Made by a program: the position numbers and the translations under genes | Origin: a virus | Virus record (IMG/VR): IMGVR_UViG_3300045988_093233 | Location: 1-39,186 of that record | Length of the DNA: 39,186 nt | Strand: one strand, 5' to 3' | Part shown: piece by piece, positions 1-39,186 of the stretch | How positions within the stretch are numbered: position 1 is the stretch's first letter | Layout of the letters: every line of letters starts with the position of its first letter | The notes under the pieces: model-generated | Databases searched by the model: none | Told to the model about the DNA's origin: nothing | Seen by the model: the letters and a program-made list of their open reading frames with translations, nothing else

Positions 1-41
1 AGCCTGTGTTACAGTCGCCTGTGTTCCTGTAGCCTGTGTTA
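1..41. repeat. Terminal direct overlap, copy 1 (identical to 39146..39186)
   Basis: agcctgtgttacagtcgcctgtgttcctgtagcctgtgtta occurs at both ends of the window. Confidence 0.9.
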
Positions 42-382
42 CAGTCGCCTGTGTTGAATAGTCCAGTATTTCCATTTACCATGCCTTTCATAGTAGCTAA
101 TTCATTGCCCGTAATCTCACGAACAATCTTAATATGGTCACTTCCGCATTTCTTTCCGTCTGTCACTTCTTCGCCTAAAACCTCGATTTCAAAAAATCTG
201 TTCAGTTCCTTTTCATTGCAAGAATAGTGTTCGTGTACTTGTTGCAGACTGTCGCAATAGTGGAAAACCGTATCACTGCACAATTCCAACGGCTTTCCGT
301 CATGTTCTATTTTGTACTCTTTGCCGATTTCAAACTGGAAGCCTCGGCATTTCATGTCTTTATCCATTCCTTTAATTTTCAT
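1..382 (-). CDS. N-terminal part of the junction-spanning protein: conserved phage N-domain followed by NTGxx pentapeptide repeats; continues at 39145..38778
   Basis: ATG at 382-380 overlaps the upstream stop (ATGA). Translation is MKIKGMDKDMKCRGFQFEIGKEYK...NGNTGLFNTGDCNTGYRNTGDC, with no stop before position 1. The N-domain resembles a family I remember as DUF7666-like. Confidence 0.75.
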   Translation of the reverse strand, partial: MKIKGMDKDMKCRGFQFEIGKEYKIEHDGKPLELCSDTVFHYCDSLQQVHEHYSCNEKELNRFFEIEVLGEEVTDGKKCGSDHIKIVREITGNELATMKGMVNGNTGLFNTGDCNTGYRNTGDCNTG

Positions 383-663
383 TGTTTACCTCCGTAATTG
401 ACCTGCATCCTGTTTAGGTCTTTGATATCTTCGTAAATCGCCAATATCTCGTCTCTGATTTCCCGAAACGGTATCTTTTCGGCAATCTTCGGCGTTTCTT
501 CAATCTTCCATCTAGCTCCGTCTTTATGCCGTAGTATTGCAAACTCTTCACCGTCCATTATGTAAATAGTCTGACTGTCTGCAATGCTTTGTACGGCGTA
601 AAAATCGAAGTAGGTTAAATATGTGTTCCAGTCACGCCGGCACTTGAATTTATAACGTTTCAT
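379..663 (-). CDS. Hypothetical early protein (94 aa)
   Basis: ORF in the co-directional early operon, overlapping both neighbours by a few nt. Confidence 0.6.
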   Translation of the reverse strand: MKRYKFKCRRDWNTYLTYFDFYAVQSIADSQTIYIMDGEEFAILRHKDGARWKIEETPKIAEKIPFREIRDEILAIYEDIKDLNRMQVNYGGKQ

Positions 664-892
664 TCTCCCACCATTTACAAACTATACAAGCATCATGCGG
701 AAAATCTCCTACCATCGGACAATCTCCGTTACAACAAACCTCGTCTTCCAGCCATTTGCATTTTGGGTCTTCCGGCTTTTCTGCGCCTGTTTCTCTTTTG
801 AAGAATCTGCACACCGAGCATTCATACTCGCATGTGCAGCTATCGTCCAGATTGAACGTACAGGCATTGTTTCCGTTTAGGTATCTGCTCAT
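650..892 (-). CDS. Cys-rich small protein (80 aa), probable metal-binding
   Basis: Many CxxC-type pairs (CTCEYECSVC, CCNGDC, CIVC). Start/stop overlaps with neighbours suggest translational coupling. Confidence 0.6.
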   Translation of the reverse strand: MSRYLNGNNACTFNLDDSCTCEYECSVCRFFKRETGAEKPEDPKCKWLEDEVCCNGDCPMVGDFPHDACIVCKWWENETL

Positions 893-1449
893 TGTTTCAA
901 CATCCTTTCCATCTCCATGAAATCGTCTTTGACAAATTCTATTGTTCCGGTTTCGCCTAACTGTATGTACATCGGCAGTCGCAAAGACTTTGGAAGCATT
1001 GATTCTTCCCTCGAGACCCTTGTCACCTGTTCATAAACCATCCGGAACTGCGCTCTGCATACTTCTTCGTTTTCGCTCATACAGATTGATTCCCACCCCA
1101 TGCGCTTAACTGCGTTTTTGGTGTTCTCATCGAAAAAATCCATCGCCCCAGGTTCATCATACATCCCATACAGACTAACCGCCCGTTTGACTTTATGCCA
1201 TCCGTCTGACCAATCGAATGTCGCATCTTTTCCGGATATCTTGATTGTCTGCTGCCTTATATCGGCTACCGTCGGCGGGAATTTATTCGTCTGAACGTGT
1301 CGCATAACCGCTATTTTTGCGTCCTTGTAGTCGATATCTCCAATCGCGCTATACCAGCAATCTAAGGCTTCGTTCGTCGGTAGAATATTATCCCTTGGAT
1401 AAAAATTCTTTATCACTGCCACAAGGCTTATAAATTCGCCTTTTGTCAT
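889..1449 (-). CDS. Replicative helicase loader, SPP1 G39P-like
   Basis: MTKGEFISLVAVIKNFYPRD...KFPPTVADIRQQ resembles the 'loader and inhibitor of G40P' family. ATG 1449 forms an ATGA overlap with the upstream stop, and the gene sits next to the replisome organizer. Confidence 0.6.
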   Translation of the reverse strand: MTKGEFISLVAVIKNFYPRDNILPTNEALDCWYSAIGDIDYKDAKIAVMRHVQTNKFPPTVADIRQQTIKISGKDATFDWSDGWHKVKRAVSLYGMYDEPGAMDFFDENTKNAVKRMGWESICMSENEEVCRAQFRMVYEQVTRVSREESMLPKSLRLPMYIQLGETGTIEFVKDDFMEMERMLKQ

Positions 1450-2264
1450 GTATTCGCCCACCTTTCTAGGGTGTCATAAGTGCTTTTCATTTCCTCGATG
1501 CGTGTCTGCCGCTTGATTTTGTCCCATACAATGCCTTGGTATTGGCTTGCTATGGACTGGTCGATAATCTCGATAACGGCAGCATCGCCATGTTCTTTCG
1601 CTTTCTCGGAGATTTTCCGTAGAAGCGTATTCAATCCAATCGGCTTGTACGGCTGTCTGCGTTCGTGCTTATAGGCAATCCAGCGGTTCACTGCTTCCGA
1701 CAATTCCGGCGAAGCTTGGACAAAAAACCAATCCGTTTCGGGGTTACCCTCGCGCGCGCGCGCGTCTTGGTTTATTTTATTTATTTCTTTTATTTCCTTT
1801 ATTGGTATGTTTGCTTTTTGACCGCTTTTTGACCGCTTTTTGACCGCGCTTTTTTCGGATTGTTTATTTTTTCCATTCTCTGAAACGCTGTATTTTTCAA
1901 CGTTTTCGGATTCGCTTTTTGTTCGCTCTGTTTTCGCTGTTTTTTGTGGACTTAATTGGTACTTGTCGTAGTTGATAATTTCTATAAAAATATCTCTACG
2001 ATTCGGCTTTTTGACGCTTACCATGTTCTGCTCACTTAGCAGCTTGATAAAGCTTTCCGTCTTGTGCCATGACCAACCCCATCTTGCGGCAAGGCTCGAA
2101 ATATTCATTTCTACAACTCCGCGCTTCACAACAATTACCTCGTTGTGGTAGAGCCTTGTTTTGTCTTCGTAGTTGGCTAACTGAATTAAGTCCACCCACT
2201 CTTTACCGTACTTTTCCCATATCCAGTGATTGAATAATGCTCTGTCTAAAACTATGTATCCCAT
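1446..2264 (-). CDS. Replication initiator / replisome organizer (DnaD-like C-terminal region)
   Basis: Position between RusA and the helicase loader. A Lys-rich linker encoded by the iteron/AT-rich stretch separates an N-terminal wHTH-like part from the C-terminal SPELSEAVNRWIAYKHERRQPYKPIGLNTLL region. Confidence 0.6.
   Translation of the reverse strand: MGYIVLDRALFNHWIWEKYGKEWVDLIQLANYEDKTRLYHNEVIVVKRGVVEMNISSLAARWGWSWHKTESFIKLLSEQNMVSVKKPNRRDIFIEIINYDKYQLSPQKTAKTERTKSESENVEKYSVSENGKNKQSEKSAVKKRSKSGQKANIPIKEIKEINKINQDARAREGNPETDWFFVQASPELSEAVNRWIAYKHERRQPYKPIGLNTLLRKISEKAKEHGDAAVIEIIDQSIASQYQGIVWDKIKRQTRIEEMKSTYDTLERWANT
1811..1843. repeat. Three tandem 11-bp iterons (GCTTTTTGACC) of a putative replication origin
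   Basis: Exact tandem copies at 1811-1821, 1822-1832 and 1833-1843. They lie next to an AT-rich tract (1768-1800) and a (CG)6 run (1751-1762), all inside the organizer gene. Confidence 0.6.
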
Positions 2265-2671
2265 TCGATCACATCTACCTCGATTCTCGGATTCCCCGCA
2301 TCAACGAAGAATTCATCAGTGAAGCCGATTACGCATCGCCAACCGTCCGCCTCAATCGTTCCGGCAGATACAAGCGCATCCAGAATGAATTTTTTCGCAA
2401 AGCAGATGTTGTCTAAATCCCTTTTGCGGTTCGGCTCGTACCACCGAAAGTTTAACTTCACTTTCCCGCTGAACCGTCCGATTTTCTGCTTACGGATATA
2501 TGTCAGAATCAACGTTTCCGTTTTATTTTTCATCTGCGCTCCGACGAATTTATTTGTTCTGCAAGCCTTTGTGTAATCGTTCAGTCCTGCCAGTTTTCCG
2601 TAGATGATTAGCGTTCTTTTCCTCGGATCTCTTACTGTATGATATTCTTCCTCACTGTGTCCTACGTTCAT
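2252..2671 (-). CDS. rusA: RusA-family Holliday junction resolvase
   Basis: ...PNRKRDLDNICFAKKFILDALVSAGTIEADGW matches the RusA core pattern (RRRDLDN..K...DAL..AG...DD). Confidence 0.7.
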   Translation of the reverse strand: MNVGHSEEEYHTVRDPRKRTLIIYGKLAGLNDYTKACRTNKFVGAQMKNKTETLILTYIRKQKIGRFSGKVKLNFRWYEPNRKRDLDNICFAKKFILDALVSAGTIEADGWRCVIGFTDEFFVDAGNPRIEVDVIEWDT

Positions 2672-2680
2672 ATCTCACCT

Positions 2681-3076
2681 CTAAAATGGTACATCCTCGT
2701 CCAGTGCCTCAAATCCTTCCGGTACCGACGCTGAAGCCTTTGTAACCTCGCCAGTCTTTTCGCCCCATTCGAGGAATTCCACACGATCAGCCACAACATC
2801 TGTAGTGTATACTGTAGCACCGTCTTTGTTGGTATAGCTGCCTGTCTGGATTCTTCCCTGCACACCGACCAACCGACCCTTTGCAAGAAATCTTTCGCAA
2901 TTTTCAGCCTGCTTTCCAAAGCAGGTGACCCTTGGAAAATCTGTCTGTTTTTCACTGCCTGCTTTCACAGGTCTGTCAATTGCAACCGTAAAAGTGCAAA
3001 CTGCCATTTGTGTTCCTGCCGTGTACCTGACTTCAGGGTCTCTTGTCAGGCGTCCTATAAGTACAACGCTATTCAT
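2681..3076 (-). CDS. ssb: Single-stranded DNA-binding protein
   Basis: MNSVVLIGRLTRDPEVRYT... OB-fold N-terminus and acidic C-terminal tip ...LDEDVPF. Confidence 0.9.
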   Translation of the reverse strand: MNSVVLIGRLTRDPEVRYTAGTQMAVCTFTVAIDRPVKAGSEKQTDFPRVTCFGKQAENCERFLAKGRLVGVQGRIQTGSYTNKDGATVYTTDVVADRVEFLEWGEKTGEVTKASASVPEGFEALDEDVPF

Positions 3077-3351
3077 AGATAGTTCCTCCCGAAAATTCTA
3101 ATAAATTCTTCTCTTGTGTGTGTTTCTTCAAATTTAGCCTGCGCCATTTCTTTTAGCTTCAGATCTAATCCCTTATCAAAATGTGCGCCCCGATCTCCTG
3201 TGTGATGCCGGAGACAAAGCCATACGGTTAAACCGTACTTATCAGCCTGTCTTCGGTTTGATGTTCCGTATAACACATGATGCAGCTGTAAATCTTGTGT
3301 AGTCCGGCACACAAAGCATTCTTTTGTGTCTTGCAAAATTGATTTAGCCAT
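3073..3351 (-). CDS. HNH-like small nuclease-family protein
   Basis: CFVCRTT...LHHVLYGTSNRRQADKYGLTVWLCLRHHTG..GAH is a Cys/His pattern typical of small phage HNH-like proteins. Start chosen at ATG 3351, which has an upstream G-rich RBS. Confidence 0.55.
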   Translation of the reverse strand: MAKSILQDTKECFVCRTTQDLQLHHVLYGTSNRRQADKYGLTVWLCLRHHTGDRGAHFDKGLDLKLKEMAQAKFEETHTREEFIRIFGRNYL

Positions 3352-3667
3352 TTGAGTGCCCCCATTCTCTTGAAATCTGACCGTCAATAATTCTGATTTG
3401 CAACTTGATCGAATTGATCGCCTCTTGGTTTGCCTTATAGGTGGCTTCTGCAATATCTCGCTTAAATCTTGCTTCTGCTACCGCAGGAATACCATAAGCG
3501 GTCTTGTCAATCATTCCGATTGCCATACCATCATCGCGAAGTTTCAGGCACTCTTGCCGAAGCAAAACCTTATAGTCTCGCTCCGCTTCTGCATATGCCG
3601 TACCTGTCTTTCGAAGCATTTTGATTGACGTGTCAAGCTGCTGTGTTTTGGTTTGAAGTTCGTTCAT
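3344..3667 (-). CDS. Hypothetical coiled-coil protein of the recombination module
   Basis: ORF trimmed to MNELQTKTQQ..., just downstream of the exonuclease stop. Confidence 0.55.
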   Translation of the reverse strand: MNELQTKTQQLDTSIKMLRKTGTAYAEAERDYKVLLRQECLKLRDDGMAIGMIDKTAYGIPAVAEARFKRDIAEATYKANQEAINSIKLQIRIIDGQISREWGHSNG

Positions 3668-3681
3668 TAAATCGAATCCGT

Positions 3682-4581
3682 TCACTTTTTCCCTGCGGTG
3701 ATTCTCACATGTCCCGCCTTGCCTTTCTTGGTTACTTCCTCGCAATACTTTTTGTAAAGTTTAGGGTGTTCTTCCTTGAATTGCTTTTCGTTGAATTTTT
3801 TCTCTGTGGTCTGCTCTCCGTCCGGAACAAGCGTTATCTTTGTTCCGCTTGGCGTCGTCCACGTTTTGATGTTGTGCTTTTCCATGCCTGCCTTGAGGCT
3901 TGCCTTTGCGTCCTTGTACTCTTTTTCAATCTGCTTGTAGATTTCGATCTGCGATTCTAAAATGAGGACCTTATCTGCAATCTCAACGATCTCTTTCGGT
4001 TGGAATTCTTCTTCGGTCGTGAATGGATTTTCCATCAGTCTCATCCAGTCTGCACGGAAGCGTTCAACCTCTTCTTTGATGTGTTCTATGTATGCGGAAT
4101 AGTCAGATTTTTTAATGTCGTAAACCGTAAGCCTATCTGAATTGAATTCTTCGTTGAAGTCTTCCGGTCTCTCATACACCGCCAAAATTCCGTTCTCATA
4201 GCCGTACATTTCAATTCCCATAAGCAGCTGGCAAAGGTAATAGTCGTAATCTTTGACATCCTCATGGATTGTGGAAGTGGTCTTTATTTCAAGAACCATT
4301 CCCTTGTCATAGTCCACGCCATCAGCGTGGTATCTAAGATAGCCGTTTATGATTTTCCCCTCGACGAATTTCGTTGAGCATTGGTCATTGATATAGGATC
4401 GGATTTGCGGTTCTAGCACATTACCGTATTCCGTATAGACGTTTCCGGCAAAAGACGATTCCTCAACTCCGGCTTTTTCTTTCAGAAGCTGCCAACGGGT
4501 CTTGAATTTAGAGATATTCAGAATCGCCGCGATGTCGCTGCCGCCGATGTATTTATCTCTATCCTTTGTTACGTCCTGCAT
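3682..4581 (-). CDS. YqaJ-like (lambda Exo-type) recombination exonuclease
   Basis: N-terminal GGSDIAAILNISKFKTRWQLLKEKAG motif, and the gene is paired with the ERF annealase immediately upstream. Confidence 0.75.
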   Translation of the reverse strand: MQDVTKDRDKYIGGSDIAAILNISKFKTRWQLLKEKAGVEESSFAGNVYTEYGNVLEPQIRSYINDQCSTKFVEGKIINGYLRYHADGVDYDKGMVLEIKTTSTIHEDVKDYDYYLCQLLMGIEMYGYENGILAVYERPEDFNEEFNSDRLTVYDIKKSDYSAYIEHIKEEVERFRADWMRLMENPFTTEEEFQPKEIVEIADKVLILESQIEIYKQIEKEYKDAKASLKAGMEKHNIKTWTTPSGTKITLVPDGEQTTEKKFNEKQFKEEHPKLYKKYCEEVTKKGKAGHVRITAGKK

Positions 4582-5156
4582 TATTTACCCTCCAAATCTT
4601 TCAGAACCTCCGCGAAACGTTCTTCTGTCGTTGAGCCGTTCAAGCCGTAATCTTTTGCAACTTCTGCAAATGATAAACCGCTTTCCTTTAAGTAGATAAT
4701 CAGCTTTTCGCGATAGGTCAGTTCGTTCGATTTTGGAGAAGATTTCTTCTTTTCAGACCCTCTTGTCTTTTCGGTAAATTCGTCCGTATCAGCGTCCTTT
4801 GTATCGTCAATGCAGAACAGCCCGTTTAAGGCATATTTTCTAGCGTAGGACGACGTTGCCCCGGTGATCTGCGAAGAATCCATTCCCTTTTTTGTCTCTT
4901 CTTCTCTAGCGTACGCTGTAACCGAAGCAGCTTCGGAACCGTCGGTTACTGTTGCCGTTGCTTTTACATAGTATCTATCTCCAATCATTACGATCTCATC
5001 AGAGATAGTCAGCTGCACACCCTCTTCGGCGCAAAGCGGCTTTACCGCTTCGAGAATGTCTTCGCAGCTTCTATATTTGTAATTGCCGAATTTATTAAAC
5101 TGACCTTTTGGGGCTTTCAGTTCCTTTTGAATTTTTATTAGTTTATTCATGTTCAT
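4581..5156 (-). CDS. erf: ERF-family single-strand annealing protein
   Basis: KFGNYKYRSCEDILEAVKPL...YAREEETKKGMDSSQITGATSSYARKYALNGLFCIDD matches the ERF signature. The start is ambiguous (TTG 5168, ATG 5156 or ATG 5150). Confidence 0.8.
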   Translation of the reverse strand: MNMNKLIKIQKELKAPKGQFNKFGNYKYRSCEDILEAVKPLCAEEGVQLTISDEIVMIGDRYYVKATATVTDGSEAASVTAYAREEETKKGMDSSQITGATSSYARKYALNGLFCIDDTKDADTDEFTEKTRGSEKKKSSPKSNELTYREKLIIYLKESGLSFAEVAKDYGLNGSTTEERFAEVLKDLEGK

Positions 5157-5173
5157 TCTCCTCGACAAAGTTT

Positions 5174-5392
5174 TTAATTATTATTTGAAGTAACTTTTCT
5201 GCGTTTACTTAGGAGCTGTTCGTCTGTATATTTTGTGTAATCGCAGATCGTTTGCAATATGGCATCAAAGTTTTCCTCCGTTACCTCTTCCTTAAGTTCG
5301 TATCTGAGCGCTTTAGTTATGAGTCCTAACTCGCCGAACAAATCGACTGCGTTTCCTCTAAGTTTAACGATTCCGTTTTTCGCTTTAATCAT
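5174..5392 (-). CDS. Hypothetical protein (72 aa)
   Basis: ORF in the operon, overlapping the upstream gene. Confidence 0.55.
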   Translation of the reverse strand: MIKAKNGIVKLRGNAVDLFGELGLITKALRYELKEEVTEENFDAILQTICDYTKYTDEQLLSKRRKVTSNNN

Positions 5393-5585
5393 CGTATGTA
5401 TCCATCCTTTCCTTGTTGCTGTCTAAGCAGTCTTGGCAAATTAACTTCTTTCCGAACCAGTATCCGTACTCACTCCGGATATGCTCGCCGCATTCAGAGC
5501 AGATTGGTCTGTTATCGTATGCGTGGGCTTTTTCGTATTCCCATCGCTCTGCATCAGAAGCGGGACTATCTGATCTCCATATCAT
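5385..5585 (-). CDS. Small zinc-ribbon protein (66 aa)
   Basis: CSECGEHI...CQDC pairs. Confidence 0.55.
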   Translation of the reverse strand: MIWRSDSPASDAERWEYEKAHAYDNRPICSECGEHIRSEYGYWFGKKLICQDCLDSNKERMDTYDD

Positions 5586-5926
5586 TTTCTGTCACCGTCC
5601 ATTTTCTGCAACATGTGGTTCATGTTACGAATTCTAGCAGTAATGCTGTCGCGCCATCTGCGGTACTGTTTTTCGTTCTCTGCGTAGAAATAGCCGCCCT
5701 TTTCATGTGCTATGATACGTTCGCCGTTGTGTCTAAGAACCTCAATCACAAGCCTTGCTGTCCTGTCGTCAACATCTAAGTGCCTTGCCAGTTTTTTACG
5801 CGTCACTGGATTCTGCTCGTTAGCAGACTTAATCAGTGTCATAGCTTGACTTTCTAGTGATTGTCTGTTATAGTTTTCTTGGTTATTTTGGAATTGCCCC
5901 TCGTGGGCGTTCCTTTTTTTATTCAT
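5582..5926 (-). CDS. Putative winged-helix DNA-binding protein
   Basis: TRKKLARHLDVDDRTARLVIEVLRHNGERII looks like an HTH/wing pattern. Confidence 0.45.
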   Translation of the reverse strand: MNKKRNAHEGQFQNNQENYNRQSLESQAMTLIKSANEQNPVTRKKLARHLDVDDRTARLVIEVLRHNGERIIAHEKGGYFYAENEKQYRRWRDSITARIRNMNHMLQKMDGDRK

Positions 5927-6455
5927 TTCTCACCTCTACTTCTAAGCGTTTGACACCATGTCTCACAGCATCTTCGTGGCTGTCAAAGTAAATGTCTATG
6001 ACGTTTCCCTTGACGGCTGAACCAGTATCTTGTGCTGTATAAACAGTGTCTCCGATTTTGACCTCTGTACCGAATGGGATAACGGAAGTATCAACAGCGA
6101 TTGTCTTGCCCGCTTCGGCTCTCTCTCCGCTTGCTGTATAGACAATCTCTTTTCCGTTTTCGTCTAACGGACGGTTCTTTGCCCATATCGAACAGCAACG
6201 GACACAGCTACAATATGCTGTGATTTTGAATTCTCCGAGTGTTTTCCACTCTTGTTTAGGTTCTTGTTTTAACTCACGTTTTAACTCGACTTGGTGAGTT
6301 ACATGTGACTTAGACTGTGCTTCCTCTAGGTCATCATGTCCGGCAAATCCCAGCATAGTTATGATTGCAGCTGTTACCAAGATACCGCCTAAAGGCTTTT
6401 TGATTTTGTATATGGCACCTAAGATGCCGCCGCCTGTTCTCCTATGCTTCTTCAT
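5919..6455 (-). CDS. Membrane-anchored 3D-domain (MltA/RlpA-like barrel) protein
   Basis: N-terminal TM segment (GGILVTAAIITMLGFAG). C-terminal ITAYCSC..C...TASGERAEAGKTIAVDTSVIPFGTEVKI...YTAQDTGSAVKGNVIDIYF is typical of 3D domains. Confidence 0.65.
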   Translation of the reverse strand: MKKHRRTGGGILGAIYKIKKPLGGILVTAAIITMLGFAGHDDLEEAQSKSHVTHQVELKRELKQEPKQEWKTLGEFKITAYCSCVRCCSIWAKNRPLDENGKEIVYTASGERAEAGKTIAVDTSVIPFGTEVKIGDTVYTAQDTGSAVKGNVIDIYFDSHEDAVRHGVKRLEVEVRNE

Positions 6456-6681
6456 GTTCCTGCCCCTTGACTAAGCAGAAGAATTTTACTCCGTTATAGA
6501 CCGTAAATTCTTCTATGGGATATTCGCTATCATCCCTGTCTATTGTTTCGTATTCCGGAAACATTTTTTCAAAATATTTTCGACTAAGATGCACATAGTC
6601 CTCGTTAATTCCACATAAGCCGTTGCATTCATCGTACAGCTTTGCATAATCTTTCGCATACGCAGCTAATTTATCTTTCAT
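6442..6681 (-). CDS. Hypothetical protein (79 aa)
   Basis: ORF in the operon. Confidence 0.55.
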   Translation of the reverse strand: MKDKLAAYAKDYAKLYDECNGLCGINEDYVHLSRKYFEKMFPEYETIDRDDSEYPIEEFTVYNGVKFFCLVKGQEHEEA

Positions 6682-6698
6682 TCTTTACCTCCTTTTTT

Positions 6699-6896
6699 TC
6701 ATACTGTCGCCCTTGATTTCAGAACCGATGCAACGTCCGGTATGAAATACCGCTTTCCGACTTGCTCGAGATCATTCAGATACTTGTCTACGCAGTGTGG
6801 GTCTTTGTACCCCATGACCTCTGCCAACTCCTGCCGAGTGATAAACAAGGTCTTTGTAGACATCTTCATTTGTCTTATCAGTTCTTGTCTGTCCAT
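6699..6896 (-). CDS. Small HTH protein (excisionase/MerR-like)
   Basis: LFITRQELAEVMGYKDPHCVDKYL...RYFIPDV. It sits directly after the Cro-like gene with an ATGA-type overlap. Confidence 0.45.
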   Translation of the reverse strand: MDRQELIRQMKMSTKTLFITRQELAEVMGYKDPHCVDKYLNDLEQVGKRYFIPDVASVLKSRATV

Positions 6897-7093
6897 TATT
6901 TCCTCTCTTTCAACAGCGTGTTGACTGTTACGCCTAAAACGTCAGCGACCTTTTGCAGGGTTGAAATAGTTGGTTCGCTTTTTGATTCCCATTTTCCAAT
7001 ATGACCTCTTGCAAGACCAGATTGACGTTCCAACTCTGAAATCGAAATGCCGCGCTTTTTGGCGTAATACCTAATGTTTTCGTAAATCATCAT
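6896..7093 (-). CDS. cro: Cro-like XRE-family HTH regulator
   Basis: YAKKRGISISELERQSGLARGHIGKWESKSEPTISTLQKVADVLGVTVNTLL. The gene is divergent from the CI-like gene. Confidence 0.75.
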   Translation of the reverse strand: MMIYENIRYYAKKRGISISELERQSGLARGHIGKWESKSEPTISTLQKVADVLGVTVNTLLKERK

Positions 7094-7164
7094 TTCTCCT
7101 TTCGTAATTTTTTGCTATAATGCTTTTGAGGTGATAACATGAAACATTGTTTCCATAATTTCGC

Positions 7165-7314
7165 TTATTGTAAGCGTAGCGCTATAATCAGCGCTGTTAC
7201 TGATACCGCAAGGCTTGACAGCGAAAGCGTATATCTGATTATCGCTCTTCGCCGTTCAAATGCTTTTTGAGCAGCTTCTTGTTCTTCTTGGGCTGTTTTC
7301 AACATGCTTTTCAT
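7165..7314 (-). CDS. Small tail-anchored membrane protein (49 aa)
   Basis: ATG 7314 is preceded by aaGGAGAAcaataacacc. The C-terminal segment SLSSLAVSVTALIIALRL is hydrophobic. Uncertain, because an antisense 47-aa ORF with its own promoter overlaps it. Confidence 0.4.
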   Translation of the reverse strand: MKSMLKTAQEEQEAAQKAFERRRAIIRYTLSLSSLAVSVTALIIALRLQ

Positions 7315-7334
7315 GGTGTTATTGTTCTCCTTTC

Positions 7335-7517
7335 TTATCGGTAGACTAATCGCAATAGTGCAACTATTCCTATGAAAATCCACATTGCCGCCGTTATCGG
7401 CTTCATGATCTGCAAGATTTTTTTCTGAATGGATTTCTTTTTAGCTTTCCGCTCTTTATATGAAAGCCATTCTTCTCTTGTCATTCCTAAAATTTTGAAA
7501 AACTCCGTTTCGTCCAT
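7335..7517 (-). CDS. First early ORF, small protein with C-terminal TM segment (60 aa)
   Basis: First ORF downstream of the leftward switch promoter. Contains the hydrophobic stretch ITAAMWIFIGIVALL. Confidence 0.5.
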   Translation of the reverse strand: MDETEFFKILGMTREEWLSYKERKAKKKSIQKKILQIMKPITAAMWIFIGIVALLRLVYR

Positions 7518-7539
7518 TTCTCACCTCTGCATTATTTTG

Positions 7540-7553
7540 CGTAAAACTTTACG
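7540..7553. promoter_or_regulatory. Operator-like palindrome CGTAAA-ac-TTTACG
   Basis: Perfect inverted repeat. The CGTAA/TTACG half-site recurs several times between 7540 and 7715. Confidence 0.5.
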
Positions 7554-7561
7554 AAAAGCCA

Positions 7562-7590
7562 TTGACAATTTTCGTAATTTATTCTATTAT
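7562..7590 (+). promoter_or_regulatory. Rightward promoter for the CI-like gene
   Basis: TTGACA (7562-7567), 17-nt spacer, TATTAT (7585-7590). Confidence 0.6.
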
Positions 7591-7660
7591 TCAAGTAACC
7601 ACACTAAATAATTTTTTACGAAGCATTTTTGTTTTCCGTATTTTTTTACGCTACGTCTTT

Positions 7661-7689
7661 ACTTTACCATAGAATTATACGGAAGTCAA
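7661..7689 (-). promoter_or_regulatory. Leftward early promoter
   Basis: On the minus strand: TTGACT (7689-7684), 17-nt spacer, TAAAGT (7666-7661). Confidence 0.45.
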
Positions 7690-7696
7690 TACTTTT

Positions 7697-7714
7697 TGCG
7701 TAAAAAAATACGCA
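7697..7714. promoter_or_regulatory. Operator-like palindrome TGCGTA-N6-TACGCA
   Basis: Perfect 6-bp arms just upstream of the CI RBS. Confidence 0.5.
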
Positions 7715-7730
7715 TTTTTTGGAGGAAGTA

Positions 7731-8081
7731 ATGGACACATATGAACGATTGAAAGATTTATGCAAACAAAAAGGGGTTACGGTTGGTCAAATGGAATCCG
7801 ATAACGAAATTACAAGAGGCAATGCGAACAAATGGCGGAACTCGATGCCAAATCCTAAAATGTTAATGAGATTATCAGAATACTTCGGTGTATCTACTGA
7901 TTATATTCTTACCGGTGTAGATAGCGGTGCATCTAAATATAGCTATTATGACGATGAGACGGAACAGATCGCAAGAGAACTTCAGAAGAACAAAGAACTA
8001 CGGGCAATCTTTGACGTGGCAAAGGGAATGTCTAAAGAGCGCTTGGACGCTTTTTATAACTTATTAAAAGACTTGAAATGA
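7731..8081 (+). CDS. CI-like XRE-family repressor
   Basis: GGAGG RBS 5 nt before ATG 7731. HTH region is LCKQKGVTVGQMESDNEITRGNANKWRNS...LSEYFGVSTDYILTG. Confidence 0.8.
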   Translation: MDTYERLKDLCKQKGVTVGQMESDNEITRGNANKWRNSMPNPKMLMRLSEYFGVSTDYILTGVDSGASKYSYYDDETEQIARELQKNKELRAIFDVAKGMSKERLDAFYNLLKDLK

Positions 8082-8102
8082 GGTGATGTATTGGAGGAAA
8101 AT

Positions 8103-8321
8103 GTGAAAATCGTATTTAGACCATTCGACTGCGATTTTCGCGGTGCCGTCCTTTGCAGGTATGAGGATGGCGAAAATTATTACACTATTGTAATAAACGA
8201 GAATCTATCGGAAGATGCTCAAATACGTACAATCAGACACGAGATCGCACACATTGCTCATAACGACTTCGACAGCGACATGCCAATCGGAGAGATTGAA
8301 GCTATTAGACATTTAATTTAG
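8103..8321 (+). CDS. Short ImmA/IrrE-like metallopeptidase-motif protein
   Basis: HEIAH (HExxH) motif in IRTIRHEIAHIAHNDF. The gene sits immediately after the repressor, as in ImmR/ImmA pairs. GTG 8103 follows GGAGG. It is much shorter than a full ImmA. Confidence 0.5.
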   Translation: MKIVFRPFDCDFRGAVLCRYEDGENYYTIVINENLSEDAQIRTIRHEIAHIAHNDFDSDMPIGEIEAIRHLI

Positions 8322-8337
8322 TATGGAGGTGTGAATA

Positions 8338-9174
8338 ATGAAAAAGGCTTTATCATTTATTTTATCTGTTTTCATAACGATATCAATGACAACTCCAGCT
8401 TATGGATATGGGCTGGAAAAACCAAACATAACATACATAGAATCGGACGGAAACTGCGTTTACATTGAATGGACTAATATTTATGGCGCCGAAATATACA
8501 ACGTATATCGTTCTGAAACTAACAAGTATGACTATGAATTTATAGACACAGCAACTAGCAATTCCTATTTTGATTCAAACGTAGAATATGGAAAAAGGTA
8601 TTATTACCAAGTCCAAGGGGTGAGCACCACAAGTTTTAGTGATCCAAGTGATTCTAAATCTGCAAAAATTGTATGGACTGATAAGCATTTCCCTGTTAAT
8701 GATTTGGGCAGACCGGAACTTACTACATTTACGGACGAAGATCAAGACTGTATATGGCTTCTTTGGGACGAGATCGAAGGAGCAAATGTATATTACATAT
8801 ATAGGTCAACCTCAAAAAACGGACCATACGAGTTAAAATATTTTGAAGATGAAAGCGTACTAACGTTTGATAAAAACATTAAAAAGAATAAACGATACTA
8901 TTACAAGGTTCAAGCCTTATATTTTGATGAAGAGAATGGGACTGTGCTAGGCGGAAAGCCTAGTTTGTGGAGATCTGATATAATCACAAGCAAAAGAATT
9001 GTAAAAAAATCAACCAAAACTGTATCAAAGCCCGTTAGTCAAACAGTGTACGTCACAAGAACAGGTTCAAAATATCACCGATATGGTTGCCAGTATTTAA
9101 GACAAAGCTGCTATTCTATGAGCAAATCTGATGCAAAAGCGCAAGGATATACAGCTTGTTCAAGGTGTTGGTGA
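8338..9174 (+). CDS. Secreted/lipoprotein-like protein with two FN3-like repeats and a C-terminal Cys-rich metal-binding tail
   Basis: Signal peptide MKKALSFILSVFITISMTTPAYG. Internal duplication (YNVYRSETNK...KRYYYQVQG and YYIYRSTSKN...KRYYYKVQA). C-terminus is GSKYHRYGCQYL...GYTACSRCW. Confidence 0.65.
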   Translation: MKKALSFILSVFITISMTTPAYGYGLEKPNITYIESDGNCVYIEWTNIYGAEIYNVYRSETNKYDYEFIDTATSNSYFDSNVEYGKRYYYQVQGVSTTSFSDPSDSKSAKIVWTDKHFPVNDLGRPELTTFTDEDQDCIWLLWDEIEGANVYYIYRSTSKNGPYELKYFEDESVLTFDKNIKKNKRYYYKVQALYFDEENGTVLGGKPSLWRSDIITSKRIVKKSTKTVSKPVSQTVYVTRTGSKYHRYGCQYLRQSCYSMSKSDAKAQGYTACSRCW

Positions 9175-9175
9175 T

Positions 9176-10213
9176 ATGGAATACATAAGAAAAACATTTA
9201 CCTTTGAGGGTAAACGGTACACTGTCAGAGGAAAAACTGAAAAAGAAGCCATTATGAAGATGGCGAATAAACTGCGGGATTTGGAGGAAGGCAGCGTTGT
9301 CATATCGGGGAATACTTCGGTAAAAGATTGGGCATTGAAGTGCGTGGAAACATACAAGACCAACCAAGCTGATGCTACAAGAAAAACCTATTTGGAAAAA
9401 ATGAATTCTGTCATTTTTACGAAAATTGGAAGCAGGACACTAAAATCAATAAAACCTTTTGACGTGCAAAATGTGATGAATTCTTTGCAAGGTTACTCGA
9501 AAGCCTACATATCCGATATTTATCAAATGCTTAGGTTTATTTTTTCAAAAGCAAAAACAAACAAACTGATTGCTGACGATCCAACGCTAGATTTACAGAA
9601 ACCAAAAGGAACAAAAAAGAACCGTCGTGCGCTCACAGAAAGTGAAGAATACCATTTTCTAAAAGTGTGTGAGGAAAGTGACAGGTTTTTGGTGTTCATG
9701 TTAATGTATTATTGCAGCTGTAGAACGTCAGAAGCAATCAACATTATGGGAAAAGATATTGTGGCAATTACAGAAAACGGAGAGAAGTACAACGTATTGC
9801 ATATAAGGGGAACAAAAAGCGGAAATGCTGACAGAAAGGTCCCTCTTCCGGATGTTTTATACAATCGAATAAAAAACACGCCTAAATTCAATTACGTTGC
9901 AACTGACACCAAAGGTAACAAGTATACAAAATCAAGCCTTAAATGTGCGCTAAATGCTCTACGCCGCGAAATGAACATCTCAATGGGGTGTAAGGTTTTT
10001 CGGAATGAACTTATTCAACCGCACCCTTTGGCGGATGATTTTGTTCCATACTGCTTGCGTCACACCTATTGTTCAAACCTATGCAAAAAAGGAGTGGATA
10101 TAAGAGTTGCGCAATACTTAATGGGACATTCGGACATTAGGCTGACAGCAAACATATATACACATACGGACAACTCTGCTATTGTGGATGCAGCAAAAAA
10201 AATGAGTGTGTGA
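9176..10213 (+). CDS. int: Tyrosine integrase
   Basis: N-terminal arm-binding-like FEGKRYTVRGKTEKEA. C-terminal catalytic pattern is ...CLRHTYCSNLCKKGVDIRVAQYLMGHSDIRLTANIYTH. ATG 9176 was chosen because the 9131 start overlaps the upstream gene. Confidence 0.9.
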   Translation: MEYIRKTFTFEGKRYTVRGKTEKEAIMKMANKLRDLEEGSVVISGNTSVKDWALKCVETYKTNQADATRKTYLEKMNSVIFTKIGSRTLKSIKPFDVQNVMNSLQGYSKAYISDIYQMLRFIFSKAKTNKLIADDPTLDLQKPKGTKKNRRALTESEEYHFLKVCEESDRFLVFMLMYYCSCRTSEAINIMGKDIVAITENGEKYNVLHIRGTKSGNADRKVPLPDVLYNRIKNTPKFNYVATDTKGNKYTKSSLKCALNALRREMNISMGCKVFRNELIQPHPLADDFVPYCLRHTYCSNLCKKGVDIRVAQYLMGHSDIRLTANIYTHTDNSAIVDAAKKMSV

Positions 10214-10216
10214 CGC

Positions 10217-10228
10217 TTGGTGTGACAC
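10217..10228 (+). repeat. TTGGTGTGACAC motif, left of the att core (putative integrase arm-type site)
   Basis: The same 12-mer occurs twice in tandem at 10418-10441. Confidence 0.5.
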
Positions 10229-10263
10229 TAAAGGGTTAAACCGTTGAAAAATAGCCATTTCTT

Positions 10264-10314
10264 ACCGCGTTCGCAACGCAGAGGTCAAGGGTTCGATCCC
10301 CTCATCGTCCACCA
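10264..10314 (+). other. 3' portion of a tRNA gene (T-arm, acceptor 3' strand, CCA): candidate attP core
   Basis: ...GGTTCGATCCCCTCATCGTCCACCA has a canonical T-loop. No matching 5' acceptor strand or D-arm lies upstream, so this is a fragment. Confidence 0.7.
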
Positions 10315-10321
10315 TAACAAA

Positions 10322-10356
10322 ACCCTTGGAATTTCAATGTTTCCAAGGGTTTTTTC
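10322..10356 (+). terminator. Rho-independent terminator after int / tRNA fragment
   Basis: ACCCTTGGAA ... TTCCAAGGGT stem followed by TTTTTT. Confidence 0.75.
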
Positions 10357-10417
10357 TTGACTTATTTTTGTAAATAATTTCAAATTTTAAGGCAAAAAAG
10401 GTGCTGTTTAGTGGTAT

Positions 10418-10441
10418 TTGGTGTGACACTTGGTGTGACAC
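10418..10441 (+). repeat. Two tandem TTGGTGTGACAC motifs, right of the att core
   Basis: Exact copies at 10418-10429 and 10430-10441. Confidence 0.5.
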
Positions 10442-10466
10442 TTTTTGCTTAGCATTTTTTATAAAA

Positions 10467-10500
10467 CAGAAAAACCACCAACAAACGGTGGTTTTTTCTG
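10467..10500. terminator. Bidirectional terminator
   Basis: AAAAACCACC-aacaaac-GGTGGTTTTTT, with A/T runs on both sides. It ends the minus-strand moron cluster. Confidence 0.7.
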
Positions 10501-10560
10501 TGAAGTGTGTGTATACGTGAAAAGCGCGTGTTTTATATACCTATTATATAGCAGATTCGT

Positions 10561-11001
10561 TTATGCGTCAAGAAAATACTTCGCTACTTTGTATTTCTTC
10601 CCATCAACGTCATTGATGAAGTTATCCGACATGCTGTAATAGAATTCTGTGTCTTCAGACATACCCACCATAGCCGCTGTGTCGTGATAATCGTTGTAGC
10701 ACATATTCATCACCATGTACCATGAAACGCAATCAAAATCGCTTCTTTTTGCGCTTACAAATGAAGCGATTGTTTCCATCGACCATTTTTCGCCATACGG
10801 ACGCATGCTTCTGACGATCTCTTTTGCCTTTTCATCGCAAATATGGTATGCAACTGCGCCAATTTCGTCCATGATACTTTCATAGCACGCAGGGTCATAT
10901 CTTTTCAATCGTTCCATTCCGTTATTGATCGCATGGTGAACCCTATCCCATTTCGGCTCTTCTTTGCGCGAAATAAGACTAATCAATTCCATGTATTCCA
11001 T
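10561..11001 (-). CDS. Hypothetical moron protein (146 aa)
   Basis: Last ORF of the terminator-flanked cluster next to attP. Confidence 0.6.
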   Translation of the reverse strand: MEYMELISLISRKEEPKWDRVHHAINNGMERLKRYDPACYESIMDEIGAVAYHICDEKAKEIVRSMRPYGEKWSMETIASFVSAKRSDFDCVSWYMVMNMCYNDYHDTAAMVGMSEDTEFYYSMSDNFINDVDGKKYKVAKYFLDA

Positions 11002-11399
11002 TACTGAATCCTTTCTACCGTCACGATTGCGTTATTGACTGTGGCTGACGCAGACAGTCTGAACGACAACGCAACCTCTGTTCCGATGTTGTTTCTTACA
11101 GCCCGCACAATATCCGTAACGTTGAGTGTGATAAGGTCCGTTGCCGCTGCCGATGTCGCTCCTGCTGCCGCATCAGGAATAGCAACGCCGTTGTTATACA
11201 TCTGCAAAGTGATGTTTCCGGCAGCTACACCAGTAATATTAAACATCGCGTCAATATCATACGCGCCGCATTTGTTTAAGTTGATGCGGTTATTCGTCAT
11301 TGCTGTGTTGCAATTCGTATTGAAGATGAGATTCAGCGGAATATCCGTTCCGGCTGTTACTGCTGTCGCAGTTGTGATGTTTGCTTTTAACATTTTCAT
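11001..11399 (-). CDS. BclA C-terminal-domain-like (TNF/C1q-type jelly-roll) protein
   Basis: The pattern IPLNLIFNTN...CGAYDIDAMFNITGVAAGNITLQMYNNGVAIP...VALSFRLSASATVNNAIVTVERI resembles exosporium BclA C-terminal domains (from memory). The start is ambiguous. Confidence 0.4.
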   Translation of the reverse strand: MKMLKANITTATAVTAGTDIPLNLIFNTNCNTAMTNNRINLNKCGAYDIDAMFNITGVAAGNITLQMYNNGVAIPDAAAGATSAAATDLITLNVTDIVRAVRNNIGTEVALSFRLSASATVNNAIVTVERIQ

Positions 11400-11449
11400 T
11401 CCTTTCCAAGACAACGGCGGGGAAACCCCGCCGATTCTTTAACCTATCG

Positions 11450-12043
11450 TTATACTAAAGTCGTCCCGGTCATTCCATTGCACCCATAGGCGATCGGTGC
11501 CATGTAATAACCATACGGATTCGTTTTCGGAATGCCGCATAATGCAGTCTGAAGCTGAAGCTGATTGATTTGGTTCTGCATATCAGCAATTCTGTTTCCA
11601 GTGATGGCATCTAAGATTTTCTGTGTCTGTTCTGTCGTGTTTGCATTGATTGCCGCAGTATTGATTGCACCATTGTAGTTTACGCCGTCAATCGCTCTCT
11701 GCGTCTCGCAGCAACATTGCGCAATCTGATTTTGTGTCGTGCCGAAGTTGCGAAGCGTTTCATAGCCAAGATTGGAAAGTCCATTCTGAACACCCATGTA
11801 ATCAGACTGTAAGCTGTCATTCAATCTGCCGACTGAGTTGTCAAGGTTGTTGAAGTTCATAGCGTTGCAAAGTCCTGCCTCTGTGACCGGAGAGCCTTTT
11901 GCCCCGCCGAAACCAAACCCGCCGCCACCGATGAGCAGAAGAATCAGCAAAGCGAAGATCCACAATCCGGAGCCGCCGCCACCGAGTACGTTTGTATCCT
12001 TGCCGGTAACCGCGCTGATGTCAGCTAAAGAATAATTTTCCAT
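11450..12043 (-). CDS. Gly-rich membrane protein with a Q/N-rich, Cys-containing ectodomain (197 aa)
   Basis: GGGGSGLWIFALLILLLIGGGGFGFGG TM segment, then AQCCCETQ and a C-terminal CGIPKTNPYGYY...YGCNG. Confidence 0.6.
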   Translation of the reverse strand: MENYSLADISAVTGKDTNVLGGGGSGLWIFALLILLLIGGGGFGFGGAKGSPVTEAGLCNAMNFNNLDNSVGRLNDSLQSDYMGVQNGLSNLGYETLRNFGTTQNQIAQCCCETQRAIDGVNYNGAINTAAINANTTEQTQKILDAITGNRIADMQNQINQLQLQTALCGIPKTNPYGYYMAPIAYGCNGMTGTTLV

Positions 12044-12081
12044 GATAATACTCCTTTTCTTTTATTTATAAAATTGCAATT

Positions 12082-12309
12082 TTATCGAAGCATGCCAAGA
12101 ATCATATCGGGGTTTATGCCCATTTCGTTGCATTTCTGATAAAAAACCTCTTGTGGGTTTTTACCGTTTACCATATCCATAACATCTTTGATTCTTGGGT
12201 CGCTCATTTGACTCAGCGCAGACATCGGGTCTTTTGCAGTCTGCATGATTTGTTTTATTTGACCGATTGCCGGTGCGATTTGTGTCATTTGTAAAATAGG
12301 ATTCATCAC
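12082..12309 (-). CDS. Hypothetical protein (75 aa)
   Basis: ORF overlapping the upstream gene by 4 nt. Confidence 0.55.
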   Translation of the reverse strand: MMNPILQMTQIAPAIGQIKQIMQTAKDPMSALSQMSDPRIKDVMDMVNGKNPQEVFYQKCNEMGINPDMILGMLR

Positions 12310-12593
12310 TCTACCCCCTTATCTGTGAGAGACTTTTTGATTGTTTCGGATAATTCCATAATCTGCGCCTTTAATTCGTCTAATTCCGCATGATTTACAA
12401 CATCAGCTTTCGGTTCTTGCACTTCCACAAAATCAAAAGCCTTTACCGTAGAAAATCCGGAAGCGTCTGAAGTTTTCAAATAGAATCTAGGTCTTGTAGA
12501 ATCCATCAGTATGACTTGTTGGTTCGGGAAAATTCTATAAGCGTTTGCGCTCTCTATTCCATTGACATATTGAATGCCCTGTGTGTTGAACAT
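12306..12593 (-). CDS. Hypothetical protein (95 aa), first gene of the moron cluster
   Basis: GGAG RBS upstream. The gene follows a terminator and a possible promoter. Confidence 0.6.
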   Translation of the reverse strand: MFNTQGIQYVNGIESANAYRIFPNQQVILMDSTRPRFYLKTSDASGFSTVKAFDFVEVQEPKADVVNHAELDELKAQIMELSETIKKSLTDKGVE

Positions 12594-12668
12594 GATTTTC
12601 TCCTTTTTTCTTTTATTCTGACACGCATACGCCCATGAGACAATTTACGAAAAAGGTACAAAAAAGGC

Positions 12669-12700
12669 ATAAAAAAAGAAGGGGTCAGAATCGACCCCTT
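12669..12700 (-). terminator. Rho-independent terminator ending the late/lysis operon
   Basis: Minus strand reads AAGGGGTC-gattct-GACCCCTT followed by CTTTTTTT. Confidence 0.75.
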
Positions 12701-12899
12701 ACAATACTTTCCCTATTTTCCTGTTTACACGTTGAGAATATTTCCTTGCTGTGTCTGCTGATATGTTGAGTGCTTCAGCTATTGCTTCTAAGGGAATCCC
12801 TCTTGACCGCATCTCAAATACTTCAATCTCTAAATTGACAAAATTGCAATTTTCACGAAAGAAGTCGAGTTCCGGCTTTGTGAAGCCACATACCCGCAT
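12699..12899 (-). CDS. Small sigma-70 region-4-like HTH protein
   Basis: LEIEVFEMRSRGIPLEAIAEALNISADTARKYSQRVNRKI matches the region 4 / LuxR-type HTH pattern. Confidence 0.55.
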   Translation of the reverse strand: MRVCGFTKPELDFFRENCNFVNLEIEVFEMRSRGIPLEAIAEALNISADTARKYSQRVNRKIGKVL

Positions 12900-12907
12900 G
12901 TTTTCTC

Positions 12908-13240
12908 CTATTCTTTTATCTCTTTCTTTACCTGTTCGTAGACAGCTTCAATAATTTTGTCTAATTCGTCGGCAGATACATTGATTTTCAGTTCTTGCAG
13001 CTTATTGGAAACAAACTGTAGGACCTCTGCTTTTTTCTTCTCACCTGTTTCAGACTGCATCCACTGTTTCGCCCATCTAACTGAAACTTCCGTCCAGTAC
13101 ATGATTGTTTCCTGCTTTTCTTTGCTCATTTCAGCCTTTGCAGCTTTCCATTTTGTTGTCACAAGCGGAATTAAAACACCTGTGATAATCAGTGTGCATA
13201 AGCTAATAATTACTTCCGTCCAGTTTACCATGTTACTCAT
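12908..13240 (-). CDS. LL-H-family holin-like protein
   Basis: N-terminal TM (VIISLCTLIITGVLIPLV), then ...WAKQWMQSETGEKKKAEVLQFVSNKLQELKINVSADELDKIIEAVY, as in LL-H holins. Confidence 0.55.
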   Translation of the reverse strand: MSNMVNWTEVIISLCTLIITGVLIPLVTTKWKAAKAEMSKEKQETIMYWTEVSVRWAKQWMQSETGEKKKAEVLQFVSNKLQELKINVSADELDKIIEAVYEQVKKEIKE

Positions 13241-13418
13241 CCTTTCCCTTTACCTTAATACCAGCCAATAACGCCAATTCAATCGTCCATGCGCCAAACC
13301 ATGCAACGGTCAGCGCATCAGGAACCGTCTTATCCTTATAAGACAGCACCAAAACAACGACGGTGTACCAAATGATATTGACCATCGCCGCTATAACAAA
13401 CTTAGTTCTTTTCTTCAT
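13233..13418 (-). CDS. Two-TM holin-like protein (61 aa)
   Basis: Two hydrophobic segments (FVIAAMVNIIWYTVVVLVL, VAWFGAWTIELALLAGI). It lies in the lysis cassette. Confidence 0.55.
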   Translation of the reverse strand: MKKRTKFVIAAMVNIIWYTVVVLVLSYKDKTVPDALTVAWFGAWTIELALLAGIKVKGKDE

Positions 13419-13725
13419 GGCTCACTCCGTTCTTTAACTCCATGTGATAGATACGTTTTTCGTGGTTTTCAATTTTTCTATCCTGTTCATCGTTGTGATC
13501 CCATAAGCGCTTACGGGACAGACTGGCATGCTCTGTCTCTTCCTTGAGGTCGTCCTTGATCTTCTGCATATCGTCTTTCAGTCCCTTTACTGATTCGTTT
13601 AATGATGTGATGCTTTTTGTCAATTCCGTCACGCCACTTATTAACGGTCGCGCCAACGCCCAAAAAAAACCGAACAGGCTGCCCAATGCGACAACTAACA
13701 TGCCAAGAAAATGTGCTGTATCCAT
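13402..13725 (-). CDS. Membrane-anchored coiled-coil lysis-cassette protein (107 aa)
   Basis: N-terminal TM (FLGMLVVALGSLFGFFWAL) plus a charged helical tail, directly after the endolysin. Confidence 0.5.
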   Translation of the reverse strand: MDTAHFLGMLVVALGSLFGFFWALARPLISGVTELTKSITSLNESVKGLKDDMQKIKDDLKEETEHASLSRKRLWDHNDEQDRKIENHEKRIYHMELKNGVSHEEKN

Positions 13726-13727
13726 AA

Positions 13728-14342
13728 CTAAATCTCCTTTATATACTCTCTGATTCCCTTGATTCTTGCGTAGCCCTTATCGGTTTTTAGCCACGTCCCT
13801 TGCGGAATTCCGGTTACATACTCGCTTTTTTTCAGCTTTCCTGCTTTGGGTGCTGTAAGCGATGCCTTTTGTCTGATATTTACCGTAGAAAGCACTCTAT
13901 AGGTCCTTTCTGCGACTTTCGGACAATAAATGAACCCTTGCAGCTTGTATCCGGTAAAGTATGTGTACGGCGGTTTTAAGGTCATTGTGCGGAACCGGAA
14001 CTTCTTGTAACCGCTCTCGCCAATTACAATGGAACCGTCAGACTTGATATCCTCGACAATAGCAACATGCCCTTTGCCCTGCGCCTCACCACCGACTTTC
14101 GACCAACAAATAACGGCTCCAAGTCGTGGCGTATCGCCGCGATCGTAGCCGTCCTTGATGTTCTTATACCAGTTTCCCGCATTGCCAAGAGAAAGCTTCG
14201 GTGCTTTGCCGATAATTTCATACCATCTGCCCCAAGCATACGCTGTGCAGTTTGGCAGTCCGTACCCTGCGCTGTGGAACGGATTTTTCCTCGTCCACAA
14301 CACGTTATTCGGTGCGGGTGCTTTTAACCTTGGTTTGTACAT
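13728..14342 (-). CDS. Endolysin: CHAP peptidase with a C-terminal SH3-like wall-binding domain
   Basis: NCTAYAWGRWYE (catalytic Cys) and GHVAIVEDI (His). The C-terminus YRVLSTVNIRQKASLTAPKAG...GTWLKTDKGYARI is SH3-like. Confidence 0.8.
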   Translation of the reverse strand: MYKPRLKAPAPNNVLWTRKNPFHSAGYGLPNCTAYAWGRWYEIIGKAPKLSLGNAGNWYKNIKDGYDRGDTPRLGAVICWSKVGGEAQGKGHVAIVEDIKSDGSIVIGESGYKKFRFRTMTLKPPYTYFTGYKLQGFIYCPKVAERTYRVLSTVNIRQKASLTAPKAGKLKKSEYVTGIPQGTWLKTDKGYARIKGIREYIKEI

Positions 14343-14354
14343 ATCTTCTCCTTT

Positions 14355-17300
14355 CTAGTACGGACTGTGTTTCGCCGTACTAAGCGCCAAAAATATTGCC
14401 CTCTTCTGCGCAGTACTGAATCCGCTGTTTTGATTAAAAAAGGACACAATTTCGTCTTTGCTGTAGCTTCCGTTTCCGTTTGCGTCTATGACTTCTGCCA
14501 CTTGGTCTAATTGATCAGGTGTAACGCCCGATTGCTTTAGCCAAGTTGCACGCTGAACGGCTCGTTCTGATGTCATAACTGATGCCACATCCACAGATTG
14601 ACCATTATCGAGTAAAGCATATGCTTGACCGATAGACTTCTTGTACCCACTGTCCTTTACGATGGTTTTTGCAGTATTTACATCGTCCAACGTAACACCG
14701 CGTTTCTTTAATTCTGTTGCATCATCAATCGCACTTTGAGATGTCATAGCCTTTGCTAATTCCGGAGATTTTCCGCTTTCCAAGAGTGCATACGCCTTGG
14801 CAACGTTGCTGTCGTAGCCTTGCACGATGCTCTTTGCCTCTGCATAATCTTCTTTGCTGATGCCAAGTTTCTTGAATTTCTTTTCATAGCTTTGCTTCTG
14901 CTGTGTATTCATTTGCGTTTCATATTCCGGATTATCTTGATACGCAGAAACAGCCGATTGCACCCTTTGGCTTGCGCTGCGGGCTATCTCATTCTTCTGT
15001 TCTCTGATTGCTTTGATTTGACGATCCTTTTCTGCTTTCGATAGACCGCTAGACAAAATCTCGCGTTCTTGCTTAGACAAGTCGGATAATTCCTGTTGAA
15101 TAGCACTGTATGTCTTATTTTCGACATACGCTTGACCTTTGCCGCCAGTCAAGATTTTTTCGTCATTCGCGGCACGTTCCGCATTTTCCTTGTTATCGTA
15201 GAAATCGGAAACAACGCCCGATGAGAATCTAGGGTCTGCGGTGAACCTGTTGACAAATGGGTCTATTGTAGCACCTTTGATTCTTTCTCCTATACCCTGC
15301 AGCTGCGGGTCAGTTACCGCTTGACCTACTTGCCCTAAATACCCTCCGAAACTGTCAAGCAGATAATCGACTTTCATCGGACTTTTTAAAGTGTCTGATG
15401 GTATTCCGAGGTTATTTGCCACATTAGAAATCCCCTTTGCAAGTCCGCTTGTCGAGTAGTCATATTGCAGCTGCGGCGAAACATTTTCAAGATTTTTCGG
15501 AACGATAGAACGCCCCGCAAAGTCCTTGTTCTGCGGCAAGTTTAGGACAAGCGGAGAAAGAACATTGTCTGTAAGCGGATTCGGAGGAAGAAAGTTTGTT
15601 TTTAGTGTTTCCGCGTATCCGTTCCAAGGGTTGGCTTCTCCGCTCAAATATCCCGCGATAACGTCCATTGATGATGCAAATATTGACCCGTATTCTCTAT
15701 TGAGCGGGATTTTGATAAATGTCTTTGCATTTCCGCTCTCATCAATCTCCCCTGCAAGGTTTGGAATGCAGAAGTAGTTCTGTTTGGTTCTGTCGTTAAG
15801 GTCTTGATAATGCGGGTTTGACCAGTTATTTACCATTAAAAGCGCATACGGAACGCCAACGACTTCAAGGCTCCTCGCCGCTGTTCTGACTGGATGTGCC
15901 TTGGCTGTTCTAACAAACTTGTCAATACCTTGTACTGCCGCATTGAGGTAAAGCGTCCATGCGTCAAGGAATTTTGTGACCTCTCCCGCTCTCGAGAAGT
16001 TTACTGTCACTTCCGCTGATTCTGTCAATGCCCTTGCTGCATCTCCATGCGCTTCCATAGAGGACATAAACTCTGCAAATCTAGGTATGGATTCTGTTGC
16101 TTCACCGACGGAGCCAAGGACTGTTTTCATGCCCTCCCATATATTCCTAATAGGATTTTTGCTCAAAGACAAATTCTTTTCAAAACCCTTATGCGCCTTG
16201 ATATATCCGGAGGACTTACCGCCTAAAGCAAGGTATCTTTGCCACATATCGCCGTTTGTTGCCATTTCCTTGATGCCTCTGAACATATTCTTTGTCGTTT
16301 TGAGCATTCCATATTCAGATTGAATCAAAGCTGTAGGAATATCTCTTGCGGCATTCGATACGGCGAACAATGGGTTATATCCTGTAATACCGGCTTTTAA
16401 TGGGTTCGTAAGGGACTTTCCGATGTTTGCAAACATCTGCATTTGCGGCGAACCAATGACATTATCAAGTTTTCCAAAAGCCTCCGCTAGGTCCTTGTTG
16501 ATGTAGGCTGTGACTTTTTGACCGTTTTCCATTGCGGATATGGTGTATACTTTGGAGTTTACTTCTTTCAACGCTTCTTGGTCTGCTAATGACAAAAACT
16601 CATCAATATCCGTTCCGCTGATTGGTGAAGTTTTGCTCTTAACGATACCAAATCTTTTGAGATTTTCGGGGTCTTTCCGCAGCGTGTCAATAACGCTAAG
16701 ATACATGTCATTTTTTCGTGTTGATTTCACAAGCTGCTGAACCTGTTCCATCATTGCATCTTCAATCGGCACTCTGTCAAGCGTTGTACCAGCTTTGGCA
16801 CCCTTTGTTCCGGCATCAACGGCGAACTTGCTTCCGCCTACTCTAACGCCCTTGTCTTTCATAAAAGCAGGAACATAGTTTGGATACATGTCGTTCATGG
16901 CTTTCCATGCCTGTTCGTTCATTCTTCCTGTATCAACAAGCCAAGCATGGGTGAATTTCCTCCAAAACGAATTTTTATTGTCGTTTAGTTGTGGAAATTC
17001 CGGATTATCTTTAATGATCTCGGATATTCTTTTCTTTGACATGTCAGGCGTCACATTAACATCAAGCGGCTTTCCTTGTTCCCATCTAGCTAAATTATTA
17101 AGATGCTGTGCATATTCGTTGAATTCTTTCGATTTTTTCGATATTGGCTCGAAGACTTCTCTGAAAGACCGATCATCAATAACATTTCCTTTAGGGTCTA
17201 CAAGATGGTTAGAGAATATATATTCCGCAGTTCCGCTTGCGCTTCTTGTCGCTTGAACCGCATCTGCCGCGCGTCTGTCTCCGGATGCCTTGGAAAGCCT

Positions 17301-18725
17301 GTCAATCTCGTGCTGTTGGTTTACAGTAGCTTTGTAGAATTTATCAAACTTCCCGCTTGCGTTTTCCATCGCTTCTTGAACAGTTTTGATGTCCGGATTG
17401 ACAATTCCAAGGTTTTGTTTCCCTACAACGTCAAAGCCCCCGACCTTTGTCTCTTTGCCGGAAGGTGTTACCTTGACTTCTTCGGCAGCCTGTTTGATAG
17501 GCGGAGCAATTTCAGCGTCCTTAAACGCTTGGTTCGGTCTGGCTACATCTGCACCAAGGTCTTTTAGCTTGACATTATTTTGGGAATTTGATATACTTTG
17601 ATTAAGAGTTGATTCTAAATCGACTGCGGTAGGTTGTGGACCTACGTCGGCAGCCGATTTTGGGATTAGCTCTATTTTTTTGGCATTGTGCGTCTTCCCA
17701 GATATCTCAACTGAATTTTTAACGCTATTAGCTGTTGGAAGTTCCATTTTAGGATCGATTTTGACGTTTTCGGCCTGTTTTGCTACGGTTTTAGGCAATT
17801 CTACCTTTGGTGTGACTTCGTCCTTTACAGCCTGTTTTACGACTTTTGGAAGTTCTTTCTTGACAGCTTTCTTTGAGCCCTTTAAGGCTTTTACCACCGG
17901 AATTGCTTCCATGACACCGCCAGTAACAGCATTGATTCCGGCATTGACCGCCATGTCCTTGGCAAGTTCTTTGCCTTTTTTGCCCTCGCCTCTTGCCAAG
18001 CCTAAATCCATCGCAGTACCAACAGTAGCATCTGCGATTGCGTTCTTGGTAGCACTCTTTAAGACCTGTTTTGTAGCTTCCTCGCCGATTTTCTTGCCGA
18101 CTTTGCTCGCAACGGCTTTTTCGGTTGCTTTTTTGCCTGCTTTAGTAGCAAGTACTTTTCCTGCAGCCTTTGTAGTCGCTTTTTCAGCCGCCCCATAGCC
18201 AGTAGCATAACCAAGCATTTCGCCTGCGATGTTTCCTATTTTCCTAGATTTTTCAGCGGTCTTTGTAGGCGGCTTGATAATTTTGCCGCCTTTTTCCATC
18301 TTATCGCTAAGTTTTTTCCCCTTTACGATGCTGTATGCTGTACCAGGAAGCGAGGAATTGACAAATCCCTCGCCCAAGCCAGTATAGAATTGACCGACTT
18401 TATCATTCTTAAATCCGCCTTTTCTGTTGTACTCTGCTTTCTTCTCTTTGGCAATCTGATCTTGCACCTTTTGTCGTTCTGCGGTCGGCAAAAAGTCAGA
18501 TTTAATGTCGCGCCAAAGCCAGTCAGCTTGCTGTTTGACCTTTTCCTTTAAGGTTTTTTTCTTCTTGTCTTGTCCGGATTTCCCGAATTTCGATGCTTGG
18601 CTGTTTTTCTTTGGCAGAGGAATATCGGTTCTCTTGACTTTTATATCGCTTTTCTTGATTTTACTGCCGAATTTCGATGCTTGGCTATTCGCCATCGGCA
18701 GAGGAATATCAGTTCTCTTTGCCAT
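14355..18725 (-). CDS. Very large virion-associated protein (1456 aa; internal/ejection or tape-measure-like role)
   Basis: Size and position between the tail genes and lysis. Ala/Lys-rich N-terminal third with a 28-aa duplication. C-terminal ~55-aa repeats and an EF-hand-like DANGNGSYSKDEI. Confidence 0.55.
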   Translation of the reverse strand: MAKRTDIPLPMANSQASKFGSKIKKSDIKVKRTDIPLPKKNSQASKFGKSGQDKKKKTLKEKVKQQADWLWRDIKSDFLPTAERQKVQDQIAKEKKAEYNRKGGFKNDKVGQFYTGLGEGFVNSSLPGTAYSIVKGKKLSDKMEKGGKIIKPPTKTAEKSRKIGNIAGEMLGYATGYGAAEKATTKAAGKVLATKAGKKATEKAVASKVGKKIGEEATKQVLKSATKNAIADATVGTAMDLGLARGEGKKGKELAKDMAVNAGINAVTGGVMEAIPVVKALKGSKKAVKKELPKVVKQAVKDEVTPKVELPKTVAKQAENVKIDPKMELPTANSVKNSVEISGKTHNAKKIELIPKSAADVGPQPTAVDLESTLNQSISNSQNNVKLKDLGADVARPNQAFKDAEIAPPIKQAAEEVKVTPSGKETKVGGFDVVGKQNLGIVNPDIKTVQEAMENASGKFDKFYKATVNQQHEIDRLSKASGDRRAADAVQATRSASGTAEYIFSNHLVDPKGNVIDDRSFREVFEPISKKSKEFNEYAQHLNNLARWEQGKPLDVNVTPDMSKKRISEIIKDNPEFPQLNDNKNSFWRKFTHAWLVDTGRMNEQAWKAMNDMYPNYVPAFMKDKGVRVGGSKFAVDAGTKGAKAGTTLDRVPIEDAMMEQVQQLVKSTRKNDMYLSVIDTLRKDPENLKRFGIVKSKTSPISGTDIDEFLSLADQEALKEVNSKVYTISAMENGQKVTAYINKDLAEAFGKLDNVIGSPQMQMFANIGKSLTNPLKAGITGYNPLFAVSNAARDIPTALIQSEYGMLKTTKNMFRGIKEMATNGDMWQRYLALGGKSSGYIKAHKGFEKNLSLSKNPIRNIWEGMKTVLGSVGEATESIPRFAEFMSSMEAHGDAARALTESAEVTVNFSRAGEVTKFLDAWTLYLNAAVQGIDKFVRTAKAHPVRTAARSLEVVGVPYALLMVNNWSNPHYQDLNDRTKQNYFCIPNLAGEIDESGNAKTFIKIPLNREYGSIFASSMDVIAGYLSGEANPWNGYAETLKTNFLPPNPLTDNVLSPLVLNLPQNKDFAGRSIVPKNLENVSPQLQYDYSTSGLAKGISNVANNLGIPSDTLKSPMKVDYLLDSFGGYLGQVGQAVTDPQLQGIGERIKGATIDPFVNRFTADPRFSSGVVSDFYDNKENAERAANDEKILTGGKGQAYVENKTYSAIQQELSDLSKQEREILSSGLSKAEKDRQIKAIREQKNEIARSASQRVQSAVSAYQDNPEYETQMNTQQKQSYEKKFKKLGISKEDYAEAKSIVQGYDSNVAKAYALLESGKSPELAKAMTSQSAIDDATELKKRGVTLDDVNTAKTIVKDSGYKKSIGQAYALLDNGQSVDVASVMTSERAVQRATWLKQSGVTPDQLDQVAEVIDANGNGSYSKDEIVSFFNQNSGFSTAQKRAIFLALSTAKHSPY

Positions 18726-18734
18726 GTAAAACCT

Positions 18735-19982
18735 CTATCGCTTCTTTGTTTTGCCTGCAAAACTTTGTGCTTGTTTGTATATTCCGGATAAAATACTGCT
18801 GCTGTTAGACTTGTTCGGAGTAGAACCCCAAACCCTGCTATAGTTTGTGCTGCTCGTGCTGCTAGGTTTCTTACTAGTCGTGCCATACGTTCTGTTACTC
18901 TTGTTACTCTTGTTATTCTTGTTATTCTTTCTATTATCCGTAACAGTGTAACCCATTGCCTTTGCCGCCGCAGCAGCCGCAGAAGAGTTATTGTAGTGCA
19001 GACGTCCGTCAGAATCCGTCCACACATAGTTCGGATTCCTCGCTTGAATGTTCGATGATACCCTATTATTCCACGCGTTTACCTTGTTCTGTTGCTGTTG
19101 CTGCAAATAGGTCTGTAGTGCAGATAACTCGTTGTTAAGCAACTGCTCACGTTGATTTTTCAAGTCTTCCATCTGCATTTGACCATACCGCTCATCAATA
19201 GAAGATTGTCTAGCTTGGAGTTGAGACATAAGGTCAGCTAGGTTTCCTTGGTACTGACTTCCAAGCTTCGCAAGTGCCTCTTGCAGTGCCGCATCATTGC
19301 TCGCCAATCCGGACGAATAGGCATTTAAGATGCTATTCAATGCTGTTTCACTTGCCCCGCCTGTGATTCCTCCGGAAGACAACTGTTCAGCGAGTTTGTT
19401 TTTATTCTGCCGATATGCAATGTACTGCTGTCTTGCCGCATCACTAGCCGCTTGGTTCGCTTGGTTCACCCCTTGGTTATATACGTTGCTAAGCTGACCC
19501 ATGCTCGTATCGTAGGAACGCTGAATTCCATTCAAAGCCGCATCCCATTGGTCTTGTATGCTTTGATCTGGTTTCAAACTATCATAACCAATAGGATTGA
19601 TTCTTCCGCTTGATAATGCATTATAATATCCTTGAATTACATTGTTTTTATTATTGACCAAGCCACCAGCCAAATTACCGACAATTCCTAATCCAAATCC
19701 ACCCGAAGACGTTCCTCTTGATGGAGAACCACCCGAAGGTGTTCCGCCCGAACTTCCTGTTTTATACAGCTTTCTAAAAGTTTCGTTTCCGACAGTATTT
19801 CCGTAAGAGTTTGACCCTCCAGTCGCTTTTTTATAAGCCGAAAGTGCCGCAGATGTGTTTTTACCCCATATGCCGTCAGCACCGCTCTTACCGACATTGT
19901 ATCCGGAGTTTATCAGTGCATTTTGCATTTTTCTGACTTCCGACTTACTCATGTTATTTCTGTTGTAAATTTTAGATGCCAT
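18735..19982 (-). CDS. Peptidoglycan-binding-domain protein with a Q/N-rich coiled region
   Basis: VRKMQNALINSGYNVGKSGADGIWGKNTSAALSAYKKATG matches PG_binding_1-type repeats. Tandem 9-bp repeats encode NNKNNKSNKSN. Confidence 0.6.
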   Translation of the reverse strand: MASKIYNRNNMSKSEVRKMQNALINSGYNVGKSGADGIWGKNTSAALSAYKKATGGSNSYGNTVGNETFRKLYKTGSSGGTPSGGSPSRGTSSGGFGLGIVGNLAGGLVNNKNNVIQGYYNALSSGRINPIGYDSLKPDQSIQDQWDAALNGIQRSYDTSMGQLSNVYNQGVNQANQAASDAARQQYIAYRQNKNKLAEQLSSGGITGGASETALNSILNAYSSGLASNDAALQEALAKLGSQYQGNLADLMSQLQARQSSIDERYGQMQMEDLKNQREQLLNNELSALQTYLQQQQQNKVNAWNNRVSSNIQARNPNYVWTDSDGRLHYNNSSAAAAAAKAMGYTVTDNRKNNKNNKSNKSNRTYGTTSKKPSSTSSTNYSRVWGSTPNKSNSSSILSGIYKQAQSFAGKTKKR

Positions 19983-20155
19983 CTTATATCCCTTTCTAAA
20001 ATTTTTTTATAATCGTGTCAGCTTTTGATGCCAAAAACGTGTTATATATAGATAACCCCGAAACACAAAGATTTTGATGCATCTGAATCTGATGTGATAG
20101 ATTAGTTCATCACATATCGTCAGAAGATTTAACAAATTGTGTTTTCGGGGTTATT

Positions 20156-20512
20156 CTAAAATTGAGTGAAATACTCACCATCTGCCAGTTCCGGCGGCAT
20201 GCCTGCCTTGATGCAAACATATCTCTTGACGCCGTCTGTGTAGTAATAGTTCTCGTATACTTCCATACCAACTTTGAACCTAATCGGCTTATCTGCCGTT
20301 CCCTCTGCGTTAGGGTCAGCTTCTTCAACCCACGTTATGGCTCCACCAGCTTTTGCTTGGTGCGGAGTCCATTTATATCCGGGTCTTGGTGTGACGATAG
20401 ACGGCTTTTCCTCAATAGTGATGCCCACCTGTTCGACAATGTTGAGTGTTGTCTTACCAGCTCTAATAGCCTCTTTGATTGCTTCAAATCTCTCCGTCTG
20501 TCTGCTATCCAT
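20156..20512 (-). CDS. Hypothetical virion/tail-associated protein
   Basis: ORF trimmed to MDSRQTERF..., overlapping the upstream stop by 8 nt. Confidence 0.5.
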   Translation of the reverse strand: MDSRQTERFEAIKEAIRAGKTTLNIVEQVGITIEEKPSIVTPRPGYKWTPHQAKAGGAITWVEEADPNAEGTADKPIRFKVGMEVYENYYYTDGVKRYVCIKAGMPPELADGEYFTQF

Positions 20513-20729
20513 TGATCCCCACCTCTTTCTCCAATTCGTCCAAAATAACGTCAACATCACCAACTGGCGGTTTCATAAATTCTTCAATTTGTGCCTTTGC
20601 GTTTTCCTCATAGGAAATGTTTTTGTTAGGAATAAACGGCTCGTATTGGTGAACATGAAACAGTGAATCGTTTCTGTCATAAATGTGATATCCGTTGTCC
20701 TCGATTACATAGTATAAATCTTTTTCCAT
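20505..20729 (-). CDS. Hypothetical protein (74 aa)
   Basis: ORF trimmed to MEKDLYYVIED..., right after the fibre-tip gene. Confidence 0.5.
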   Translation of the reverse strand: MEKDLYYVIEDNGYHIYDRNDSLFHVHQYEPFIPNKNISYEENAKAQIEEFMKPPVGDVDVILDELEKEVGING

Positions 20730-20731
20730 TT

Positions 20732-21748
20732 TTAACCCTCCAAACATAGTATTTTTTCTCTGACAAAAAAGTTGCTATATAAACCATTTCCTCCATCCTG
20801 TATTCTTGAATACCCAGATAAAAGAGTGAATTTTCCCTTAAACATCAAAAGGGCTCCAGAACACGAATAGTAAGGTGCAATTATACTATTATCATATGTG
20901 TTTCCTGATGTTATCTCTGCAAATTGTGCGCTCGATTTTGGAAGATACATAAAGTGGTTATCATCTATTAAAAAAGGAATGTTTTGTAACGATTCATCAT
21001 ACAGTGGGATTTTATTTAAAAAATCAGTAGAATAATCACTCCAAGACGTTCCATCAAATCGCTTAAAGAACCGCGTTTCTTCTGATTGTAAATTATTTGG
21101 ATAATTCAGTGCGTATAAATAACCCTCTCTAACGCCATACAGAACATTGGAATGGATAAAAGGGGATCTGTTTGTTACAAGCGTGATTGAGGAACCATCA
21201 AATTTGTAGTGATAGTACTTGTTAGTGTTTTCTTCATAGACTCTAACAAAAAAGTGCAAATCACCAGCATATTCTATCGCCCCATAGGTACTATATATCG
21301 CAGTTGGAACAGTTGCTACTTTTGTAAATGACTTTGTATCTGGATTGAATTTCCAAATTTCTCCATTTGGAATTGATGGGTTTGAACTGTGATACATATA
21401 GATTGTATACAAACTACCTTTGTATTTGCAAAAATAATTGACTACGTCAGTATCATAAGGCATATTACATACAACTTCATGACCTTTTTCATCAAATTTT
21501 ACAAGTAATGCTTTAGTTGCACCTGATGAACCAGTATGTAAAAATCCATACAAATACCCATCAAGCTCAACAGGCTTTCCATAGTATTTGCTTTTTGCAT
21601 TTAATATAGTGTAATTGTTTATAGTCGGAATTTCTCCAACATTCAACCAAGATTTCTTGATTGTAAGATTCATGTCCTTTAATACTGAACCGTCTATTGT
21701 TATATTTTGACCGCCTCCGCCGCCACTTGCGTTGAACCATGTATCCAT
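20732..21748 (-). CDS. Putative receptor-binding protein (beta-propeller/Kelch-like repeats)
   Basis: Periodic Y/F/W-rich beta-strand pattern (GYLYGF, GSLYTIYMY, GDLHFFV, GYLYAL). It follows the fibre gene and is visibly more AT-rich than its neighbours. Confidence 0.5.
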   Translation of the reverse strand: MDTWFNASGGGGGQNITIDGSVLKDMNLTIKKSWLNVGEIPTINNYTILNAKSKYYGKPVELDGYLYGFLHTGSSGATKALLVKFDEKGHEVVCNMPYDTDVVNYFCKYKGSLYTIYMYHSSNPSIPNGEIWKFNPDTKSFTKVATVPTAIYSTYGAIEYAGDLHFFVRVYEENTNKYYHYKFDGSSITLVTNRSPFIHSNVLYGVREGYLYALNYPNNLQSEETRFFKRFDGTSWSDYSTDFLNKIPLYDESLQNIPFLIDDNHFMYLPKSSAQFAEITSGNTYDNSIIAPYYSCSGALLMFKGKFTLLSGYSRIQDGGNGLYSNFFVREKILCLEG

Positions 21749-23134
21749 CTATCTCACCTCAATCTTTACTTTTAATACTTCTTCTAATGGGGCAAACGTC
21801 ATTGATACTTCTCCGTTCGTTACAGAAACAGTTTCCGGTGTAACCTTATACTTATTCGTATAAATATCAATGGTTGAATTTTCTGTAATGGCTGTATTCT
21901 GAAACGCAATACTTGTACCGCCGACTGGAATCGTTCCAATATTGACACTCGGCACCCTTGCTTTTTTATTCAATTCTGCCGTTGTGTCGTTCGGAAGTTT
22001 TGAAACTTTGTTCTTGTCTGTGTCTGTATAGTCATTCTTGGATAGATTTTTGCCTGCAACTTTGTCGACCTTGTTTTTCAGGGCGTCTGTGGTGTTGTCA
22101 GGCAGATTATCTACTTTTCCTTTGTCCGTATTGTTATAATTATTCGCAGACAATCCCATTCCATCGACTTTGTCTACCTTTGTGTCAAGTCCGGCTTTCA
22201 GTTGAGAAGTCGTTGCATAATCTCCACCTGATGCCTCTCTCGCCTGTTCCATGTAGTACTTGGCGTTGTCAACATCTTCACCTTCTCTTGTTCCTGTTCC
22301 GCCTTTTGTATAGGACTGCGCCAAAATAGCGGAATTGTCTGCCGCGTTTGCTCTTTGATTTGCTGTCGTTGCGGCGTTCCCTGCGCTTGTTGCACTTGCA
22401 GAAGCCGCATCTTTTGAAGCCGACGCAGATTCTGAATAGCCCTTAGCCGACTGCTCAAACGTGCTTGCGTTGTTTGCGCTTGCCTCTGCCGCTGTCGCGC
22501 TTCCTGCCGCTGAATTTGCGCTTCCTGCCGCCGCAGAAACATATCCCTCTAAGGTTGATACTGCCGCAAGCGACAAATGGTCTAGTGTGATAGAGTTCGG
22601 TTTCACACTGATGATTACAGAATATTTCGGGTCTTCCGTAACGGAAATCGTATCGGAGTTATTAAAGGTGTATACGTTCAGTAATGATGTGACATCGGTT
22701 TGCGTATAGGTTCCGTCTTGATTCGTTATCCGAAGATATGTTTTTCCGTCAATTTCCATTAACTCGAAACTGGCGGGAATCTTTTCGAGGTCGGTATCAA
22801 TTTCAGTTACAGTTCCGCTCTTTGTAGTGATTTTGAATTTCCCGTCTCCCTTTGTGAAACTGATAGTCTCAACTAAATCATTCGTTTCTTCGGATATCTT
22901 CGCATCAGTCTCTGCCTTTGTGTAACGGGATGCAATATCATCTGCGATGCTGTCAAGCCCAAGAGTTATCAATAAATCGACTAGTGCATTGTGCTTATCC
23001 ATATTCAGCTGCGGGAATTTATCGAAAGCGTCTTTGTTCTGCTCTACGGTTCCGTTTAATCTTCGCCCCGGATTGGACTTGACATAGGTCGCGTTCCGCT
23101 CGCTTTGAAGTATTTTTACGTCAGATAGTGCCAT
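21749..23134 (-). CDS. Tail fibre protein
   Basis: Ala/Ser-rich low-complexity shaft (AAGSANSAAGSATAAEASANNAS...). Repeated KVDKV.G..LS.N.Y...DK.KV motif, common in Gram-positive phage fibres. Confidence 0.65.
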   Translation of the reverse strand: MALSDVKILQSERNATYVKSNPGRRLNGTVEQNKDAFDKFPQLNMDKHNALVDLLITLGLDSIADDIASRYTKAETDAKISEETNDLVETISFTKGDGKFKITTKSGTVTEIDTDLEKIPASFELMEIDGKTYLRITNQDGTYTQTDVTSLLNVYTFNNSDTISVTEDPKYSVIISVKPNSITLDHLSLAAVSTLEGYVSAAAGSANSAAGSATAAEASANNASTFEQSAKGYSESASASKDAASASATSAGNAATTANQRANAADNSAILAQSYTKGGTGTREGEDVDNAKYYMEQAREASGGDYATTSQLKAGLDTKVDKVDGMGLSANNYNNTDKGKVDNLPDNTTDALKNKVDKVAGKNLSKNDYTDTDKNKVSKLPNDTTAELNKKARVPSVNIGTIPVGGTSIAFQNTAITENSTIDIYTNKYKVTPETVSVTNGEVSMTFAPLEEVLKVKIEVR

Positions 23135-23137
23135 GCT

Positions 23138-25216
23138 CTACCCCCTGTTCTTACTAAAATTGCCTACTGTGTAGGTCTTTGTTATCTTTAGAATCCCAAA
23201 CGGTTCATAAATCGTGTTGTTTTCAACCACAATCTGAAGCCGCTTGTACTTCTTTACTTTCTTATTGAAAAAATCGTCCTGCGCTGTTTCATTGCTGCTG
23301 AATGTGAATCGTTCAAAATCGACCGGATCCCATGAAAAAATATCAGCATAGAATATTCCAAGCTTGTTTTCTCTTTCTCCATCAGCAATCAGCGTGACCT
23401 CGGCTGATGTTCTATCATATGGCAACAACGTGAGCATAGTTCCTTTTTTATTTAGTGTCTTGAAATACTGCGGCATACCATCATCGTCTAGCGTGGTAGC
23501 CCATCTGCATGGAATAGCGACCCCGTCTGTGAGTATCTTTTCTCCTAATGTTGTTGTGCTCAACACCCCATCGTCGCAATACGCGGTCTTGTCTTGGATG
23601 TCTGTATTGAATTTACAAAGAACACCGTCTGCGGTACCAAACCACAACTCGTTTTCGTAAACATGGAAACAAGTCGCGGGTATGTTATCCCAATAGTAGC
23701 ACTCATACGAATAATTTGTTGTATTGTTTGTATCATTTGCCCTTTGCCGCCCATCTAGCACATACGCGTGATTATTGACAGCCAAAATGTAATACCGTTT
23801 CCACACGATAGCACAAGCCTGCTCTAGGTTCTTCTCCGCTATCAATTGTTTGTCAACGTAGTATGAGCGGTTTCTCAGTACGTTGTCAGTCGTTGCAAAC
23901 ACATTTGTGATTGCAAAGATTCCGTTCCGCGTGAGGAATAGCGGGTCGTCACCCAATGATGCAAATGTCTTTGGCGCGATACCGCCCTCTCCACCCATTG
24001 TCGGCTTGACAGCAAAAAACGTCTCTCCGTTTAACGTCTGTCCGTATGCCAAATATACAGTTGTCTCTGTGTTGGCATCACCTTTTACAACAGCTAGGTA
24101 CGATGAGTATGTGTGAAGCCCTACAATGTCATTGCCATCTTGACCGGCTACAAAGTAATTGTTGTCTGGCCAATAAGTAGGGTCCTTGATGCCTGTGTAG
24201 TAAACCCTGTTTTTATTCACGCCGCCTACAGCAAAAATTCTATCTGTTGTAGAATATCCGTAGGCTTTTGTGATAAAGGTCTTTAATAGGTCAACTCTTG
24301 CTTCTTTGTACTGACCTTTATGTATGACTGTCTCAACTCCGTTGATAGTCTCTTTGTGGTCTTCTTTTGCGTCAAAATTCTCAAATGTGATCTTGACGTT
24401 GTCTTGTCCTACAATAACCGGTGCATGCACAGCCTTAAACGTGATTTTAGGCGCGCATACAGTAAAGTCCACTGTGTTTCCAAGTACGTCTCTGCCCTTT
24501 AATACTTTTGTCTCACCAATAGTGTAGTCTGTGTCTTTCGCTTTGACCTCAAATTCTCCGTCAGCATTCATAACCTCGACTTTGATAGAATCGGCTACGA
24601 TGTACTTGTAAAAGTCGCTGTCAGCCAATTTCTGAGGCACAAGGGAATAATCTTTTGCTGAACTATTTCCTAAAAACGAGAATGTTCGTTTCGGCGTCAG
24701 AAGGTTGACGCCCTCAAGAGCCACCCCGCCTGTTCCGTCCGGATTTCTTGATATGGACGCATCCGGAATCTTTGCTGTCCCTGCGGCTATAACGTCCTCT
24801 GCAGCTAGGTCTTTGAATTTATACAGCTTCGCATTACAGAACGAATATACGGTATCGTCAAAAAGAAATAAGTCCGCGCGATCTAATTTATCGTATGAAA
24901 CTAACGTAACAATCGTTTCAACACCATTCTTATCATAAATCGCATAGATGCCCTTGGCTGCAATTACATACTTCACAGAACCGACTTTTTCTTTGTGCAG
25001 CATAATCTTTTCGATTTTCCCTGCGTTCGGAATTGTCGTGACTTTTCTCCATCCGGTACGTTTAATCGGATTCCCGCCGTTATCGGATATCAGATTGACC
25101 ATATCCGGACTTCTGCGCCTGTTTACTTCTGTACGGTCTCTCGAAAAATCAGCGCCTCTTAGATTTTCATAATATGTATGCTTGTATGACGGCTGTGCAG
25201 GTATTTTTAGTTTCAT
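23138..25216 (-). CDS. Large tail structural protein (692 aa)
   Basis: Size and position between the head-completion and fibre genes. ATG 25216 forms an ATGA overlap with the upstream stop. Confidence 0.45.
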   Translation of the reverse strand: MKLKIPAQPSYKHTYYENLRGADFSRDRTEVNRRRSPDMVNLISDNGGNPIKRTGWRKVTTIPNAGKIEKIMLHKEKVGSVKYVIAAKGIYAIYDKNGVETIVTLVSYDKLDRADLFLFDDTVYSFCNAKLYKFKDLAAEDVIAAGTAKIPDASISRNPDGTGGVALEGVNLLTPKRTFSFLGNSSAKDYSLVPQKLADSDFYKYIVADSIKVEVMNADGEFEVKAKDTDYTIGETKVLKGRDVLGNTVDFTVCAPKITFKAVHAPVIVGQDNVKITFENFDAKEDHKETINGVETVIHKGQYKEARVDLLKTFITKAYGYSTTDRIFAVGGVNKNRVYYTGIKDPTYWPDNNYFVAGQDGNDIVGLHTYSSYLAVVKGDANTETTVYLAYGQTLNGETFFAVKPTMGGEGGIAPKTFASLGDDPLFLTRNGIFAITNVFATTDNVLRNRSYYVDKQLIAEKNLEQACAIVWKRYYILAVNNHAYVLDGRQRANDTNNTTNYSYECYYWDNIPATCFHVYENELWFGTADGVLCKFNTDIQDKTAYCDDGVLSTTTLGEKILTDGVAIPCRWATTLDDDGMPQYFKTLNKKGTMLTLLPYDRTSAEVTLIADGERENKLGIFYADIFSWDPVDFERFTFSSNETAQDDFFNKKVKKYKRLQIVVENNTIYEPFGILKITKTYTVGNFSKNRG

Positions 25217-25632
25217 AATCTCAACCCCTGTCCGATGGTGATTCTCCTCGTCGAGTAACATGCTTGCTTGATCTGATTCATCAAATCGTCATACTCGTTG
25301 TAGTAATACGTCGCTTTTGTCAAATCATCGTCAAGCCATACATAATGCGATGCTAGAAGTTTGATTAAAGGCTGAACAATAATCGGTAACTGAATCTCGA
25401 AATCATCTTCTGTATCTTCCGTAATATCTGTTATCACCGGAAGCGTCCATTCTTTTTCATCGGTCGATAATTCTGCCTTGAAATACGCCTTTAATGGCAT
25501 GACTACCGTCGTATTGATTACACGGATTGCATGGTTCGTAGCGTTTCTCACAATAGACGCATACTCTTCCATTGCAGAATCGTCCTCAAAGCCAAGGTCT
25601 CGAATCTGTTTTTTTATTTCTCCCCACGTCAT
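25213..25632 (-). CDS. Head-tail joining/adaptor-position protein (139 aa)
   Basis: Called on gene order only. Confidence 0.35.
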   Translation of the reverse strand: MTWGEIKKQIRDLGFEDDSAMEEYASIVRNATNHAIRVINTTVVMPLKAYFKAELSTDEKEWTLPVITDITEDTEDDFEIQLPIIVQPLIKLLASHYVWLDDDLTKATYYYNEYDDLMNQIKQACYSTRRITIGQGLRL

Positions 25633-25679
25633 AGCTTTCTCCTAAAAAACAAAGGGGGCATTCCTGCCCCCCCACTAAG

Positions 25680-26033
25680 TTACGGCAACTCAATAACGGA
25701 CATAGACGCCTTTGTCGAGGACGGAACAATTAAGATGTAGTCCTTGTCCTCGCCGGATACGTTCTTGTATCTGCCATCGTCCAGTCTGATTGCCGCTGTC
25801 TTTCCTGCAGCAACCGAGAATGCGTCAAGGTCTTTTACTCCTTGAATGCCGTTTCCCTGTTTAACAGTAACAGTAACGGCAGCAGAAGCGTCCGTATTCT
25901 GCACTAAAACAACTCTTTTCCAGTCACCGTTTACTGCAGGCACTTGAAAACCATCGGTCGTACCGGCTGTAAAGGTTAAAGTTCCCCATTCGTTAAGGGT
26001 TAATTTGTCAGATGTGATTTTTGTTTTTGCCAT
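25680..26033 (-). CDS. Small beta-rich virion protein downstream of the capsid gene (117 aa)
   Basis: Called on gene order; strong RBS. Confidence 0.45.
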   Translation of the reverse strand: MAKTKITSDKLTLNEWGTLTFTAGTTDGFQVPAVNGDWKRVVLVQNTDASAAVTVTVKQGNGIQGVKDLDAFSVAAGKTAAIRLDDGRYKNVSGEDKDYILIVPSSTKASMSVIELP

Positions 26034-26045
26034 TGTCTATACCTC

Positions 26046-26873
26046 CTATACCCACTTGCCTACGATCAGTTCTTTCGGTCTTGCGATGATTCCATCATAC
26101 AAAATGAATCCCTTAACTGCATCAGAGAAGAGTTCCTGCGGTCTGTACGGCTCGATGTGCGTCATCGGATTTACAAAAGCAATCGCTCTGTTGGTCTTCA
26201 GCTGTACCATGTAGTTTCCGGAAGAATCTTTCGCGCAGTTGTTGGATTCCTTGATCGTGATACCGTTGTATCTTCCTACAACGCCGTTTTTCAGCATTGC
26301 GGAGTTATCGGTATCAAGGTGTACATACGCCTGCTTCAAAAGCATTACATGCTTCGGCGGAAGCGTCAGGGTGATGTTTGAATTTCTCTTGACATCGTTC
26401 TCCAGTAATTTAACAAGCATACTGTCGATTGTTTCAAGGATGTTTTCCTTTGTGATAGTCGTTGCAGCAGAGTTGAATACTACAGCCTGTTTATTTAAGG
26501 ACATATTTGCGATGAACTTATCCATCTCATTTGCGAGCCCTTCCGATGTTTCTTTGGACAATGCTTCCATAACACCACCTACAGCCTGTCTCTTGTCGAT
26601 ATCATCAACTCTGTAGTTGAAGTATGCAACCTGGTTGATATTCAGAGTGATGGACTGGTCAGCAACTTCTTCTGCTTCGCCAAGTTTAATCTTCTTACCA
26701 ATCTGCGTTGTGATCGTCGGCTTGCCTACACCAAGGATTCTTACGGAGTCGCCTTTTTGCTTTACGTCTCCCTCGTACTGTCTGTTTGTATCGTCTACAA
26801 AAACGGTGTCTCTTTCTAACTCTCTGTTAATGGATTCCGCCCATACGGTCGGAATAAAATTCTGATATGCCAT
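26046..26873 (-). CDS. Major capsid protein (P22-coat-like family)
   Basis: MAYQNFIPTVWAESINRELERDTVF...GDSVRI N-terminus is typical of P22-coat-like capsid proteins. The gene follows the scaffold. Confidence 0.7.
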   Translation of the reverse strand: MAYQNFIPTVWAESINRELERDTVFVDDTNRQYEGDVKQKGDSVRILGVGKPTITTQIGKKIKLGEAEEVADQSITLNINQVAYFNYRVDDIDKRQAVGGVMEALSKETSEGLANEMDKFIANMSLNKQAVVFNSAATTITKENILETIDSMLVKLLENDVKRNSNITLTLPPKHVMLLKQAYVHLDTDNSAMLKNGVVGRYNGITIKESNNCAKDSSGNYMVQLKTNRAIAFVNPMTHIEPYRPQELFSDAVKGFILYDGIIARPKELIVGKWV

Positions 26874-26887
26874 TTGTTATTTCTCCT

Positions 26888-27595
26888 TTACCATTTGCTC
26901 ATTGATTCGCGGATTTTGTCATAATTCGCTTTCACTTCCGCAGGAGACATCGCTTCAACTTCCTCACGCGTGTAATAATCGCTTTGAGGCTTGTCGGCTG
27001 TTGAGACGTTCCCAATGATGGGAGGTTTCTTGGGCGTTGTGTTGCCCTTGTATGCCATCATCATTTGAAATGCCTGCTCTGCGCCCATCTCGCCCATTGG
27101 ATTGAATCGGAACGCTAAATATTCCGGTCCTAACTCGTCAATGGACTTGACTTCTGGGTGTGATTTCTGAATCTCGGCTAAATCCGCATCCATTTGTGCT
27201 TGAGCCTGCTGCTCTAATAGCTGCTGCTCTAAATTTGCGTTTCTGTTTTGGAGTTCAGCAAGCTGCTCATGCATCTGCTGCTCTGCTCGGACTTCTTCAA
27301 GCGGTCTTTGCGTTGCGTAAGCCTGCGCCTGCAGCGACTTATCCTCACCATCAAAAAACAGCCCTAAAGCATCTTCATACTCTTTGGACTGTCTCTGTGC
27401 TTCGGCTAATTGCCGCGCAAGCTCTTCGTTGTGTCTGCGCATCTGTGCAAACGCTGCATCCTGCTCTGTTCTGACCGGTTCGGCGACTTCCGGCTCTTCT
27501 TCGCCTAAAGTTTCCACTTCGTTGTCCGGTTCGGCGACTTCCGGCTCTTCTACGCCTGATCCCTCTTCTTGAGAGACTAAAGTTTCAAATTCCAT
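26888..27595 (-). CDS. Scaffolding protein
   Basis: Very acidic, Q/E/A-rich predicted coiled coil between portal and capsid. Duplicated EEPEVAEP at the N-terminus. Confidence 0.65.
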   Translation of the reverse strand: MEFETLVSQEEGSGVEEPEVAEPDNEVETLGEEEPEVAEPVRTEQDAAFAQMRRHNEELARQLAEAQRQSKEYEDALGLFFDGEDKSLQAQAYATQRPLEEVRAEQQMHEQLAELQNRNANLEQQLLEQQAQAQMDADLAEIQKSHPEVKSIDELGPEYLAFRFNPMGEMGAEQAFQMMMAYKGNTTPKKPPIIGNVSTADKPQSDYYTREEVEAMSPAEVKANYDKIRESMSKW

Positions 27596-27616
27596 ACTAT
27601 TTCTCCTTTTTGAATA

Positions 27617-29287
27617 TTAAAAAACAGCCTGTTGGGCTGCTTCTTGACTGAATAATTGTTGTTGTACGAGTGCGATCGCGTCCTCTTGCGGAATTCCTTG
27701 AGACATTAAGTCTAGCACTTGTCTTGCGAAGTTTTCTCCGCTTTGTGCTTGCTGTTTCTGCATCATCGCTTCGCGCTTTGCAAGCATTGACCTTAATTGC
27801 CCTTTAGGGACCGGGCCATTGTCCGGCGCGAGGTCTGCATATTCCTGCAAAGATAACTGCTGACGGTCAAACATGTTGTCAAGCCACTGCTGATTAGAAA
27901 GCTTCGTCCACTGGTTATCCTGTGAAACGTCAATCCTAACCGTAGGCTTCAGATCTTGCAACTGCTGTTGGTCGATTAAAGTCTGCACTTCTTCGCCCAT
28001 ATCGTTTGTAGAGGTCACTTCGATTCCCTCCGGATGGTAGGCAACCCACATATCAAACCATAAGAGCGCCACATCTTCAACAAACTGTTTATACCTAGCA
28101 ACATTTTCGTTTAATGTTACCTGTGCGCTGTCTCTGACTGCGATAATCGCTTGCCCTGATGCCTGTTCCGGATTGACATTACCCATAGCGTAATCACTGG
28201 CACCGGCAAGATCTTTTGTGATTTGCAATAAATCGTTTTGCAGACTATTCGCATCGCTTGATATGTTTGTTGCGTTGAGGTAGGAAACTTGTTGGGAAAC
28301 AGACTGTGCACCGCCGCCGCTGACCTCAATCGGCTTTCCAACTGTGTCTAAGTCCTCCGGATTCTGAACGGTCGAAGAATCATAGGCAATTCTAGGGAAC
28401 GCACAAAGCTTGACTGTGATTGCGCGTCTTGCAGCTGTTTTATTTAACTCCAGTTGGTTTGGAATCAGTTGAGCGACTTCCGAAACACCTCTAGCGTCAT
28501 AAGGAATCGGTCTCCAGATCATTGAACAAATCGGGTACGAATGCAGTCCGGTAACGTCTCCTTGGATTGCATGCATCGGTTCGTAAATGCACTGTGCAGT
28601 AGAACGTGCGACTTTTACAATCCCGTTCTCTTTTGTCATGTAAAGAAGCGATGTGACCTTATTGGAAACCTCATAGTTATTCAATATAACACCATCGTTT
28701 GCATTTGAATTGTCGTCTCCTACAATCAGTTCGATGTCTTTTTTCGGAATACCGTTATCCTTTGCAATTTTTCTGACAGCCTCAACCTCTAATCTCTCAC
28801 GAATGATGATAAACGGCTGCTCTTGAAGATCTGTTATATTCTCATCTCCAAGCAAGATCGACGTGTTCGGCAGAATCTTCGGCGGCATATCGGTTCTGTC
28901 ACTTCCCCAATACGCATATGCGTCTCCTTGAATTGCTGCTGCATTGATTAAATCCCACGTTTTGGAATCCATTTTGGACTTTTCCCAGTTCTTTGCGAAG
29001 TTTTGGTTCAGAAGTTCGTATATCGGCTGTAAATCGCCTCTGTTCTCAATATCAGAGTATTTAGCCGTCATGGAGTTCTGCGAAACGACAGCAACCTTGT
29101 ACTGAACAATCGGCAGGATAAAATTGAAAATCGGAAGCTCTTCACCTCCGGTATTACATCCGACCCACTGATTGCCAATATAGAAGTTCCAGTTTCGCTC
29201 TGTTTTCTTGACAAGACCTTTTTTATCAAGATAATCTTTGCATTTTTGGTACTTTTGCCATATTTTGGTGTAAACTTTATCTTGCAT
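27617..29287 (-). CDS. Portal protein
   Basis: 556 aa, lying between the terminase and the scaffold. Confidence 0.7.
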   Translation of the reverse strand: MQDKVYTKIWQKYQKCKDYLDKKGLVKKTERNWNFYIGNQWVGCNTGGEELPIFNFILPIVQYKVAVVSQNSMTAKYSDIENRGDLQPIYELLNQNFAKNWEKSKMDSKTWDLINAAAIQGDAYAYWGSDRTDMPPKILPNTSILLGDENITDLQEQPFIIIRERLEVEAVRKIAKDNGIPKKDIELIVGDDNSNANDGVILNNYEVSNKVTSLLYMTKENGIVKVARSTAQCIYEPMHAIQGDVTGLHSYPICSMIWRPIPYDARGVSEVAQLIPNQLELNKTAARRAITVKLCAFPRIAYDSSTVQNPEDLDTVGKPIEVSGGGAQSVSQQVSYLNATNISSDANSLQNDLLQITKDLAGASDYAMGNVNPEQASGQAIIAVRDSAQVTLNENVARYKQFVEDVALLWFDMWVAYHPEGIEVTSTNDMGEEVQTLIDQQQLQDLKPTVRIDVSQDNQWTKLSNQQWLDNMFDRQQLSLQEYADLAPDNGPVPKGQLRSMLAKREAMMQKQQAQSGENFARQVLDLMSQGIPQEDAIALVQQQLFSQEAAQQAVF

Positions 29288-29539
29288 TTATAACTCCTTT
29301 TGCCCTTTGGAAGAACCGTCGTAATTATTTACATTTTCATACAGTGTGCTGTAATATTTCCTCTTTTTTTCTGCTTCTTTGTTCTCTTTTGCCTTTTTAA
29401 TCTTCTGTTTTGGCGTTTCCAGCTTGATTTCCGGCTTGTTTGTCTCTCTTGCACCGATGTTATAGCCCTTTATAAAGCAAAAGACGCTCAAAATCGGCGT
29501 CAGTACGGCTAAAATTAGAATTGTAATGTCAGATAACAT
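29288..29539 (-). CDS. Small membrane protein between TerL and portal (83 aa)
   Basis: N-terminal TM (ITILILAVLTPILSVFCFI) and a Lys-rich tail. It abuts the portal start and overlaps the TerL end. Confidence 0.45.
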   Translation of the reverse strand: MLSDITILILAVLTPILSVFCFIKGYNIGARETNKPEIKLETPKQKIKKAKENKEAEKKRKYYSTLYENVNNYDGSSKGQKEL

Positions 29540-30986
29540 GAATTTTGTCTCCTTTGTCGAATCTTTTCCCTTTTTTACGCTTTAGTCCAGGGAAATTTCG
29601 CTCTAAAAACGATTCTTCTTTAATTTTTATCACTTTTGCGTCAGAGTAAATGAATTTATTTAGAATCTGCGACATGCAGTCTACTTGGTCGTCGTTCTTT
29701 CCGTTCGGAAACGCCGCGCATTCATCGACAAAGTCTCCGGTAAATGGTTTATTCTTCGGCAAAAAGCAGTTTCCGCTCTCAATCGTACCAATTACGGCAT
29801 TGACACGAGAAACTTTTCCGCCGTCCGGATTGACTGCGATTATCCCGCCCATATGCGTCCTCAAATGCTTCACAATCGCAGAACCATTTGCCTTGTCCTC
29901 GATGTAGGTTGTCTTGCACATAGGATACATGCCCCTCAACCTTGTAATCTCTCGTATCGTGGACGGCATATCAAGGTGTTTTTTCACTGCGTCAATCAAG
30001 TAAAGGTCAGCATTTGTCTTTCCCCACACTTGAATTGCCACAAAGTCGTTGTCGTCTCCGTCTTTGAACGCCGCATCAACGCTCATCGCCATTTTTTCAA
30101 TATGGGGTAAGGTCTCGTAATACTGCCACCACTCACGCTTGATTATGTTGCCCTCAAGCCCTGTTGGATGCCCTTGGAATAATGCGTTCCATGACCTTGA
30201 ACCACCTAAACTGGTATATGACTTCTTGAAGTCGGCAAGCCAAACATTGTCCTTTCCAATCTCCGGACACAAAGCATCTCCGACTTTTCTGCCTAAAATA
30301 TCATCCGGTTCTGCTTCTAAGGGGATATTGACTACTTTGACGTTTTTCTCTGTCTCAATCAGTCTTCCGGCAAGGTCATCCTCATGCCAGCGCGTCATAA
30401 TCAAAATGATTTTCGCACCGGCAGCTAGTCTTGTCTTATAGGATGAAAGCCATTCATCAAATACTCGATTACGATAACTTTCGGAATCCGCCTCTTGCTG
30501 TGTCTTTACTGGGTCATCGATAATCATGAGGTCGCATCGCCGACCAGTTACACCGGACAAAAGTCCTCTGCTTACCATGCCGCCTCTATGACCTTCAAGT
30601 TCAAACTCTGTCGCATTGGCAGGTGAACCGATTTTCACTCCGAAAACCTCACCGCCGAATTCTTTTATCTTCTGCAAATTGCGTCTGCCGAATTTCTGTG
30701 CAAAATCTTCAGAGTAGGAAATCTCAATCACCGACTTCTCGGGGTTTCTACCAAGATACCAGCTTGGCAGCGTCTCCGTCACTGTTACGGACTTCCCATG
30801 CTGCGGGGGTGTAGACAAAATTAAGATGTCATACGCATGCCCGGTGTCCTCTTCCAAAAAATCTTGCACCGTATCGCACAAAAAACGGTGGAATTTGCTC
30901 ACTTTATAGCCGTTATTGGTGTGTTTTACATACGCGCAGTAATCCGTCCTTAAAACGTCTCTATAGAGCCTTAAAACATCATTCAT
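29529..30986 (-). CDS. terL: Terminase large subunit
   Basis: Walker A-like LSTPPQHGKS, Walker B CDLMIIDDP, MTRWHEDDLAGRL, and a C-terminal nuclease-like ...NDDQVDC. Confidence 0.9.
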   Translation of the reverse strand: MNDVLRLYRDVLRTDYCAYVKHTNNGYKVSKFHRFLCDTVQDFLEEDTGHAYDILILSTPPQHGKSVTVTETLPSWYLGRNPEKSVIEISYSEDFAQKFGRRNLQKIKEFGGEVFGVKIGSPANATEFELEGHRGGMVSRGLLSGVTGRRCDLMIIDDPVKTQQEADSESYRNRVFDEWLSSYKTRLAAGAKIILIMTRWHEDDLAGRLIETEKNVKVVNIPLEAEPDDILGRKVGDALCPEIGKDNVWLADFKKSYTSLGGSRSWNALFQGHPTGLEGNIIKREWWQYYETLPHIEKMAMSVDAAFKDGDDNDFVAIQVWGKTNADLYLIDAVKKHLDMPSTIREITRLRGMYPMCKTTYIEDKANGSAIVKHLRTHMGGIIAVNPDGGKVSRVNAVIGTIESGNCFLPKNKPFTGDFVDECAAFPNGKNDDQVDCMSQILNKFIYSDAKVIKIKEESFLERNFPGLKRKKGKRFDKGDKIHVI

Positions 30987-31689
30987 TTTTCGCCTCTAAT
31001 AGTCTTGGTCTTGAATATCCGAGTTCCTCAAGGTTCTTCTTCGCCTCATCAACACTGGATGTGTCCTCAACCTTTACCACCCTGTCTTCTCGCTTATCCG
31101 CCCAATCGCATAAATTCTTTAAGGTGAATATCGCACTGGATGTGTTATAGGCGCCAACTAGAGCCCCGTCACTTAACAGATCTCCTAGCATAGATTTATA
31201 TTCGCTCTCCTGCGATGGGCTCATATTCGCTAGGTGGTCCCGCATGGACCTCCTAGAAATGCCCAGCCACATCGCTAGGTTTGTAACGTTCGGCACAATC
31301 GGCATTACGCCTGTTTCTCCGTCCGGTCTCTTAAACTCTTTCACGAAATTGTGCTTTCGGATATATGCACAAAATCCCTCGAACGCAGTCAATATCTCGT
31401 CGCAGCTTTCAAATATCTTTTTTTGAAGCGGTTCTAAATTATCCCTCATAGAGTAAATATAGCCCCACATCGCTTTCGCTTCTTTCGTGAGGTCTTTATC
31501 CTCTAGGTTTAATGGGTTCGGTCTAGCTTGATCATACTGCTTATAAAGCTGGTCTGCTCTACGAATCGCTTTCTTCGCATACGCTGCCTTGTTCTTCTCT
31601 TTGATCTGCGGTCTTACATGCGGAACAAACGGTTGAACAACCAGTTCATCGTTCCTTGGTCTGCCCCTCTTTCTCTTTTCATCAGCCAT
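30979..31689 (-). CDS. terS: Terminase small subunit
   Basis: Basic N-terminus KRKRGRPR. HTH-like NVTNLAMWLGISRRSMRDHL and C-terminal AIFTLKNLCDWADK pattern. Immediately upstream of TerL with an 8-nt overlap. ATG 31689 has a GAGGTG RBS. Confidence 0.75.
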   Translation of the reverse strand: MADEKRKRGRPRNDELVVQPFVPHVRPQIKEKNKAAYAKKAIRRADQLYKQYDQARPNPLNLEDKDLTKEAKAMWGYIYSMRDNLEPLQKKIFESCDEILTAFEGFCAYIRKHNFVKEFKRPDGETGVMPIVPNVTNLAMWLGISRRSMRDHLANMSPSQESEYKSMLGDLLSDGALVGAYNTSSAIFTLKNLCDWADKREDRVVKVEDTSSVDEAKKNLEELGYSRPRLLEAKNE

Positions 31690-32214
31690 TTTGCACCTCT
31701 TTTCAGTCATTTTGTATATTTATGCACAATTTTCGGATACTTGCCCGAGGAATCGTGATACTTTTATTCGTTTTCGTGTATAATTCTATTATTTTTTCGG
31801 TACTTACACTGCTTTTGACTAGTGGGGTCGCTACGATGTTGGTGTGAGGTGTAAGTACTCTGTATAGGGGACACGCTCGCGCGAGTGGGGTCATTTACGA
31901 TTCACCCCCATCGGGCACCCTGCCGCACCCCCTGCCCTACTATATGTAGTGGTCGAGGGGCAAAACAAGCGGCGGGAAAGAATAAGGGTATTTCTTCCAC
32001 CTCCTACGATTATTGAATTTTCAACGATTGCTGGCATAATGTAAAATGTTGTAACTATTCCGATAACTATGATTTAGGGAATAGTTGAGAAGAAATGAAG
32101 ATGTGCCAGTGATACATGGAAAGCGTGTGCCAGTCGGCTTTTTGGGCGGGAAGCATCTATACGAGCCCGGTCCATCCCCGTATTCAACCGAAATTGCGCT
32201 ACATTTATACGCAC

Positions 32215-32243
32215 GAAAAAAGACAGCCTGTATAGAGCTGTCT
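32215..32243 (-). terminator. Rho-independent terminator of the tRNA-containing transcript
   Basis: Minus strand reads AGACAGC-tctatacag-GCTGTCT followed by TTTTTT. There is no T-run on the plus strand. Confidence 0.75.
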
Positions 32244-32641
32244 GTGTAAATATAGTTTTGGTTTACTGTTTAGGGGTGTTCCTGTATAGTTTCCCCCGAT
32301 TCCGGCGCCGTCATATGCATCTGGCCGGCGTTCCTATATATGCCCTATGTCGCGTCTATATTGGTCGGGAATGCAGGATTCGAACCTGCTAAGCTATAAG
32401 CGTCAGATTTACAGTCTGATGTGCATCTCCCGCTGCACCGATTCCCGATATCTACGCGCGGCTGCGTGGATCCGGTAACGCGTCCTGCGCTCCGGGGTTG
32501 TTTGTTGCGGCCGTCATTCCCCCGATCGGTGACGCTGCGCTGTTCTATGTCATCCGCCCGCCTAGGGGGCGGCAATAACCGTTGCCCCCATTGCGGGGGC
32601 GTTGAAAGGAGGTCAAAAAACAATGAAAAACCTGTTTTCCC
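32244..32641 (-). ncRNA. GC-rich structured transcript (~190-nt leader, tRNA-Tyr, ~115-nt trailer)
   Basis: Bounded by an extended -10 promoter and a terminator. No credible ORF or RBS. Many G5/C5 runs form overlapping hairpins. Composition contrasts strongly with the rest of the genome. Confidence 0.45.
32362..32447 (-). tRNA. tRNA-Tyr: tRNA-Tyr (anticodon GTA), type II with long variable arm, encoded CCA
   Basis: Hand fold: acceptor CGGGAAT/ATTCCCG; D-stem GTGC/GCAC; anticodon arm TCAGA-CTGTAAA-TCTGA; 13-nt variable arm; T-arm GCAGG-TTCGAAT-CCTGC; A73; CCA. Total 86 nt. Confidence 0.85.
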
Positions 32642-32647
32642 ACTACT

Positions 32648-32656
32648 ATTGTACCA
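32648..32656 (-). promoter_or_regulatory. Extended -10 promoter (TGgTACAAT) for the tRNA transcript
   Basis: Minus strand reads ...aatgTGgTACAATagtagtg. The -35 is poor. Confidence 0.45.
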
Positions 32657-32750
32657 CATTTCCATAGATTTTTCGTCCGCGGAAAGTCCGCATTTTTCAA
32701 CGGTTTGCGGGTTTTGCCGAAAAAAGTTTGAAAAAAATTAAAAAAAGGTG

Positions 32751-32780
32751 TTGACATCATACCCGACGGTATGCTATGAT
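32751..32780 (+). promoter_or_regulatory. Near-consensus promoter of the plus-strand cassette
   Basis: TTGACA (32751-32756), 18-nt spacer, TATGAT (32775-32780). An A-rich UP-like tract lies upstream. Confidence 0.7.
32758..32774. promoter_or_regulatory. Operator-like inverted repeat CATACC-cgac-GGTATG(C) inside the promoter spacer
   Basis: Perfect 6-bp arms. The same 17-mer recurs at 33307-33323. Confidence 0.6.
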
Positions 32781-32833
32781 GTGGATACAACGAAAGAGCG
32801 GAACGGCAAAAGCCGATCGAAAGGAGAAAGAAA

Positions 32834-33103
32834 ATGAAGAAATACGTTTTTGAGGAGTACAGGGACAAAGCAGGTGTCGGAAGTGAAAAGATTTTCGACA
32901 CAAAAAAAGAAGCTGTTATGTTCGCAGAAAGCGAATGGAAATTCTTAACGGAAAATGACAAAGCGTCATACTTAAACGACGCAAACGGAACTTTTCGCGT
33001 CTACGAATTAGAATTCTCGCAGGAGCAGGCAGAGGATGAAGATTTGATGCTTAGCGAATTGTGGTATGCTGATGTGTGGGACGCATTGAGTGAGGGCAGA
33101 TAA
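32834..33103 (+). CDS. Small acidic protein (89 aa), first gene of the cassette
   Basis: AAGGAGA RBS. Rich in D/E (QEQAEDEDLMLSELWYADVWDALSE). Its stop overlaps the next start (TAATG). Confidence 0.65.
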   Translation: MKKYVFEEYRDKAGVGSEKIFDTKKEAVMFAESEWKFLTENDKASYLNDANGTFRVYELEFSQEQAEDEDLMLSELWYADVWDALSEGR

Positions 33104-33285
33104 TGGGAAAGACATCTAGTGAAGCCAAAGCCCGTTGGAAAAAAGCCAACTACGCAGAATACCATGTGAACTTGCGAAAAGATACCGACAGCGACCTAAT
33201 CGCGTTGGTGGAACGGCGAAAGCACAACGGCGAAAGCACAACGGAGGTTTTCCGGGACGCACTTAGAAAATTAAAAGAGGGTTGA
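33103..33285 (+). CDS. Ribbon-helix-helix (CopG/Arc-like) DNA-binding protein
   Basis: ANYAEYHVNLRKDTDSDLIALVERRKHNGESTTEVFRDALRKL fits a beta-strand / helix / helix RHH layout. Confidence 0.6.
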   Translation: MGKTSSEAKARWKKANYAEYHVNLRKDTDSDLIALVERRKHNGESTTEVFRDALRKLKEG

Positions 33286-33305
33286 CCAAAACCCTCAAAA
33301 ACATA

Positions 33306-33323
33306 GCATACCCGACGGTATGC
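33306..33323. promoter_or_regulatory. Second copy of the palindrome GCATACC-cgac-GGTATGC
   Basis: Identical core to the promoter operator. It follows a GAGGGTT/AACCCTC hairpin at the end of the RHH gene. Confidence 0.5.
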
Positions 33324-33423
33324 TGACCAAATTAAAAGCCCATGTAAAGAGAATTGGGTTAAGTTTTGTGAGGCAAAACGAACTTGTATGTTGTTAGGGG
33401 TTAGAATTTAGGAGGTTCAAAAC

Positions 33424-33441
33424 ATGAGAAGAATTAAATAA
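33424..33441 (+). CDS. Possible 5-codon leader ORF (MRRIK)
   Basis: AGGAGG lies 8 nt upstream of the ATG. Two GC-rich hairpins (33444-33459, 33466-33482) follow before the next gene. Confidence 0.3.
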   Translation: MRRIK

Positions 33442-33513
33442 ACGGCGGCACTAGCCGCCCCGTCTGCCGGTACAAGTCCGGCACTGATGAGCAAGAGCGA
33501 AACGGAGGGAAAA

Positions 33514-33717
33514 ATGAAAATTAGAAGTTTGTACATAACTGCTAGTAGAGCAGTTGCAGCACTTGCAAAAAAGTGGGAAGTGAATCCTGTATGGGTATGG
33601 GATTTGTTTGAATATGAATTCGGTGTTATAAAAGGCTTAGGCAATCTGGTTTCACAAGATGAGATCAACAGGGTTGAAAGCATCATTTGTGAAGAAATCA
33701 TTCATGACAGATCATGA
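33514..33717 (+). CDS. Hypothetical protein (67 aa)
   Basis: GGAGGG RBS before ATG 33514. The in-frame ATG 33487 has no RBS. Confidence 0.55.
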   Translation: MKIRSLYITASRAVAALAKKWEVNPVWVWDLFEYEFGVIKGLGNLVSQDEINRVESIICEEIIHDRS

Positions 33718-33732
33718 GAACGGAGGTACAAA

Positions 33733-33945
33733 ATGAGAAAGGTATTAAGCGCGATTACGGTAATTCTGATGGTTTTTACAATCGCATTAGCTAGCCATGT
33801 ATGGACGATGCACCATCTGAGCATCGAAACCGACGGCGACGGTGACAGCGCATTTATCACCTGTGCCGGTCTGACATGGTTCTATGGTATCAACGGCTAT
33901 GCCATAGATGCAGGCGGAAAAATGGTTGATTTTATCTGTGATTGA
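33733..33945 (+). CDS. Small membrane/secreted protein (70 aa)
   Basis: N-terminal hydrophobic segment VLSAITVILMVFTIALA. GGAGG RBS. Confidence 0.6.
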   Translation: MRKVLSAITVILMVFTIALASHVWTMHHLSIETDGDGDSAFITCAGLTWFYGINGYAIDAGGKMVDFICD

Positions 33946-33977
33946 TGATAGAATTACGAAAACAGGAGGACGAAAAG

Positions 33978-34397
33978 ATGAAAATTATGCAAGAAAACGG
34001 AAAGATCGTTATGGACATTACAATCTCGCAACCTCAGAAGAACGGTGATGTATACAAATACATCACAAAGAAACGTTTGGGTGGAAGTGTTACCGAGGAC
34101 GAATTTCTCGGTCTCAATGCCCCGGATATTCTGGTCGAAATATCCATGCCAGAGCTTCAAGGTTCCGAAAAACAAATTGCATGGGCCGAAGACATCAGGA
34201 TGAATATGATTTACAATTTTATGCACGAAAAAATTGAGATGAATGGTTGGGTATCCATGTTAGATCAAGGAAAAGCAATGGGAATCAATACGTATCAGGA
34301 GTTGTTCGAAGCACTGATGAAAGCGAATTTTCCGAAGTTGCTGCAAGAGACAAAAGCAAAAGAGATCATAGAGAATAGATACGCAATAAGGTTTTAG
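33978..34397 (+). CDS. Hypothetical protein (139 aa) with a GSEKQIAWAEDIR motif
   Basis: AGGAGG lies 8 nt before ATG 33978. I could not assign a family. Confidence 0.6.
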   Translation: MKIMQENGKIVMDITISQPQKNGDVYKYITKKRLGGSVTEDEFLGLNAPDILVEISMPELQGSEKQIAWAEDIRMNMIYNFMHEKIEMNGWVSMLDQGKAMGINTYQELFEALMKANFPKLLQETKAKEIIENRYAIRF

Positions 34398-34405
34398 GTG
34401 GGAAA

Positions 34406-34621
34406 ATGAAAAAATATCATGTTGAATACGCAACACCGGAAATGGTAAAAGATCACGGTGGATTACACGATTTGAGTTGGGGAGATATTAGTGATGCGAT
34501 CGACGCTGAAAGCGAAGATGAGGCTATTGAATTAGCGAAGCAGTCACTAATTGATGATGGATATGAAGAGAATATCGAAGATGTTTATTTTCGAGCAAAA
34601 ACTATTGACAAAATTTATTGA
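34406..34621 (+). CDS. Small acidic protein (71 aa)
   Basis: D/E-rich (DAIDAESEDEAIELAKQSLIDDGYEENIEDV). Last ORF of the cassette. Confidence 0.6.
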   Translation: MKKYHVEYATPEMVKDHGGLHDLSWGDISDAIDAESEDEAIELAKQSLIDDGYEENIEDVYFRAKTIDKIY

Positions 34622-34633
34622 AAATGATATTGT
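34605..34633 (+). promoter_or_regulatory. Promoter of the three-module RNA
   Basis: TTGACA (34605-34610), 17-nt spacer, TATTGT (34628-34633). The predicted start is about 34640, at the first module. Confidence 0.55.
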
Positions 34634-34638
34634 GATAG

Positions 34639-34669
34639 TGTCATACCATGCAGCGTTGTGAGTAGAAAC
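34639..34669 (+). repeat. Module 1 (N12 = TACCATGCAGCG)
   Basis: Exact TGTCA and TTGTGAGTAGAAAC flanks. Confidence 0.9.
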
Positions 34670-34696
34670 ATGTTCAATATTTTATGTATTGCAAGA

Positions 34697-34727
34697 TGTC
34701 ATGTCGAAAGGCATTGTGAGTAGAAAC
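34697..34727 (+). repeat. Module 2 (N12 = TGTCGAAAGGCA, self-complementary with GAAA loop)
   Basis: Exact TGTCA and TTGTGAGTAGAAAC flanks. Confidence 0.9.
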
Positions 34728-34758
34728 TTGTTATGATTTTATTGAAATCATAAATGAC

Positions 34759-34789
34759 TGTCACGCTGTATGGTATTGTGAGTAGAAAC
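34759..34789 (+). repeat. Module 3 (N12 = CGCTGTATGGTA, reverse complement of module 1's N12 with one G-U)
   Basis: Exact TGTCA and TTGTGAGTAGAAAC flanks. Confidence 0.9.
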
Positions 34790-34813
34790 ATTTCTTGATA
34801 AAGTATCTACAAA

Positions 34814-34846
34814 GAAAAAAGCAAGGCATAACACCTTGCTTTTTTC
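34814..34846. terminator. Bidirectional terminator shared by the ncRNA and the convergent early operon
   Basis: AAAAAA-GCAAGG-cataaca-CCTTGC-TTTTTT. Confidence 0.8.
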
Positions 34847-35272
34847 TTATAGATTATTTACCTTGTAATCGGCGATTTTACGGAGTTTTTTTCTCAACTT
34901 GCTCAATCTGTCATAGGTTGCAGTTCTGTCGTATCCTAGGGCGCTTTTGAGGTATTCGAAGTTCTTCGTTCCCTTCTGCTGCGCGATGTACTGGATCATC
35001 AGCAGTTCGTCTGCATCTAAGGCAGCTGTCAGATTTTTATAGGCGTTCAGATATTCTTGGTATTCTCTGATCTCCCAGTCGATTTTTTCCCTTCGCTGCG
35101 CTTTTTGCACTGTCGGGTCCGATATTCCGCTGCCGCGAACATGGGAATAGTCCATGCCGCCGGAATCGGCTGCAGCTTCTTTTTCGGCGATCAGTTCCGC
35201 CAGTATTCTGACGTTTTTGTCATAGTCTGATAGGAACCGGTCAACGTCGAAGTTATAGTATTTTTCTACCAT
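34847..35272 (-). CDS. ArpU/RinA-type late transcription activator (sigma region-4-like)
   Basis: Last gene of the early operon. C-terminal ELLMIQYIAQQKG...LGYDRTATYDRLSKLRKKL is an HTH-like pattern. GAGGAG RBS before ATG 35272. Confidence 0.5.
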   Translation of the reverse strand: MVEKYYNFDVDRFLSDYDKNVRILAELIAEKEAAADSGGMDYSHVRGSGISDPTVQKAQRREKIDWEIREYQEYLNAYKNLTAALDADELLMIQYIAQQKGTKNFEYLKSALGYDRTATYDRLSKLRKKLRKIADYKVNNL

Positions 35273-35552
35273 GATTTTTCTCCTCATATTGCGCTTCGAA
35301 TATATGCATCATATCACAAAATCCTTGTGTGATGTCTTCTATGTCGTATTCGTAATATACGAGTTTTTTCGGATATGAAAGCGTAACAGCAGCGCCATCT
35401 TTTTCGATTACTAAAAATATTAAATGTTCGTGTTCATCATCGACAAAACGTGTTTCTATTTCCTTTTTTTTGCAATCTGATATAAAGTCATTTATCGCAT
35501 TGTAGAACCGTTTTTCCGTTTTGTCACATTTTTTGCGATATTTTCTACCCAT
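35253..35552 (-). CDS. Hypothetical protein (99 aa)
   Basis: ATG 35552 immediately follows the upstream stop. Confidence 0.5.
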   Translation of the reverse strand: MGRKYRKKCDKTEKRFYNAINDFISDCKKKEIETRFVDDEHEHLIFLVIEKDGAAVTLSYPKKLVYYEYDIEDITQGFCDMMHIFEAQYEEKNHGRKIL

Positions 35553-35553
35553 A

Positions 35554-35742
35554 TCAATCCTTTCTACCGGATAATCGGTGATATCGTTCTCGGCTGTAGG
35601 CAGTAGCCAAACCACGTGCTAGGTTCGCCTTATATTCAGCCTCTTTTTTGCGTTCTTTTTCTACTGTGAAAATCGTGTAATCATCGCAGGACGAATGGCA
35701 GCCTATTTCCCTGCGTTCGCATCCGTAGCATGGTACATTCAT
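35554..35742 (-). CDS. Small Cys-rich protein (62 aa)
   Basis: MNVPCYGCERREIGCHSSCDDY..., with an ATGA overlap with the upstream gene. Confidence 0.55.
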   Translation of the reverse strand: MNVPCYGCERREIGCHSSCDDYTIFTVEKERKKEAEYKANLARGLATAYSRERYHRLSGRKD

Positions 35743-36179
35743 TTTAACTCCTTCATGACTCCTTTGTAGCAAATATCCGGATATTCTCCGCATTCATCGG
35801 GCGAAGCTGCGCAGAACTGGCAAATATTTTCCGGCGTCAGTTCTGACGGATCTTTGCACTTTATCCAACCGTGTAGGTAAGTATCTTTGGTCATCAGAAA
35901 CTTGTTGCACATAGCTGCTACTTGAATAGCTTCGGCAGCTGTTTTTAGAGCAAAGTTTTTCAGATTTTCAACGCTTTTTCTTGGATTCTTATCTCTCTTC
36001 ACGTAGTCCCACATAGCTTGAATGCAATACCCCATTGCTTTTACGTTTTCTTCTGTTTCTTCAAGCTCTTCTAGGATCACCGCATAGGCTTCATGGTCCG
36101 AATGAAACAGTGGATATTTCTCATTTGCTTCTTTCAGTTCTTCGTCTGCTAACGCTTGGATTTTTGATAATTCAGTCAT
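35739..36179 (-). CDS. MazG-like all-alpha NTP pyrophosphohydrolase-family protein with a Cys-rich tail
   Basis: FHSDHEAYAVILEELEETEENV matches the E-x-x-E metal-binding helix pattern of MazG-like proteins. Confidence 0.45.
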   Translation of the reverse strand: MTELSKIQALADEELKEANEKYPLFHSDHEAYAVILEELEETEENVKAMGYCIQAMWDYVKRDKNPRKSVENLKNFALKTAAEAIQVAAMCNKFLMTKDTYLHGWIKCKDPSELTPENICQFCAASPDECGEYPDICYKGVMKELK

Positions 36180-36579
36180 CGATTTTCCTTTCAACTAGTT
36201 CCATAATACAATAATTCGCAAGGTCTAGCAATGTATCGTCGATGGATTCATCAACGTGCTGTTTGCCTCCGTTCATTAACGTCTCTAGGCGGTTTAGTTT
36301 GTCGTTTAGGCGGATTAAAATTGCGTTTGGATACTTTCTTCGTACCAGTGCAAAAGAATCGCCGTAATCAGCGTTTTTTGCTTTGTATGTTTCATGCAGC
36401 ATCTGACAAATGTCTGCATGGACATCTTCCTTGATCGGATCCGACCCCAGCGTTTTTACATACTCTGAAAACTCTTCTTCGTCCATCGCGTTGATTCTCT
36501 TTATTTCTTCATTCAATTCTTCCTCACTCAGAACGGATCCCAAAAGTTCCCGGACCCAAATTCTTGCAATAAAGCTCAT
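36172..36579 (-). CDS. DUF1599-like (nucleotide-modification-associated, MazG-related) protein
   Basis: KAKNADYGDSFALVRRKY...IRLNDKLNRLETL...ESIDDTLLDLANYCIM matches my memory of the DUF1599 pattern. Confidence 0.55.
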   Translation of the reverse strand: MSFIARIWVRELLGSVLSEEELNEEIKRINAMDEEEFSEYVKTLGSDPIKEDVHADICQMLHETYKAKNADYGDSFALVRRKYPNAILIRLNDKLNRLETLMNGGKQHVDESIDDTLLDLANYCIMELVERKIDD

Positions 36580-36941
36580 TCCTGCTCACCTGCCTTATTC
36601 AAGAAATACTCTGCTACGCATTTTTGGCATGGTTTATTTTCATAATTTCCATCATTTTTCGGCTGATACTTCAAATGAATATCCTTCGGGATTTCATCGC
36701 AAAGGAAATAATCTACTCTTCCTAACTTGACAATATATTCTGCCATTAGTTCAATGGCTTTTTCATACTGTTTTTTGGTTTCTAAATATCCAATAAAGTA
36801 TGCGGAACTTCCTTTTGCGGTTTCGTATACAGCACAGTGTGTTGCATCCATTTCATGGATGGTTCCATGTGTCCATGCTTGACATGCCCATTCATGGATG
36901 CAGCTTGAACATGTCTTATCGCATTTCTTCTGTTTCTTCAT
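36576..36941 (-). CDS. Cys/His-rich protein (121 aa)
   Basis: CDKTCSSCIHEWACQAW...THCAVYE...CQKC, with ATGA overlaps on both sides. Confidence 0.55.
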   Translation of the reverse strand: MKKQKKCDKTCSSCIHEWACQAWTHGTIHEMDATHCAVYETAKGSSAYFIGYLETKKQYEKAIELMAEYIVKLGRVDYFLCDEIPKDIHLKYQPKNDGNYENKPCQKCVAEYFLNKAGEQE

Positions 36942-37240
36942 TCTTCCTCACTCCAATCTATGGCTTGCCCGCAGTTCGGACAGTATTTATGCGTGTCTGT
37001 TCCCACCTCGTAGTATGTATCGCAGTTCGGACAAATCCATGTGTCGTAAACTAATTCCCCTCTCCAATATCCATCGCCCTCAAAGCGAGGCTTCTTCGGA
37101 ATTTGCTTTTCCAGCGCTTCCAGTGCCATTTGCACAGCGCATGGTTTTTCGTCCGTATGTTTACAAATGCCATCCATGCACCCTAATATGTTATAGCAAA
37201 TATTTCTACTAATGATTTCTATTGCTTCCTCATATGTCAT
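36938..37240 (-). CDS. Zinc-ribbon protein, paralog B (100 aa)
   Basis: MTYEEAIEI...ICPNCDTYY...YCPNCGQAIDWSEEE. Paralogous to 37237-37530. Confidence 0.6.
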   Translation of the reverse strand: MTYEEAIEIISRNICYNILGCMDGICKHTDEKPCAVQMALEALEKQIPKKPRFEGDGYWRGELVYDTWICPNCDTYYEVGTDTHKYCPNCGQAIDWSEEE

Positions 37241-37530
37241 TCTGCCTCACTCCAATCTATGGTTTGCCCGCACACGGGACAGTTTCTGTGCCAATATGGT
37301 CTTTTGATTGCGTCCATTGCAACCTCTGCTCCGAATGAATAATCGCATTGCGGGCAAAAAGCGTTGTAAATCGTGATTTTAGGTTTTCTCGGTTCCTGAA
37401 ATCCTGCCGATTCCGCACACAGTGTCAAAAATTCGATGTTTTCTGATGTTGGTCTGATCGTTACCGTGTTGCCAAATCTTAACTGATCCACGATGCCTAA
37501 ACCTATATCCATCGCTTCTTCATACGTCAT
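37237..37530 (-). CDS. Zinc-ribbon protein, paralog A (97 aa)
   Basis: MTYEEAMDI...FCPQCDYSF...NCPVCGQTIDWSEAE. Confidence 0.6.
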   Translation of the reverse strand: MTYEEAMDIGLGIVDQLRFGNTVTIRPTSENIEFLTLCAESAGFQEPRKPKITIYNAFCPQCDYSFGAEVAMDAIKRPYWHRNCPVCGQTIDWSEAE

Positions 37531-37536
37531 TCCTGC

Positions 37537-37770
37537 TCACCTGCCTCGCATTTCTTTCATTTTCTCTAAAAACGCTTCCATTTCCTCGATATTCAGTCCT
37601 ACAGGAAGACCTGTAAATCCATCTTCCATTGAAAAAACGTTTATGTCATGCCATATTTCAATCTCGACTATGTGGACAAAATCATCATAATCTTTCTTGT
37701 AGGTAACTTTGTATTGAGATTCGTCCACTAAATCAAATCCTAGGGCTTTGATTTTTTCATTCATTGTCAT
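37537..37770 (-). CDS. Hypothetical protein (77 aa)
   Basis: ORF in the operon. Confidence 0.55.
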   Translation of the reverse strand: MTMNEKIKALGFDLVDESQYKVTYKKDYDDFVHIVEIEIWHDINVFSMEDGFTGLPVGLNIEEMEAFLEKMKEMRGR

Positions 37771-37805
37771 ACTCCTTTCATTTTCAGCAGTATACGCATG
37801 TTTTG

Positions 37806-38105
37806 TTATACTTCATTGCTTCTAAACCGCTGCCCGCATTGAGGATAAAACACAAAATCATCTGCCACCATCTCTGACCGGAACGCTTGATTGCACCTCG
37901 GACATTCAAAATAGTGTCCTTCCTCGTCTACGTTTACCGGTGGCATCGGTACTTGGTACTGCATCAACTTATCAGCATACTTGAACATGTACTGAATCTC
38001 GTACTTTGTCGCAGCATGCCCACCTCGCTTGATGCTGATTTTTCGGATCTCATCAAACCATTTCATTGCCTTTTGCGGTGTTAAATCATTCTTTTTCGGT
38101 GTCAT
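37806..38105 (-). CDS. Zinc-ribbon protein (99 aa)
   Basis: FECPRCNQAF...YPQCGQRF. Confidence 0.55.
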   Translation of the reverse strand: MTPKKNDLTPQKAMKWFDEIRKISIKRGGHAATKYEIQYMFKYADKLMQYQVPMPPVNVDEEGHYFECPRCNQAFRSEMVADDFVFYPQCGQRFRSNEV

Positions 38106-38775
38106 TGTAAATCAACCCCTTTGCATACGGCAGCGTTTCAACCCATTTGCATAATTCACGCCATTCGTCAAGCTTGTGGTTGCAGCGAGACTTATAAATG
38201 TTCGCCAGAACCTCATAGTTCAGCATAACTGTCCGCTTCTGATTATAAGAGCTCGGCAGGAGCTGAATCATCTGCCACCAATATTTCTTGTCTTTAGTTT
38301 CAAGATATTTATCTCTTGCAACATTCATGGCAGAAATAATGTTATCCATGCAAACCATCCAATGCTGCTCGTCGCAATTGTCAAGGTGTTCTATACTGAA
38401 ATTTTCGCGTTCAAATCTTTTAGCATGAATCTTGTGCATAGTGGAGCAAGAGTTAGCAACCGTACCGACCTTGTATGTGTCAAACTCTTTCCACCAGTAC
38501 AGCGGAGCGGTGATATCCAAATACACGGTAATCATCCGCATGAACTTGCGGTGATCTGTACCGGCATTTCTAAGTTTTATCATGAGTTTGAGGTCATTTG
38601 GACCGATCATATAGTGGGGAATATCACAGTTGATATTGCACTCTGGAATCGCTGAACATTTTTTGTCGCCGCAACAATATCCACTATCACTCTTCTCCCA
38701 ACTGTTCATCGGATTCCTCATTCCTCTAATGGCTGCTTCCCATCCGAATACTTCTGTTTTTTCAATCTTAATCAC
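38086..38775 (-). CDS. ThyX-fold-like protein lacking the ThyX RHR...S.RY signature
   Basis: It is collinear by eye with ThyX: EAAIRGMRNP..S / DHRKFMRMITVYLDITAPLYWWKEFDTYKVGTVANSCSTMH / ...QLLPSSYNQKRTVMLNYEVLANIYKSR. The catalytic Arg motif is replaced. Confidence 0.4.
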   Translation of the reverse strand: MIKIEKTEVFGWEAAIRGMRNPMNSWEKSDSGYCCGDKKCSAIPECNINCDIPHYMIGPNDLKLMIKLRNAGTDHRKFMRMITVYLDITAPLYWWKEFDTYKVGTVANSCSTMHKIHAKRFERENFSIEHLDNCDEQHWMVCMDNIISAMNVARDKYLETKDKKYWWQMIQLLPSSYNQKRTVMLNYEVLANIYKSRCNHKLDEWRELCKWVETLPYAKGLIYNDTEKE

Positions 38776-38777
38776 AT

Positions 38778-39186
38778 CTACACCTCAATACCTGTAATTT
38801 CCTTGAATATCTTTGCATCAAAATTTGGAATATCTTGTACGATTTTTTTAGCCTCTTCCGACATCTCTCCCCACCAATTCGCCCATGCTTCTTTCATAGT
38901 GTATTCTTTCAGATAACCACAAATCATTTCTTTTTCTGGGTCAGCTTTCTTTTCTTCTTCTGTGTATGGAATCCATTCTGTCAGCATGAACGGAGCACTG
39001 CATAATGCTTCATAGTATCTGCTTCTGTAGAAATCTAGCAGGCTCATTCCGGACGGTCGATTGAATATTCTAATATTCATATCCGGCTCGGTACAAAACA
39101 CACCGTTAGAATCGTTGCCTGTGTTCCCGTAGCCTGTGTTCCTGTAGCCTGTGTTACAGTCGCCTGTGTTCCTGTAGCCTGTGTTA
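38778..39186 (-). CDS. C-terminal part of the junction-spanning NTGxx pentapeptide-repeat protein
   Basis: The frame is open to the window end (…NTGYRNTGDCNTGYRNTGYGNTGNDSNGVFCTEPD…). It is in frame with 1..382 once the 41-bp overlap is removed, giving 750 nt in total. Confidence 0.75.
   Translation of the reverse strand, partial: NTGYRNTGDCNTGYRNTGYGNTGNDSNGVFCTEPDMNIRIFNRPSGMSLLDFYRSRYYEALCSAPFMLTEWIPYTEEEKKADPEKEMICGYLKEYTMKEAWANWWGEMSEEAKKIVQDIPNFDAKIFKEITGIEV
39146..39186. repeat. Terminal direct overlap, copy 2 (identical to 1..41)
   Basis: Exact 41-nt identity with the window start. Confidence 0.9.

Follow-up and report, generated by a model that had tools for sequence, protein, structure and literature searches.

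Organization of the interval between terS and the late regulator

The window analysed here is the whole 39,186-nt stretch of IMG/VR record IMGVR_UViG_3300045988_093233. Between terS and the sigma-like regulator gene it holds non-coding DNA, a transcription unit for a tRNA-Tyr, six small ORFs on the plus strand and a repeat unit made of three modules. The features are as follows.

30979-31710, minus: terS, flanking the island
31711-32220, minus: conserved non-coding leader upstream of terS (from identity in relatives)
32048-32102, minus: palindromic element in the leader, AACTATTCC...GGAATAGTT
32221-32656, minus: tRNA-Tyr transcription unit (extended -10, leader, tRNA, trailer, hairpin)
32751-32780, plus: predicted cassette promoter TTGACA-18-TATGAT, 11/12 consensus positions, with TG extension
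32758-32775, plus: putative palindromic operator CATACCCGACGGTATGCT in the cassette-promoter spacer, between -35 and -10
32834-33103, plus: g1, ORF of 89 aa, acidic (pI 4.3)
33103-33285, plus: g2, ORF of 60 aa, basic (pI 9.6)
33282-33324, plus: second promoter-like site TTGACC-16-TAGCAT, overlapping a second exact operator copy (33307-33324)
33457-33508, plus: putative type III hammerhead ribozyme (RF00008 match, core, covariation)
33514-33717, plus: g3, ORF of 67 aa, the first gene past the ribozyme
33733-33945, plus: g4, ORF of 70 aa with a hydrophobic N-terminal segment
33978-34397, plus: g5, ORF of 139 aa (151 aa with a TTG start at 33942)
34406-34621, plus: g6, ORF of 71 aa, acidic (pI 4.3), ending 18 nt before the repeat unit
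34605-34848, plus: predicted type I-C CRISPR repeat-mimic RNA unit (repeats, fold, host-repeat match)
34605-34633, plus: predicted promoter-like site of the repeat unit, TTGACA-17-TATTGT (consensus match)
34640-34669, 34698-34727 and 34760-34789, plus: 30-nt repeat-like modules (repeat search)
34670-34697 (28 nt), 34728-34759 (32 nt) and 34790 onward, plus: spacer-like segments
34812-34848, plus: predicted 15-bp terminator hairpin
34847-35287, minus: sigma-like regulator gene, the opposite flank

An earlier note on this DNA had placed four elements between the late activator and terS, and each was found roughly where it had been put: about 500 bp of non-coding DNA (31711-32220, without a convincing ORF), a GC-rich tRNA transcript (an Rfam RF00005 match on the minus strand, with a GC-rich leader), six small plus-strand genes (g1-g6, 32834-34621), two of them acidic as described (g1 and g6), and a three-module RNA, predicted from three repeats within 34639-34799 that are spaced 58 and 62 nt. 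The divergent promoters of the tRNA unit and the cassette, with an A-tract between them, could also be seen as predicted promoters. Consensus matches are what underlies the statement that every unit carries a promoter and a terminator of its own. A search for a plus-strand terminator inside the cassette found none, and so g1-g6 are probably one operon. The hammerhead at 33457-33508 had been overlooked.

Cargo exchange between conserved flanks

The synteny comparison that had been proposed was carried out and gave the predicted outcome, with flanks kept and cargo exchanged. Phages with 94-98% identical TerL retained terS and the regulator, as well as the non-coding stretch, and differed in cargo; in L003, L004, L120, L137 and L279 the flanks were kept at about 90% and the cargo was mosaic. 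A precise indel removes the g1 gene in L003 and L004 relative to the window. L004 also lacked g3 and most of g5 and carried unrelated sequence in place of the tRNA, and L003 lacked g5, g6 and the repeat unit. J-domain-like and other genes occupied the slot in relatives in place of the missing cargo. Since flanks were kept while cargo was swapped among near-identical phages, the interval is a variable hotspot, and g5, g6 and the repeat unit are each non-essential because L003 has none of them. The cargo thus varies among relatives rather than forming an invariant block, and no island element matched structural or assembly families. As for the earlier description of an inserted island, the swapped cargo agrees with it, but the approximately 1.1 kb adjoining terS is lineage-conserved and not an insertion.

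Distant relatives repeated the architecture of a regulator, an opposite-strand cassette with an RHH-like gene, and then terS/terL. Their cassettes encoded ArdC in L019 (ArdcN 2e-15, zincin peptidase 2e-28), DUF3560 in L008 (2.5e-34) and J-domain-like proteins; with ArdC, they hold known counter-defence cargo. On sequence grounds, the island is a 3.1 kb accessory slot with exchangeable cargo in a gut phage, between the late regulator and the packaging genes.

Non-coding leader and tRNA-Tyr unit

Apart from its final ~150 nt before terS, the leader had 89-91% identity to its counterparts in L003 and L004. Its ~50-nt palindrome also adjoined terminase genes in L008, L013, L015, L018, L040 and L047, and may be a late promoter or packaging signal. 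The tRNA was matched at 32365-32447 on the minus strand with 48.4 bits (RF00005 cut-off 29) and spans 32362-32447 with its encoded CCA included. It has a GUA (Tyr) anticodon and a long variable arm, and its minimum-energy fold is a cloverleaf (z -2.4). ARAGORN missed it in the window and called the 97.7% identical copy in L003 a tRNA-Tyr. A predicted extended -10, TGgTACAAT, was read off the sequence at about 32648-32656; the GC-rich leader of the tRNA unit is ~190 nt and the trailer ~120 nt, and a predicted terminator-like hairpin (32221-32243) closes the unit. L003, L120 and L137 carried the tRNA with 96-99% identity, and L004 kept the leader and trailer around the replaced tRNA. Compared with candidate-host tRNA genes, identity was merely ~81% over 43 nt.

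The first part of the island (31711-32750) is a lineage-conserved non-coding region before terS with a swappable tRNA slot, occupied here by a tRNA-Tyr unit with its own predicted promoter and terminator. The tRNA may boost translation, or may substitute for host tRNA-Tyr destroyed by a tRNA-cleaving defence. The tRNA-Tyr of T5 counters PtuAB, the effector of retron Eco7 (Azam et al. 2024, PMC11555353). Both are phage tRNA-Tyr genes forming independent units in an accessory region beside counter-defence candidates; unlike in the T5 case, no tRNA-targeting system is known for the host of the window phage. Tyr makes up 4.4% of codons (TAT 207, TAC 161), and codon supply could equally be the role.

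Cassette promoter, putative autorepressor and cargo genes

The 18-nt palindrome of the cassette promoter occurred exactly twice in the genome, versus 0.12 expected, the second time shortly past the end of g2, and the g1 stop overlaps the g2 start (TAATG). The g2 protein was kept at 94-98% in L003, L004, L120 and L137 and at 32-49% in distant relatives. It is probably a ribbon-helix-helix autorepressor of the Aca-like kind: the RHH autoregulator proposed earlier gained an operator-like palindrome and a weak RHH_1 match, but the match (E 0.04) is under the Pfam cut-off. The near-consensus promoter with its operator would drive g1 and then g2, and g2 would bind the operator and shut the promoter, as in an acr-aca operon; we infer the pairing of g2 with this operator. 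As in such operons, a strong promoter carries an inverted-repeat operator in its spacer, a small acidic first gene is translationally coupled to a small DNA-binding-type protein, and the g1 family is paired with varied regulators (RHH-like here and in L019, an XRE-type HTH in L248). Unlike them, the cassette has no homolog among known Acrs or Acas and its RHH assignment is sub-threshold, and the closest relatives lack g1, the regulator there being the first gene.

The g1 product is a candidate anti-defence protein (AF2 pLDDT 83). Its homologs adjoin the regulator genes in L019 and L248, and L248 also has a type I-C repeat unit. The g6 product (AF2 pLDDT 80) is a candidate Acr; in L004 it was inherited together with the repeat unit, and three of its homologs have an N-terminal RHH-like extension (NikA-like, 1e-4). 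Neither model found a relative in the PDB, and none of the six proteins matched known anti-defence families or structures. The small proteins g3-g6 would form the cargo half of the operon. Of these, g3 was present in L003 at 97% and g4 in L003, L004 and L120 at 88-92%; g5 is an orphan, with solely near-identical homologs among 5.8 billion proteins and weak matches to PHROGs of unknown function.

A hammerhead between regulator and cargo

The segment at 33457-33508 scored 29.6 bits against RF00008 (E 0.0017), short of the 48.5-bit cut-off, and all core nucleotides were intact. Stem I is formed by 33465-33483, stem II is 2 bp, and the Shine-Dalgarno sequence of g3 coincides with the 3′ strand of stem III (GGAGG, 33504-33508). 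L003 and L004 both retained the element as a block of its own; the flanks in L004 are unrelated, with the hammerhead fused straight onto g4 and a C-U mismatch in stem II. Full hammerhead geometry was present in 76 of 118 pattern matches. Among 49 unique phage sequences, 94% of cells were paired and covariation was 0.505, versus 0.10 in shuffles. Stems I and III covaried; pair 10-53 was CG in 28, GC in 10, UA in 9 and AU in 2, with zero unpaired. A Shine-Dalgarno-like motif lay in the 3′ flank of 20 of the 49, versus 9.0 +/- 2.3 in shuffles. The segment can be classed as a type III hammerhead, with cleavage predicted between C33464 and U33465. The transcript would run into the hammerhead, and the cut after C33464 would split the regulator half from the cargo half; loss of the short 5′ strand of stem III would free the ribosome-binding site of g3.

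Hammerheads with a 2-bp stem II, and prophage hammerheads flanking ardA or other single genes, have been described (Perreault et al. 2011, PMC3088659). The present one shares with these (RF00008, RF02276) the canonical core, the 2-bp stem II, the intergenic position in an accessory operon and an anti-restriction association (ardA there; in L019, ArdC next to a hammerhead of type II). Unlike them, its subfamily scores under the Rfam gathering score and has a 6-bp stem I whose 7-nt loop I (UAAAAGU type) is conserved, a GC/GC stem II capped by an ARGA-type loop, and a stem III that often holds the Shine-Dalgarno of the downstream gene; there is a single copy per operon here, versus a flanking pair or triple.

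A predicted RNA that copies type I-C CRISPR repeats

Each of the three modules begins with GTCAY and ends in an unaltered GTGAGTAGAAAC, like the 5′ and 3′ ends of a 33-nt CRISPR repeat, and the 15-mer core has no other copy in the genome. Arrays with repeats ending in GTGAGTAGAAAC were found in 32 genome stretches (up to 92 repeats, period 66-67 nt), adjoining Cas5c, Cas8c, Cas7/Csd2, Cas4, Cas1c and Cas2, all above curated cut-offs. The array-bearing genomes are Lachnospiraceae/Clostridia with complete type I-C cas operons. In a type I-C repeat a stem and loop lie between a 2-nt overhang and an 11-nt tail; Cas5c is reported to recognise the cut site and the handle, whereas it reads neither the loop nor the 5′ overhang (PMC8524198). 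The modules retain the parts read by Cas5c (stem base, cut site and 11-nt handle UGAGUAGAAAC) and vary in those it tolerates (stem and loop sequence). The decoy-like nature suggested earlier for this RNA was thus borne out, in that the unit copies the conserved ends of the Clostridia type I-C repeat.

The plus strand of the unit folded at -67.3 kcal/mol (z -6.3) with a helix between modules 1 and 3. G.U pairs, together with a pairing-preserving C-to-U change in L004, fit the plus strand exclusively; in this predicted fold, they point to a unit that acts as RNA. Because modules 1 and 3 form no hairpin locally, Cas5c may fail to treat them like ordinary repeats. The unit was also present in L004/L212 (99.6%) and L279 (92%), and the L248, L251 and L242 phages carry the same mimic behind an TGTATAAT promoter. 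No cas5c or cas7 gene was found in the phage. None of 513 captured host spacers targets the phage, nor did 19 host genomes give a spacer-length match to it; because no host spacer targets it, the mimicry alone points to a host with a type I-C system.

Proposed function of the repeat unit

Since the modules copy those parts of the type I-C repeat that Cas5c recognises, the unit most likely acts against CRISPR as an RNA, be it a decoy of the Racr kind or a guide of the Cracr kind. The operon would end in an RNA of ~200 nt with three type I-C repeat look-alikes, which its own promoter may also transcribe. The modules keep what Cas5c reads and alter what it tolerates, so host Cas5c should bind and cut this RNA, which would be loaded with Cascade subunits. 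These subunits would be diverted from real crRNAs (Racr-type decoy) or redirected to a host promoter (Cracr-type guide). RacrIC1 sits 11 nt past an acrIC5 homolog (Camara-Wilpert et al. 2023, PMC10651486). Like RacrIC1 and other Racrs, the window unit is a predicted phage-encoded RNA copy of the host CRISPR repeat in a phage without cas genes, and has a predicted promoter directly upstream; like RacrIC1, it would target type I-C and adjoins a small candidate acr gene, lying 18 nt past g6. It differs in having three units with spacer-like segments between them instead of a solitary repeat, in hairpins that are replaced rather than copied (its activity is predicted), and in the pairing of modules 1 and 3 over 12 bp around module 2.

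A guide array, whose handle-plus-spacer-like RNAs would, once processed by Cas5c, lead host Cascade to the cas3/cas operon promoter or a CreT-type toxin promoter and silence it, is a possibility, though a doubtful one, and is a refinement of the RNA anti-CRISPR reading, not its opposite. Nine two-spacer type I-C Cracr arrays have been listed (Liu et al., bioRxiv 10.1101/2024.10.29.618823). As in Cracr arrays and CracrVA1, short spacer-like segments (28 and 32 nt, versus 33-35 in host arrays) lie between degenerate repeats in one transcription unit closed by a final repeat, spacer and terminator. Hosts of this repeat family likewise have CreR-like units, with a solitary degenerate repeat just upstream of cas3 in the type I-C loci L360 and L362, and the segment after the solitary unit of L248 matches the CreR-like spacer of L362 at 13 of the first 17 positions. 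However, the window segments, unlike Cracr spacers, have no detected match to cas or creT promoters of a host or to a CreR/CreA spacer: none of the three exceeded shuffles against 32 array loci (best 22/32; shuffles 17-22) or in five complete cas3-upstream regions, and searching 301 Lachnospiraceae genomes for handle plus seed gave no more than background. Moreover, the helix between modules 1 and 3 buries the first spacer-like segment in a folded domain.

It is improbable that the island is an ordinary moron region, whose small genes would act in lysogeny, in the physiology of the host or in regulating the phage, with the repeat unit as a relic, now decaying, of a CRISPR fragment once captured. 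Such a view would suit the six proteins, none with a recognisable anti-defence domain, the run of G-to-A changes that destroyed module 2 in L279, and the absence of the whole g5-g6-repeat block from L003. A relic, however, would not keep the 12-nt handle exact in three modules with the Cas5c-tolerated parts alone varying, nor preserve the complementarity of modules 1 and 3 through a compensated change; the same mimic lies behind its own promoter in unrelated phages, and ArdC occupies the equivalent cassette of L019.

The repeats could also act as DNA, as tandem minus-strand promoters (GTGACA-17-TAAAAT in module 3, TCGACA-17-TAAAAT in module 2), sites for the sigma-like regulator, immediately downstream of whose gene they lie, or a cosB-like packaging site; this is very unlikely, given that L003, with a regulator of 99% identity and an unchanged terS region, has no repeats, that the conserved core is identical to the CRISPR repeat end, and that the G.U pairs and compensated change work solely in plus-strand RNA. 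Hardly more credible is a working mini-CRISPR array that uses host Cas proteins against competing phages or plasmids: it has three repeat-like units and two intervening segments near spacer length, and virus-borne mini-arrays are known from work cited in PMC10651486, but the repeats differ among themselves and from every host repeat, and the segments are AT-rich, partly palindromic and matched in IMG/VR solely by the copy in L004.

The second part of the island (32751-34848) would be an opposite-strand accessory operon with exchangeable cargo, read as counter-defence. The swapped cargo, the CRISPR-repeat mimic and ArdC in L019 support the earlier proposal of anti-defence or host takeover rather than morphogenesis. 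We consider it likely, without being certain, that 31711-34848 is a conserved region with a swappable tRNA slot joined to an opposite-strand counter-defence operon acting as proposed. Because it combines a swappable slot, a tRNA, a probably self-regulated operon with a predicted ribozyme cut, and a predicted RNA that copies CRISPR repeats, the island is most likely a counter-defence island built from already known kinds of parts.

Organization and variability of the terS-regulator interval

The complete 39,186-bp IMG/VR virus record carries a 41-bp terminal repeat at its ends and has no close DNA relatives among INPHARED phages by blastn. Nearly all of its genes are on the minus strand, with plus-strand blocks at 7429-10213 and 32834-34621. 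The four elements reported in the earlier note between terS and the regulator gene (non-coding DNA, a tRNA, a six-gene cassette and three repeats) were all found.

Features of the island (31711-34846) and its flanking genes
30979-31710, minus strand: terS, weak GP3_package match
32365-32447 (Rfam) or 32362-32447 (full span), minus strand: tRNA-Tyr, anticodon GUA, Rfam 48.4 bits
32751-32780, plus strand: cassette promoter, best sigma-70 match in the region (11/12)
32834-33103, 33103-33285, 33514-33717, 33733-33945, 33978-34397 and 34406-34621, plus strand: small genes g1 to g6
33457-33508, plus strand: match to Hammerhead_3 (RF00008) in a permissive Rfam scan, 29.6 bits, E 0.0017 (3.5 kb, all families)
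34639-34799, plus strand: three 41-nt direct repeats, 66-76% alike over 41 nt
34812-34848, plus strand: perfect 15-bp hairpin, 3' of the repeats
34847-35287, minus strand: regulator gene, 146 aa, sole match phrog_1058 (function not annotated)

The gene at 34847-35287 had been labelled a late activator. Its own match is phrog_1058 alone, but a homolog in L191 (33% identical) matched phrog_36 (4e-15) and phrog_248 (1.4e-8), whose annotations are transcriptional regulator and activator, and the gene at the same position in the more distant relative L061 matched Pfam Sigma70_r4 (1e-7) and DUF1492. The label is therefore plausible by transitive homology.

Relatives were taken from IMG/VR by TerL, and the synteny of two close ones, L003 (TerL 98%) and L004 (TerL 94%), was compared with the window. 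The region 29000-32810 and the regulator side were about 90% identical, and the cassette in between was mosaic. In both relatives g1 was gone as a precise indel, and the interval from g2 to the hammerhead was occupied over 770-1000 bp by other genes, which encode a J-domain-like protein and proteins of 70 or 145 aa. L004 was also without g3, and L003 without g5, g6 and the three repeats. The slot also varies on its regulator side, because an extra 95-aa gene, absent from the window, lies right after the regulator gene in L003 (2085-2372) and L004 (3530-3817). More distant lineages shared the architecture of a regulator, an opposite-strand cassette with an RHH-like gene, and then terminase. Their cargo was different: L019 carries ArdC, L008 and L047 carry DUF3560 and a J-domain protein, and L061 carries small acidic ORFs. 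This is the variable hotspot with swapped cargo that had been proposed; an invariant and essential block was not seen among the relatives compared.

The terS leader and its tRNA

The terS-proximal 1.1 kb was conserved within the lineage, which rules out the whole 3.1 kb as a single insertion; this part fits the description of a terS leader of the lineage, holding a slot for a tRNA, more closely than that of inserted cargo. The tRNA-Tyr folds as a cloverleaf with a long variable arm, discriminator A73 and an encoded CCA. No tRNA was called by ARAGORN on the window, and the L003 copy, with three differences including G9 to A9, was called tRNA-Tyr. The window copy carries C1-G72 and C8, where the bacterial norm is G1-C72 and U8. 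The gene was present in L003, L120 and L137, all close relatives. In L004 unrelated sequence replaces it with the flanks conserved on both sides, and two more distant relatives carry tRNA-Leu or tRNA-Gln just upstream of terL. Comparison of the GC-rich tRNA leader with CRISPR-like and host-like sequence returned only low-complexity matches and tRNA matches of about 81%; against candidate-host tRNA genes, the tRNA-Tyr gene reached only about 81% identity over 43 nt. A phage tRNA-Tyr rescues infection from a tRNA-Tyr-degrading retron effector (PMC11555353).

Upstream of terS, an element of about 50 nt (32048-32102) contains the 9-bp inverted repeat AACTATTCC...GGAATAGTT. It recurs beside terminase genes at 80-88% identity in six more distant relatives (L008, L013, L015, L018, L040 and L047), and may be an operator of a late promoter or a signal for packaging.

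The cassette promoter and small proteins

An 18-nt palindrome occupies the spacer of the cassette promoter, and one further exact copy lies at 33307-33324, just past the RHH-like gene g2. This inverted-repeat operator geometry within the promoter is like that of acr-aca operons. No homology to validated Acr or Aca proteins was detected in the cassette by Pfam, PHROG, NCBIfam, PDB-sequence or Foldseek searches. Two of the small proteins, g1 and g6, are acidic (pI 4.3), and g2 is a putative RHH protein, its one regulator-fold match being RHH_1 at E 0.04, below the cut-off. The g2 product is basic, and the g1 stop codon overlaps the g2 start.

None of g1-g6 matched Pfam, known-function PHROGs, NCBIfam or PDB sequences. 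A search of 5.8 billion proteins for g5 and g6 homologs returned only near-identical, unnamed relatives. Three g6 homologs bear an RHH-like N-terminal extension, and in L248, another phage with repeat-like units, a g1 homolog is followed by an XRE-type HTH regulator. AF2 models of g6 (pLDDT 80) and g1 (pLDDT 83) found no significant neighbour and no Acr fold in a PDB structure search (best E 0.64 and 0.12, respectively). The two proteins did not align with each other and were rejected as paralogs. Judged from context, the cassette proteins are anti-defence candidates; the orphan families of g1 and g6, which adjoin regulators and repeat mimics in independent phages, are candidate type I-C inhibitors.

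A predicted hammerhead ribozyme ahead of g3

The score of the hammerhead match (29.6 bits; 29.3 in L003 and 26.4 in L004) is below the Rfam gathering threshold of 48.5. The catalytic core, defined as C3-U4-G5-A6-N7-G8-A9, G12-A13-A14, an A15.1-U16.1 pair and an H17 cleavage site, was complete (CUGAUGA, GAAA and GUC within 33462-33503). Three helices with covariation surround it, with stems I and II closed and stem III open; stem II has two base pairs only. The segment 33457-33508 is predicted from its sequence to be a type III hammerhead ribozyme of below-threshold score. The block was the same in L003 and L004 except for the stem II loop, and since unrelated sequence lies on either side of it in L004, the hammerhead is fused there to g4, not g3.

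Scanning IMG/VR for CTGATGAGCNNNNGCGAAAC gave 114 stretches. Of 118 pattern matches, 76 had every feature of the type III geometry: GUC, a 6-bp stem I capped by a UAAAAGU-type loop of 7 nt, and at least 4 bp in stem III. In the family of 49 distinct 62-nt sequences, 94% of cells were paired and covariation scored 0.505, whereas shuffles gave 0.10 and slid partners no more than 0.127; 126 cells had changed on both sides, compared with 30.5 +/- 4.3 in shuffles. Stem I had been pre-selected by the filter and stem III had not, and stem II is invariant by the design of the search pattern. The inner pairs of stem III covaried cleanly.

The 3' strand of stem III is GGAGG, 5 nt upstream of the g3 start codon, and a Shine-Dalgarno-like motif occurred in the 3' flank of 20 of the 49 family sequences (9.0 +/- 2.3 in shuffles). 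At about 20 loci the hammerhead lay between the J-domain and 145-aa gene families, the same pair as in L004. Moreover, L019 carries a type II hammerhead above threshold (53 bits) adjoining ArdC, and L061 carries one at 36.3 bits. Hammerheads with a 2-bp stem II, hammerheads flanking single prophage genes and a triple arrangement at ardA have been described (Perreault et al. 2011, PMC3088659). The arrangement is therefore already of a known kind, and the new details are the subfamily and its ribosome-binding-site overlap. With at least 49 distinct phage sequences missed by the threshold, this subfamily is a gap in Rfam, and the frequent overlap offers a concrete, testable idea for the role of prophage hammerheads, a question since 2011.

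At 33411-33460, a strong AGGAGG is followed by a 5-codon mini-ORF, ATG AGA AGA ATT AAA TAA (33425-33442), and by a GC hairpin with 6 perfect base pairs (33445-33460), some of whose bases also belong to the 5' strand of stem III. These features could form an alternative structure or encode a leader peptide.

The three repeats resemble type I-C CRISPR repeats

The repeat unit (34605-34848) contains three modules separated by 28 and 32 nt, and a promoter-like TTGACA-17-TATTGT, a consensus match only, ends 6 nt ahead of module 1. Folded singly, the modules gave no consistent structure, and they were at first read as DNA sites. The fold of the full-length unit and its match to CRISPR repeats reversed that reading. 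Behind the change were two 32-nt units in another phage, L242 (GTCAC-[hairpin]-GTTGTGAGTAGAAAC), the pairing between modules, and real CRISPR arrays. Modules 1 and 3 have variable 12-mers, UACCAUGCAGCG and CGCUGUAUGGUA respectively, that are reverse complements of each other with one G.U pair; module 2 has as its variable part a hairpin with a GAAA cap and a U.G pair, followed by an 11-nt tail. The folding energy of the full unit was -67.3 kcal/mol (z -6.3) for the plus strand and -53.6 for the minus strand, and a C-to-U change in module 1 of L004 keeps the pairing only as G.U in plus-strand RNA.

Copies of the unit were found in L004 and L212 (99.6%) and in L279 (92%, module 2 destroyed), and L248 and L251 have related units, solitary or paired, that are preceded by a TGTATAAT promoter. 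In L279 (reverse complement of about 680-960, corresponding to window 34690-34730), the module 2 hairpin and handle were lost by at least 11 G-to-A changes, hitting every G over about 35 nt with modules 1 and 3 intact, a pattern suggestive of hypermutation at this site or of an artefact of assembly. One of the two modules in L242 (reverse complement of about 12110-12180) has an in-stem insert, TTTTCCCCGCGTTAGCGGGGGTGATTC, that may resemble a type I-E CRISPR repeat; if so, this module would be a candidate two-system mimic.

Scanning 185,579 species genomes for two GTGAGTAGAAAC copies 42-72 nt apart gave 32 stretches. Most were large arrays of up to 92 repeats with a period of 66-67 nt, and the carriers were Lachnospiraceae, Ruminococcus, Clostridium, Oscillospiraceae and other Clostridia. 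In the host repeat, which is 33 nt long (e.g. GTCACACCTCGCAAGAGGTGTGTGAGTAGAAAC), an 8-bp stem capped by a GCAA loop stands between a 2-nt overhang and the 11-nt tail UGAGUAGAAAC. In host loci L320 and L340 the arrays adjoin Cas5c, Cas8c, Cas7/Csd2, Cas4, Cas1c and Cas2, all above curated cut-offs. The phage modules share 5' GTCAY and the exact 12-nt 3' end with the host repeats; they keep exactly those repeat features that Cas5c is reported to recognise and vary the ones that it is reported to tolerate (PMC8524198).

None of 513 host spacers targets the phage. Likewise, no spacer-length matches to it were found in 19 host genomes, where the matches were to a ThyX-like gene at 67-84% identity. 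Two other viral contigs, L270 and L262, chosen for one TTGTGAGTAGAAAC copy each, were matched by three spacers at 33/34 to 34/34. These spacers come from type I-C arrays of one Clostridia genome (L312/L335), whose system thus targets phages with this motif.

Two kinds of short repeat locus were also seen in hosts. In Yeguia hominis NSJ-40, a cultured Clostridia isolate (L331, 7017-7160), three degenerate type I-C-like repeats with a period of 55 nt enclose two nearly identical short spacers (AATGAAAGTATGATTCTTTG...), a mini-array that is CreR/CreA-like or Cracr-like. In host loci L360 (3020-3090) and L362 (3520-3590), a solitary degenerate repeat and a spacer-like segment lie just upstream of cas3 and resemble CreR, the autoregulatory RNAs known from other subtypes. 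In L362 this segment matched the sequence after the L248 solitary unit at 13 of the first 17 positions.

Decoy or guide

The unit is likely a type I-C repeat mimic that interferes with CRISPR. Within this reading, the RNA may act as a decoy or as a guide. Racrs (RNA anti-CRISPRs) consist of one solitary repeat unit and act by sequestering Cas proteins; RacrIC1 is located 11 nt 3' of an acrIC5 homolog (PMC10651486). The present unit resembles the repeat of a real CRISPR-Cas system in sequence and structure, is virus-encoded with a promoter-like site upstream, and has no match to Cas5c or Cas7/Csd2 in the complete record. It is not solitary, having three units with 28 and 32 nt between them, and neither the sample nor the motif is in the supplementary tables of PMC10651486.

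Cracrs, on the other hand, carry a spacer-like segment matching a cas or creT promoter and are often arrays, including nine two-spacer type I-C ones (bioRxiv 10.1101/2024.10.29.618823). The layout at 34640-34848, with repeat-like units, spacer-like segments and a terminator, fits a Cracr array, and the CreR-like repeats ahead of cas3 in L360 and L362 are consistent with a guide. However, the three spacer-like segments gave nothing above shuffled controls against 32 array loci and five cas3-upstream regions of candidate-host loci, and a pattern search of 301 Lachnospiraceae genomes allowing 3 mismatches returned background noise. On balance a decoy is somewhat favoured, a guide is a serious but less probable alternative, and a relic or something else takes the small remainder.

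A functional mini-CRISPR array fits poorly, since the repeats are not identical (66-76% over 41 nt), no protospacer was found in IMG/VR and the two intervening segments match only L004's own copy. Because L003 has no such repeats, they were rejected as candidate late promoters or a cos site.

A more speculative extension of the mimic reading, which we hold to be improbable, is that the RNA of about 200 nt is one folded, nested device instead of a string of decoys, and that ribozyme and RNA make up an anti-CRISPR operon run mostly by RNA. Modules 1 and 3 would pair through their swapped stems in a 12-bp long-range helix, a composite type I-C repeat hairpin with handle, and this helix would enclose module 2 as a second, canonical mini-repeat. 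Several Cas5c/Cascade assemblies could then be loaded or trapped per molecule, or processing could be made dependent on folding, and the hammerhead would unmask the ribosome-binding site of the next gene. If true, such a device would surpass in complexity the Racr and Cracr elements known to date.

Each component of the island is of a type already described, namely an RNA of the Racr/Cracr type, a hammerhead as in prophages, a switch like that of acr-aca operons and a phage-borne tRNA. Its earlier interpretation as an anti-defence or host-takeover island is supported by the variable hotspot and the type I-C repeat mimic. If the RNA disables type I-C CRISPR-Cas, a temperate phage infecting gut Lachnospiraceae or related Clostridia would stack several small RNA and protein counter-measures in one exchangeable slot, and RNA anti-CRISPRs would be extended to a common, little-studied host group.

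Follow-up and report, generated by a model that had tools for sequence, protein, structure and literature searches.

Positions 32,216 to 32,656 of the viral genome analysed here (39,186 nt, hereafter the window) raise the question of whether a phage tRNA-Tyr gene accounts for the transcription unit in which it lies, or is one component of a larger non-coding RNA. We put the probability at about 0.5 that the locus forms an accessory, self-contained non-coding unit from which a tRNA-Tyr of phage type is supplied together with small RNAs of separate role. Its carriers are a clade of temperate, pac-type human-gut phages, and their hosts are probably Firmicutes. The phage genes include an integrase, ImmR/ImmA-like genes, ERF, a TerL of the Terminase_6 type and a weak match to the P22 portal.

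The extended -10, the terminator, the tRNA-Tyr, the GC-rich leader and the 11-bp helix around the tRNA are all found where the initial annotation had placed them. The unit is encoded on the minus strand and spans 441 nt, of which the tRNA takes up 86 nt, the leader ~194 nt and the trailer ~118 nt. The extended -10 promoter TGGTACAAT (32648-32656) has no -35 consensus and would place the transcription start at ~32641-32644. It occupies a constant place in all lineages despite sequence change (TGnTAnAAT/TGnTATATT; TGGTAAAAT, TGCTATATT, TGTTAAAAT, TGATATAAT and TGTTATAAT). At the opposite end, an A-rich tract (AAACAGUAAACCAAAACUAUAUUUACA) leads into an intrinsic terminator (together 32215-32272, minus strand), whose stem of eight pairs (32243-32221) is followed by T6. 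The earlier description of both flanks as GC-rich holds for the leader (59%, with a core of 65%, against a window mean of 42.6%), where GC content, taken over 190 nt, reaches its peak for the window, but the trailer reaches only 47-52%. The unit contains no conserved ORF, as its 106-aa ORFs vary in frame, length and position among relatives, and TRF detects no tandem-repeat array within it. Just outside, a plus-strand palindrome, GCGGAAAGTCCGC followed by ATTTTTCAA (32679-32698), is centred ~44 nt upstream of the putative start site. It is kept in all lineages with an altered loop (AAG to ATT in L029) and reads as a terminator-like site of the plus strand, although a role as operator or activator site is an alternative.

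We compared the unit across related human-gut phages, which yielded 28 distinct versions of 200 to 520 nt. Common to all 28 are the promoter, the 5' domain (a stretch rich in U, CUCCUUUC and two hairpins, the first of them mostly GNRA-capped), the AUCGGGGGAA motif, the A-rich tract and the terminator. This conservation of the ends, along with the lack of a conserved ORF, bears out the proposal of a single promoter-to-terminator non-coding unit. Identity among relatives, L015 (terS 78%) included, is 94-97% at the 5' end and 95-99% at the 3' end; the A-rich tract and terminator stay 95-99% identical where terS is only 78% identical, and the ends of the unit are better conserved than the adjacent protein genes. 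This high identity could reflect recent recombination between phages instead of selection. We further note that 11 of the 28 versions have no tRNA and still keep leader and trailer along with promoter and terminator, which upholds the view that these segments are more than tRNA flanks.

The 5' domain opens with a U-rich segment (32604-32641, minus strand) that carries UUUCAU and the anti-Shine-Dalgarno-like CCUCCUUUC (32612-32604). On the plus strand this segment reads GAAAGGAGG-N10-ATG; CTCCTTTC is invariant and TTTCAT is retained across all lineages, and the plus-strand mini-ORF ranges from 1 to more than 20 codons and is frameshifted among relatives. Hairpin 1 (GCCCCC-GCAAU-GGGGGC, 32584-32600, minus strand) takes the form CCCCG-GAGA/GAAA/GCAA-CGGGG in relatives, with GNRA loops. 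L029 has CCUCG, whose U.G pair is possible on the minus strand only, and in L016/L033, the most divergent lineage, the loop is UGC and thus not of the GNRA type. Hairpin 2 (GUUAU-UG-CCGCCC-loop-GGGCGG-AUGAC, 32549-32579, minus strand) is 98-99% paired in its base helices across 20 versions, and its wobble-type changes are all G.U on the minus strand. Its distal stem depends on lineage (CCGG/CCGG, CCGGC/GCCGG or CUGACCCGC/GCGGGCGG). Near the other end, a 3' hairpin (GGGGG-AAACUAUACAGGAACA-CCCC, 32273-32297, minus strand) is found in most versions, with stem changes solely of the C-to-U type that yield G.U, and is missing in L029 and L032. The GNRA loops in most relatives and the minus-strand G.U pattern favour an RNA of that strand.

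The three hairpins named by the initial annotation are all present in the sequence, but only the first (32600-32584) and the third (core 32579-32549) recur; the GGCAA/TTGCC hairpin is lost in many relatives through change of TTGCC to TGACC or TTACT. Comparative alignment uncovered no covariation in the flanks, a result that the annotation itself had named as speaking against its proposal: two-sided changes there number zero, no better than in shuffles, and the 5' domain likewise has no two-sided covarying pair. Folding energy lies within composition-matched shuffles for leader (z = -1.46) and trailer (z = -1.97), with z = -2.44 for the whole unit, and the centroid structure of the trailer keeps the terminator and one short hairpin as its only helices.

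Between its conserved ends, the unit is a mosaic of short repeated modules (AUCGGGGGAA-type motifs, CAUAUAUAGGAAC and GCGC/AUAU boundaries), and each individual module, hairpin 2 and the 3' hairpin among them, is absent from at least one version. The mid-leader (32459-32548, minus strand), with one or more modules bearing the AUCGGGGGAAU motif (32526-32517), is variable, and coverage by relatives falls to 11-89% there; L020 has deleted it along with hairpin 2, and L027 and L292 have expanded it. The trailer (32298-32350, minus strand) is similarly variable, with indels of 8-12 nt between relatives. It carries a recurrent GGGCAUAUAUAGGAAC motif, and its GGGCATATATAGG is also found in the most divergent lineage, L016/L033. 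Within this mosaic GGGGGAA is enriched, at 2-4 copies against 0.1-0.2 expected. Extra copies of TACAGGAAC at the window ends fall in a coding NTG repeat.

The 11-bp helix that clamps the tRNA belongs to this variable material. Its 5' arm CGCGTAGATAT (CGCGUAGAUAU, 32448-32458) and 3' arm ATATAGACGCG (AUAUAGACGCG, 32351-32361), both read on the minus strand, form nine Watson-Crick pairs flanking a tandem A.G/G.A, at -9.7 kcal/mol compared with -4.0 for shuffled arms, a value reached by 1% of shuffles. Among the 17 tRNA-bearing versions, the helix is strong in four and weaker in a few others, with no compensatory change; it is absent from L012/L018, L015/L028, L020, L030, L291, L294 and L297. The idea of a conserved, dedicated processing stalk is thus not sustained. 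The arms consist of self-complementary AUAU and CGCG pieces of the recurrent boundary motif, and the clamp, while real in the window phage, is a lineage-specific by-product of such motifs and no essential processing element. The pairing of leader with trailer on either side of an RNA gene recalls the processing stalks and spacer tRNAs of rRNA operons; unlike those stalks, this one has 11 bp and is not conserved in relatives.

The tRNA itself (32362-32447, minus strand) is a class II tRNA-Tyr(GUA) with a long variable arm and an encoded CCA (32364-32362). It matches Rfam RF00005 with 48.4 bits (gathering score 29), over model positions 1-71 of 71. ARAGORN does not report it under default parameters but recognises tRNA-Tyr(gta) at -ps90. 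Pairing in the cloverleaf reaches 99.6% across versions and includes three compensatory pairs, in the anticodon, variable and T stems, that distinguish the window type from the L030 type and are equalled by 1 of 500 shuffles. The anticodon loop has seven nucleotides with U33 and GUA, the T loop is UUCGAAU and the discriminator is A73. Two canonical features of bacterial tRNA-Tyr, U8 and G1-C72, are absent and are replaced by C8 and C1-G72; C8 is also found in the tRNA-Tyr of Bacillus phage vB_BcoS-136. The closest resemblance is to other phage tRNAs. Over its final 29-30 nt, which comprise the T arm, the acceptor 3' strand, A73 and CCA, the sequence is the same as in phage tRNA-Pro(UGG) genes, and the acceptor 5' strands of these genes depart from that of the tRNA-Tyr at only 0-1 positions. 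Charging with tyrosine is putative, as C8 and the tRNA-Pro-like acceptor stem make the charging identity uncertain. A permuted tmRNA reported by ARAGORN at -ps80 only was judged spurious because its tag frame, as positioned in the call, extends over the clamp arm and ~40 nt at the start of the tRNA; Rfam gave no tmRNA match.

This tRNA is present in 17 of the 28 versions (~60%), with 96-99% identity between lineages in which terS identity is 78-98%. The tRNA-less L011, L019 and L290 retain a deletion remnant, ATCGGTGCAGCGG|ATCATATAGG; in L030 the tRNA sits at another site, inside the 5' arm of hairpin 2; and two versions have T-loop mutations (U55C in L291, C56U in L297). The suggestion that a tRNA had been inserted into a larger RNA agrees with these observations, as the tRNA is found in place, deleted with a remnant, or elsewhere. 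The tRNA is therefore a dispensable cassette within a larger non-coding unit.

We searched for known relatives of this unit in all 4227 Rfam families, at the gathering score for the whole window, at E <= 10 for positions 31800-33000 and at E <= 1 for six of the related phages. Only tRNA was matched, with none for the GOLLD, ROOL, raiA, tmRNA or CRISPR-DR families, so that the proposed kinship to GOLLD, ROOL or raiA finds no support even at E <= 10. A covariance model of the 5' domain had no match among 80 unrelated phage loci, and INPHARED holds no homolog of the 1.2-kb region, the sole match being that of the tRNA to the tRNA-Tyr of another phage. The TerS protein is found in 93 blocks of the assembly index; the contigs recovered through TerS and integrase were all of phage size and carried no bacterial flank. 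The element is real but narrowly distributed. Like GOLLD and ROOL, it is phage-encoded and non-coding, with conserved terminal regions and a variable linker. Unlike them, it matches neither RF01998 nor RF03087, has no covariation-supported ornate fold and is very narrowly distributed, and at 200-520 nt it is shorter than many GOLLD members (>800 nt). It may still exemplify a new, fast-evolving class of phage RNA in which conserved terminal domains hold a hypervariable cargo linker whose cassettes are shuffled at short repeats, though we regard this as unlikely. Besides the atypical tRNA-Tyr, these cassettes would perhaps include further hairpins with a decoy or regulatory function, and the unit would amount to a small-scale version of the GOLLD linker that bears tRNAs, or to an anti-defence array made of RNA.

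The position of the unit raises a different possibility, namely that it is the leader of the late operon in the manner of lambda PR'-tR' or nut. The lysogen would make a short terminated RNA, and a lytic antiterminator would let polymerase pass the terminator at 32221 into terS, terL and portal, with the CUCCUUUCAA segment and the GNRA hairpin as boxA/boxB-like elements and the tRNA and modules as passengers. In the PR'-tR' region of lambda and Stx phages (6S RNA, StxS), a constitutive promoter gives rise to a short RNA that terminates immediately before the late operon, and tRNA genes are close by; in Stx phages the tRNAs lie downstream of PR'. The present unit would share this layout. It points toward terS, 510 nt downstream, and the interval holds neither a further terminator on the minus strand nor a conserved sigma-70 promoter that convinces. 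In most lineages CUCCUUUCAA precedes a GC stem capped by a GNRA(N) loop, an order that may be read as nut-like, and other phages that share the 34-bp palindrome have a single tRNA in the leader directly upstream of terL. A literature search with the palindrome sequence returned unrelated primers only. We nevertheless hold a late leader to be improbable. The ORFs scanned contain no N- or Q-like gene or domain and no qut site was identified, boxA is matched only loosely, the GNRA loop is missing from L016/L033, and the adjoining upstream gene is oriented away from the unit instead of along with it. The gap of 510 nt moreover has conserved palindromes and direct repeats of its own that could hold an activator-dependent late promoter. 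The opposite extreme, that only the tRNA matters or mattered and that the flanks are debris of tRNA pieces and recombination scars, with the tRNA-less versions decaying, strikes us as a poor candidate too. It fits the lack of covariation and of excess folding stability in the flanks, the dispensability of every module somewhere, the T-loop mutants, the clear tRNA remnants and the resemblance of the module ATCGGGGGAATGGCTGCATAGATGCAGG to a tRNA 5' acceptor strand and D arm. It sits badly with the promoter, 5' domain, 3' tract and terminator that all tRNA-less lineages retain, L016/L033 and L029/L031/L032 included, with ends that exceed neighbouring protein genes in conservation, and with a hairpin 1 that keeps a GNRA loop in most relatives and admits G.U-only stem substitutions on one strand.

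Two further explanations give the 5' end or the DNA itself the leading part. The 5' end of the RNA might act as an antisense regulator of the divergent accessory operon (plus strand, first gene from 32834 on), by pairing of UUUCAU...CUCCUUUC with the Shine-Dalgarno sequence and AUG of that gene, in the manner of type I antitoxin RNAs (the istR/tisB arrangement), P22 sar or P1 c4. The divergent start does lie at a constant distance, ~166 nt upstream of the unit promoter, complementarity to it reaches ~21 bp in L014, L015 and L027 (~-30 to -34 kcal/mol), and the operon encodes an RHH/CopG-like protein. Yet the duplex in the window has only -24.7 kcal/mol and is not the best of the genome, where other starts reach -28 to -34, L010 has a different first gene with weak pairing (-20 kcal/mol), and any strong Firmicute start (GAAAGGAG-N7-AUGAAA) would match; no trans target within the phage stands out. 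We accordingly give antisense control little credence. Less credible still is a DNA-level element in which GGGGGAA, ATATAGGAAC and the palindromes bind TerS (as pac) or a regulator and transcription is incidental. Such an element would lie suitably just upstream of terS, its motifs repeat well over chance, and the adjacent gap has widely conserved palindromes; but the motifs are 560-950 bp from terS, their copies number 0 to 4 among viable relatives, and the G.U pattern and GNRA loops, along with the conservation of promoter and terminator, point to RNA. The terminase, too, is P22/Sf6-like, and phages of that type have pac inside terS. A cos site is unlikely because the terminase is of the headful P22/T4 type. 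The loop AUACAGGAA had suggested a CsrA sponge, which was rejected because GGA is not enriched (12 observed against 9.6 +/- 2.0). For a ToxI-like RNA or CRISPR-repeat mimic, there is neither a TRF array nor an Rfam CRISPR-DR match at E <= 10, although mimicry of the host's own repeats may still occur.

The reading that we prefer, an accessory non-coding unit with a tRNA-Tyr and separate small RNAs, leads to the following account of transcription, processing and biological role, which is drawn from sequence comparison. The extended -10 promoter would drive a ~430-nt transcript that stops at the intrinsic terminator and whose conserved ends enclose a recombination-prone middle, occupied here by the tRNA-Tyr(GUA) cassette. 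This primary transcript would serve as the tRNA precursor: a cut by RNase P at 32447/32448 and 3' trimming to the encoded CCA would free the tRNA, and the conserved 5' and 3' pieces would remain as small RNAs with a role separate from that of the tRNA. Such persistence of flanks after RNase P cleavage would resemble that of small RNAs from tRNA precursors such as 3'ETS-leuZ.

During infection, the tRNA may add to or substitute for the host tRNA-Tyr. Its purpose could be codon supply or, more likely, insurance against defences that cleave tRNA-Tyr, the latter being favoured because a lone, atypical tRNA comes and goes among these phages. Two reports describe a phage tRNA-Tyr that counters the Retron-Eco7 effector PtuAB (PMC11555353, PMC12673091), and a third describes cleavage of the tRNA-Tyr variable loop by Septu (PMC13096335). 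As with the T5 tRNA-Tyr that acts against Retron-Eco7 PtuAB, and the target of Septu, the unit offers a single phage tRNA-Tyr(GUA) of non-standard type (C1-G72, C8), and its presence/absence polymorphism is typical of accessory anti-defence cargo. Unlike known counter-defence tRNAs of phages, this tRNA stands alone in a temperate phage of 39 kb and lies within a conserved non-coding unit, not in a tRNA island.

If this reading is correct, the turnover of a phage tRNA, through gain, relocation, internal deletion and point decay, would be visible at high resolution in a phage population, within one conserved unit, a pattern that would be expected of counter-defence cargo and not of codon adaptation. 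The combination of class II Tyr features with a C1-G72, tRNA-Pro-like acceptor would make this tRNA a natural test case for tRNA identity and nuclease escape. The unit would also add a compact, abundant RNA to those of human-gut phages, with conserved ends that are candidates for a regulatory or decoy role.

Reading of the sequence places on the minus strand of the window a putative non-coding transcription unit (32656-32215) that runs from an extended -10 promoter (TGGTACAAT, 32656-32648) through a leader, the 5' arm of an 11-bp clamp helix (CGCGTAGATAT, 32458-32448), a tRNA-Tyr (32447-32362, CCA at 32364-32362), the 3' clamp arm (ATATAGACGCG, 32361-32351) and a trailer to a terminator with an 8-pair stem (32243-32221) followed by T6. 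These elements, all proposed in the initial annotation, are in place, and the region indeed lacks a conserved ORF that could explain it; no tandem arrays were found in the unit either. The flanks had also been described as GC-rich, which is true of the leader (59%, with a core of 65%) and less so of the trailer (only 47-52%); the most GC-rich 190-nt stretch of the window, which averages 42.6% GC, lies within the leader. Folding energies against composition-controlled shuffles give z = -1.46 for the leader, -1.97 for the trailer and -2.44 for the whole unit, and the thermodynamic stability of the unit is unremarkable once composition is accounted for.

The window is a temperate phage that encodes a tyrosine integrase (9131-10213), ERF, YqaJ, SSB, RusA, a G39P-like loader, a CHAP endolysin and a holin; in related contigs, an HTH repressor and an M78 peptidase adjoin the integrase. 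Both terminase and portal belong to the headful type (TerL with Terminase_6N/6C, TerS weakly similar to GP3_package, portal weakly similar to P22), and the closest cultured TerL proteins, at 46-48% identity, belong to Bacillus megaterium phages (Pascal, Page and Pony) and Staphylococcus epidermidis phages. All related contigs are phage-sized and come from human-gut metagenomes. Both window ends (1-381 and 38778-39186, minus strand) fall inside one gene with NTG(D/Y)(C/R/G)-type tandem peptide repeats, which makes the window a circular or circularly permuted phage genome opened inside that gene. The unit occupies a 1.1-kb ORF-free gap between the minus-strand genes terS, terL and portal (true terS start, 31689) and a divergent, variable accessory operon with the promoter TTGACA-18-TATGAT (32751-32780, plus strand; first gene start at 32834). 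The cargo of this operon (32834-34621, plus strand) varies here and at homologous positions in the compared loci L290-L299: the first gene encodes 89, 78 or 53 aa or is missing, and the second encodes a 60/61-aa RHH protein with a RepB-RCR_reg/CopG match in some versions. The early region ends with a 146-aa ORF (34847-35287, minus strand) without Pfam or PHROG match; its C-terminus (…TYDRLSKLRKKLRK…) appears helix-turn-helix-like by eye and might belong to a late-gene activator.

Homologous loci, found by way of TerS relatives, matches to the tRNA and look-ups of exact proteins, yielded 28 distinct versions of the unit, in which a mosaic of modules lies between conserved ends. All 28 share the promoter at the same position (spelled TGGTACAAT, TGGTAAAAT, TGCTATATT, TGTTAAAAT or TGATATAAT), a 5' segment rich in U that contains UUUCAU and (C)CUCCUUUC, a GC hairpin (hairpin 1, 32584-32600, minus strand), at least one GGGGGAA-type motif (mostly AUCGGGGGAA; GGUCGGGGCG in contig L031), the A-rich tract AAAACUAUAUUUACA and the terminator. 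The loop of hairpin 1 is GCAAU, GAGA, GAAA or GCAA in every lineage but L016/L033, the most divergent, which has UGC. Most versions also carry hairpin 2 (32549-32579, minus strand; GUUAU-bulge-CCG...CGG-AUAAC), with a lineage-dependent distal stem, and a 3' hairpin (32273-32297, minus strand; GGGG-loop-CCCC). Close relatives are 94-99% identical to the window at the 5' end, tRNA and 3' end, and coverage of the window by relatives drops steeply in mid-leader and trailer; L015 is ~95% identical in tRNA and 3' end, with terS at only 78%. L027 and L292 contain duplicated modules and L010 swapped ones, hairpin 2 and the mid-leader are deleted from L020, L015 and L028 have neither trailer nor encoded CCA, and the minimal unit, L029, measures 200 nt. 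Breakpoints lie at the short repeats AUCGGGGGAA, CAUAUAUAG and GCGC/AUAU, and the motifs GGGGGAA and ATAYAGGAA occur far more often than expected.

Within this unit the tRNA forms a cassette, as the suggestion of insertion into a larger RNA had anticipated: it is present in 17 of the 28 versions, missing from 11, and in L030 located elsewhere, within the 5' arm of hairpin 2. An internal deletion from D loop to CCA left ATCGGTGCAGCGG fused to ATCATATAGGCGCG in L011, L019 and L290, and another diverged remnant persists in L024, L025 and L295. The L030 copy differs at ~17 of 83 positions, with three two-sided compensatory changes (anticodon, variable and T stems) relative to the window type; these changes, together with 99.6% cloverleaf pairing (matched by 1 of 500 shuffles), indicate that the cloverleaf is under selection. 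Changes at universally conserved T-loop positions (U55C in L291, C56U in L297) suggest occasional decay. The tRNA scores 48.4 bits in Rfam (full model), and ARAGORN calls tRNA-Tyr(gta) with the threshold relaxed to 90% and makes no call at default settings. It is classed under tRNA, with C1-G72 and C8 in place of the G1-C72 and U8 canonical for bacterial tRNA-Tyr. The T arm, acceptor 3' strand, A73 and CCA, which make up its last 29-30 nt, are identical to those of tRNA-Pro(UGG) genes of unrelated viral contigs, and in its D, anticodon and long variable arms it is similar to tRNA-Tyr of Bacillus phage vB_BcoS-136 (79% identical, also C8). From this comparison with viral tRNAs, it thus seems to be of phage lineage, possibly chimeric, rather than recently captured from a host.

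The clamp had been read as a possible processing stalk. With an energy of -9.7 kcal/mol, its duplex outdoes shuffled arms (-4.0; 1% of shuffles attain the value of the clamp), yet just four of the 17 tRNA-bearing versions (the window, L013, L026, L027) show such a clear excess. Three more (L014, L299, L010) have a weaker duplex, and the clamp is absent where either flank is replaced (L012/L018, L015/L028, L020, L030, L291, L294, L297); no compensatory change was seen in the 17, and the stalk is not borne out. The arms consist of self-complementary AUAU and CGCG/GCGC pieces that recur at other module boundaries, which gives pairing potential without selection for a stalk.

Evidence for RNA structure outside the tRNA is mixed. 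In favor are the GNRA loops that most versions have on hairpin 1, distal stems on hairpin 2 that differ by lineage, wobble-type stem changes that are all G.U on the minus strand (and would be A.C on the plus), and the conserved promoter and terminator. Against it, folding energies fall inside the shuffle distribution, each module is missing from some version, and the covariation proposed as a check on the flanks amounts to 0 two-sided pairs in alignable helices, no better than shuffles, at shallow sampling. A GOLLD- or ROOL-type RNA had been suspected, and no Rfam family matches the flanks. The unit resembles GOLLD in having conserved ends and a variable linker able to hold a tRNA, and the GOLLD linker sometimes contains phage tRNAs (PMC12286853), but membership fails on covariance model, size and fold. 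A covariance model of the 5' domain matches this phage group only, with nothing in 80 other phage loci that have in common the palindrome next to the unit. The family is therefore real but narrow. One contig, L024, weakly matches hammerhead type III (853-904, minus strand), with 29.2 bits (E = 0.023) where Rfam sets its gathering score at 48.5.

Further signals surround the unit. A 34-bp palindrome with a fixed 16-nt AT-rich spacer (AACTATTCC-N16-GGAATAGTT, 32053-32086) lies between its terminator and terS and also occurs in L210-L289; a pattern search found 87 stretches (~70-75 of them with this 16-nt spacer), spread over IMG/VR contigs of many metagenomes. Rfam does not contain the palindrome. 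It is sometimes present twice (75 or 105 nt apart) and often accompanied by the palindromes GCGAAAACGTTTTCGC, CACTATATATAGTG and GTTGAAATTCCAACG; it may bind a protein, as a pac site or late promoter, or form a hairpin. In other palindrome-bearing phages, a non-coding stretch rich in G runs and C runs, followed by one tRNA, stands directly upstream of terL (L242, ~4970-5320; L260, ~880-1210; L226, ~1220-1670), with no terS ORF in between; L242 and L260 are homologous there except for the tRNA, Thr versus Asn at the same site. Upstream of terS, direct repeats (G)AATCGTAAAYGMCCCCACT (31903-31884 and 31839-31821, minus strand, ~65 nt apart) are kept in all lineages, with similar sequence in L242/L260; the first belongs to a GGGGU/ACCCC hairpin, of which it forms the loop and 3' arm. 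Antisense to the unit's 5' end is a perfect start site, GAAAGGAGG-N10-ATG (32604-32667, plus strand). Every lineage has such an SD-ATG pair at 6-10 nt spacing, opening a non-conserved ORF of 1 to >20 codons, and a conserved terminator-like hairpin follows (32679-32698, plus strand). A weak promoter-like site (32262-32290, plus strand) could drive an antisense transcript over the whole unit.

The best-supported reading is that the unit is accessory and non-coding and that its transcript is a tRNA precursor. Its conserved ends imply a putative second function, independent of the tRNA. That the unit is instead a PR'-tR'-like leader of the late operon, with a nut-like 5' domain, seems unlikely, and we regard with similar doubt the proposal that the flanks are non-functional debris. 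Antisense regulation of the divergent operon is less probable still: complementarity to the operon's start site reaches ~21 bp in some lineages, but such complementarity is generic in the window. An array of protein-binding sites acting at the DNA level is very improbable.

The unit belongs to known kinds, tRNA cargo and small RNA units of phages, and is not a categorically new system. As a precursor, its transcript would release the tRNA through RNase P and 3' trimming, and the freed tRNA would raise tRNA-Tyr capacity during infection. Counter-defence by phage tRNA-Tyr is documented for Retron-Eco7 PtuAB (PMC11555353, PMC12673091), and cleavage of tRNA-Tyr by Septu likewise suggests such a role (PMC13096335). 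For a single atypical tRNA-Tyr that is often lost or relocated, we infer that counter-defence would fit better than codon adaptation.

What the first reader, a model, noticed from the sequence alone, without database searches (positions are those of the whole stretch)
32362..32447. Single phage-encoded tRNA-Tyr with non-bacterial identity features (C1:G72, C8) plus a bacterial-type long variable arm
This is the only complete tRNA in the genome. My hand fold gives a convincing cloverleaf with anticodon GTA, a 13-nt variable arm, A73 and an encoded CCA. However, the first acceptor pair is C1:G72. Bacterial tRNA-Tyr has G1:C72, while C1:G72 is the archaeal/eukaryal TyrRS identity pair. Position 8 is C rather than the near-universal U. 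As I recall, phage tRNAs can replace host tRNAs destroyed by anticodon nucleases; I remember examples involving a T5 tRNA-Lys against PARIS and a tRNA-Tyr against a retron effector. A lone, sequence-divergent tRNA-Tyr placed in an accessory island could be a nuclease-resistant substitute. If it is poorly charged, it could instead be a decoy.
Basis: partly seen in the sequence, partly recalled or inferred. Interest (0 to 1): 0.7.

Follow-up and report, generated by a model that had tools for sequence, protein, structure and literature searches.

The report
Phage tyrosine tRNA with flipped end pair
A temperate gut phage carries one real, conserved but dispensable tyrosine tRNA gene whose first stem pair is inverted (C1:G72). 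That oddity turns out to be a recurring minority variant among phage tyrosine tRNAs, so it is not evidence of an exotic origin.

Summary
A complete 86-nt tRNA-Tyr(GUA) lies on the minus strand at 32447->32362. It has C1:G72, C8, A73, a 13-nt variable arm and an encoded CCA. It scores 48.4 bits against Rfam tRNA; ARAGORN finds it only below its default threshold. It is the only full tRNA in this roughly 39-kb temperate phage.

Five related IMG/VR phages keep it at the same place with structure-compatible changes. One close relative has lost it.

The "non-bacterial" reading is overstated:
- C1:G72 with a long arm is published for CPR bacteria.
- I also found it in housekeeping tRNA clusters of Anaerovoracaceae-type gut Firmicutes.
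- About 4% of long-arm phage tRNA-Tyr carry it, and 1:72 flips recur between near-identical phage tRNAs.
- C8 occurs in about 23% of phage tRNA-Tyr.

The anticodon stem-loop is canonical, and the phage encodes no TyrRS.

The host is an uncultured gut Clostridia lineage, identified through the attB tRNA-Ala(CGC). I could not recover its tRNA-Tyr, so host matching, supply and anti-defence roles remain unresolved.

Most likely this is an ordinary accessory elongator tRNA charged by the host TyrRS. It is a new member of a known kind, of moderate interest.

The parts
32362..32447 (-). tRNA-Tyr(GUA), type II, 86 nt including the encoded CCA (32364-32362). It has C1:G72, C8, A73 and a 13-nt variable arm; the anticodon is at 32412-32410.
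   Evidence: Rfam RF00005 at 48.4 bits. ARAGORN -ps calls the same ends. The MFE fold is the cloverleaf. Conserved in 5 related phage contigs.
32211..32243 (-). Intrinsic-terminator-like hairpin (AGACAGCUCUAUACAGGCUGUCU followed by UUUUUU), about 120 nt downstream of the tRNA 3' end and upstream of the packaging genes.
   Evidence: Consensus scan. The sequence is conserved in L001, L081 and L002. Function is inferred, not shown.
32448..32620 (-). G+C-rich conserved intergenic stretch 5' of the tRNA. It is either the leader of the tRNA transcript or a regulatory region, and it contains two stable hairpins. It is retained in the relative that lost the tRNA.
   Evidence: Alignment and sequence; fold with z=-2.1; no Rfam family matched. 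Its role is unknown.
32756..32785 (-). Weak sigma-70-like promoter candidate (TCCACA-18-TATGAT, 9 of 12 matches). It is the only candidate found on the tRNA strand upstream of the tRNA.
   Evidence: Consensus scan only; uncertain.

Best explanation
This is a genuine, accessory, phage-encoded elongator tRNA-Tyr(GUA) of the bacterial long-variable-arm type.

Proposed mechanism: the gene is transcribed from the intergenic region just upstream of the packaging and late operon. The transcript is processed to the 86-nt form, with CCA already encoded. It is then charged by the host's TyrRS; the phage encodes none. The charged tRNA adds Tyr-decoding capacity while the phage makes its proteins.

The inverted first pair (C1:G72) and C8 are recurrent, tolerated variants of phage tRNA-Tyr. 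They are not marks of archaeal or eukaryal ancestry.

Shown here: the gene, its fold, its conservation and its dispensability; the temperate lifestyle of the phage; and the wider distribution of C1:G72 and C8.

Inferred, not shown: expression, charging, and the benefit to the phage. That benefit could be meeting demand or topping up a depleted tRNA-Tyr pool.
For: - **Detection.** The tRNA model match is well above threshold, and two programs agree on the ends.
- **Identity elements.** Every experimentally validated bacterial Tyr determinant is present: A73, G34, U35 and the long variable arm (PMC9976931 Table 1; PMC5370408). G18G19 and the T-loop are canonical.
- **Conservation.** Six phage genomes (TerL 88-100% aa identity) keep the tRNA about 1.4 kb upstream of TerL. 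It has only 0-3 substitutions, all in loops or pair-preserving (A51G gives G.U; a variable-arm A>G gives U.G). The immediate 5' flank diverges freely.
- **Dispensability.** A close relative, L002 (TerL 94%), retains only a 13-nt remnant, so the gene is accessory.
- **Charging.** No TyrRS of either type is encoded in the window (tblastn).
- **C1:G72 is not unique.** About 4% of long-arm phage tRNA-Tyr have it. The flip recurs within phage tRNA families: L281 and L396 share 98% body identity and have related flanks. It occurs in a Nocardia prophage tRNA array (L192), while the chromosomal tRNA-Tyr of another species of the genus, N. farcinica, is G1:C72.
- **Tolerance by bacterial-type enzymes.** The bacterial-type TyrRSs of human mitochondria and the Plasmodium apicoplast are indifferent to the 1:72 pair (PMC9976931; PMC6310243 Table 1).
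- **Demand.** Tyr makes up 4.55% of phage codons against 3.3% in an 18-gene host sample.
Against: - ARAGORN at default settings rejects the sequence.
- The lack of cross-charging between bacterial and archaeal/eukaryal Tyr systems is attributed to the 1:72 pair (PMC1934993). A canonical host TyrRS might therefore charge this tRNA poorly.
- The host's own tRNA-Tyr and TyrRS were not recovered.
- Tyr is not among the codons most over-represented in the phage relative to the host. Those are TCA, TTA, ACA, CAA and AAA, so simple codon compensation is a weak rationale.
- No strong promoter was found next to the gene.
- No expression or charging data exist.
Confidence: 0.55

Rival explanations
1. 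Anti-defence tRNA. The host or competing elements deplete tRNA-Tyr through a retron-Eco7 PtuAB-like or other tRNA-Tyr-directed nuclease or toxin. The phage copy restores the pool. The changes at the acceptor end and core (C1:G72, C8) might make it a poorer substrate for an enzyme that reads those parts, while it stays chargeable.
For: - There is direct precedent: T5/SP15 tRNA-Tyr rescues phage from retron-Eco7 (PMC11555353).
- A small temperate phage carries a single tRNA whose isotype is not the one codon usage would predict.
- Close relatives differ in presence or absence of the gene.
- The 1:72 flip recurs in independent phage tRNA-Tyr families, which could reflect selection.
- A conserved 14-codon mini-ORF with tandem Tyr codons, followed by a terminator-like hairpin, lies 175 nt away on the other strand.
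Against: - The anticodon stem-loop is canonical (loop CUGUAAA, as in E. coli, Nocardia, Vescimonas and Anaerovoracaceae-type tRNA-Tyr). The documented anticodon-loop escape route (PMC10264068) is therefore absent.
- In the retron-Eco7 case, rescue came from over-supply driven by a strong promoter, and E. coli tRNA-Tyr also rescued. No strong promoter is seen here.
- No tRNA-Tyr-targeting system was identified in the host DNA recovered.
- The mini-ORF persists in L002, which lacks the tRNA.
Confidence: 0.2
2. Host-matched identity. The host belongs to a bacterial lineage whose own tRNA-Tyr is C1:G72 with a long arm, as in CPR bacteria and Anaerovoracaceae-type Firmicutes. The phage tRNA would then simply follow the local identity rule and be ordinary in every respect.
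For: - All 117 cellular hits with a well-paired acceptor stem (of 119 parsed) have C1:G72 with a long arm.
- 43 of the genome loci carry the Anaerovoracaceae-type tRNA-Tyr, from gut or rumen Firmicutes (Emergencia, Lentihominibacter, Mogibacterium, [Eubacterium] infirmum and others). There the gene sits in large housekeeping tRNA clusters.
- The phage comes from human gut metagenomes, and its host is an uncultured Clostridia lineage.
Against: - The phage tRNA shows no specific similarity to the Anaerovoracaceae-type or CPR tRNA-Tyr beyond generic positions.
- Host contigs are 51-56% G+C, against a mean of 47% for the Anaerovoracaceae-type loci.
- No cultured Anaerovoracaceae appear among the 120 listed homologues (64% identity or more) of a host enzyme; only three of those entries carry a name.
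- Relatives of the host encode SpoIIID.
- A representative gut Oscillospiraceae (Vescimonas) has G1:C72.
- None of this is decisive.
Confidence: 0.13
3. Not an active translation substrate. It could be a poorly charged decoy or sponge for a host enzyme, a regulatory or processing element, or a decaying gene on its way to loss.
For: - C1:G72 is held to block cross-charging by canonical bacterial TyrRS (PMC1934993).
- C8 removes the near-universal U8:A14 contact.
- The score falls below the ARAGORN default threshold.
- The gene has been lost in L002, and the encoded CCA has been lost in L279.
Against: - Conservation across phages down to 88% TerL identity shows only structure-compatible changes.
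- A73, the anticodon, the variable arm, the T-loop and G18G19 are all intact.
- C8 is common in phage tRNA-Tyr generally (24 of 106 distinct G1:C72 sequences).
- Loss of an encoded CCA is harmless where a CCA-adding enzyme exists (established knowledge).
Confidence: 0.1
4. Chance cloverleaf, or an att-site remnant of a host tRNA.
For: ARAGORN at default settings finds nothing.
Against: - The Infernal match has E=1.7e-7 over the full model.
- The gene is full length and conserved.
- The real attP remnant is a different tRNA, Ala(CGC), 22 kb away at 10267-10314, next to the integrase.
Confidence: 0.02

Closest known systems
Bacterial type-II tRNA-Tyr(GUA), e.g. E. coli tyrT/tyrU or the chromosomal tRNA-Tyr of Nocardia farcinica and Vescimonas fastidiosa
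   Same: Anticodon loop CUGUAAA, A73, long variable arm with a short stem, canonical T-loop, G18G19 and encoded CCA.
   Different: C1:G72 instead of G1:C72, and C8 instead of U8. The D-stem is 4-5 bp rather than the 3 bp seen in E. coli, Nocardia and Vescimonas tRNA-Tyr.
CPR (Patescibacteria) tRNA-Tyr with C1:G72 that keeps the variable arm, paired with an archaeal/eukaryal-type TyrRS (Mukai et al. 2017, PMC5370408)
   Same: The same hybrid layout: an archaeal-like first pair plus a bacterial long arm and A73. I re-found these genes, and an archaeal-type TyrRS gene lies in the same 8-kb locus in 7 of them.
   Different: Those are the cell's own tRNAs and come with a matching synthetase. Here the gene is on a phage of a Clostridia host, no TyrRS is encoded, and the sequence is not specifically related to the CPR genes.
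T5/SP15 phage tRNA-Tyr that rescues phage from retron-Eco7 PtuAB (Azam et al. 2024, PMC11555353)
   Same: A phage-encoded tRNA-Tyr(GUA) that must work in translation. It sits in a region that some phage isolates lack.
   Different: The T5-like phages are virulent and carry the gene in a tRNA-rich region, expressed from a very strong promoter. Here a temperate phage carries a lone tRNA, no strong promoter was found, and no cognate defence is known.
Phage tRNAs that escape anticodon nucleases through anticodon-loop changes (van den Berg et al. 2023, PMC10264068) and T5 tRNA-Lys against PARIS (PMC11464382)
   Same: The concept of a phage tRNA replacing a host tRNA that a defence system destroys.
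   Different: The defining feature, a diverged anticodon loop or stem, is absent here; the loop is canonical.
tRNA-dependent lysogeny in temperate mycobacteriophages (PMC10865867)
   Same: A temperate phage that integrates into a host tRNA gene and also carries a tRNA gene.
   Different: attB here is tRNA-Ala(CGC), and attP carries the 48-nt 3' end that rebuilds it. The phage tRNA is Tyr, so it does not complement a disrupted attB tRNA.
Archaeal/eukaryal tRNA-Tyr
   Same: C1:G72 and A73.
   Different: Those tRNAs have a short variable loop, whereas this one has a 13-nt arm. There is no sequence evidence of archaeal origin.

Membership tests
tRNA (Rfam RF00005) | Covariance-model score at or above the gathering threshold over the full model | tested here: met
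   48.4 bits against a threshold of 29, model positions 1-71. The MFE fold is the cloverleaf.
tRNA (Rfam RF00005) | Conserved core nucleotides U8, A14, G18G19, T54-Psi55-C56 and A58 | tested here: inconclusive
   A14, G18G19 and the UUCGAAU T-loop are present. Position 8 is C, not U. ARAGORN at default settings rejects the sequence. C8 is found in about 23% of phage tRNA-Tyr.
Bacterial-type tRNA-Tyr | Anticodon GUA in a 7-nt loop with U33 and a purine at 37 | tested here: met
   The loop is CUGUAAA, and ARAGORN calls Tyr(gta).
Bacterial-type tRNA-Tyr | A73 discriminator and a long variable arm | tested here: met
   A73 is present. The variable region is 13 nt with a 3-bp stem.
Bacterial-type tRNA-Tyr | G1:C72 first pair | tested here: not met
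   The first pair is C1:G72 in every register, in two programs, and in all six homologues.
Archaeal/eukaryal-type tRNA-Tyr | C1:G72 with A73 and a short (4-5 nt) variable loop | tested here: not met
   C1:G72 and A73 are present, but the variable region is 13 nt.
CPR-type hybrid Tyr system (Mukai 2017) | C1:G72 tRNA-Tyr with a variable arm, together with an archaeal/eukaryal-type TyrRS in the same genome | tested here: inconclusive
   The tRNA layout is met. No TyrRS is encoded in the phage. The host TyrRS was not recovered.
Phage anti-defence tRNA (T5 tRNA-Tyr, T5 tRNA-Lys, anticodon-loop escape) | Sequence change at the nuclease recognition site (anticodon loop or stem) relative to the host tRNA | tested here: not met
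   The anticodon stem-loop is canonical. The host tRNA itself is unavailable for comparison.
Phage anti-defence tRNA (T5 tRNA-Tyr, T5 tRNA-Lys, anticodon-loop escape) | Strong dedicated promoter or high expression | tested here: inconclusive
   Only a weak 9-of-12 sigma-70-like match lies about 310 nt upstream. There are no expression data.
Phage anti-defence tRNA (T5 tRNA-Tyr, T5 tRNA-Lys, anticodon-loop escape) | Rescue of phage growth on a host carrying a tRNA-Tyr-depleting system | not testable with these tools
   This needs an experiment.
tRNA-dependent lysogeny | The phage tRNA has the same isotype as the attB tRNA that integration disrupts | tested here: not met
   attB is tRNA-Ala(CGC), and attP restores its 3' end.

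The most novel reading that the evidence does not exclude
The inverted first pair could be adaptive. Under this reading, phage tRNA-Tyr genes repeatedly flip G1:C72 to C1:G72. The flipped tRNA would escape a host factor that reads the acceptor end of tRNA-Tyr, such as a nuclease or a tRNA-modifying toxin. It would remain chargeable by bacterial TyrRS through A73, G34/U35 and the long arm.

In this phage the tRNA would work together with the neighbouring conserved 14-codon Tyr-Tyr leader and its terminator/antiterminator. Together they would form a module that senses and corrects tRNA-Tyr depletion.
Probability: 0.1. Interest if true: 0.75.

Novelty: new member of a known kind. Interest (0 to 1): 0.4.

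Why it matters
Textbook tRNA identity rules say that the 1:72 pair separates bacterial from archaeal/eukaryal tyrosine systems. That rule underlies the orthogonal pairs used for genetic-code expansion.

Three observations here suggest the rule is softer in nature than in E. coli:
- a conserved C1:G72 tRNA-Tyr with a bacterial long arm sits on a Clostridia phage;
- the same layout occurs in about 4% of long-arm phage tRNA-Tyr;
- the layout is the housekeeping tRNA-Tyr of a Firmicutes family.

If hosts with canonical TyrRS charge these tRNAs, they are natural probes of TyrRS tolerance. If they do not, the tRNAs have another role, such as escape from a defence system or acting as a decoy.

For this particular phage the practical message is modest. 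It carries one ordinary-looking accessory tRNA gene whose benefit is still unknown.

Tried and rejected
- **Alternative 5' register giving G1:C72.** Rejected, because Infernal and ARAGORN agree on the ends.
- **attP remnant or tRNA-dependent lysogeny.** Rejected. attP is the 3' end of tRNA-Ala(CGC) at 10267-10314.
- **Phage-encoded TyrRS.** None found by tblastn with M. jannaschii and E. coli TyrRS. The M. jannaschii query was validated by its hits in CPR loci; the E. coli query gave no hit in any locus.
- **Chimera of a tRNA-Pro acceptor and T-arm with a Tyr anticodon.** My recollection of Firmicutes tRNA-Pro suggested this. A comparison with 2,780 tRNAs in the held loci showed only generic resemblance.
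- **Naming the host.**
  - Integrase homologues led to other phages with other attB tRNAs (Thr, Arg).
  - The attB scan found empty-site contigs.
  - Their genes match only unnamed "Clostridiales/Bacillota bacterium" MAGs.
  - NCBI accession prefixes of relatives (CAZYWO, CBDNUK, CBFFOQ, CAXVQW) match none of the C1:G72 carriers listed.
  - Tetranucleotide similarity only tracked G+C.
  - No tRNA-Ala was available for comparison in the Anaerovoracaceae-type loci.
- **Leader mini-ORFs rich in the cognate codon next to the tRNAs of distant relatives.** The one apparent case (L042/L043, Gln) is the C-terminus of a large protein whose product was not identified.
- **Annotation of the neighbourhood.** Pfam and PHROG gave essentially nothing for the small ORFs around the tRNA, only two weak PHROG matches of unknown function for the 151-aa ORF. 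Rfam gave nothing for the leader.
- **Exact-product look-up of TerS.** Not on record.
- **Nearest cultured phages.** None close. There is no megablast hit, and the portal is 25% identical to those of Bacillus phages of the Page/Pascal group.

Full report
**1. Observation**

The stretch 32362-32447 encodes a tRNA on the minus strand. Its sequence is CGGGAAUCGGUGCAGCGGGAGAUGCACAUCAGACUGUAAAUCUGACGCUUAUAGCUUAGCAGGUUCGAAUCCUGCAUUCCCGACCA.

- Rfam's tRNA model matches 32365-32447(-) at 48.4 bits (gathering score 29, E=1.7e-7) over the whole model.
- ARAGORN at default settings finds no tRNA in the window.
- At 95% of its threshold it calls tRNA-Tyr(gta) at exactly c[32362,32447], and this is the only call in the whole window.
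- The minimum-free-energy fold is the cloverleaf, including a 3-bp stem in the variable arm (-28.9 kcal/mol, z=-2.4).

No register gives G1:C72.

**2. The element that carries it**

The window is a roughly 39-kb, 43% G+C temperate phage.

- It has a tyrosine integrase at 9131-10213 and a repressor-like gene at 7719-8081.
- The lysis, tail and head genes, the portal (27617-29287) and TerL (29529-30986) are all on the minus strand.
- It has no close relative among cultured phages.
- Identical or near-identical genomes occur as roughly 39-kb contigs in human-gut assemblies.

attP lies just after the integrase. Positions 10267-10314 are the 3' 48 nt of a tRNA-Ala(CGC), flanked by GGTGTGACAC arm-type repeats. 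A metagenome scan for this core found three further phage copies. It also found four empty attB sites that carry the complete tRNA-Ala(CGC), on bacterial contigs of 51-56% G+C.

Genes on these contigs match only unnamed "Clostridiales/Bacillota bacterium" MAG proteins, at 75-76% identity. The exact species cluster has no name. Relatives of the host carry spoIIID. The host is therefore an uncultured gut Clostridia lineage. Its own tRNA-Tyr and TyrRS could not be recovered with the scans left.

**3. Local context**

The tRNA sits in a 600-nt intergenic region between two blocks of genes.

- On one side is a plus-strand block of six small ORFs of unknown function (32834-34621). It is driven by a near-consensus promoter at 32751-32780.
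- On the other side is the minus-strand packaging and late operon.
- A terminator-like hairpin (32243-32221) follows the tRNA.
- Only a weak promoter candidate lies upstream on the tRNA's strand.
- Pfam, PHROG and Rfam add essentially nothing for the neighbours, apart from two weak unknown-function PHROG matches for the 151-aa ORF.

**4. Relatives**

Only five IMG/VR contigs carry this tRNA family (L244/L001, L081, L279, L285, L476). All have it about 1.4 kb upstream of a TerL that is 88-100% identical.

The tRNA differs at 0-3 positions, and C1:G72 and C8 are invariant. The observed changes are:
- G9A;
- D-loop changes;
- A51G, which gives G.U;
- a variable-arm loop change plus A>G, which gives U.G.

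The 5' flank diverges freely. L279 has lost the encoded CCA.

L002 (TerL 94%) has lost the gene. Only ATCGGTGCAGCGG remains, joined to the 3' flank. The gene is therefore maintained by selection where present, but it is dispensable.

More distant TerL relatives often carry one tRNA of another isotype just upstream of TerL: Leu-UAA, Gln-UUG and an odd Lys-UUU.

**5. How unusual is C1:G72 with a long arm?**

Other phage and bacterial tRNA-Tyr found by BLAST are G1:C72. I then ran a pattern scan for a Tyr anticodon loop, a long arm and G72-A73.

Of 119 parsed cellular hits, 117 have a well-paired acceptor stem, and all 117 have C1:G72. They fall into three groups.

- **CPR/Patescibacteria.** This is the case published by Mukai et al. 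2017 (PMC5370408). I confirmed an archaeal-type TyrRS gene in the same 8-kb locus as the tRNA in seven loci.
- **Anaerovoracaceae-type gut and rumen Firmicutes, 43 loci.** Taxa include Emergencia, Lentihominibacter, Mogibacterium, [Eubacterium] infirmum, Alterileibacterium, Aminipila and Brotomerdimonas. The gene sits in large housekeeping tRNA clusters. I found no paper in the held library that describes this.
- **A few phage-like tRNA arrays inside bacterial assemblies.** These are from Mycobacterium, Nocardia, Lachnospiraceae and Bacteroidales.

In IMG/VR, the same pattern with either base allowed at position 72 returned 120 hits. Of these, 115 were G1:C72 and 5 were C1:G72, or about 4%.

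The flip recurs inside phage tRNA families. L281 (CGUAGAG...CUCUACGA) and L396 (GGUAGAG...CUCUACCA) share 98% identity in the tRNA body, and their flanks are 77-92% identical. In all, 14 of 79 distinct C1:G72 sequences have a G1:C72 neighbour at 85% identity or more.

A Nocardia prophage array carries a C1:G72 tRNA-Tyr (L192, N. thailandica). The chromosomal gene of another Nocardia species, N. farcinica, is G1:C72, as is that of the gut Oscillospiraceae Vescimonas.

C8 is also common. It occurs in 24 of 106 distinct G1:C72 phage tRNA-Tyr and in 16 of 74 C1:G72 ones outside this family. Among the cellular C1:G72 genes it occurs in 1 of 117.

**6. What this means for charging**

The literature attributes the lack of cross-charging between bacterial and archaeal/eukaryal Tyr systems to the 1:72 pair (PMC1934993).

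Two points weaken it.
- The experimentally validated bacterial determinants are A73, G34 and U35 plus the long arm, and all are present here (PMC9976931).
- Two bacterial-type TyrRSs, from human mitochondria and the Plasmodium apicoplast, are indifferent to the 1:72 pair.

The phage encodes no TyrRS, so any charging must be done by the host enzyme. The recurrence of flips between closely related phage tRNAs, together with the C1:G72 genes in a Nocardia prophage and in a phage-like Mycobacterium tRNA array, argues that many bacterial TyrRSs tolerate the inversion in a long-arm context. The alternative is that such tRNAs serve another purpose. I cannot tell which applies here.

**7. Function**

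- **Codon compensation.** Tyr makes up 4.55% of phage codons against 3.3% in a small host sample. The codons most enriched in the phage are TCA, TTA, ACA, CAA and AAA. These match the isotypes carried by distant relatives, not Tyr, so simple codon compensation is weak support.
- **Anti-defence.** The precedents are real (PMC11555353, PMC11464382, PMC10264068). However, the anticodon stem-loop here is canonical. The retron-Eco7 case worked by over-supply from a strong promoter, and I do not see such a promoter here.
- **tRNA-dependent lysogeny.** This is excluded, because attB is tRNA-Ala and attP rebuilds it.
- **Best reading.** I therefore rate [quoted passage not shown] as most likely (0.55). 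The rivals are anti-defence (0.2), host-matched identity (0.13) and non-translational roles (0.1).

**8. A lead seen nearby**

Diverging from the tRNA, 175 nt away, is a conserved 14-codon ORF at 32623-32667. Its product is MKNLF[S/A/T][H/Q]YYCTTF[P/L], it has a strong AAGGAGG ribosome-binding site, and it contains tandem Tyr codons.

- It is followed at once by a terminator-like hairpin (32679-32691, then a U-run).
- An overlapping alternative hairpin (32667-32688) could act as an antiterminator.
- This has the layout of a leader-peptide attenuator that would read Tyr-tRNA supply.

The evidence for this is thin. The helices are weak, L002 and L476 carry a mismatch in the putative antiterminator, and L002 keeps the ORF without the tRNA. 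A search for cognate-codon leaders next to the tRNAs of distant relatives found none.

**9. Verdict**

The feature is real and was correctly described. Its "non-bacterial" flavour is a recurrent minority state of phage tRNA-Tyr, and of some bacterial tRNA-Tyr. Its specific benefit is unresolved because the host's Tyr system could not be retrieved. It is a new member of a known kind, of moderate interest.

Noticed in passing
Genome loci L087-L206 (43 of them, e.g. L105 Emergencia timonensis, L109 Lentihominibacter faecis, L160 [Eubacterium] infirmum, L150 Alterileibacterium massiliense, L188 Brotomerdimonas butyrica): A family of gut and rumen Firmicutes (Anaerovoracaceae / Family XIII type) has a tRNA-Tyr with C1:G72, A73 and a long variable arm (CGAGGGAUUCCCGAGUGGCCAAAGGGGGCGGACUGUAAAUCCGU...CUCCCUCGACCA). 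The gene is embedded in large housekeeping tRNA clusters. The held literature describes this only for CPR bacteria. The TyrRS type of these Firmicutes is unknown.
   Followed up: partly
L090, L100, L145, L156, L165, L175, L182 (CPR/Patescibacteria genome loci): An archaeal-type TyrRS (34-41% identical to M. jannaschii TyrRS by tblastn) is encoded in the same 8-kb locus as the C1:G72 long-arm tRNA-Tyr (within 0.1-1.8 kb in the loci checked). This confirms Mukai et al. 2017.
   Followed up: yes
Viral loci L281/L280/L258 vs L396; L303 vs L424; L208 vs L447; L274 vs L393; L284 vs L434: Near-identical phage tRNA-Tyr genes (L281 and L396, 98% identical in the tRNA body) differ by an exact inversion of the 1:72 pair. 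In that group the phage flanks are also related (77-92% nt identity). The other pairs listed are 87-94% identical in the tRNA body, show the same inversion, and share little beyond the tRNA. About 4% of long-arm tRNA-Tyr in IMG/VR are C1:G72.
   Followed up: partly
window 32623-32697 (+): A conserved 14-codon mini-ORF (MKNLFSHYYCTTFP) has a strong ribosome-binding site and tandem Tyr codons. It is followed by a terminator-like hairpin and an overlapping alternative hairpin, and it diverges from the tRNA-Tyr gene. It is also present in L002, which lacks the tRNA. It may be a Tyr-tRNA-sensing leader, but this is untested.
   Followed up: partly
window 10214-10450 (+); host loci L336, L338, L339, L341: attP contains the 3' 48 nt of tRNA-Ala(CGC) (10267-10314), its own terminator hairpin, and GGTGTGACAC arm-type repeats. 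Empty attB sites with the full tRNA-Ala(CGC) occur on 51-56% G+C human-gut contigs of an uncultured Clostridia lineage. The phage is about 10 points lower in G+C than its host.
   Followed up: yes
L009 9880-9956, L012 3420-3495, L031 9661-9734, L033 7111-7184, L042 13610-13685, L043 4207-4282: Phages related through TerL (47-61% aa identity) each carry one tRNA near TerL, mostly within a few hundred nt upstream (downstream in L042/L043). They are Leu(UAA) or Gln(UUG), isotypes that read codons (TTA, CAA) among the most over-represented in this phage relative to its host. L012's tRNA-Gln has an A1.C72 mismatch.
   Followed up: partly
L074 3774-3860, L075 6683-6769, L025 824-901: These are odd tRNA-like genes in related phages, lying upstream of TerL (about 3.2 kb upstream in L074 and L075, directly upstream in L025). 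L074 and L075 each carry an 87-nt 'tRNA-Lys(UUU)' with an 8-bp acceptor stem, a long variable arm and no CCA. L025 carries a tRNA with a 6-nt anticodon loop (54 bits in Rfam).
   Followed up: no
L009 7410-7464 (-): A type-P5 twister ribozyme (RF02684, 58.1 bits against a gathering score of 37.6) in a related phage contig.
   Followed up: no
window 32291-32300 and 32517-32526 (+), plus similar copies in L002 8150-8400: A 10-nt direct repeat, TTCCCCCGAT (ATCGGGGGAA on the tRNA strand), brackets the tRNA gene. Variants recur in the region of relatives. The L279 deletion after A73 ends at one such copy. These may be protein-binding or recombination-prone sites near the packaging genes.
   Followed up: no
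L330 7481-11424: A phage with a 62%-identical integrase, the same arm-repeat type and a tRNA-Arg attP carries a diversity-generating retroelement (a reverse transcriptase gene, with a gene for an Mtd_N-domain protein about 2.5 kb away).
   Followed up: no
L339 7133-8605 (-), L342 8703-9746 (-): The host gene next to attB encodes a protein with Schlafen AlbA_2, HATPase_c_4 and Fic-like_C domains. It looks like a regulator rather than a Schlafen nuclease. A QueT queuosine-precursor transporter lies about 7 kb from attB.
   Followed up: no

Follow-up and report, generated by a model that had tools for sequence, protein, structure and literature searches.

In phage P22, the operator of the ribbon-helix-helix (RHH) repressor Arc fills the spacer between the −35 and −10 boxes of the promoter Pant. 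RHH proteins also act as antitoxins, which autoregulate via palindromes in their promoters and are translationally coupled to their partners. Aca14, a 66-aa RHH protein with Proteobacteria (Pasteurella) as hosts, represses its own promoter and that of a downstream operon via two inverted repeats, for which EMSA and reporter data exist, and the HTH-type regulators Aca2 and Aca1 bind RNA motifs in their own 5′UTRs (PMC13551039).

The window analysed here, a stretch of 39,186 nucleotides of viral DNA (positions 1 to 39,186 of the IMG/VR record IMGVR_UViG_3300045988_093233), carries a cassette of small genes that we regard, with somewhat better than even confidence, as a self-limiting accessory-gene unit with the build of an anti-CRISPR/anti-defence (acr-aca) operon, in a temperate phage of gut Clostridia. 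Support for this acr-aca-like reading comes from the architecture of the locus and the associations of its family. The phage is temperate, encoding an integrase and an HTH repressor, and its best relatives in a terL scan of GTDB reach only 68–70% (a Clostridia MAG at 70% and Ihubacter sp. at 68%), so that its host can be placed at the class or family level only. A scan of the GTDB genomes with an alignment of close relatives of the RHH protein (A1) returned zero relatives, and neither the DNA of the island nor the proteins of the two leading ORFs found a match among GenBank phages and PLSDB plasmids. A sigma-A-type promoter is followed by an acidic 89-aa cargo gene, the 60-aa RHH gene and four small cargo genes that extend to position 34621. 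The features of the promoter-proximal part are:

32679–32698, + strand: terminator-like hairpin with a T-run (GCGGAAAGTCCGC ATTTTTC), 5′ of the promoter; conserved in loci L010–L012
32720–32749, + strand: A-rich, UP-element-like tract, 5′ of the −35 box; precedes the promoter in most family loci
32751–32780, + strand: promoter P1, TTGACA-18-TATGAT with a TGn extended −10; boxes conserved around the operator in relatives
32757–32774, no strand assigned: putative operator O1, tCATACC-cgac-GGTATGc, filling the P1 spacer
32834–33103, + strand: 89-aa acidic cargo gene (pI 4.32, net charge −11), candidate anti-defence gene
33103–33285, + strand: gene of the 60-aa, Aca-like RHH regulator, whose start overlaps the upstream stop (TAATG)
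33277–33296, no strand assigned: hairpin GAGGGTT-N6-AACCCTC across the RHH stop codon; an equivalent occurs in nearly all family loci
33305–33324, no strand assigned: putative operator O2, aGCATACC-cgac-GGTATGCt, with 8-bp arms

All the elements that the initial annotation had described at this locus are present at its coordinates, with one correction to the sequence. The strong consensus promoter (TTGACA at 32751–32756, an 18-nt spacer and TATGAT at 32775–32780) scores 11/12 and is one of five matches of that grade in the window; promoter-like matches in the window overall are not above chance, and the P1 call therefore leans on conservation in relatives. The small acidic ORF upstream of the 60-aa ORF (89 aa, pI 4.32), the TAATG overlap between the two and the perfect inverted repeat CATACC-cgac-GGTATG inside the promoter spacer, at 32758–32773, were all recovered. 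The hairpin upstream of P1 probably insulates the cassette. A second palindrome, GCATACCCGACGGTATGC, lies at 33306–33323, 20 nt past the stop codon of the 60-aa ORF and behind a hairpin after which the + strand has an A-run and the − strand a T-run. Its presence and position had been correctly annotated, but not its identity with the first: the shared stretch of the two copies is 18 nt long (CATACCCGACGGTATGCT), and the promoter copy, which reads TCATACC... against the 18-mer GCATACC...GGTATGC, agrees with it at 17 of 18 positions. With up to three mismatches allowed, the 16-mer palindrome occurs exactly twice in the 39 kb (0.12 expected; none of 100 shuffles gave two), and O1 and O2 are the only two sites of this motif in the genome. 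A candidate promoter P2 at O2 (TTGACC-16-TAGCAT) is doubtful, as it scores only 9/12, is not conserved in relatives and is partly forced by the stop codon; no convincing conserved promoter was found around O2 in the family loci.

By analogy, the cassette closely parallels the Aca14 system in its architecture (Feussner et al., NAR 2026). In both, a small RHH protein (66 aa in Aca14, 60 aa here) with an N-terminal extension beyond the RHH core lies inside an operon of small genes of the anti-defence type, has in its own promoter an inverted repeat that recurs, nearly identical, at the start of the next gene set, and belongs to a family linked with known acr genes; the second repeat for the neighbouring gene set is found here in the same position and with similar sequence. 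The two systems differ in their hosts, Pasteurella versus Clostridia, and in the repeat itself, which in Aca14 is AT-rich and overlaps the −10 box, whereas here it takes the form CATAC-N6-8-GTATG within the −35/−10 spacer and, in the window, abuts the −10 box and contains G+C in its arms. Moreover, the downstream repeat of Aca14 lies in a proven promoter, whereas O2 lies behind a hairpin and, in relatives, before an RBS. With immI of P22, the locus shares an RHH protein of 53–60 aa with an N-terminal arm, here a presumed autorepressor, encoded in the operon under its control, and a strong promoter with two half-sites in the stretch from the −35 to the −10 box; it differs in having neither an ant gene nor a divergent mnt gene, and in having an extra operator after the regulator gene and hypervariable cargo. 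Likenesses to the HTH Aca systems (Aca1, Aca2) include a strong early promoter, an inverted-repeat operator within the operon promoter, seen in the window and in the family alike, variable acr genes beside a conserved regulator, and control that would reach a neighbouring operon, with a second site in the 5′UTR that recalls the RNA/DNA dual control by Aca2. In contrast to these, the regulator here is of the RHH rather than the HTH type and can stand first, second or last in its operon.

The 60-aa protein is one of an unannotated family of 99 members (clusters at 90% identity) for which no Pfam model exists. It is, by transitive homology, a ribbon-helix-helix protein, as had been proposed from the window alone, because the family aligns to a distant member, that of locus L058, which passes the Pfam Arc model: the family profile (A3) matches this member over its full length (hhalign 98.1%, E 1.2e-13, 57 columns), and the member itself scores 27.0 bits against Arc (PF03869, cutoff 20.4). 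Members from L054 and L055 score 19.4–20.8 bits against ParG (cutoff 21.4) and are near the threshold for RHH_1 as well. The window protein falls below the cutoff of RHH_1 (E 0.042, 14.3 bits vs 20.5), which matches four of 49 family members, all weakly; searching the PDB sequences with the RHH profiles returned only noise (omega repressor, E 1.1), and direct hhalign of the family profile with P22 Arc and Mnt was not significant. The AF2 monomer is poor (pLDDT 65) and has no β-strand, residues 20–25 forming a loop, while its helices 26–41 and 46–59 fit helices A and B; a fold search with this same model found nothing.

The putative operator recurs across the family. We searched 37 distinct related loci for the motif (A/G)CATAC-N6-8-GTATG(C/T), allowing at most one mismatch, and found it upstream of the RHH gene, between −35 and −10, in 25 of them, within 60 nt past the RHH stop in 19 (at 16–35 nt) and at both positions in 15. 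Its spacing is 6, 7 or 8 nt, and each of the 15 loci with both sites has the same spacing at the two. The outer arms of the palindrome are conserved family-wide, in the promoter spacer as well as after the RHH gene, and the promoter context cTTG[ACATAC..GTATGC]TAtnnT is repeated across the family. In relatives, the downstream motif lies about 10 nt ahead of the RBS of the next gene, and in five loci the O2-type sites are perfect palindromes, the promoter copy being palindromic in its arms only. Elsewhere, 16 more sites were found in 203 kb, many of them in promoters of longer cargo operons, and the module of hairpin, A-rich stretch, site and RBS also recurs in the 5′UTRs of cargo operons.

The genes around the regulator vary between close relatives. 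The slot between promoter and RHH gene holds the 89-aa family in the window, L016–18 and L023, a family beginning MKKYAIVTM in L009 and L013–14, a 63-aa gene in L019 and a 106-aa gene in L020–21, and it is empty in L010–12, where the 89-aa gene is absent. This content varies while terS, terL and RHH stay 84–99% identical, and the slot is empty or filled with unrelated genes in phages that are about 95% identical. In L010–12, L037 and L055–57, the RHH gene is the first of the operon. Locus L037, whose RHH homolog has 48% identity (tblastn, E 4e-11), has the order RHH-O2-AcrIC5 homolog, the latter matching Pfam PF22147 over its full length (E 6e-21, 74.7 bits vs 27) and PDB 7yhr (E 6e-9), and L048 has the order RHH-O2-ArdC (PDB 6sna, E 1.5e-48; phrog_7245, anti-restriction). 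An acr-homolog neighbour is thus found for the family, in L037, but not for the window, among whose own neighbour genes Pfam, PHROGs and NCBIfam gave no acr homology. Known anti-defence functions account for two of 80 cargo families around 45 loci. The cargo is not solely anti-defence, since a gene with an AntA antirepressor domain, accompanied by several other small RHH genes, lies in one related prophage island and a cytidine deaminase gene in another. Overall, motif conservation, the variable slot and the AcrIC5 and ArdC neighbours bear out the anti-CRISPR/anti-defence operon architecture recognised in the initial annotation.

Its position makes the 89-aa protein a candidate inhibitor of host defence. 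Its family comprises about 130 clusters among 1.84 billion representatives. It resembles no known anti-defence family or solved structure in Pfam, PHROGs, NCBIfam, PDB and BFVD: the sequence has no match in the first three, and with its AF2 model (pLDDT 88) Foldseek found at best E 0.27 and TM 0.37 in the PDB, and uncharacterised proteins at E 0.008 or worse in BFVD. The model is confident, and the fold it predicts appears to be new, being without a match among solved structures. Large lectin- and cadherin-repeat proteins in the weak tail of its profile search are probably spurious. Kinship with the 71-aa acidic protein of the same island was rejected (E 0.036), and the similarity to the 146-aa slot-1 protein of L009 (E 0.004) is at most suggestive.

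From these sequence features we infer that the RHH protein binds the palindrome and represses the promoter. Transcription from P1 would yield a single transcript across the 89-aa, RHH and downstream cargo genes. Probably acting as a dimer of dimers, the RHH protein would read the half-sites CATAC and GTATG, whose centres are 11 bp apart at 6-nt spacing, and, when bound at O1, would keep RNA polymerase off P1 because O1 fills the −35/−10 spacer. A burst of expression at phage entry or induction would accordingly be followed by shutdown of the operon to a low steady state. Bound at O2, the RHH protein would most likely keep transcription, whether reading through or starting at a weak internal promoter, from entering the cargo genes beyond, so that these would be silenced no less tightly than the regulator. 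In this view the cargo slots are sites where small and often acidic genes are exchanged, among them, in related phages, bona fide anti-defence genes (the AcrIC5 and ArdC homologs).

Should the cassette instead be a switch like immI of P22 (Arc/Mnt-Ant), the autorepressing RHH protein and the regulatory mechanism would remain unchanged, and the role of the cargo alone would differ, the payload (antirepressors, exclusion genes) serving lysis/lysogeny or superinfection control instead of inhibiting defence. Such a role would suit the operator between −35 and −10, as Arc's in Pant, the match of one family member to Pfam Arc, the temperate lifestyle (integrase, HTH repressor), the related prophage island with its AntA-domain gene and small RHH genes, and the loci in which RHH comes first in the operon, like arc (L010–12, L037 and L055–57). 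We nevertheless consider it unlikely: no Ant/KilA-type gene was found in the window's island with Pfam and PHROGs, the cargo is too variable for a core lifecycle switch and is partly missing in sibling phages, and in two relatives the first slot downstream is taken by homologs of known anti-CRISPR and anti-restriction genes. Far less probable still is a toxin-antitoxin system of type II, with the RHH protein as antitoxin and autoregulator and a neighbouring gene as the toxin. Although small genes, the TAATG overlap and the habits of RHH antitoxins all recall such systems, a conserved two-gene pair is not found in close relatives, the partner being absent or replaced by unrelated genes among phages that share about 95% identity; the 89-aa protein, whose gene precedes that of the RHH protein, is strongly acidic and matches no toxin family, and a second operator separates the RHH gene from the downstream genes. 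The earlier ranking of a toxin-antitoxin pair as the less likely alternative is thereby reinforced, because the partner gene is not conserved.

The palindromes, or at least the downstream copy, might also act chiefly as RNA hairpins, in processing, stability, translation or protein-RNA binding. O2 is transcribed, and two tandem hairpins are predicted in the RNA of 33262–33345 (−23.6 kcal/mol, z −6.0); O2-type sites lie about 10 nt before an RBS and are perfect palindromes there in five loci, the same module of hairpin, A-rich stretch, site and RBS is found in the 5′UTRs of cargo operons, and RNA binding by Aca2 and Aca1 offers a precedent (PMC13551039). However, O1 lies 5′ of the transcription start, is therefore not part of the RNA and must act as DNA. 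What is conserved is the arm sequence CATAC/GTATG, beyond pairing, the inner positions often being non-complementary, and a 6-bp AU-rich stem is weak. The same sequence at a transcribed and a non-transcribed site is most simply explained by one DNA-binding protein, and a chiefly RNA-based role seems to us quite improbable.

The acr-aca-like cassette continues behind O2 with the following features:

33331–33411, + strand: gene remnant, the 3′ part of a 50-aa gene that is intact in L009; identical from 'attaaaagccc' on
33444–33459, no strand assigned: GC hairpin GGCGGC-acta-GCCGCC, directly 5′ of the ribozyme-like motif
33457–33508, + strand: candidate type III hammerhead ribozyme (RF00008), inside the operon
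33514–33717, + strand: 67-aa cargo gene, present in L012 too
33733–33945, + strand: 70-aa cargo gene with an N-terminal hydrophobic helix, present in L010–L012 too
33978–34397, + strand: 139-aa cargo gene (phrog_16123, function unassigned; 151 aa from a TTG at 33942)
34406–34621, + strand: 71-aa acidic cargo gene (pI 4.3), last gene of the + strand island

Judged by the alignment with L009, it is a deletion that took the start and RBS of the 50-aa gene behind O2 in the window. The hammerhead candidate scores 29.6 bits against RF00008, below the gathering score of 48.5, and has a complete core (GUC, CUGAUGA, GAAA) with three stems, stem II consisting of 2 bp only. Across 10 sequences, two pairs of stem I show compensatory changes, and the 3′ strand of stem III runs into the RBS of the gene that follows; a covariance-model search found no copies of the element outside close relatives. 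Past the island, three 41-nt repeats at 34639–34799 were considered as a CRISPR-repeat mimic and rejected, a metagenome scan giving single matches and no arrays; candidate minus-strand promoters lie at 34679–34764.

These elements allow for two layers of control beyond simple autorepression, a reading that we think doubtful, in which O2 would act on elongating polymerase or mRNA and hammerhead cleavage would take place at cargo junctions. O2 would then be a roadblock or terminator that depends on the repressor, or an operator of translation, and not one of a promoter; its type of site, be it after the RHH gene or in the 5′UTR of a cargo gene, always follows a hairpin and A-tract and precedes a cargo RBS by about 10 nt. 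By cleaving the polycistronic transcript, the hammerhead would release the Shine-Dalgarno sequence that forms stem III, so that expression and stability of the cargo would be uncoupled from those of the regulator. If true, such two-layer control would constitute a modular 'plug-in' junction for swapping anti-defence genes.

To our knowledge, few anti-CRISPR or anti-defence genes are known from phages of gut and oral Clostridia, and the search handle provided by HTH Aca proteins misses loci of the RHH type. Together, the RHH family and the operator (A/G)CATAC-N6-8-GTATG(C/T) make a two-part signature for cassette discovery, which marks about 80 families of small, often acidic, mostly uncharacterised proteins around 45 loci. 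As relatives of the repressor adjoin known anti-CRISPR and anti-restriction genes, the cassette is a new place to search for counter-defence, and the 89-aa protein, predicted to adopt a fold unlike anything solved, is a well-folded candidate within it. The family would be the second independent case, after Aca14, of RHH regulators of anti-defence genes and would extend them to Bacillota phages.

The genome is that of a temperate siphovirus-like phage, and it also encodes an HTH repressor and an ERF/YqaJ recombination pair. Nothing similar to it was found among GenBank phages or in PLSDB; the nearest terL sequences in GTDB genomes are both from Clostridia, in a Clostridia MAG (70% identity) and in Ihubacter sp. 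(68%), followed by more distant ones in Mogibacterium (58%) and Brotomerdimonas (51%). Between the packaging genes on one side and a converging minus-strand module on the other lies a plus-strand island, headed by a unit that the initial annotation described as an acr-aca-like operon. Reading the region 32500-33700 alongside the ORF listing, we found all of its described elements in place, including the two predicted operators, O1 in the promoter spacer (32757-32774) and O2 after the 60-aa gene (33305-33324).

Features of the phage genome and of its plus-strand island (coordinates, strand where assigned, description)
9131-10213: tyrosine integrase
29529-31710, minus strand: terS/terL
32751-34621, plus strand: island of 1.9 kb, headed by the promoter/89-aa/RHH unit
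32751-32780, plus strand: promoter, TTGACA (32751-32756), 18-nt spacer, TATGAT (32775-32780), preceded by an A-rich tract and with a TGn directly 5' of the -10 box
32758-32773: promoter palindrome CATACC-cgac-GGTATG, inside the -35/-10 spacer
32834-33103, plus strand: first ORF, 89 aa, pI 4.32, net charge -11
33103-33285, plus strand: second ORF, 60 aa, its ATG overlapped by the TAA of the first
33277-33296: hairpin spanning the stop codon of the second ORF
33306-33323: second palindrome, GCATACCCGACGGTATGC, 20 nt past the stop of the second ORF
33331-33411: 3' remnant of a 50-aa gene (intact in the related locus L009), its start and RBS lost by a deletion directly behind O2
33424-33441: 5-codon mini-ORF with an RBS before it, behind this remnant
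33457-33508, plus strand: full-length candidate type III hammerhead ribozyme with the core elements GUC, CUGAUGA and GAAA and with three stems, of which stem II has 2 bp
34639-34799, read on the minus strand: three 41-nt direct repeats, GTTTCTACTCACAA-N12-(G/A)TGACA, recurring every 58-62 nt

The 1.1-kb non-coding stretch from terS to the promoter carries a minus-strand tRNA gene (32365-32447; Rfam 48.4 bits, missed by ARAGORN), Tyr-like with a GTA anticodon and a long variable arm, which is also found in L009, L011 and L012 but was not detected in L010.

Five sites in the window match the promoter consensus at 11 of 12 positions, that at 32751-32780 (P1) among them, and such matches are not enriched as a class, so that the promoter assignment rests on conservation in relatives. 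The palindrome 16-mer, allowing up to 3 mismatches, occurs exactly twice in the 39 kb, against 0.12 expected, and a looser search of the window for CATAC-N6-GTATG returned no site beyond these two. Close relatives are four IMG/VR phages with terS/terL 84-99% and RHH 95-98% identical to those of the window. Across 37 distinct loci, close and more distant, the motif (A/G)CATAC-N6-8-GTATG(C/T), for which we allowed one mismatch in the arms, lies 5' of the RHH gene in 25, within 60 nt past its stop in 19, and at both positions in 15, with only 16 more sites elsewhere in 203 kb. Many of these 16 are promoter/5'UTR pairs of longer cargo operons in which the RHH gene comes last. Four operons of this kind (L024 1650-1800, L025 2100-2260, L034 120-460, L039 1930-2100) carry the operator twice at their start: one copy fills the promoter spacer, and the other follows 65-80 nt further on within the 5'UTR, usually preceded by a small hairpin plus A-rich stretch and with the first RBS about 10 nt beyond it.

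The upstream copy spans the -35 to the -10 box, as cTTG[ACATAC...GTATGC]TAtnnT, and is placed 5' of the transcription start. Because of this position, because conserved arms enclose freely varying inner bases (inverted from CGAC to GTCG between L017 and L018), and because the spacing class is equal at both sites in 15 of the 15 genomes with both, the sites point to a single sequence-specific DNA-binding protein that would read two half-sites in an Arc-like manner.

The candidate is the 60-aa protein, whose only Pfam match is to RHH_1, below threshold, and with which a profile search collected 99 clusters of 57-93 aa, none annotated. Distant IMG/VR members of this family resemble textbook RHH proteins (e.g., ...TVVRLPKGMKERLKAACEKDGISMNSIF...); that of L058 is above the Pfam Arc threshold and two others fall at most 2 bits short of that for ParG. 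Since the family profile aligns over its full length to the L058 member (98% probability, E 1e-13), we accept the 60-aa protein as a predicted RHH protein by transitive homology. Its predicted strand covers Y20-R25 and its helices approximately 29-41 and 46-59; the AF2 monomer model (pLDDT 65) reproduces the helices and lacks the strand. The hallmark of the family is a conserved N-terminal arm, TSxEVKxRWxxxxY. The prophages of Ihubacter and Brotomerdimonas each have an RHH gene at the equivalent position: that of Ihubacter encodes a homolog and has the operator motif behind it, that of Brotomerdimonas encodes a more distant RHH and lacks the motif.

The genes around this regulator are highly variable. 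The slot between promoter and RHH gene is occupied by the 89-aa family in the window, L016-18 and L023, by a 77-146-aa family unrelated or barely related to it in L009 and L013-14, by a 63-aa protein in L019 and by a 106-aa protein in L020-21, and is empty in L010-L012, where the RHH gene directly abuts the promoter. As the partner gene is not conserved, we rejected a toxin-antitoxin pair, which the initial annotation had held to be the less likely reading. The cargo 3' of the RHH gene is equally mosaic. Among 80 cargo families scanned, followed by a comparison of two chimeric concatenates with PDB sequences, the first gene past RHH and O2 encodes an AcrIC5 homolog in L037 (PF22147 over the full profile length at 74.7 bits, cutoff 27; PDB 7yhr, E 6e-9) and ArdC in L048 (PDB 6sna, E 1.5e-48, plus an anti-restriction PHROG match). 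Other matches were to one cytidine deaminase and one AntA antirepressor-domain protein, the latter in a prophage island; the rest gave no informative match. Cargo proteins have a median length of 75 aa, and half have a pI below 5.5.

Two conserved cargo families, of 164-168 and 145-155 aa and both absent from the window, co-travel as first or second gene past RHH and operator (L010-L012, L016, L027, L031, L037, L049-51, L055-57); the longer has a degenerate J-domain with HSD replacing HPD (Pfam DnaJ, E 3e-4; phrog_15863) and a C-terminal domain CGRWLWISGD...KWS..K.MWSWH. The prophage island adjoining terL in L140 (3794-9294) combines an RHH family member and the AntA antirepressor-domain gene with several further small RHH-type genes on both strands (RepB-RCR_reg; NikA-like/DUF6290 in the sibling contig L141), which suggests that some relatives may possess an immI-like regulatory network.

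The 89-aa protein had no family match in profile searches. Its AF2 model is confident (pLDDT 88, pTM 0.77; strand-strand-helix-helix-strand-strand); structural comparison with the PDB (best E 0.27) and with BFVD gave no significant neighbour, and an exhaustive HMM search of 1.84 billion representatives yielded about 130 clusters, some duplicated or extended. On L008 (668-5186), a homolog with 55% identity is embedded in a series of small acidic genes. Next to them are a Toprim_2/DUF3991 gene and a gene that matches NT5C and, weakly, ArdcN and Peptidase_M78, an arrangement that resembles a conjugative element's leading region; a probable HTH gene of 65 aa follows two genes downstream. By position only, the 89-aa protein is an unproven candidate anti-defence protein.

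Further along the island, the hammerhead motif (GUC, UGCCGG-loop-CCGGCA, CUGAUGA, GC-AAGA-GC, GAAAC) lies directly 5' of the next gene's RBS, the 3' strand of its stem III overlapping the GGAGG. It scores 29.6 bits against Rfam RF00008, under the gathering score of 48.5 (E 7.7e-5 locally), recurs at cargo-gene junctions in L009-12, L016-19, L055 and L057, and shows compensatory changes at two pairs of stem I. The 41-nt repeats, conserved in L010, L011 and L020, contain minus-strand promoter-like sites aimed into the island (GTGACA/TCGACA-17-TAAAAT in the first two), which would drive antisense transcription into it; a metagenome scan with the repeat sequence found no CRISPR-like arrays. Four hairpins inside the island (32963-32982, 33277-33296, 33305-33324, 33444-33459) have terminator shape, with a T-run after them, only on the minus strand, which fits antisense transcription from these repeats or some other role of a conserved hairpin-plus-A-tract module.

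In the proposed mechanism, RHH would bind O1 and occlude the promoter, giving a burst and then shutoff of expression, and would also bind O2. Overlapping O2 is a weak promoter-like TTGACC-16-TAGCAT, which is not conserved and part of which the stop codon dictates. The order of hairpin, A-rich stretch, site, about 10 nt and RBS is conserved behind the RHH gene as well as in the 5'UTRs of cargo. The RNA at the RHH end and O2 is predicted to form two tandem hairpins, both strong (z -6). We prefer to see O2 with bound RHH as a putative roadblock to read-through; RNA-level control would be a viable alternative.

What the analysis shows is the anatomy, the family-wide conservation of both sites, the RHH homology, the variable cargo and the link to Acr and ArdC homologs, which follow RHH in relatives. 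As regards architecture and family association, the acr-aca-like interpretation is supported. The closest known system appears to be Aca14, a 66-aa RHH protein for which EMSA and reporter assays showed repression, through two inverted repeats, of its own operon and of the anti-defence operon downstream (PMC13551039). Compared by description, the two share the same design but differ in host phylum, in the sequence and placement of the operator and in whether a promoter is evident at the second site; for an operator inside the promoter spacer, the classical analogue is P22 Arc/Pant. At this level, the family may be regarded as a new, unannotated, RHH-type addition to the Aca-type regulator class, and it brings a readily searchable operator signature.

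Follow-up and report, generated by a model that had tools for sequence, protein, structure and literature searches.

RNA anti-CRISPRs (Racr) were first described in 2023 as viral solitary repeat units, among them RacrIF1 and RacrIC1, and a type I-C Racr has been validated experimentally (Camara-Wilpert et al., Nature 2023, PMC10651486). The census of these elements left out repeat hits associated with other repeats (PMC10651486). A related class, the Cracr arrays, consists of viral pseudo-repeats and shortened pseudo-spacers, and two-spacer type I-C examples have been described; a single array addresses several host CRISPR variants through its separate units (Liu et al., bioRxiv 10.1101/2024.10.29.618823). 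In the recognition of a type I-C repeat by Cas5c, the cut site, the base of the stem and the 3′ overhang are important, while the loop and the 5′ overhang are not (PMC8524198).

The window analyzed here, the whole 39,186-nt stretch of IMG/VR record IMGVR_UViG_3300045988_093233, is a circular ~39-kb temperate gut phage with genes for an integrase, terminase, portal, tape-measure protein, CHAP lysin and holin. It carries a predicted plus-strand non-coding RNA gene of ~205 nt, in which three modules of the form GTCA-N12-TTGTGAGTAGAAAC lie between a promoter and a terminator. As in Racr, the element is encoded by a phage without cas genes (none was seen among the ORFs examined), lies just 3′ of a promoter (in silico, within the 250 bp used to define a Racr), mimics a host CRISPR repeat in both sequence and fold, and occupies an accessory, anti-defence-like region. 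By analogy, it would be expected to compete for Cas proteins and to generate aberrant complexes. It departs from the operational Racr definition because it is not a solitary repeat. Unlike a Racr, it is a single structured transcript that bears three modules, with two to four in relatives. Its hairpins have 5 bp instead of about 8, with one nucleotide more at the cut site. The first and last modules pair in trans to give two of the repeat mimics, and the last handle is paired with an anti-handle that follows it. With Cracr arrays it shares the pseudo-repeats, the shortened pseudo-spacers and, putatively, the multiplexing. The multiplexing would reside in the repeat part here (stem and handle variants) and resides in the spacer part in Cracr, and the pseudo-spacers, unlike those of Cracr, are hairpins that showed, in the loci searched, no complementarity to a CreR/CreA spacer or to the promoters of host cas or toxin genes.

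Anatomy and fold of the RNA gene

The features of the locus and of the two genes directly preceding it are as follows.

33978-34397, plus strand: gene for a 139-aa protein, directly upstream, which travels together with the RNA
34406-34621, plus strand: gene for a 71-aa acidic protein, which travels together with the RNA; its 3′ end is overlapped by the RNA promoter
34605-34633, plus strand: sigma-70-type promoter, scored in silico at 10/12 with TG; −35 TTGACA (34605-34610), 17-nt spacer, extended −10 TG (34625-34626), −10 TATTGT (34628-34633)
34640-34669, plus strand: module 1 (pseudo-repeat 1); GTC, arm A (34643-34656), extra U (34657), handle GTGAGTAGAAAC (34658-34669)
34670-34697, plus strand: psiS1, inter-module segment of 28 nt with its own hairpin CAAUAU/GUAUUG (34675-34691), from folds
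34698-34727, plus strand: module 2 (pseudo-repeat 2); GTC, hairpin (34701-34714), extra U (34715), handle GTGAGTAGAAAC (34716-34727)
34728-34759, plus strand: psiS2, inter-module segment of 32 nt with a 9-10-bp A/U-rich hairpin (34731-34753)
34760-34789, plus strand: module 3 (pseudo-repeat 3); GTC, arm A′ (34763-34776), extra U (34777), handle GTGAGTAGAAAC (34778-34789)
34782-34810, plus strand: predicted handle 3:anti-handle hairpin, in which GUAGAAAC (34782-34789, the last 8 nt of the handle) pairs with GUAUCUAC (34803-34810)
34812-34848, both strands: intrinsic terminator with a perfect 15-bp stem, common to the RNA and the convergent minus-strand operon

An initial annotation of this DNA, made from its letters, had placed the modules at 34639-34669, 34697-34727 and 34759-34789 with periods of 58 and 62 nt, and we confirmed both the coordinates and the sequences. 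The three modules fall within 151 nt. The 14-mer TTGTGAGTAGAAAC has three exact sites in the 39-kb window, all of them in the modules; when 3 mismatches are allowed, 6 sites are found against 4.3 expected, which is the chance level. The near-consensus promoter and strong terminator of the annotation are also present, the former with the additional TG. The promoter stops ~6 nt 5′ of module 1, and transcription is predicted to start at ~34639-34641. The terminator can act in both directions because A and T runs flank it on both sides, and the gene beyond it belongs to the convergent minus-strand operon. The gap contains no ORF of at least 60 aa, in agreement with the annotation, which gave none there; mechanical ORFs of 30-51 aa overlap it.

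The predicted folding energy of the plus-strand RNA is −67.3 kcal/mol (z = −6.0 relative to shuffles). The annotation had pictured three hairpin modules, a picture that holds for module 2 but not for its neighbors: only module 2 forms a local hairpin, whereas module 1 is paired with module 3, which closes a multi-branched fold. The module 2 hairpin has a 5-bp stem, AUGUC/GGCAU, and a GAAA loop, and its N12 is self-complementary as had been noted (UGUC-GAAA-GGCA). Also as noted, the N12 segment of module 1 is the reverse complement of that of module 3 at all positions but one, where the plus-strand RNA has a G·U pair; when flanking nucleotides are included, the inverted repeat extends over 14 nt with 93% complementarity (34643-34656 and 34763-34776).

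Correspondence with host type I-C repeats

The initial annotation had noted a resemblance to class 1 CRISPR repeats, and this proved to be nearly base for base when the handle and the hairpin module were set against the type I-C repeats found in Clostridia and Lachnospiraceae. The 12-nt tail GTGAGTAGAAAC within the 14-mer is identical to the 3′ handle of the type I-C repeat, including the G that precedes the Cas5c cut site. A genome scan with the 11-mer identified at least 120 bacterial arrays with periods of 65-68 nt. Among the arrays listed, the repeats read GTC-stem-loop-stem-G-TGAGT(A/T)GAAAC and occur in metagenome-assembled genomes of gut Lachnospiraceae, Clostridia and Ruminococcus, and the closest array among the matches listed adjoins cas3, cas5c, cas8c, cas7 (Csd2), cas4 and cas1c. 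The repeat table of the Racr study likewise assigns this repeat to type I-C (PMC10651486). Module 2 agrees with the type I-C repeat of Lachnospiraceae UMGS1297, which adjoins a cas3-cas5c-cas8c-cas7-cas4-cas1 operon, at 29 of 30 aligned bases, in the same hairpin register, and module 1 agrees with the host repeat GTCACACCTCGCAGGAGGTGTGTGAGTAGAAAC at 26 of 30. An extra module present in one relative of the phage (L259) matches a different host repeat, that of Lachnospiraceae SUG698, at 29 of 30.

Genuine type I-C repeats of Clostridia and Lachnospiraceae served for comparison, such as GTCATGCCTCGCAAGAGGCATGTGAGTAGAAAC from URSA01000014.1, where a type I-C locus of Lachnospiraceae carries the GUGAGUAGAAAC handle. 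Modules and host repeats have in common the 5′ GTC, the 4-5 bp that begin the stem, the G preceding the cut and the 11-nt handle, and the A/T handle polymorphism is found in host repeats and phage modules alike. The modules differ from host repeats in length (30-31 nt instead of 33 nt), in a stem that is two to three bp shorter, in a tetraloop that replaces the loop, and in one extra nucleotide before the G|U cut site. Across host repeat families, the helix runs uninterrupted to the cut site in 42 of 50, with a median of 8 bp, whereas a miniaturized stem and the extra nucleotide are found in every phage module of every lineage. A bona fide array has identical 32-33-nt repeats with a 7-8-bp stem, and unique spacers of ~33-36 nt together with adjacent cas genes or a leader. 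The phage element has neither cas genes, nor a leader, nor diverse spacers; the inner 12 nt of its modules differ, and its inter-module segments are 28 and 32 nt long, self-complementary and conserved.

Variation among phage relatives

The handle is invariant and the loops vary across the phage RNAs (GAAA, UUAC, GAAAA, or a multi-branch insert of 100 nt), a pattern that mirrors the recognition requirements of Cas5c (PMC8524198). L122, L259, L260 and L276, which are divergent relatives, retain the −35, TG and −10 elements of the promoter (TTGACA-17-TATTAT) with a different spacer sequence. TGTCA, which the initial annotation reported as exactly shared, is indeed common to all three modules of the window, but it is replaced in relatives by TGTTA, TGCA, GCCA or GTCG. 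The module 2 stem is UGCC/GGCA in relatives, with UUAC or GAAAA loops. L122 has the T-type handle (A to T) in both intact modules, its module 1 being degenerate; L276 carries A-type and T-type handles on one RNA; and L259, with its added fourth module, has two stem variants. Since module 2 is gone in L121 and module 3 in L264, the latter through recombination between handles, no single module is essential.

Conservation of the inter-module segment psiS1 among the window, L260 and L276 covers its first 19 nt (ATGTTYAATATTTTATGTA), and the sequence downstream differs. The psiS1 hairpin persists in L259 and L122 despite changes from U·G to C-G and from A-U to G·U, and seed positions 1, 3 and 4 vary by lineage (ATGTTC, TTGTTC, GTAATC). 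The perfect 9-bp hairpin described in the second segment is present at 34731-34753, but it is broken by a C to A change in five independent contigs (L261-type); L259 has a different hairpin, GGAAUU/AAUUCC, in its place.

Because a MAFFT/RNAalifold alignment of all variants misregistered the first module of L122 and L259, the pairs of the closing helix were counted with a register-correct script. The pairing is kept in relatives. The 16-pair table for five variants shows 1 mismatch and 7 G·U pairs for the plus-strand RNA as opposed to 7 mismatches for the minus-strand RNA, and it includes one U-A to C-G double change. A compensatory A-U to U-A change is present in handle 3:anti-handle of L122 (GUUGAAAC/GUAUCAAC), and every full-length variant folds into the same architecture. 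These compensatory and G·U changes support selection of the RNA structure on the plus strand.

The RNA element is variable cargo of a phage accessory hot-spot. The RNA block is 99.4% identical between phages with flanks of 88-94% identity, and the RNA is missing in four relatives that have the same terminator, which there ends an accessory cassette. A search with the phage integrase returned matches solely on free ~39-kb phage contigs. No homologue of the RNA locus was found in GenBank phages, an Rfam search of the locus at gathering and permissive thresholds returned only terminator look-alikes, and a loose scan of IMG/VR for three copies of GTAGAAAC returned mainly coding repeats and unrelated arrays.

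The proposed acr-aca-like nature of the neighboring operon found no support beyond weak ribbon-helix-helix signals in the neighboring proteins; searches for Acr or Aca proteins among them in Pfam, PHROGs and PDB sequences were uninformative. The two upstream proteins (139 and 71 aa) had no match in Pfam, PDB or fold searches. The AlphaFold model of the 71-aa protein has a pLDDT of 80 and no significant fold match.

Possible functions of the RNA

The leading guess of the initial annotation, a plus-strand repeat-mimic RNA that is probably an anti-CRISPR, gains support from the agreement with host repeats, the host-tracking variants, the covariation and the cargo-like distribution. On balance, we think it reasonably likely that the element is a multivalent, Racr-type RNA anti-CRISPR built from miniaturized mimics of the host type I-C repeat. 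The modules retain the features read by Cas5c and Cascade in a genuine repeat, namely the 5′ GUC, the end of a helix by the cut site, the G that precedes the cut, and the invariant 11-nt handle UGAGUAGAAAC; the distal stem and the loop of the repeat are shrunk or replaced. Module 2 attains the repeat-like form through its local 5-bp hairpin, and modules 1 and 3 do so jointly: the RNA as a whole is closed by a duplex of 14-16 bp between their inner segments, which presents, at each end, a junction resembling the "helix end plus handle" of a repeat. We infer that the RNA is transcribed, binds Cas proteins and inhibits CRISPR. Made from a strong promoter, it would compete with host pre-crRNA and crRNA by binding Cas5c, and probably Cas7 and Cas8c as well, and the resulting unproductive complexes would reduce type I-C interference against the phage. 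Separate modules might be tuned to separate host repeat variants.

The decoy hypothesis is supported by the observation that the variants follow host repeat variation (the handles and stems of L122, L276 and L259), by the structural appearance of the inter-module segments, which are hairpins with no detectable target, and by published precedent that includes a validated type I-C Racr (PMC10651486). Several observations count against it. The stems are short (5 bp versus a median of 8) and the cut site has an extra nucleotide, and therefore Cas5c might fail to bind altogether. The anti-handle partly occupies the third handle. Natural variants do without module 2 (L121) or module 3 (L264), and the element, unlike a Racr, is no solitary repeat. 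Among ~2,000 spacers from sampled type I-C arrays, none matched the phage. In addition, some features of psiS1 and of other mini-arrays, taken up below, fit a guide-type RNA.

A more elaborate version of the decoy hypothesis, which we regard as possible but doubtful, is that the RNA is a single folded scaffold displaying two to four cleavage-resistant mimics. In such a scaffold, module 1 and the last module may create two Cas5c-binding junctions in trans, one at each end of the 14-16-bp duplex; the nucleotide inserted at every cut site may turn the mimics into dead-end substrates; the stem and handle of each module may be tuned so that one RNA disarms several host strains; and the conserved anti-handle may gate the last module or base-pair with the handles of host crRNAs.

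One could envision several alternative scenarios. One of them, unlikely in our judgment though it deserves consideration, is a Cracr array: Cas5c would cut the transcript into two or three crRNA-like RNAs that reprogram Cascade to silence host immunity, with partial matches of the short pseudo-spacers (psiS1, psiS2 and the sequence that follows module 3) to the promoter of host cas genes or of a CRISPR-guarding toxin, and Cascade would also be competed away from host crRNAs. The order pseudo-repeat, pseudo-spacer, pseudo-repeat on a virus and outside a CRISPR-Cas locus, with pseudo-spacers of 28 and 32 nt, is what such an array would show. With its 28 nt, psiS1 falls one 6-nt Cas7 step short of the ~34 nt of host spacers, conservation extends over its first 19 nt although the sequence downstream differs, and other viral type I-C mini-arrays in the same metagenome have 27-nt pseudo-spacers. 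However, three positions of the psiS1 seed differ among lineages, all inter-module segments fold as hairpins, psiS2 varies as a structure and not as a sequence, and no PAM-flanked seed of at least 9 nt exceeded chance in 0.82 Mb of host type I-C loci, a weak test since the phage's own host and its cas promoter region lie outside this set. When every sixth position was ignored, seeds next to a PAM matched the window, the related phages and the 120 host loci searched no more often than expected by chance; an apparent cluster of weak seed matches in L223 was rejected, as it falls within the cas1 coding sequence. The earlier suggestion that the 12-nt segments are guides covering both strands of one site was likewise not supported. 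We consider it very unlikely that the element is a functional mini-CRISPR array, in which borrowed type I-C Cas proteins of the host would employ the two inter-module segments as spacers directed at rival phages or plasmids. The repeat-spacer-repeat layout and host-compatible handle would allow this, and viral mini-arrays of such a kind are known from the literature, but here the "spacers" are conserved among variants, self-complementary, and 28 and 32 nt long, and the shortened stem and extra cut-site nucleotide argue against it as well. Neither did the spacers match related phages, the window or GenBank phages (best E-values 2-5), and an exact-match scan of IMG/VR gave chance 19-mers in AT-rich giant-virus bins with no TTC PAM.

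The remaining alternatives do not assign a CRISPR-directed role to the RNA. The sequence might act as DNA: its repeats could bind proteins in the manner of iterons or operators, mark a site of replication or packaging, or provide homology for recombination into host CRISPR arrays. Three direct 14-mers with a long-range inverted repeat, two minus-strand promoter-like matches that use TGACA (the complement of TGTCA) as −35, and the recombination between handles demonstrated by L264 could each be explained in this way. We find such a role highly improbable: the G·U-only substitutions favor pairing of the plus-strand RNA (1 mismatch versus 7), promoter-like matches in the region are no more frequent than in shuffles (8 versus 7.5), TGTCA itself is not conserved, and the near-identity with type I-C repeats would be left unexplained except by array-directed recombination, in a phage that has its own integrase. 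An essential origin or packaging site is further contradicted because the element is optional cargo, missing from close relatives. We therefore rejected an origin, a packaging site and the iterons proposed in the initial annotation on the basis of the optional distribution, the strand-specific G·U pattern and the CRISPR-repeat match. The least probable reading is that of a decaying, non-functional remnant of a captured host CRISPR array. Loss or degeneration of modules, as in module 2 of L121, module 1 of L122 and the L264 deletion, would be expected of a remnant, but the handles are exactly conserved, helix changes are compensatory, the promoter and terminator are kept, the block is more conserved than its flanks, and the miniaturized stem and extra nucleotide, common to all modules in all lineages, look designed. 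A ToxI-like type III antitoxin or phage pseudo-ToxI was also considered and rejected, because the modules are separated by unrelated segments and there is no downstream toxin gene, the next gene being convergent and past the terminator.

RNA anti-CRISPRs are an already known kind of element, and it is the three-module architecture that is unusual here. Existing catalogues consist mainly of solitary repeats, or of mini-arrays known by their guide-like spacers; the present element would escape both screens even though it is a near-exact mimic of the type I-C repeat, which suggests that multi-module, structurally disguised repeat mimics are under-counted. If the multivalent decoy hypothesis is correct, the phages would have performed a natural dissection of type I-C recognition by Cas5c and Cascade, keeping the handle and the stem-end junction and replacing the rest, and the one-nucleotide insertion at the cut site offers a hypothesis for an uncleavable Cas5c substrate. 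Type I-C systems are common in the abundant gut Clostridia and Lachnospiraceae, and the anti-CRISPR mechanisms of their phages are poorly known. Compact multivalent decoys could also serve as off-switches for type I-C genome-editing tools.

The viral type I-C two-repeat mini-arrays of the same metagenome (L271; L272/L273) provide a point of reference. Unlike the phage element, they have full-length self-pairing hairpins with no extra nucleotide, and neither a long-range closing helix nor an anti-handle. Like the phage element, they use a handle of the same family (GTGAGTTGAAAC) and consist of a promoter followed by two pseudo-repeats, with an inter-repeat segment of about 27 nt.

Similarity of the element to type I-C CRISPR repeats

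The sequence features that the initial annotation described for this putative RNA gene (three repeated units, their spacing, a promoter and a terminator) were recovered at the same coordinates. The three units, hereafter modules 1 to 3, have the form TGTCA-N12-TTGTGAGTAGAAAC, where N12 is the variable inner 12 nt, and are spaced at 58 and 62 nt:

34605-34633, plus strand: putative promoter, TTGACA-17 nt-TATTGT with an extended -10 TG, upstream of the modules
34639-34669, plus strand: module 1
34697-34727, plus strand: module 2
34759-34789, plus strand: module 3
34812-34848: terminator, a fully paired 15-bp stem flanked on either side by A and T runs, downstream of the modules

The gap is overlapped solely by mechanical ORFs of 30-51 aa. 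An exact search found the 14-mer TTGTGAGTAGAAAC nowhere else in the 39-kb window, and matches with three mismatches were at chance level (6 seen versus 4.3 expected). Promoter-like matches in the region numbered 8, which is not above the 7.5 expected from shuffles. On the minus strand, two such matches are located in 34679-34764 (GTGACA-17-TAAAAT and TCGACA-17-TAAAAT, each 10/12), both using the complement of the modules' TGTCA as the -35; antisense transcription across the modules is conceivable.

A scan of one genome per bacterial species for TGAGTWGAAAC occurring twice within 40-68 nt identified at least 120 loci. Those listed were nearly all real CRISPR arrays of up to 123 repeats with periods of 65-68 nt, in which the repeats read GTC-stem-loop-stem-G-TGAGT(A/T)GAAAC, and the taxa among them included Lachnospiraceae, uncultured Clostridia, Monoglobus, Oscillospiraceae, Ruminococcus, Akkermansia and Pasteurellaceae. 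Of the repeats listed, the closest was GTCATGCCTCGCAAGAGGCATGTGAGTAGAAAC of Lachnospiraceae UMGS1297, from an array directly downstream of Cas3, Cas5c, Cas8c/Csd1, Cas7/Csd2, Cas4 and Cas1c (all by NCBIfam models). Independently, repeats ending in ...GCGTGAGTTGAAAC are labelled type I-C in the supplementary table of the study on Racrs, solitary viral repeats that serve as RNA anti-CRISPRs (PMC10651486). Module 2 (GTCATGTCGAAAGGCATTGTGAGTAGAAAC) matches the UMGS1297 repeat at 29 of 30 aligned bases, but its stem is shorter, its loop is GAAA and it contains one additional U; the handle, the 12-nt module tail, is identical. By these matches, the 12-nt GUGAGUAGAAAC therefore consists of the G immediately preceding the Cas5c cut site, followed by the 11 nt that form the 5' handle of a mature type I-C crRNA. 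A-type and T-type handles both occur among the host repeat families listed. The comparison with bacterial repeats bears out the CRISPR-repeat mimicry proposed earlier, and the element appears to be a phage RNA gene built of type I-C CRISPR repeat mimics.

Cas5c recognises chiefly the cut site, the base of the stem and the overhang downstream; the loop and 5' overhang are dispensable, and mutations near the cut site inhibit processing (PMC8524198). The phage modules retain the handle, which is invariant across all intact modules of all lineages, together with the abutting helix. Their loops are replaced, their stems are shortened to 5 bp, and one unpaired nucleotide (usually U; A in three first modules) is gained between the stem and the junction of G and U. 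The helix is uninterrupted up to the cut site in 42 of 50 host repeat families (median 8 bp), the remaining 8 being truncated-consensus artefacts. We infer that the modules would retain the determinants for Cas5c and Cascade binding, and that the altered junction could impair cleavage.

The main type I-C array of a Lachnospiraceae contig (MGBC000115; L189) has, some 3.3 kb away, two degenerate repeats at 7145-7250, which are 35 nt apart and carry the handles GTGGGTAGAAAT and ATGAGTAGAAAT. Together these two may constitute a CreR/CreA-type regulatory mini-array of the host; the spacer between them is unlike the phage inter-module segments.

Predicted fold and natural variants

Homologues were retrieved from IMG/VR, ENA and Logan assemblies by means of the DNA motif and the gene for a 71-aa protein, which always precedes the RNA. 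One architecture was predicted for every full-length variant:

Closing helix: arm A of the first module paired with arm A' of the last module (each arm being N12 plus flanks)
Inside the closing helix: one hairpin per inter-module segment and one per internal module
After the closing helix: a hairpin between the last 8 nt of the last handle and a downstream anti-handle, then the terminator

The inner part of module 2 is self-complementary (UGUC-GAAA-GGCA), whereas the N12 segments of modules 1 and 3 are complementary to each other (with flanks, 14 nt at 93% complementarity). The initial description of three hairpin modules is thus accurate for module 2, which forms a local hairpin, and not for modules 1 and 3, which pair with each other. 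One end of the A:A' duplex is flanked by module 1 GUC and module 3 U-G followed by UGAGUAGAAAC, and the other by module 3 GUC and module 1 U-G followed by UGAGUAGAAAC, so that a single duplex offers two repeat-like "helix end plus handle" junctions. The predicted folding energy is -67.3 kcal/mol (z = -6.0) for the plus-strand RNA and -53.6 kcal/mol (z = -5.7) for the minus strand.

In a register-correct table of 16 pairs from five variants, the closing helix contains one mismatch and seven G·U pairs in total as plus-strand RNA, and seven mismatches as minus-strand RNA. One pair is changed on both sides in L122 (U-A to C-G), and a handle:anti-handle pair switches from A-U to U-A along with the handle type (GUAGAAAC/GUAUCUAC to GUUGAAAC/GUAUCAAC). 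RNAalifold yields the same helices; MAFFT mis-registered the first module in two variants. This covariation, drawn from few independent lineages and not statistically strong, is suggestive of the fold. The tail after the last module of L276 (ERZ24911429), AATTTCTACTGTCTTAGATATAAAGTATCAAC, contains complements of both its handle types, TTTCTAC complementing GTAGAAA and GTATCAAC complementing GTTGAAAC, a possible sign that the anti-handle changes along with the handle type.

A C-to-U change in arm A of L001 gives a U·G pair, and L121 has lost module 2 while retaining modules 1 and 3 and their pairing. In L122 and L257, both intact modules end in the T-type handle GUGAGUUGAAAC, the hairpin of module 2 reads UGCC-UUAC-GGCA and the module 1 handle has decayed; L276 has an A-type handle in module 1 and T-type handles in modules 2 and 3. 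Of the four modules of L259, the extra one, GTCGCACC-GAAA-GGTGC-T-GTGAGTAGAAAC, agrees with the Lachnospiraceae SUG698 repeat at 29/30 bases and copies another host stem variant than module 2 does. Given the module variants and the presence of both handle types in hosts, the phage RNA varies along the axes of the host repeats, namely stem sequence and the A/T handle position. In L264 (an ERR13995750 contig), a deletion fuses the module 2 handle to the tail after module 3, removing module 3 and the inter-module segment psiS2 and leaving arm A without a partner, which shows that recombination between direct handle repeats reshapes the element.

The loss in L121 (IMGVR_UViG_3300045988_112715) falls in the equivalent of window 34695-34744, where all 11 G residues of 34695-34730 read A. 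G-to-A changes account for 12 of the 23 differences in a 551-nt block and erase exactly module 2, with the flanks nearly intact. No sequence-context preference was seen at these sites, which come from one contig; the pattern resembles a single, localised deamination of minus-strand cytosines, or else an artefact of assembly.

Genomic setting and neighbouring proteins

At about 39 kb, the window represents an entire phage genome that is circularly permuted, with overlapping ends (1-25 = 39144-39170). It encodes a tyrosine integrase and an HTH regulator, and the phage is therefore temperate; a terminase, a portal, a 1,456-aa tail protein, a CHAP lysin and a holin are also encoded, the lysis genes suggesting a Gram-positive host. 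Every copy found was a free metagenomic phage contig of about 39 kb; sample ERR527078 belongs to PRJEB6337, which we take to be a human gut study. Nothing similar to the element's locus was present in GenBank phages, and Rfam had no family at the element. The window and L001 share 99.4% identity over the block 34335-34851 and 88-94% over its flanks, and homology ends exactly after the terminator. Four relatives (L125, L126, L127 and L129) lack the RNA; in them, this plus-strand accessory cassette contains other genes and closes with the same terminator. The RNA therefore belongs, with the two genes upstream of it, to the exchangeable cargo of a hot-spot, as is typical for anti-defence loci.

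The upstream 139-aa and 71-aa proteins had no informative Pfam, PHROG or PDB sequence match, and a confident model of the 71-aa protein (pLDDT 80) had no significant fold match. The 71-aa domain is fused to a weak ribbon-helix-helix segment in the L259/L260/L276 lineage, and a 60-aa cassette protein weakly matches RHH_1. With these weak matches and uninformative searches, the "acr-aca-like" label once attached to the operon is possible yet unsupported. The fusion proteins (L259 2501-2875, L260 2221-2595, L276 84-431), homologues of window 34406-34621, carry an N-terminal extension of some 50 aa that gave weak matches of ribbon-helix-helix, NikA or TacA-like type; the fusion couples a DNA-binding module to a small acidic protein encoded immediately ahead of the repeat-mimic RNA.

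Elsewhere in the window, Rfam reports a full-length tRNA at 32365-32447 on the minus strand (48 bits, long variable arm), with an anticodon loop, CUGUAAA, that reads GUA (Tyr); ARAGORN found no tRNA in the window. A phage tRNA-Tyr gene is one possibility, and a portion of the attachment site another.

Proposed decoy or guide function

The type I-C repeat match, the fold and the behaviour as cargo uphold the leading proposal of the initial annotation, and the element is most likely an RNA anti-CRISPR. One known class, the Racrs, mimics CRISPR repeats and competes for Cas proteins; its member RacrIC1 has been validated for type I-C (PMC10651486). Cracr arrays, viral crRNA-like regulatory RNAs, are mini-arrays of pseudo-repeats and pseudo-spacers in which short pseudo-spacers show partial matches to the promoters of host cas or toxin genes, and nine two-spacer type I-C arrays have been reported (bioRxiv 10.1101/2024.10.29.618823). 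A decoy and a Cracr-type guide are both RNA anti-CRISPRs acting through repeat mimicry.

A guide role would accord with the 28-nt length of the inter-module segment psiS1, one 6-nt step under host spacers, with the conservation of its first 19 nt in three lineages, and with the 27-nt pseudo-spacers of ordinary viral type I-C mini-arrays of the same metagenome. However, every inter-module segment is a hairpin, kept through wobble or alternative pairings, and the seed positions vary between lineages. Among host type I-C loci totalling 0.82 Mb, PAM-flanked seeds were no more frequent than expected by chance, a weak test, as the phage's true host was not found, and protospacers were not found in related phages, GenBank phages or IMG/VR. 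Weighing this evidence together with the weak host-promoter test, we therefore favour the decoy as the probable function and consider a guide rather unlikely. An apparent seed cluster was rejected as a guide target; it falls inside cas1.

Because Racrs and Cracr arrays are already known, the element is not categorically new. It differs from them in being multi-module and folded into a scaffold, in its miniaturised and bulged hairpins, in its split, trans-paired repeat mimic and in its covarying anti-handle. The published Racr census left out repeats associated with other repeats (PMC10651486), and multi-module elements of the present kind would therefore have escaped it.

Simpler viral type I-C mini-arrays occur in the same metagenome (L271 8339-8408, L272 2343-2414 and, on the minus strand, L273 4609-4680). 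Each has two full-length repeat hairpins with the handle GTGAGTTGAAAC and 27 nt between them, and those of L272 and L273 are immediately preceded by a TTGAC...TATAGT promoter; these are candidate ordinary Racr or Cracr elements. Arrays of period 66 with the repeat ...TTGTATTAGCCTTTAGTTTGAAAGGTAGAAAC and a degenerate first unit, CATTTTATGCTCTTTGGTTGAAAGGTAGAAAC, are found in many IMG/VR contigs (L008, L023, L024, L026, L039, L053, L061, L072, L074, L075, L077, L093, L103 and L109) and form a recurrent virus-borne family of CRISPR-like arrays.
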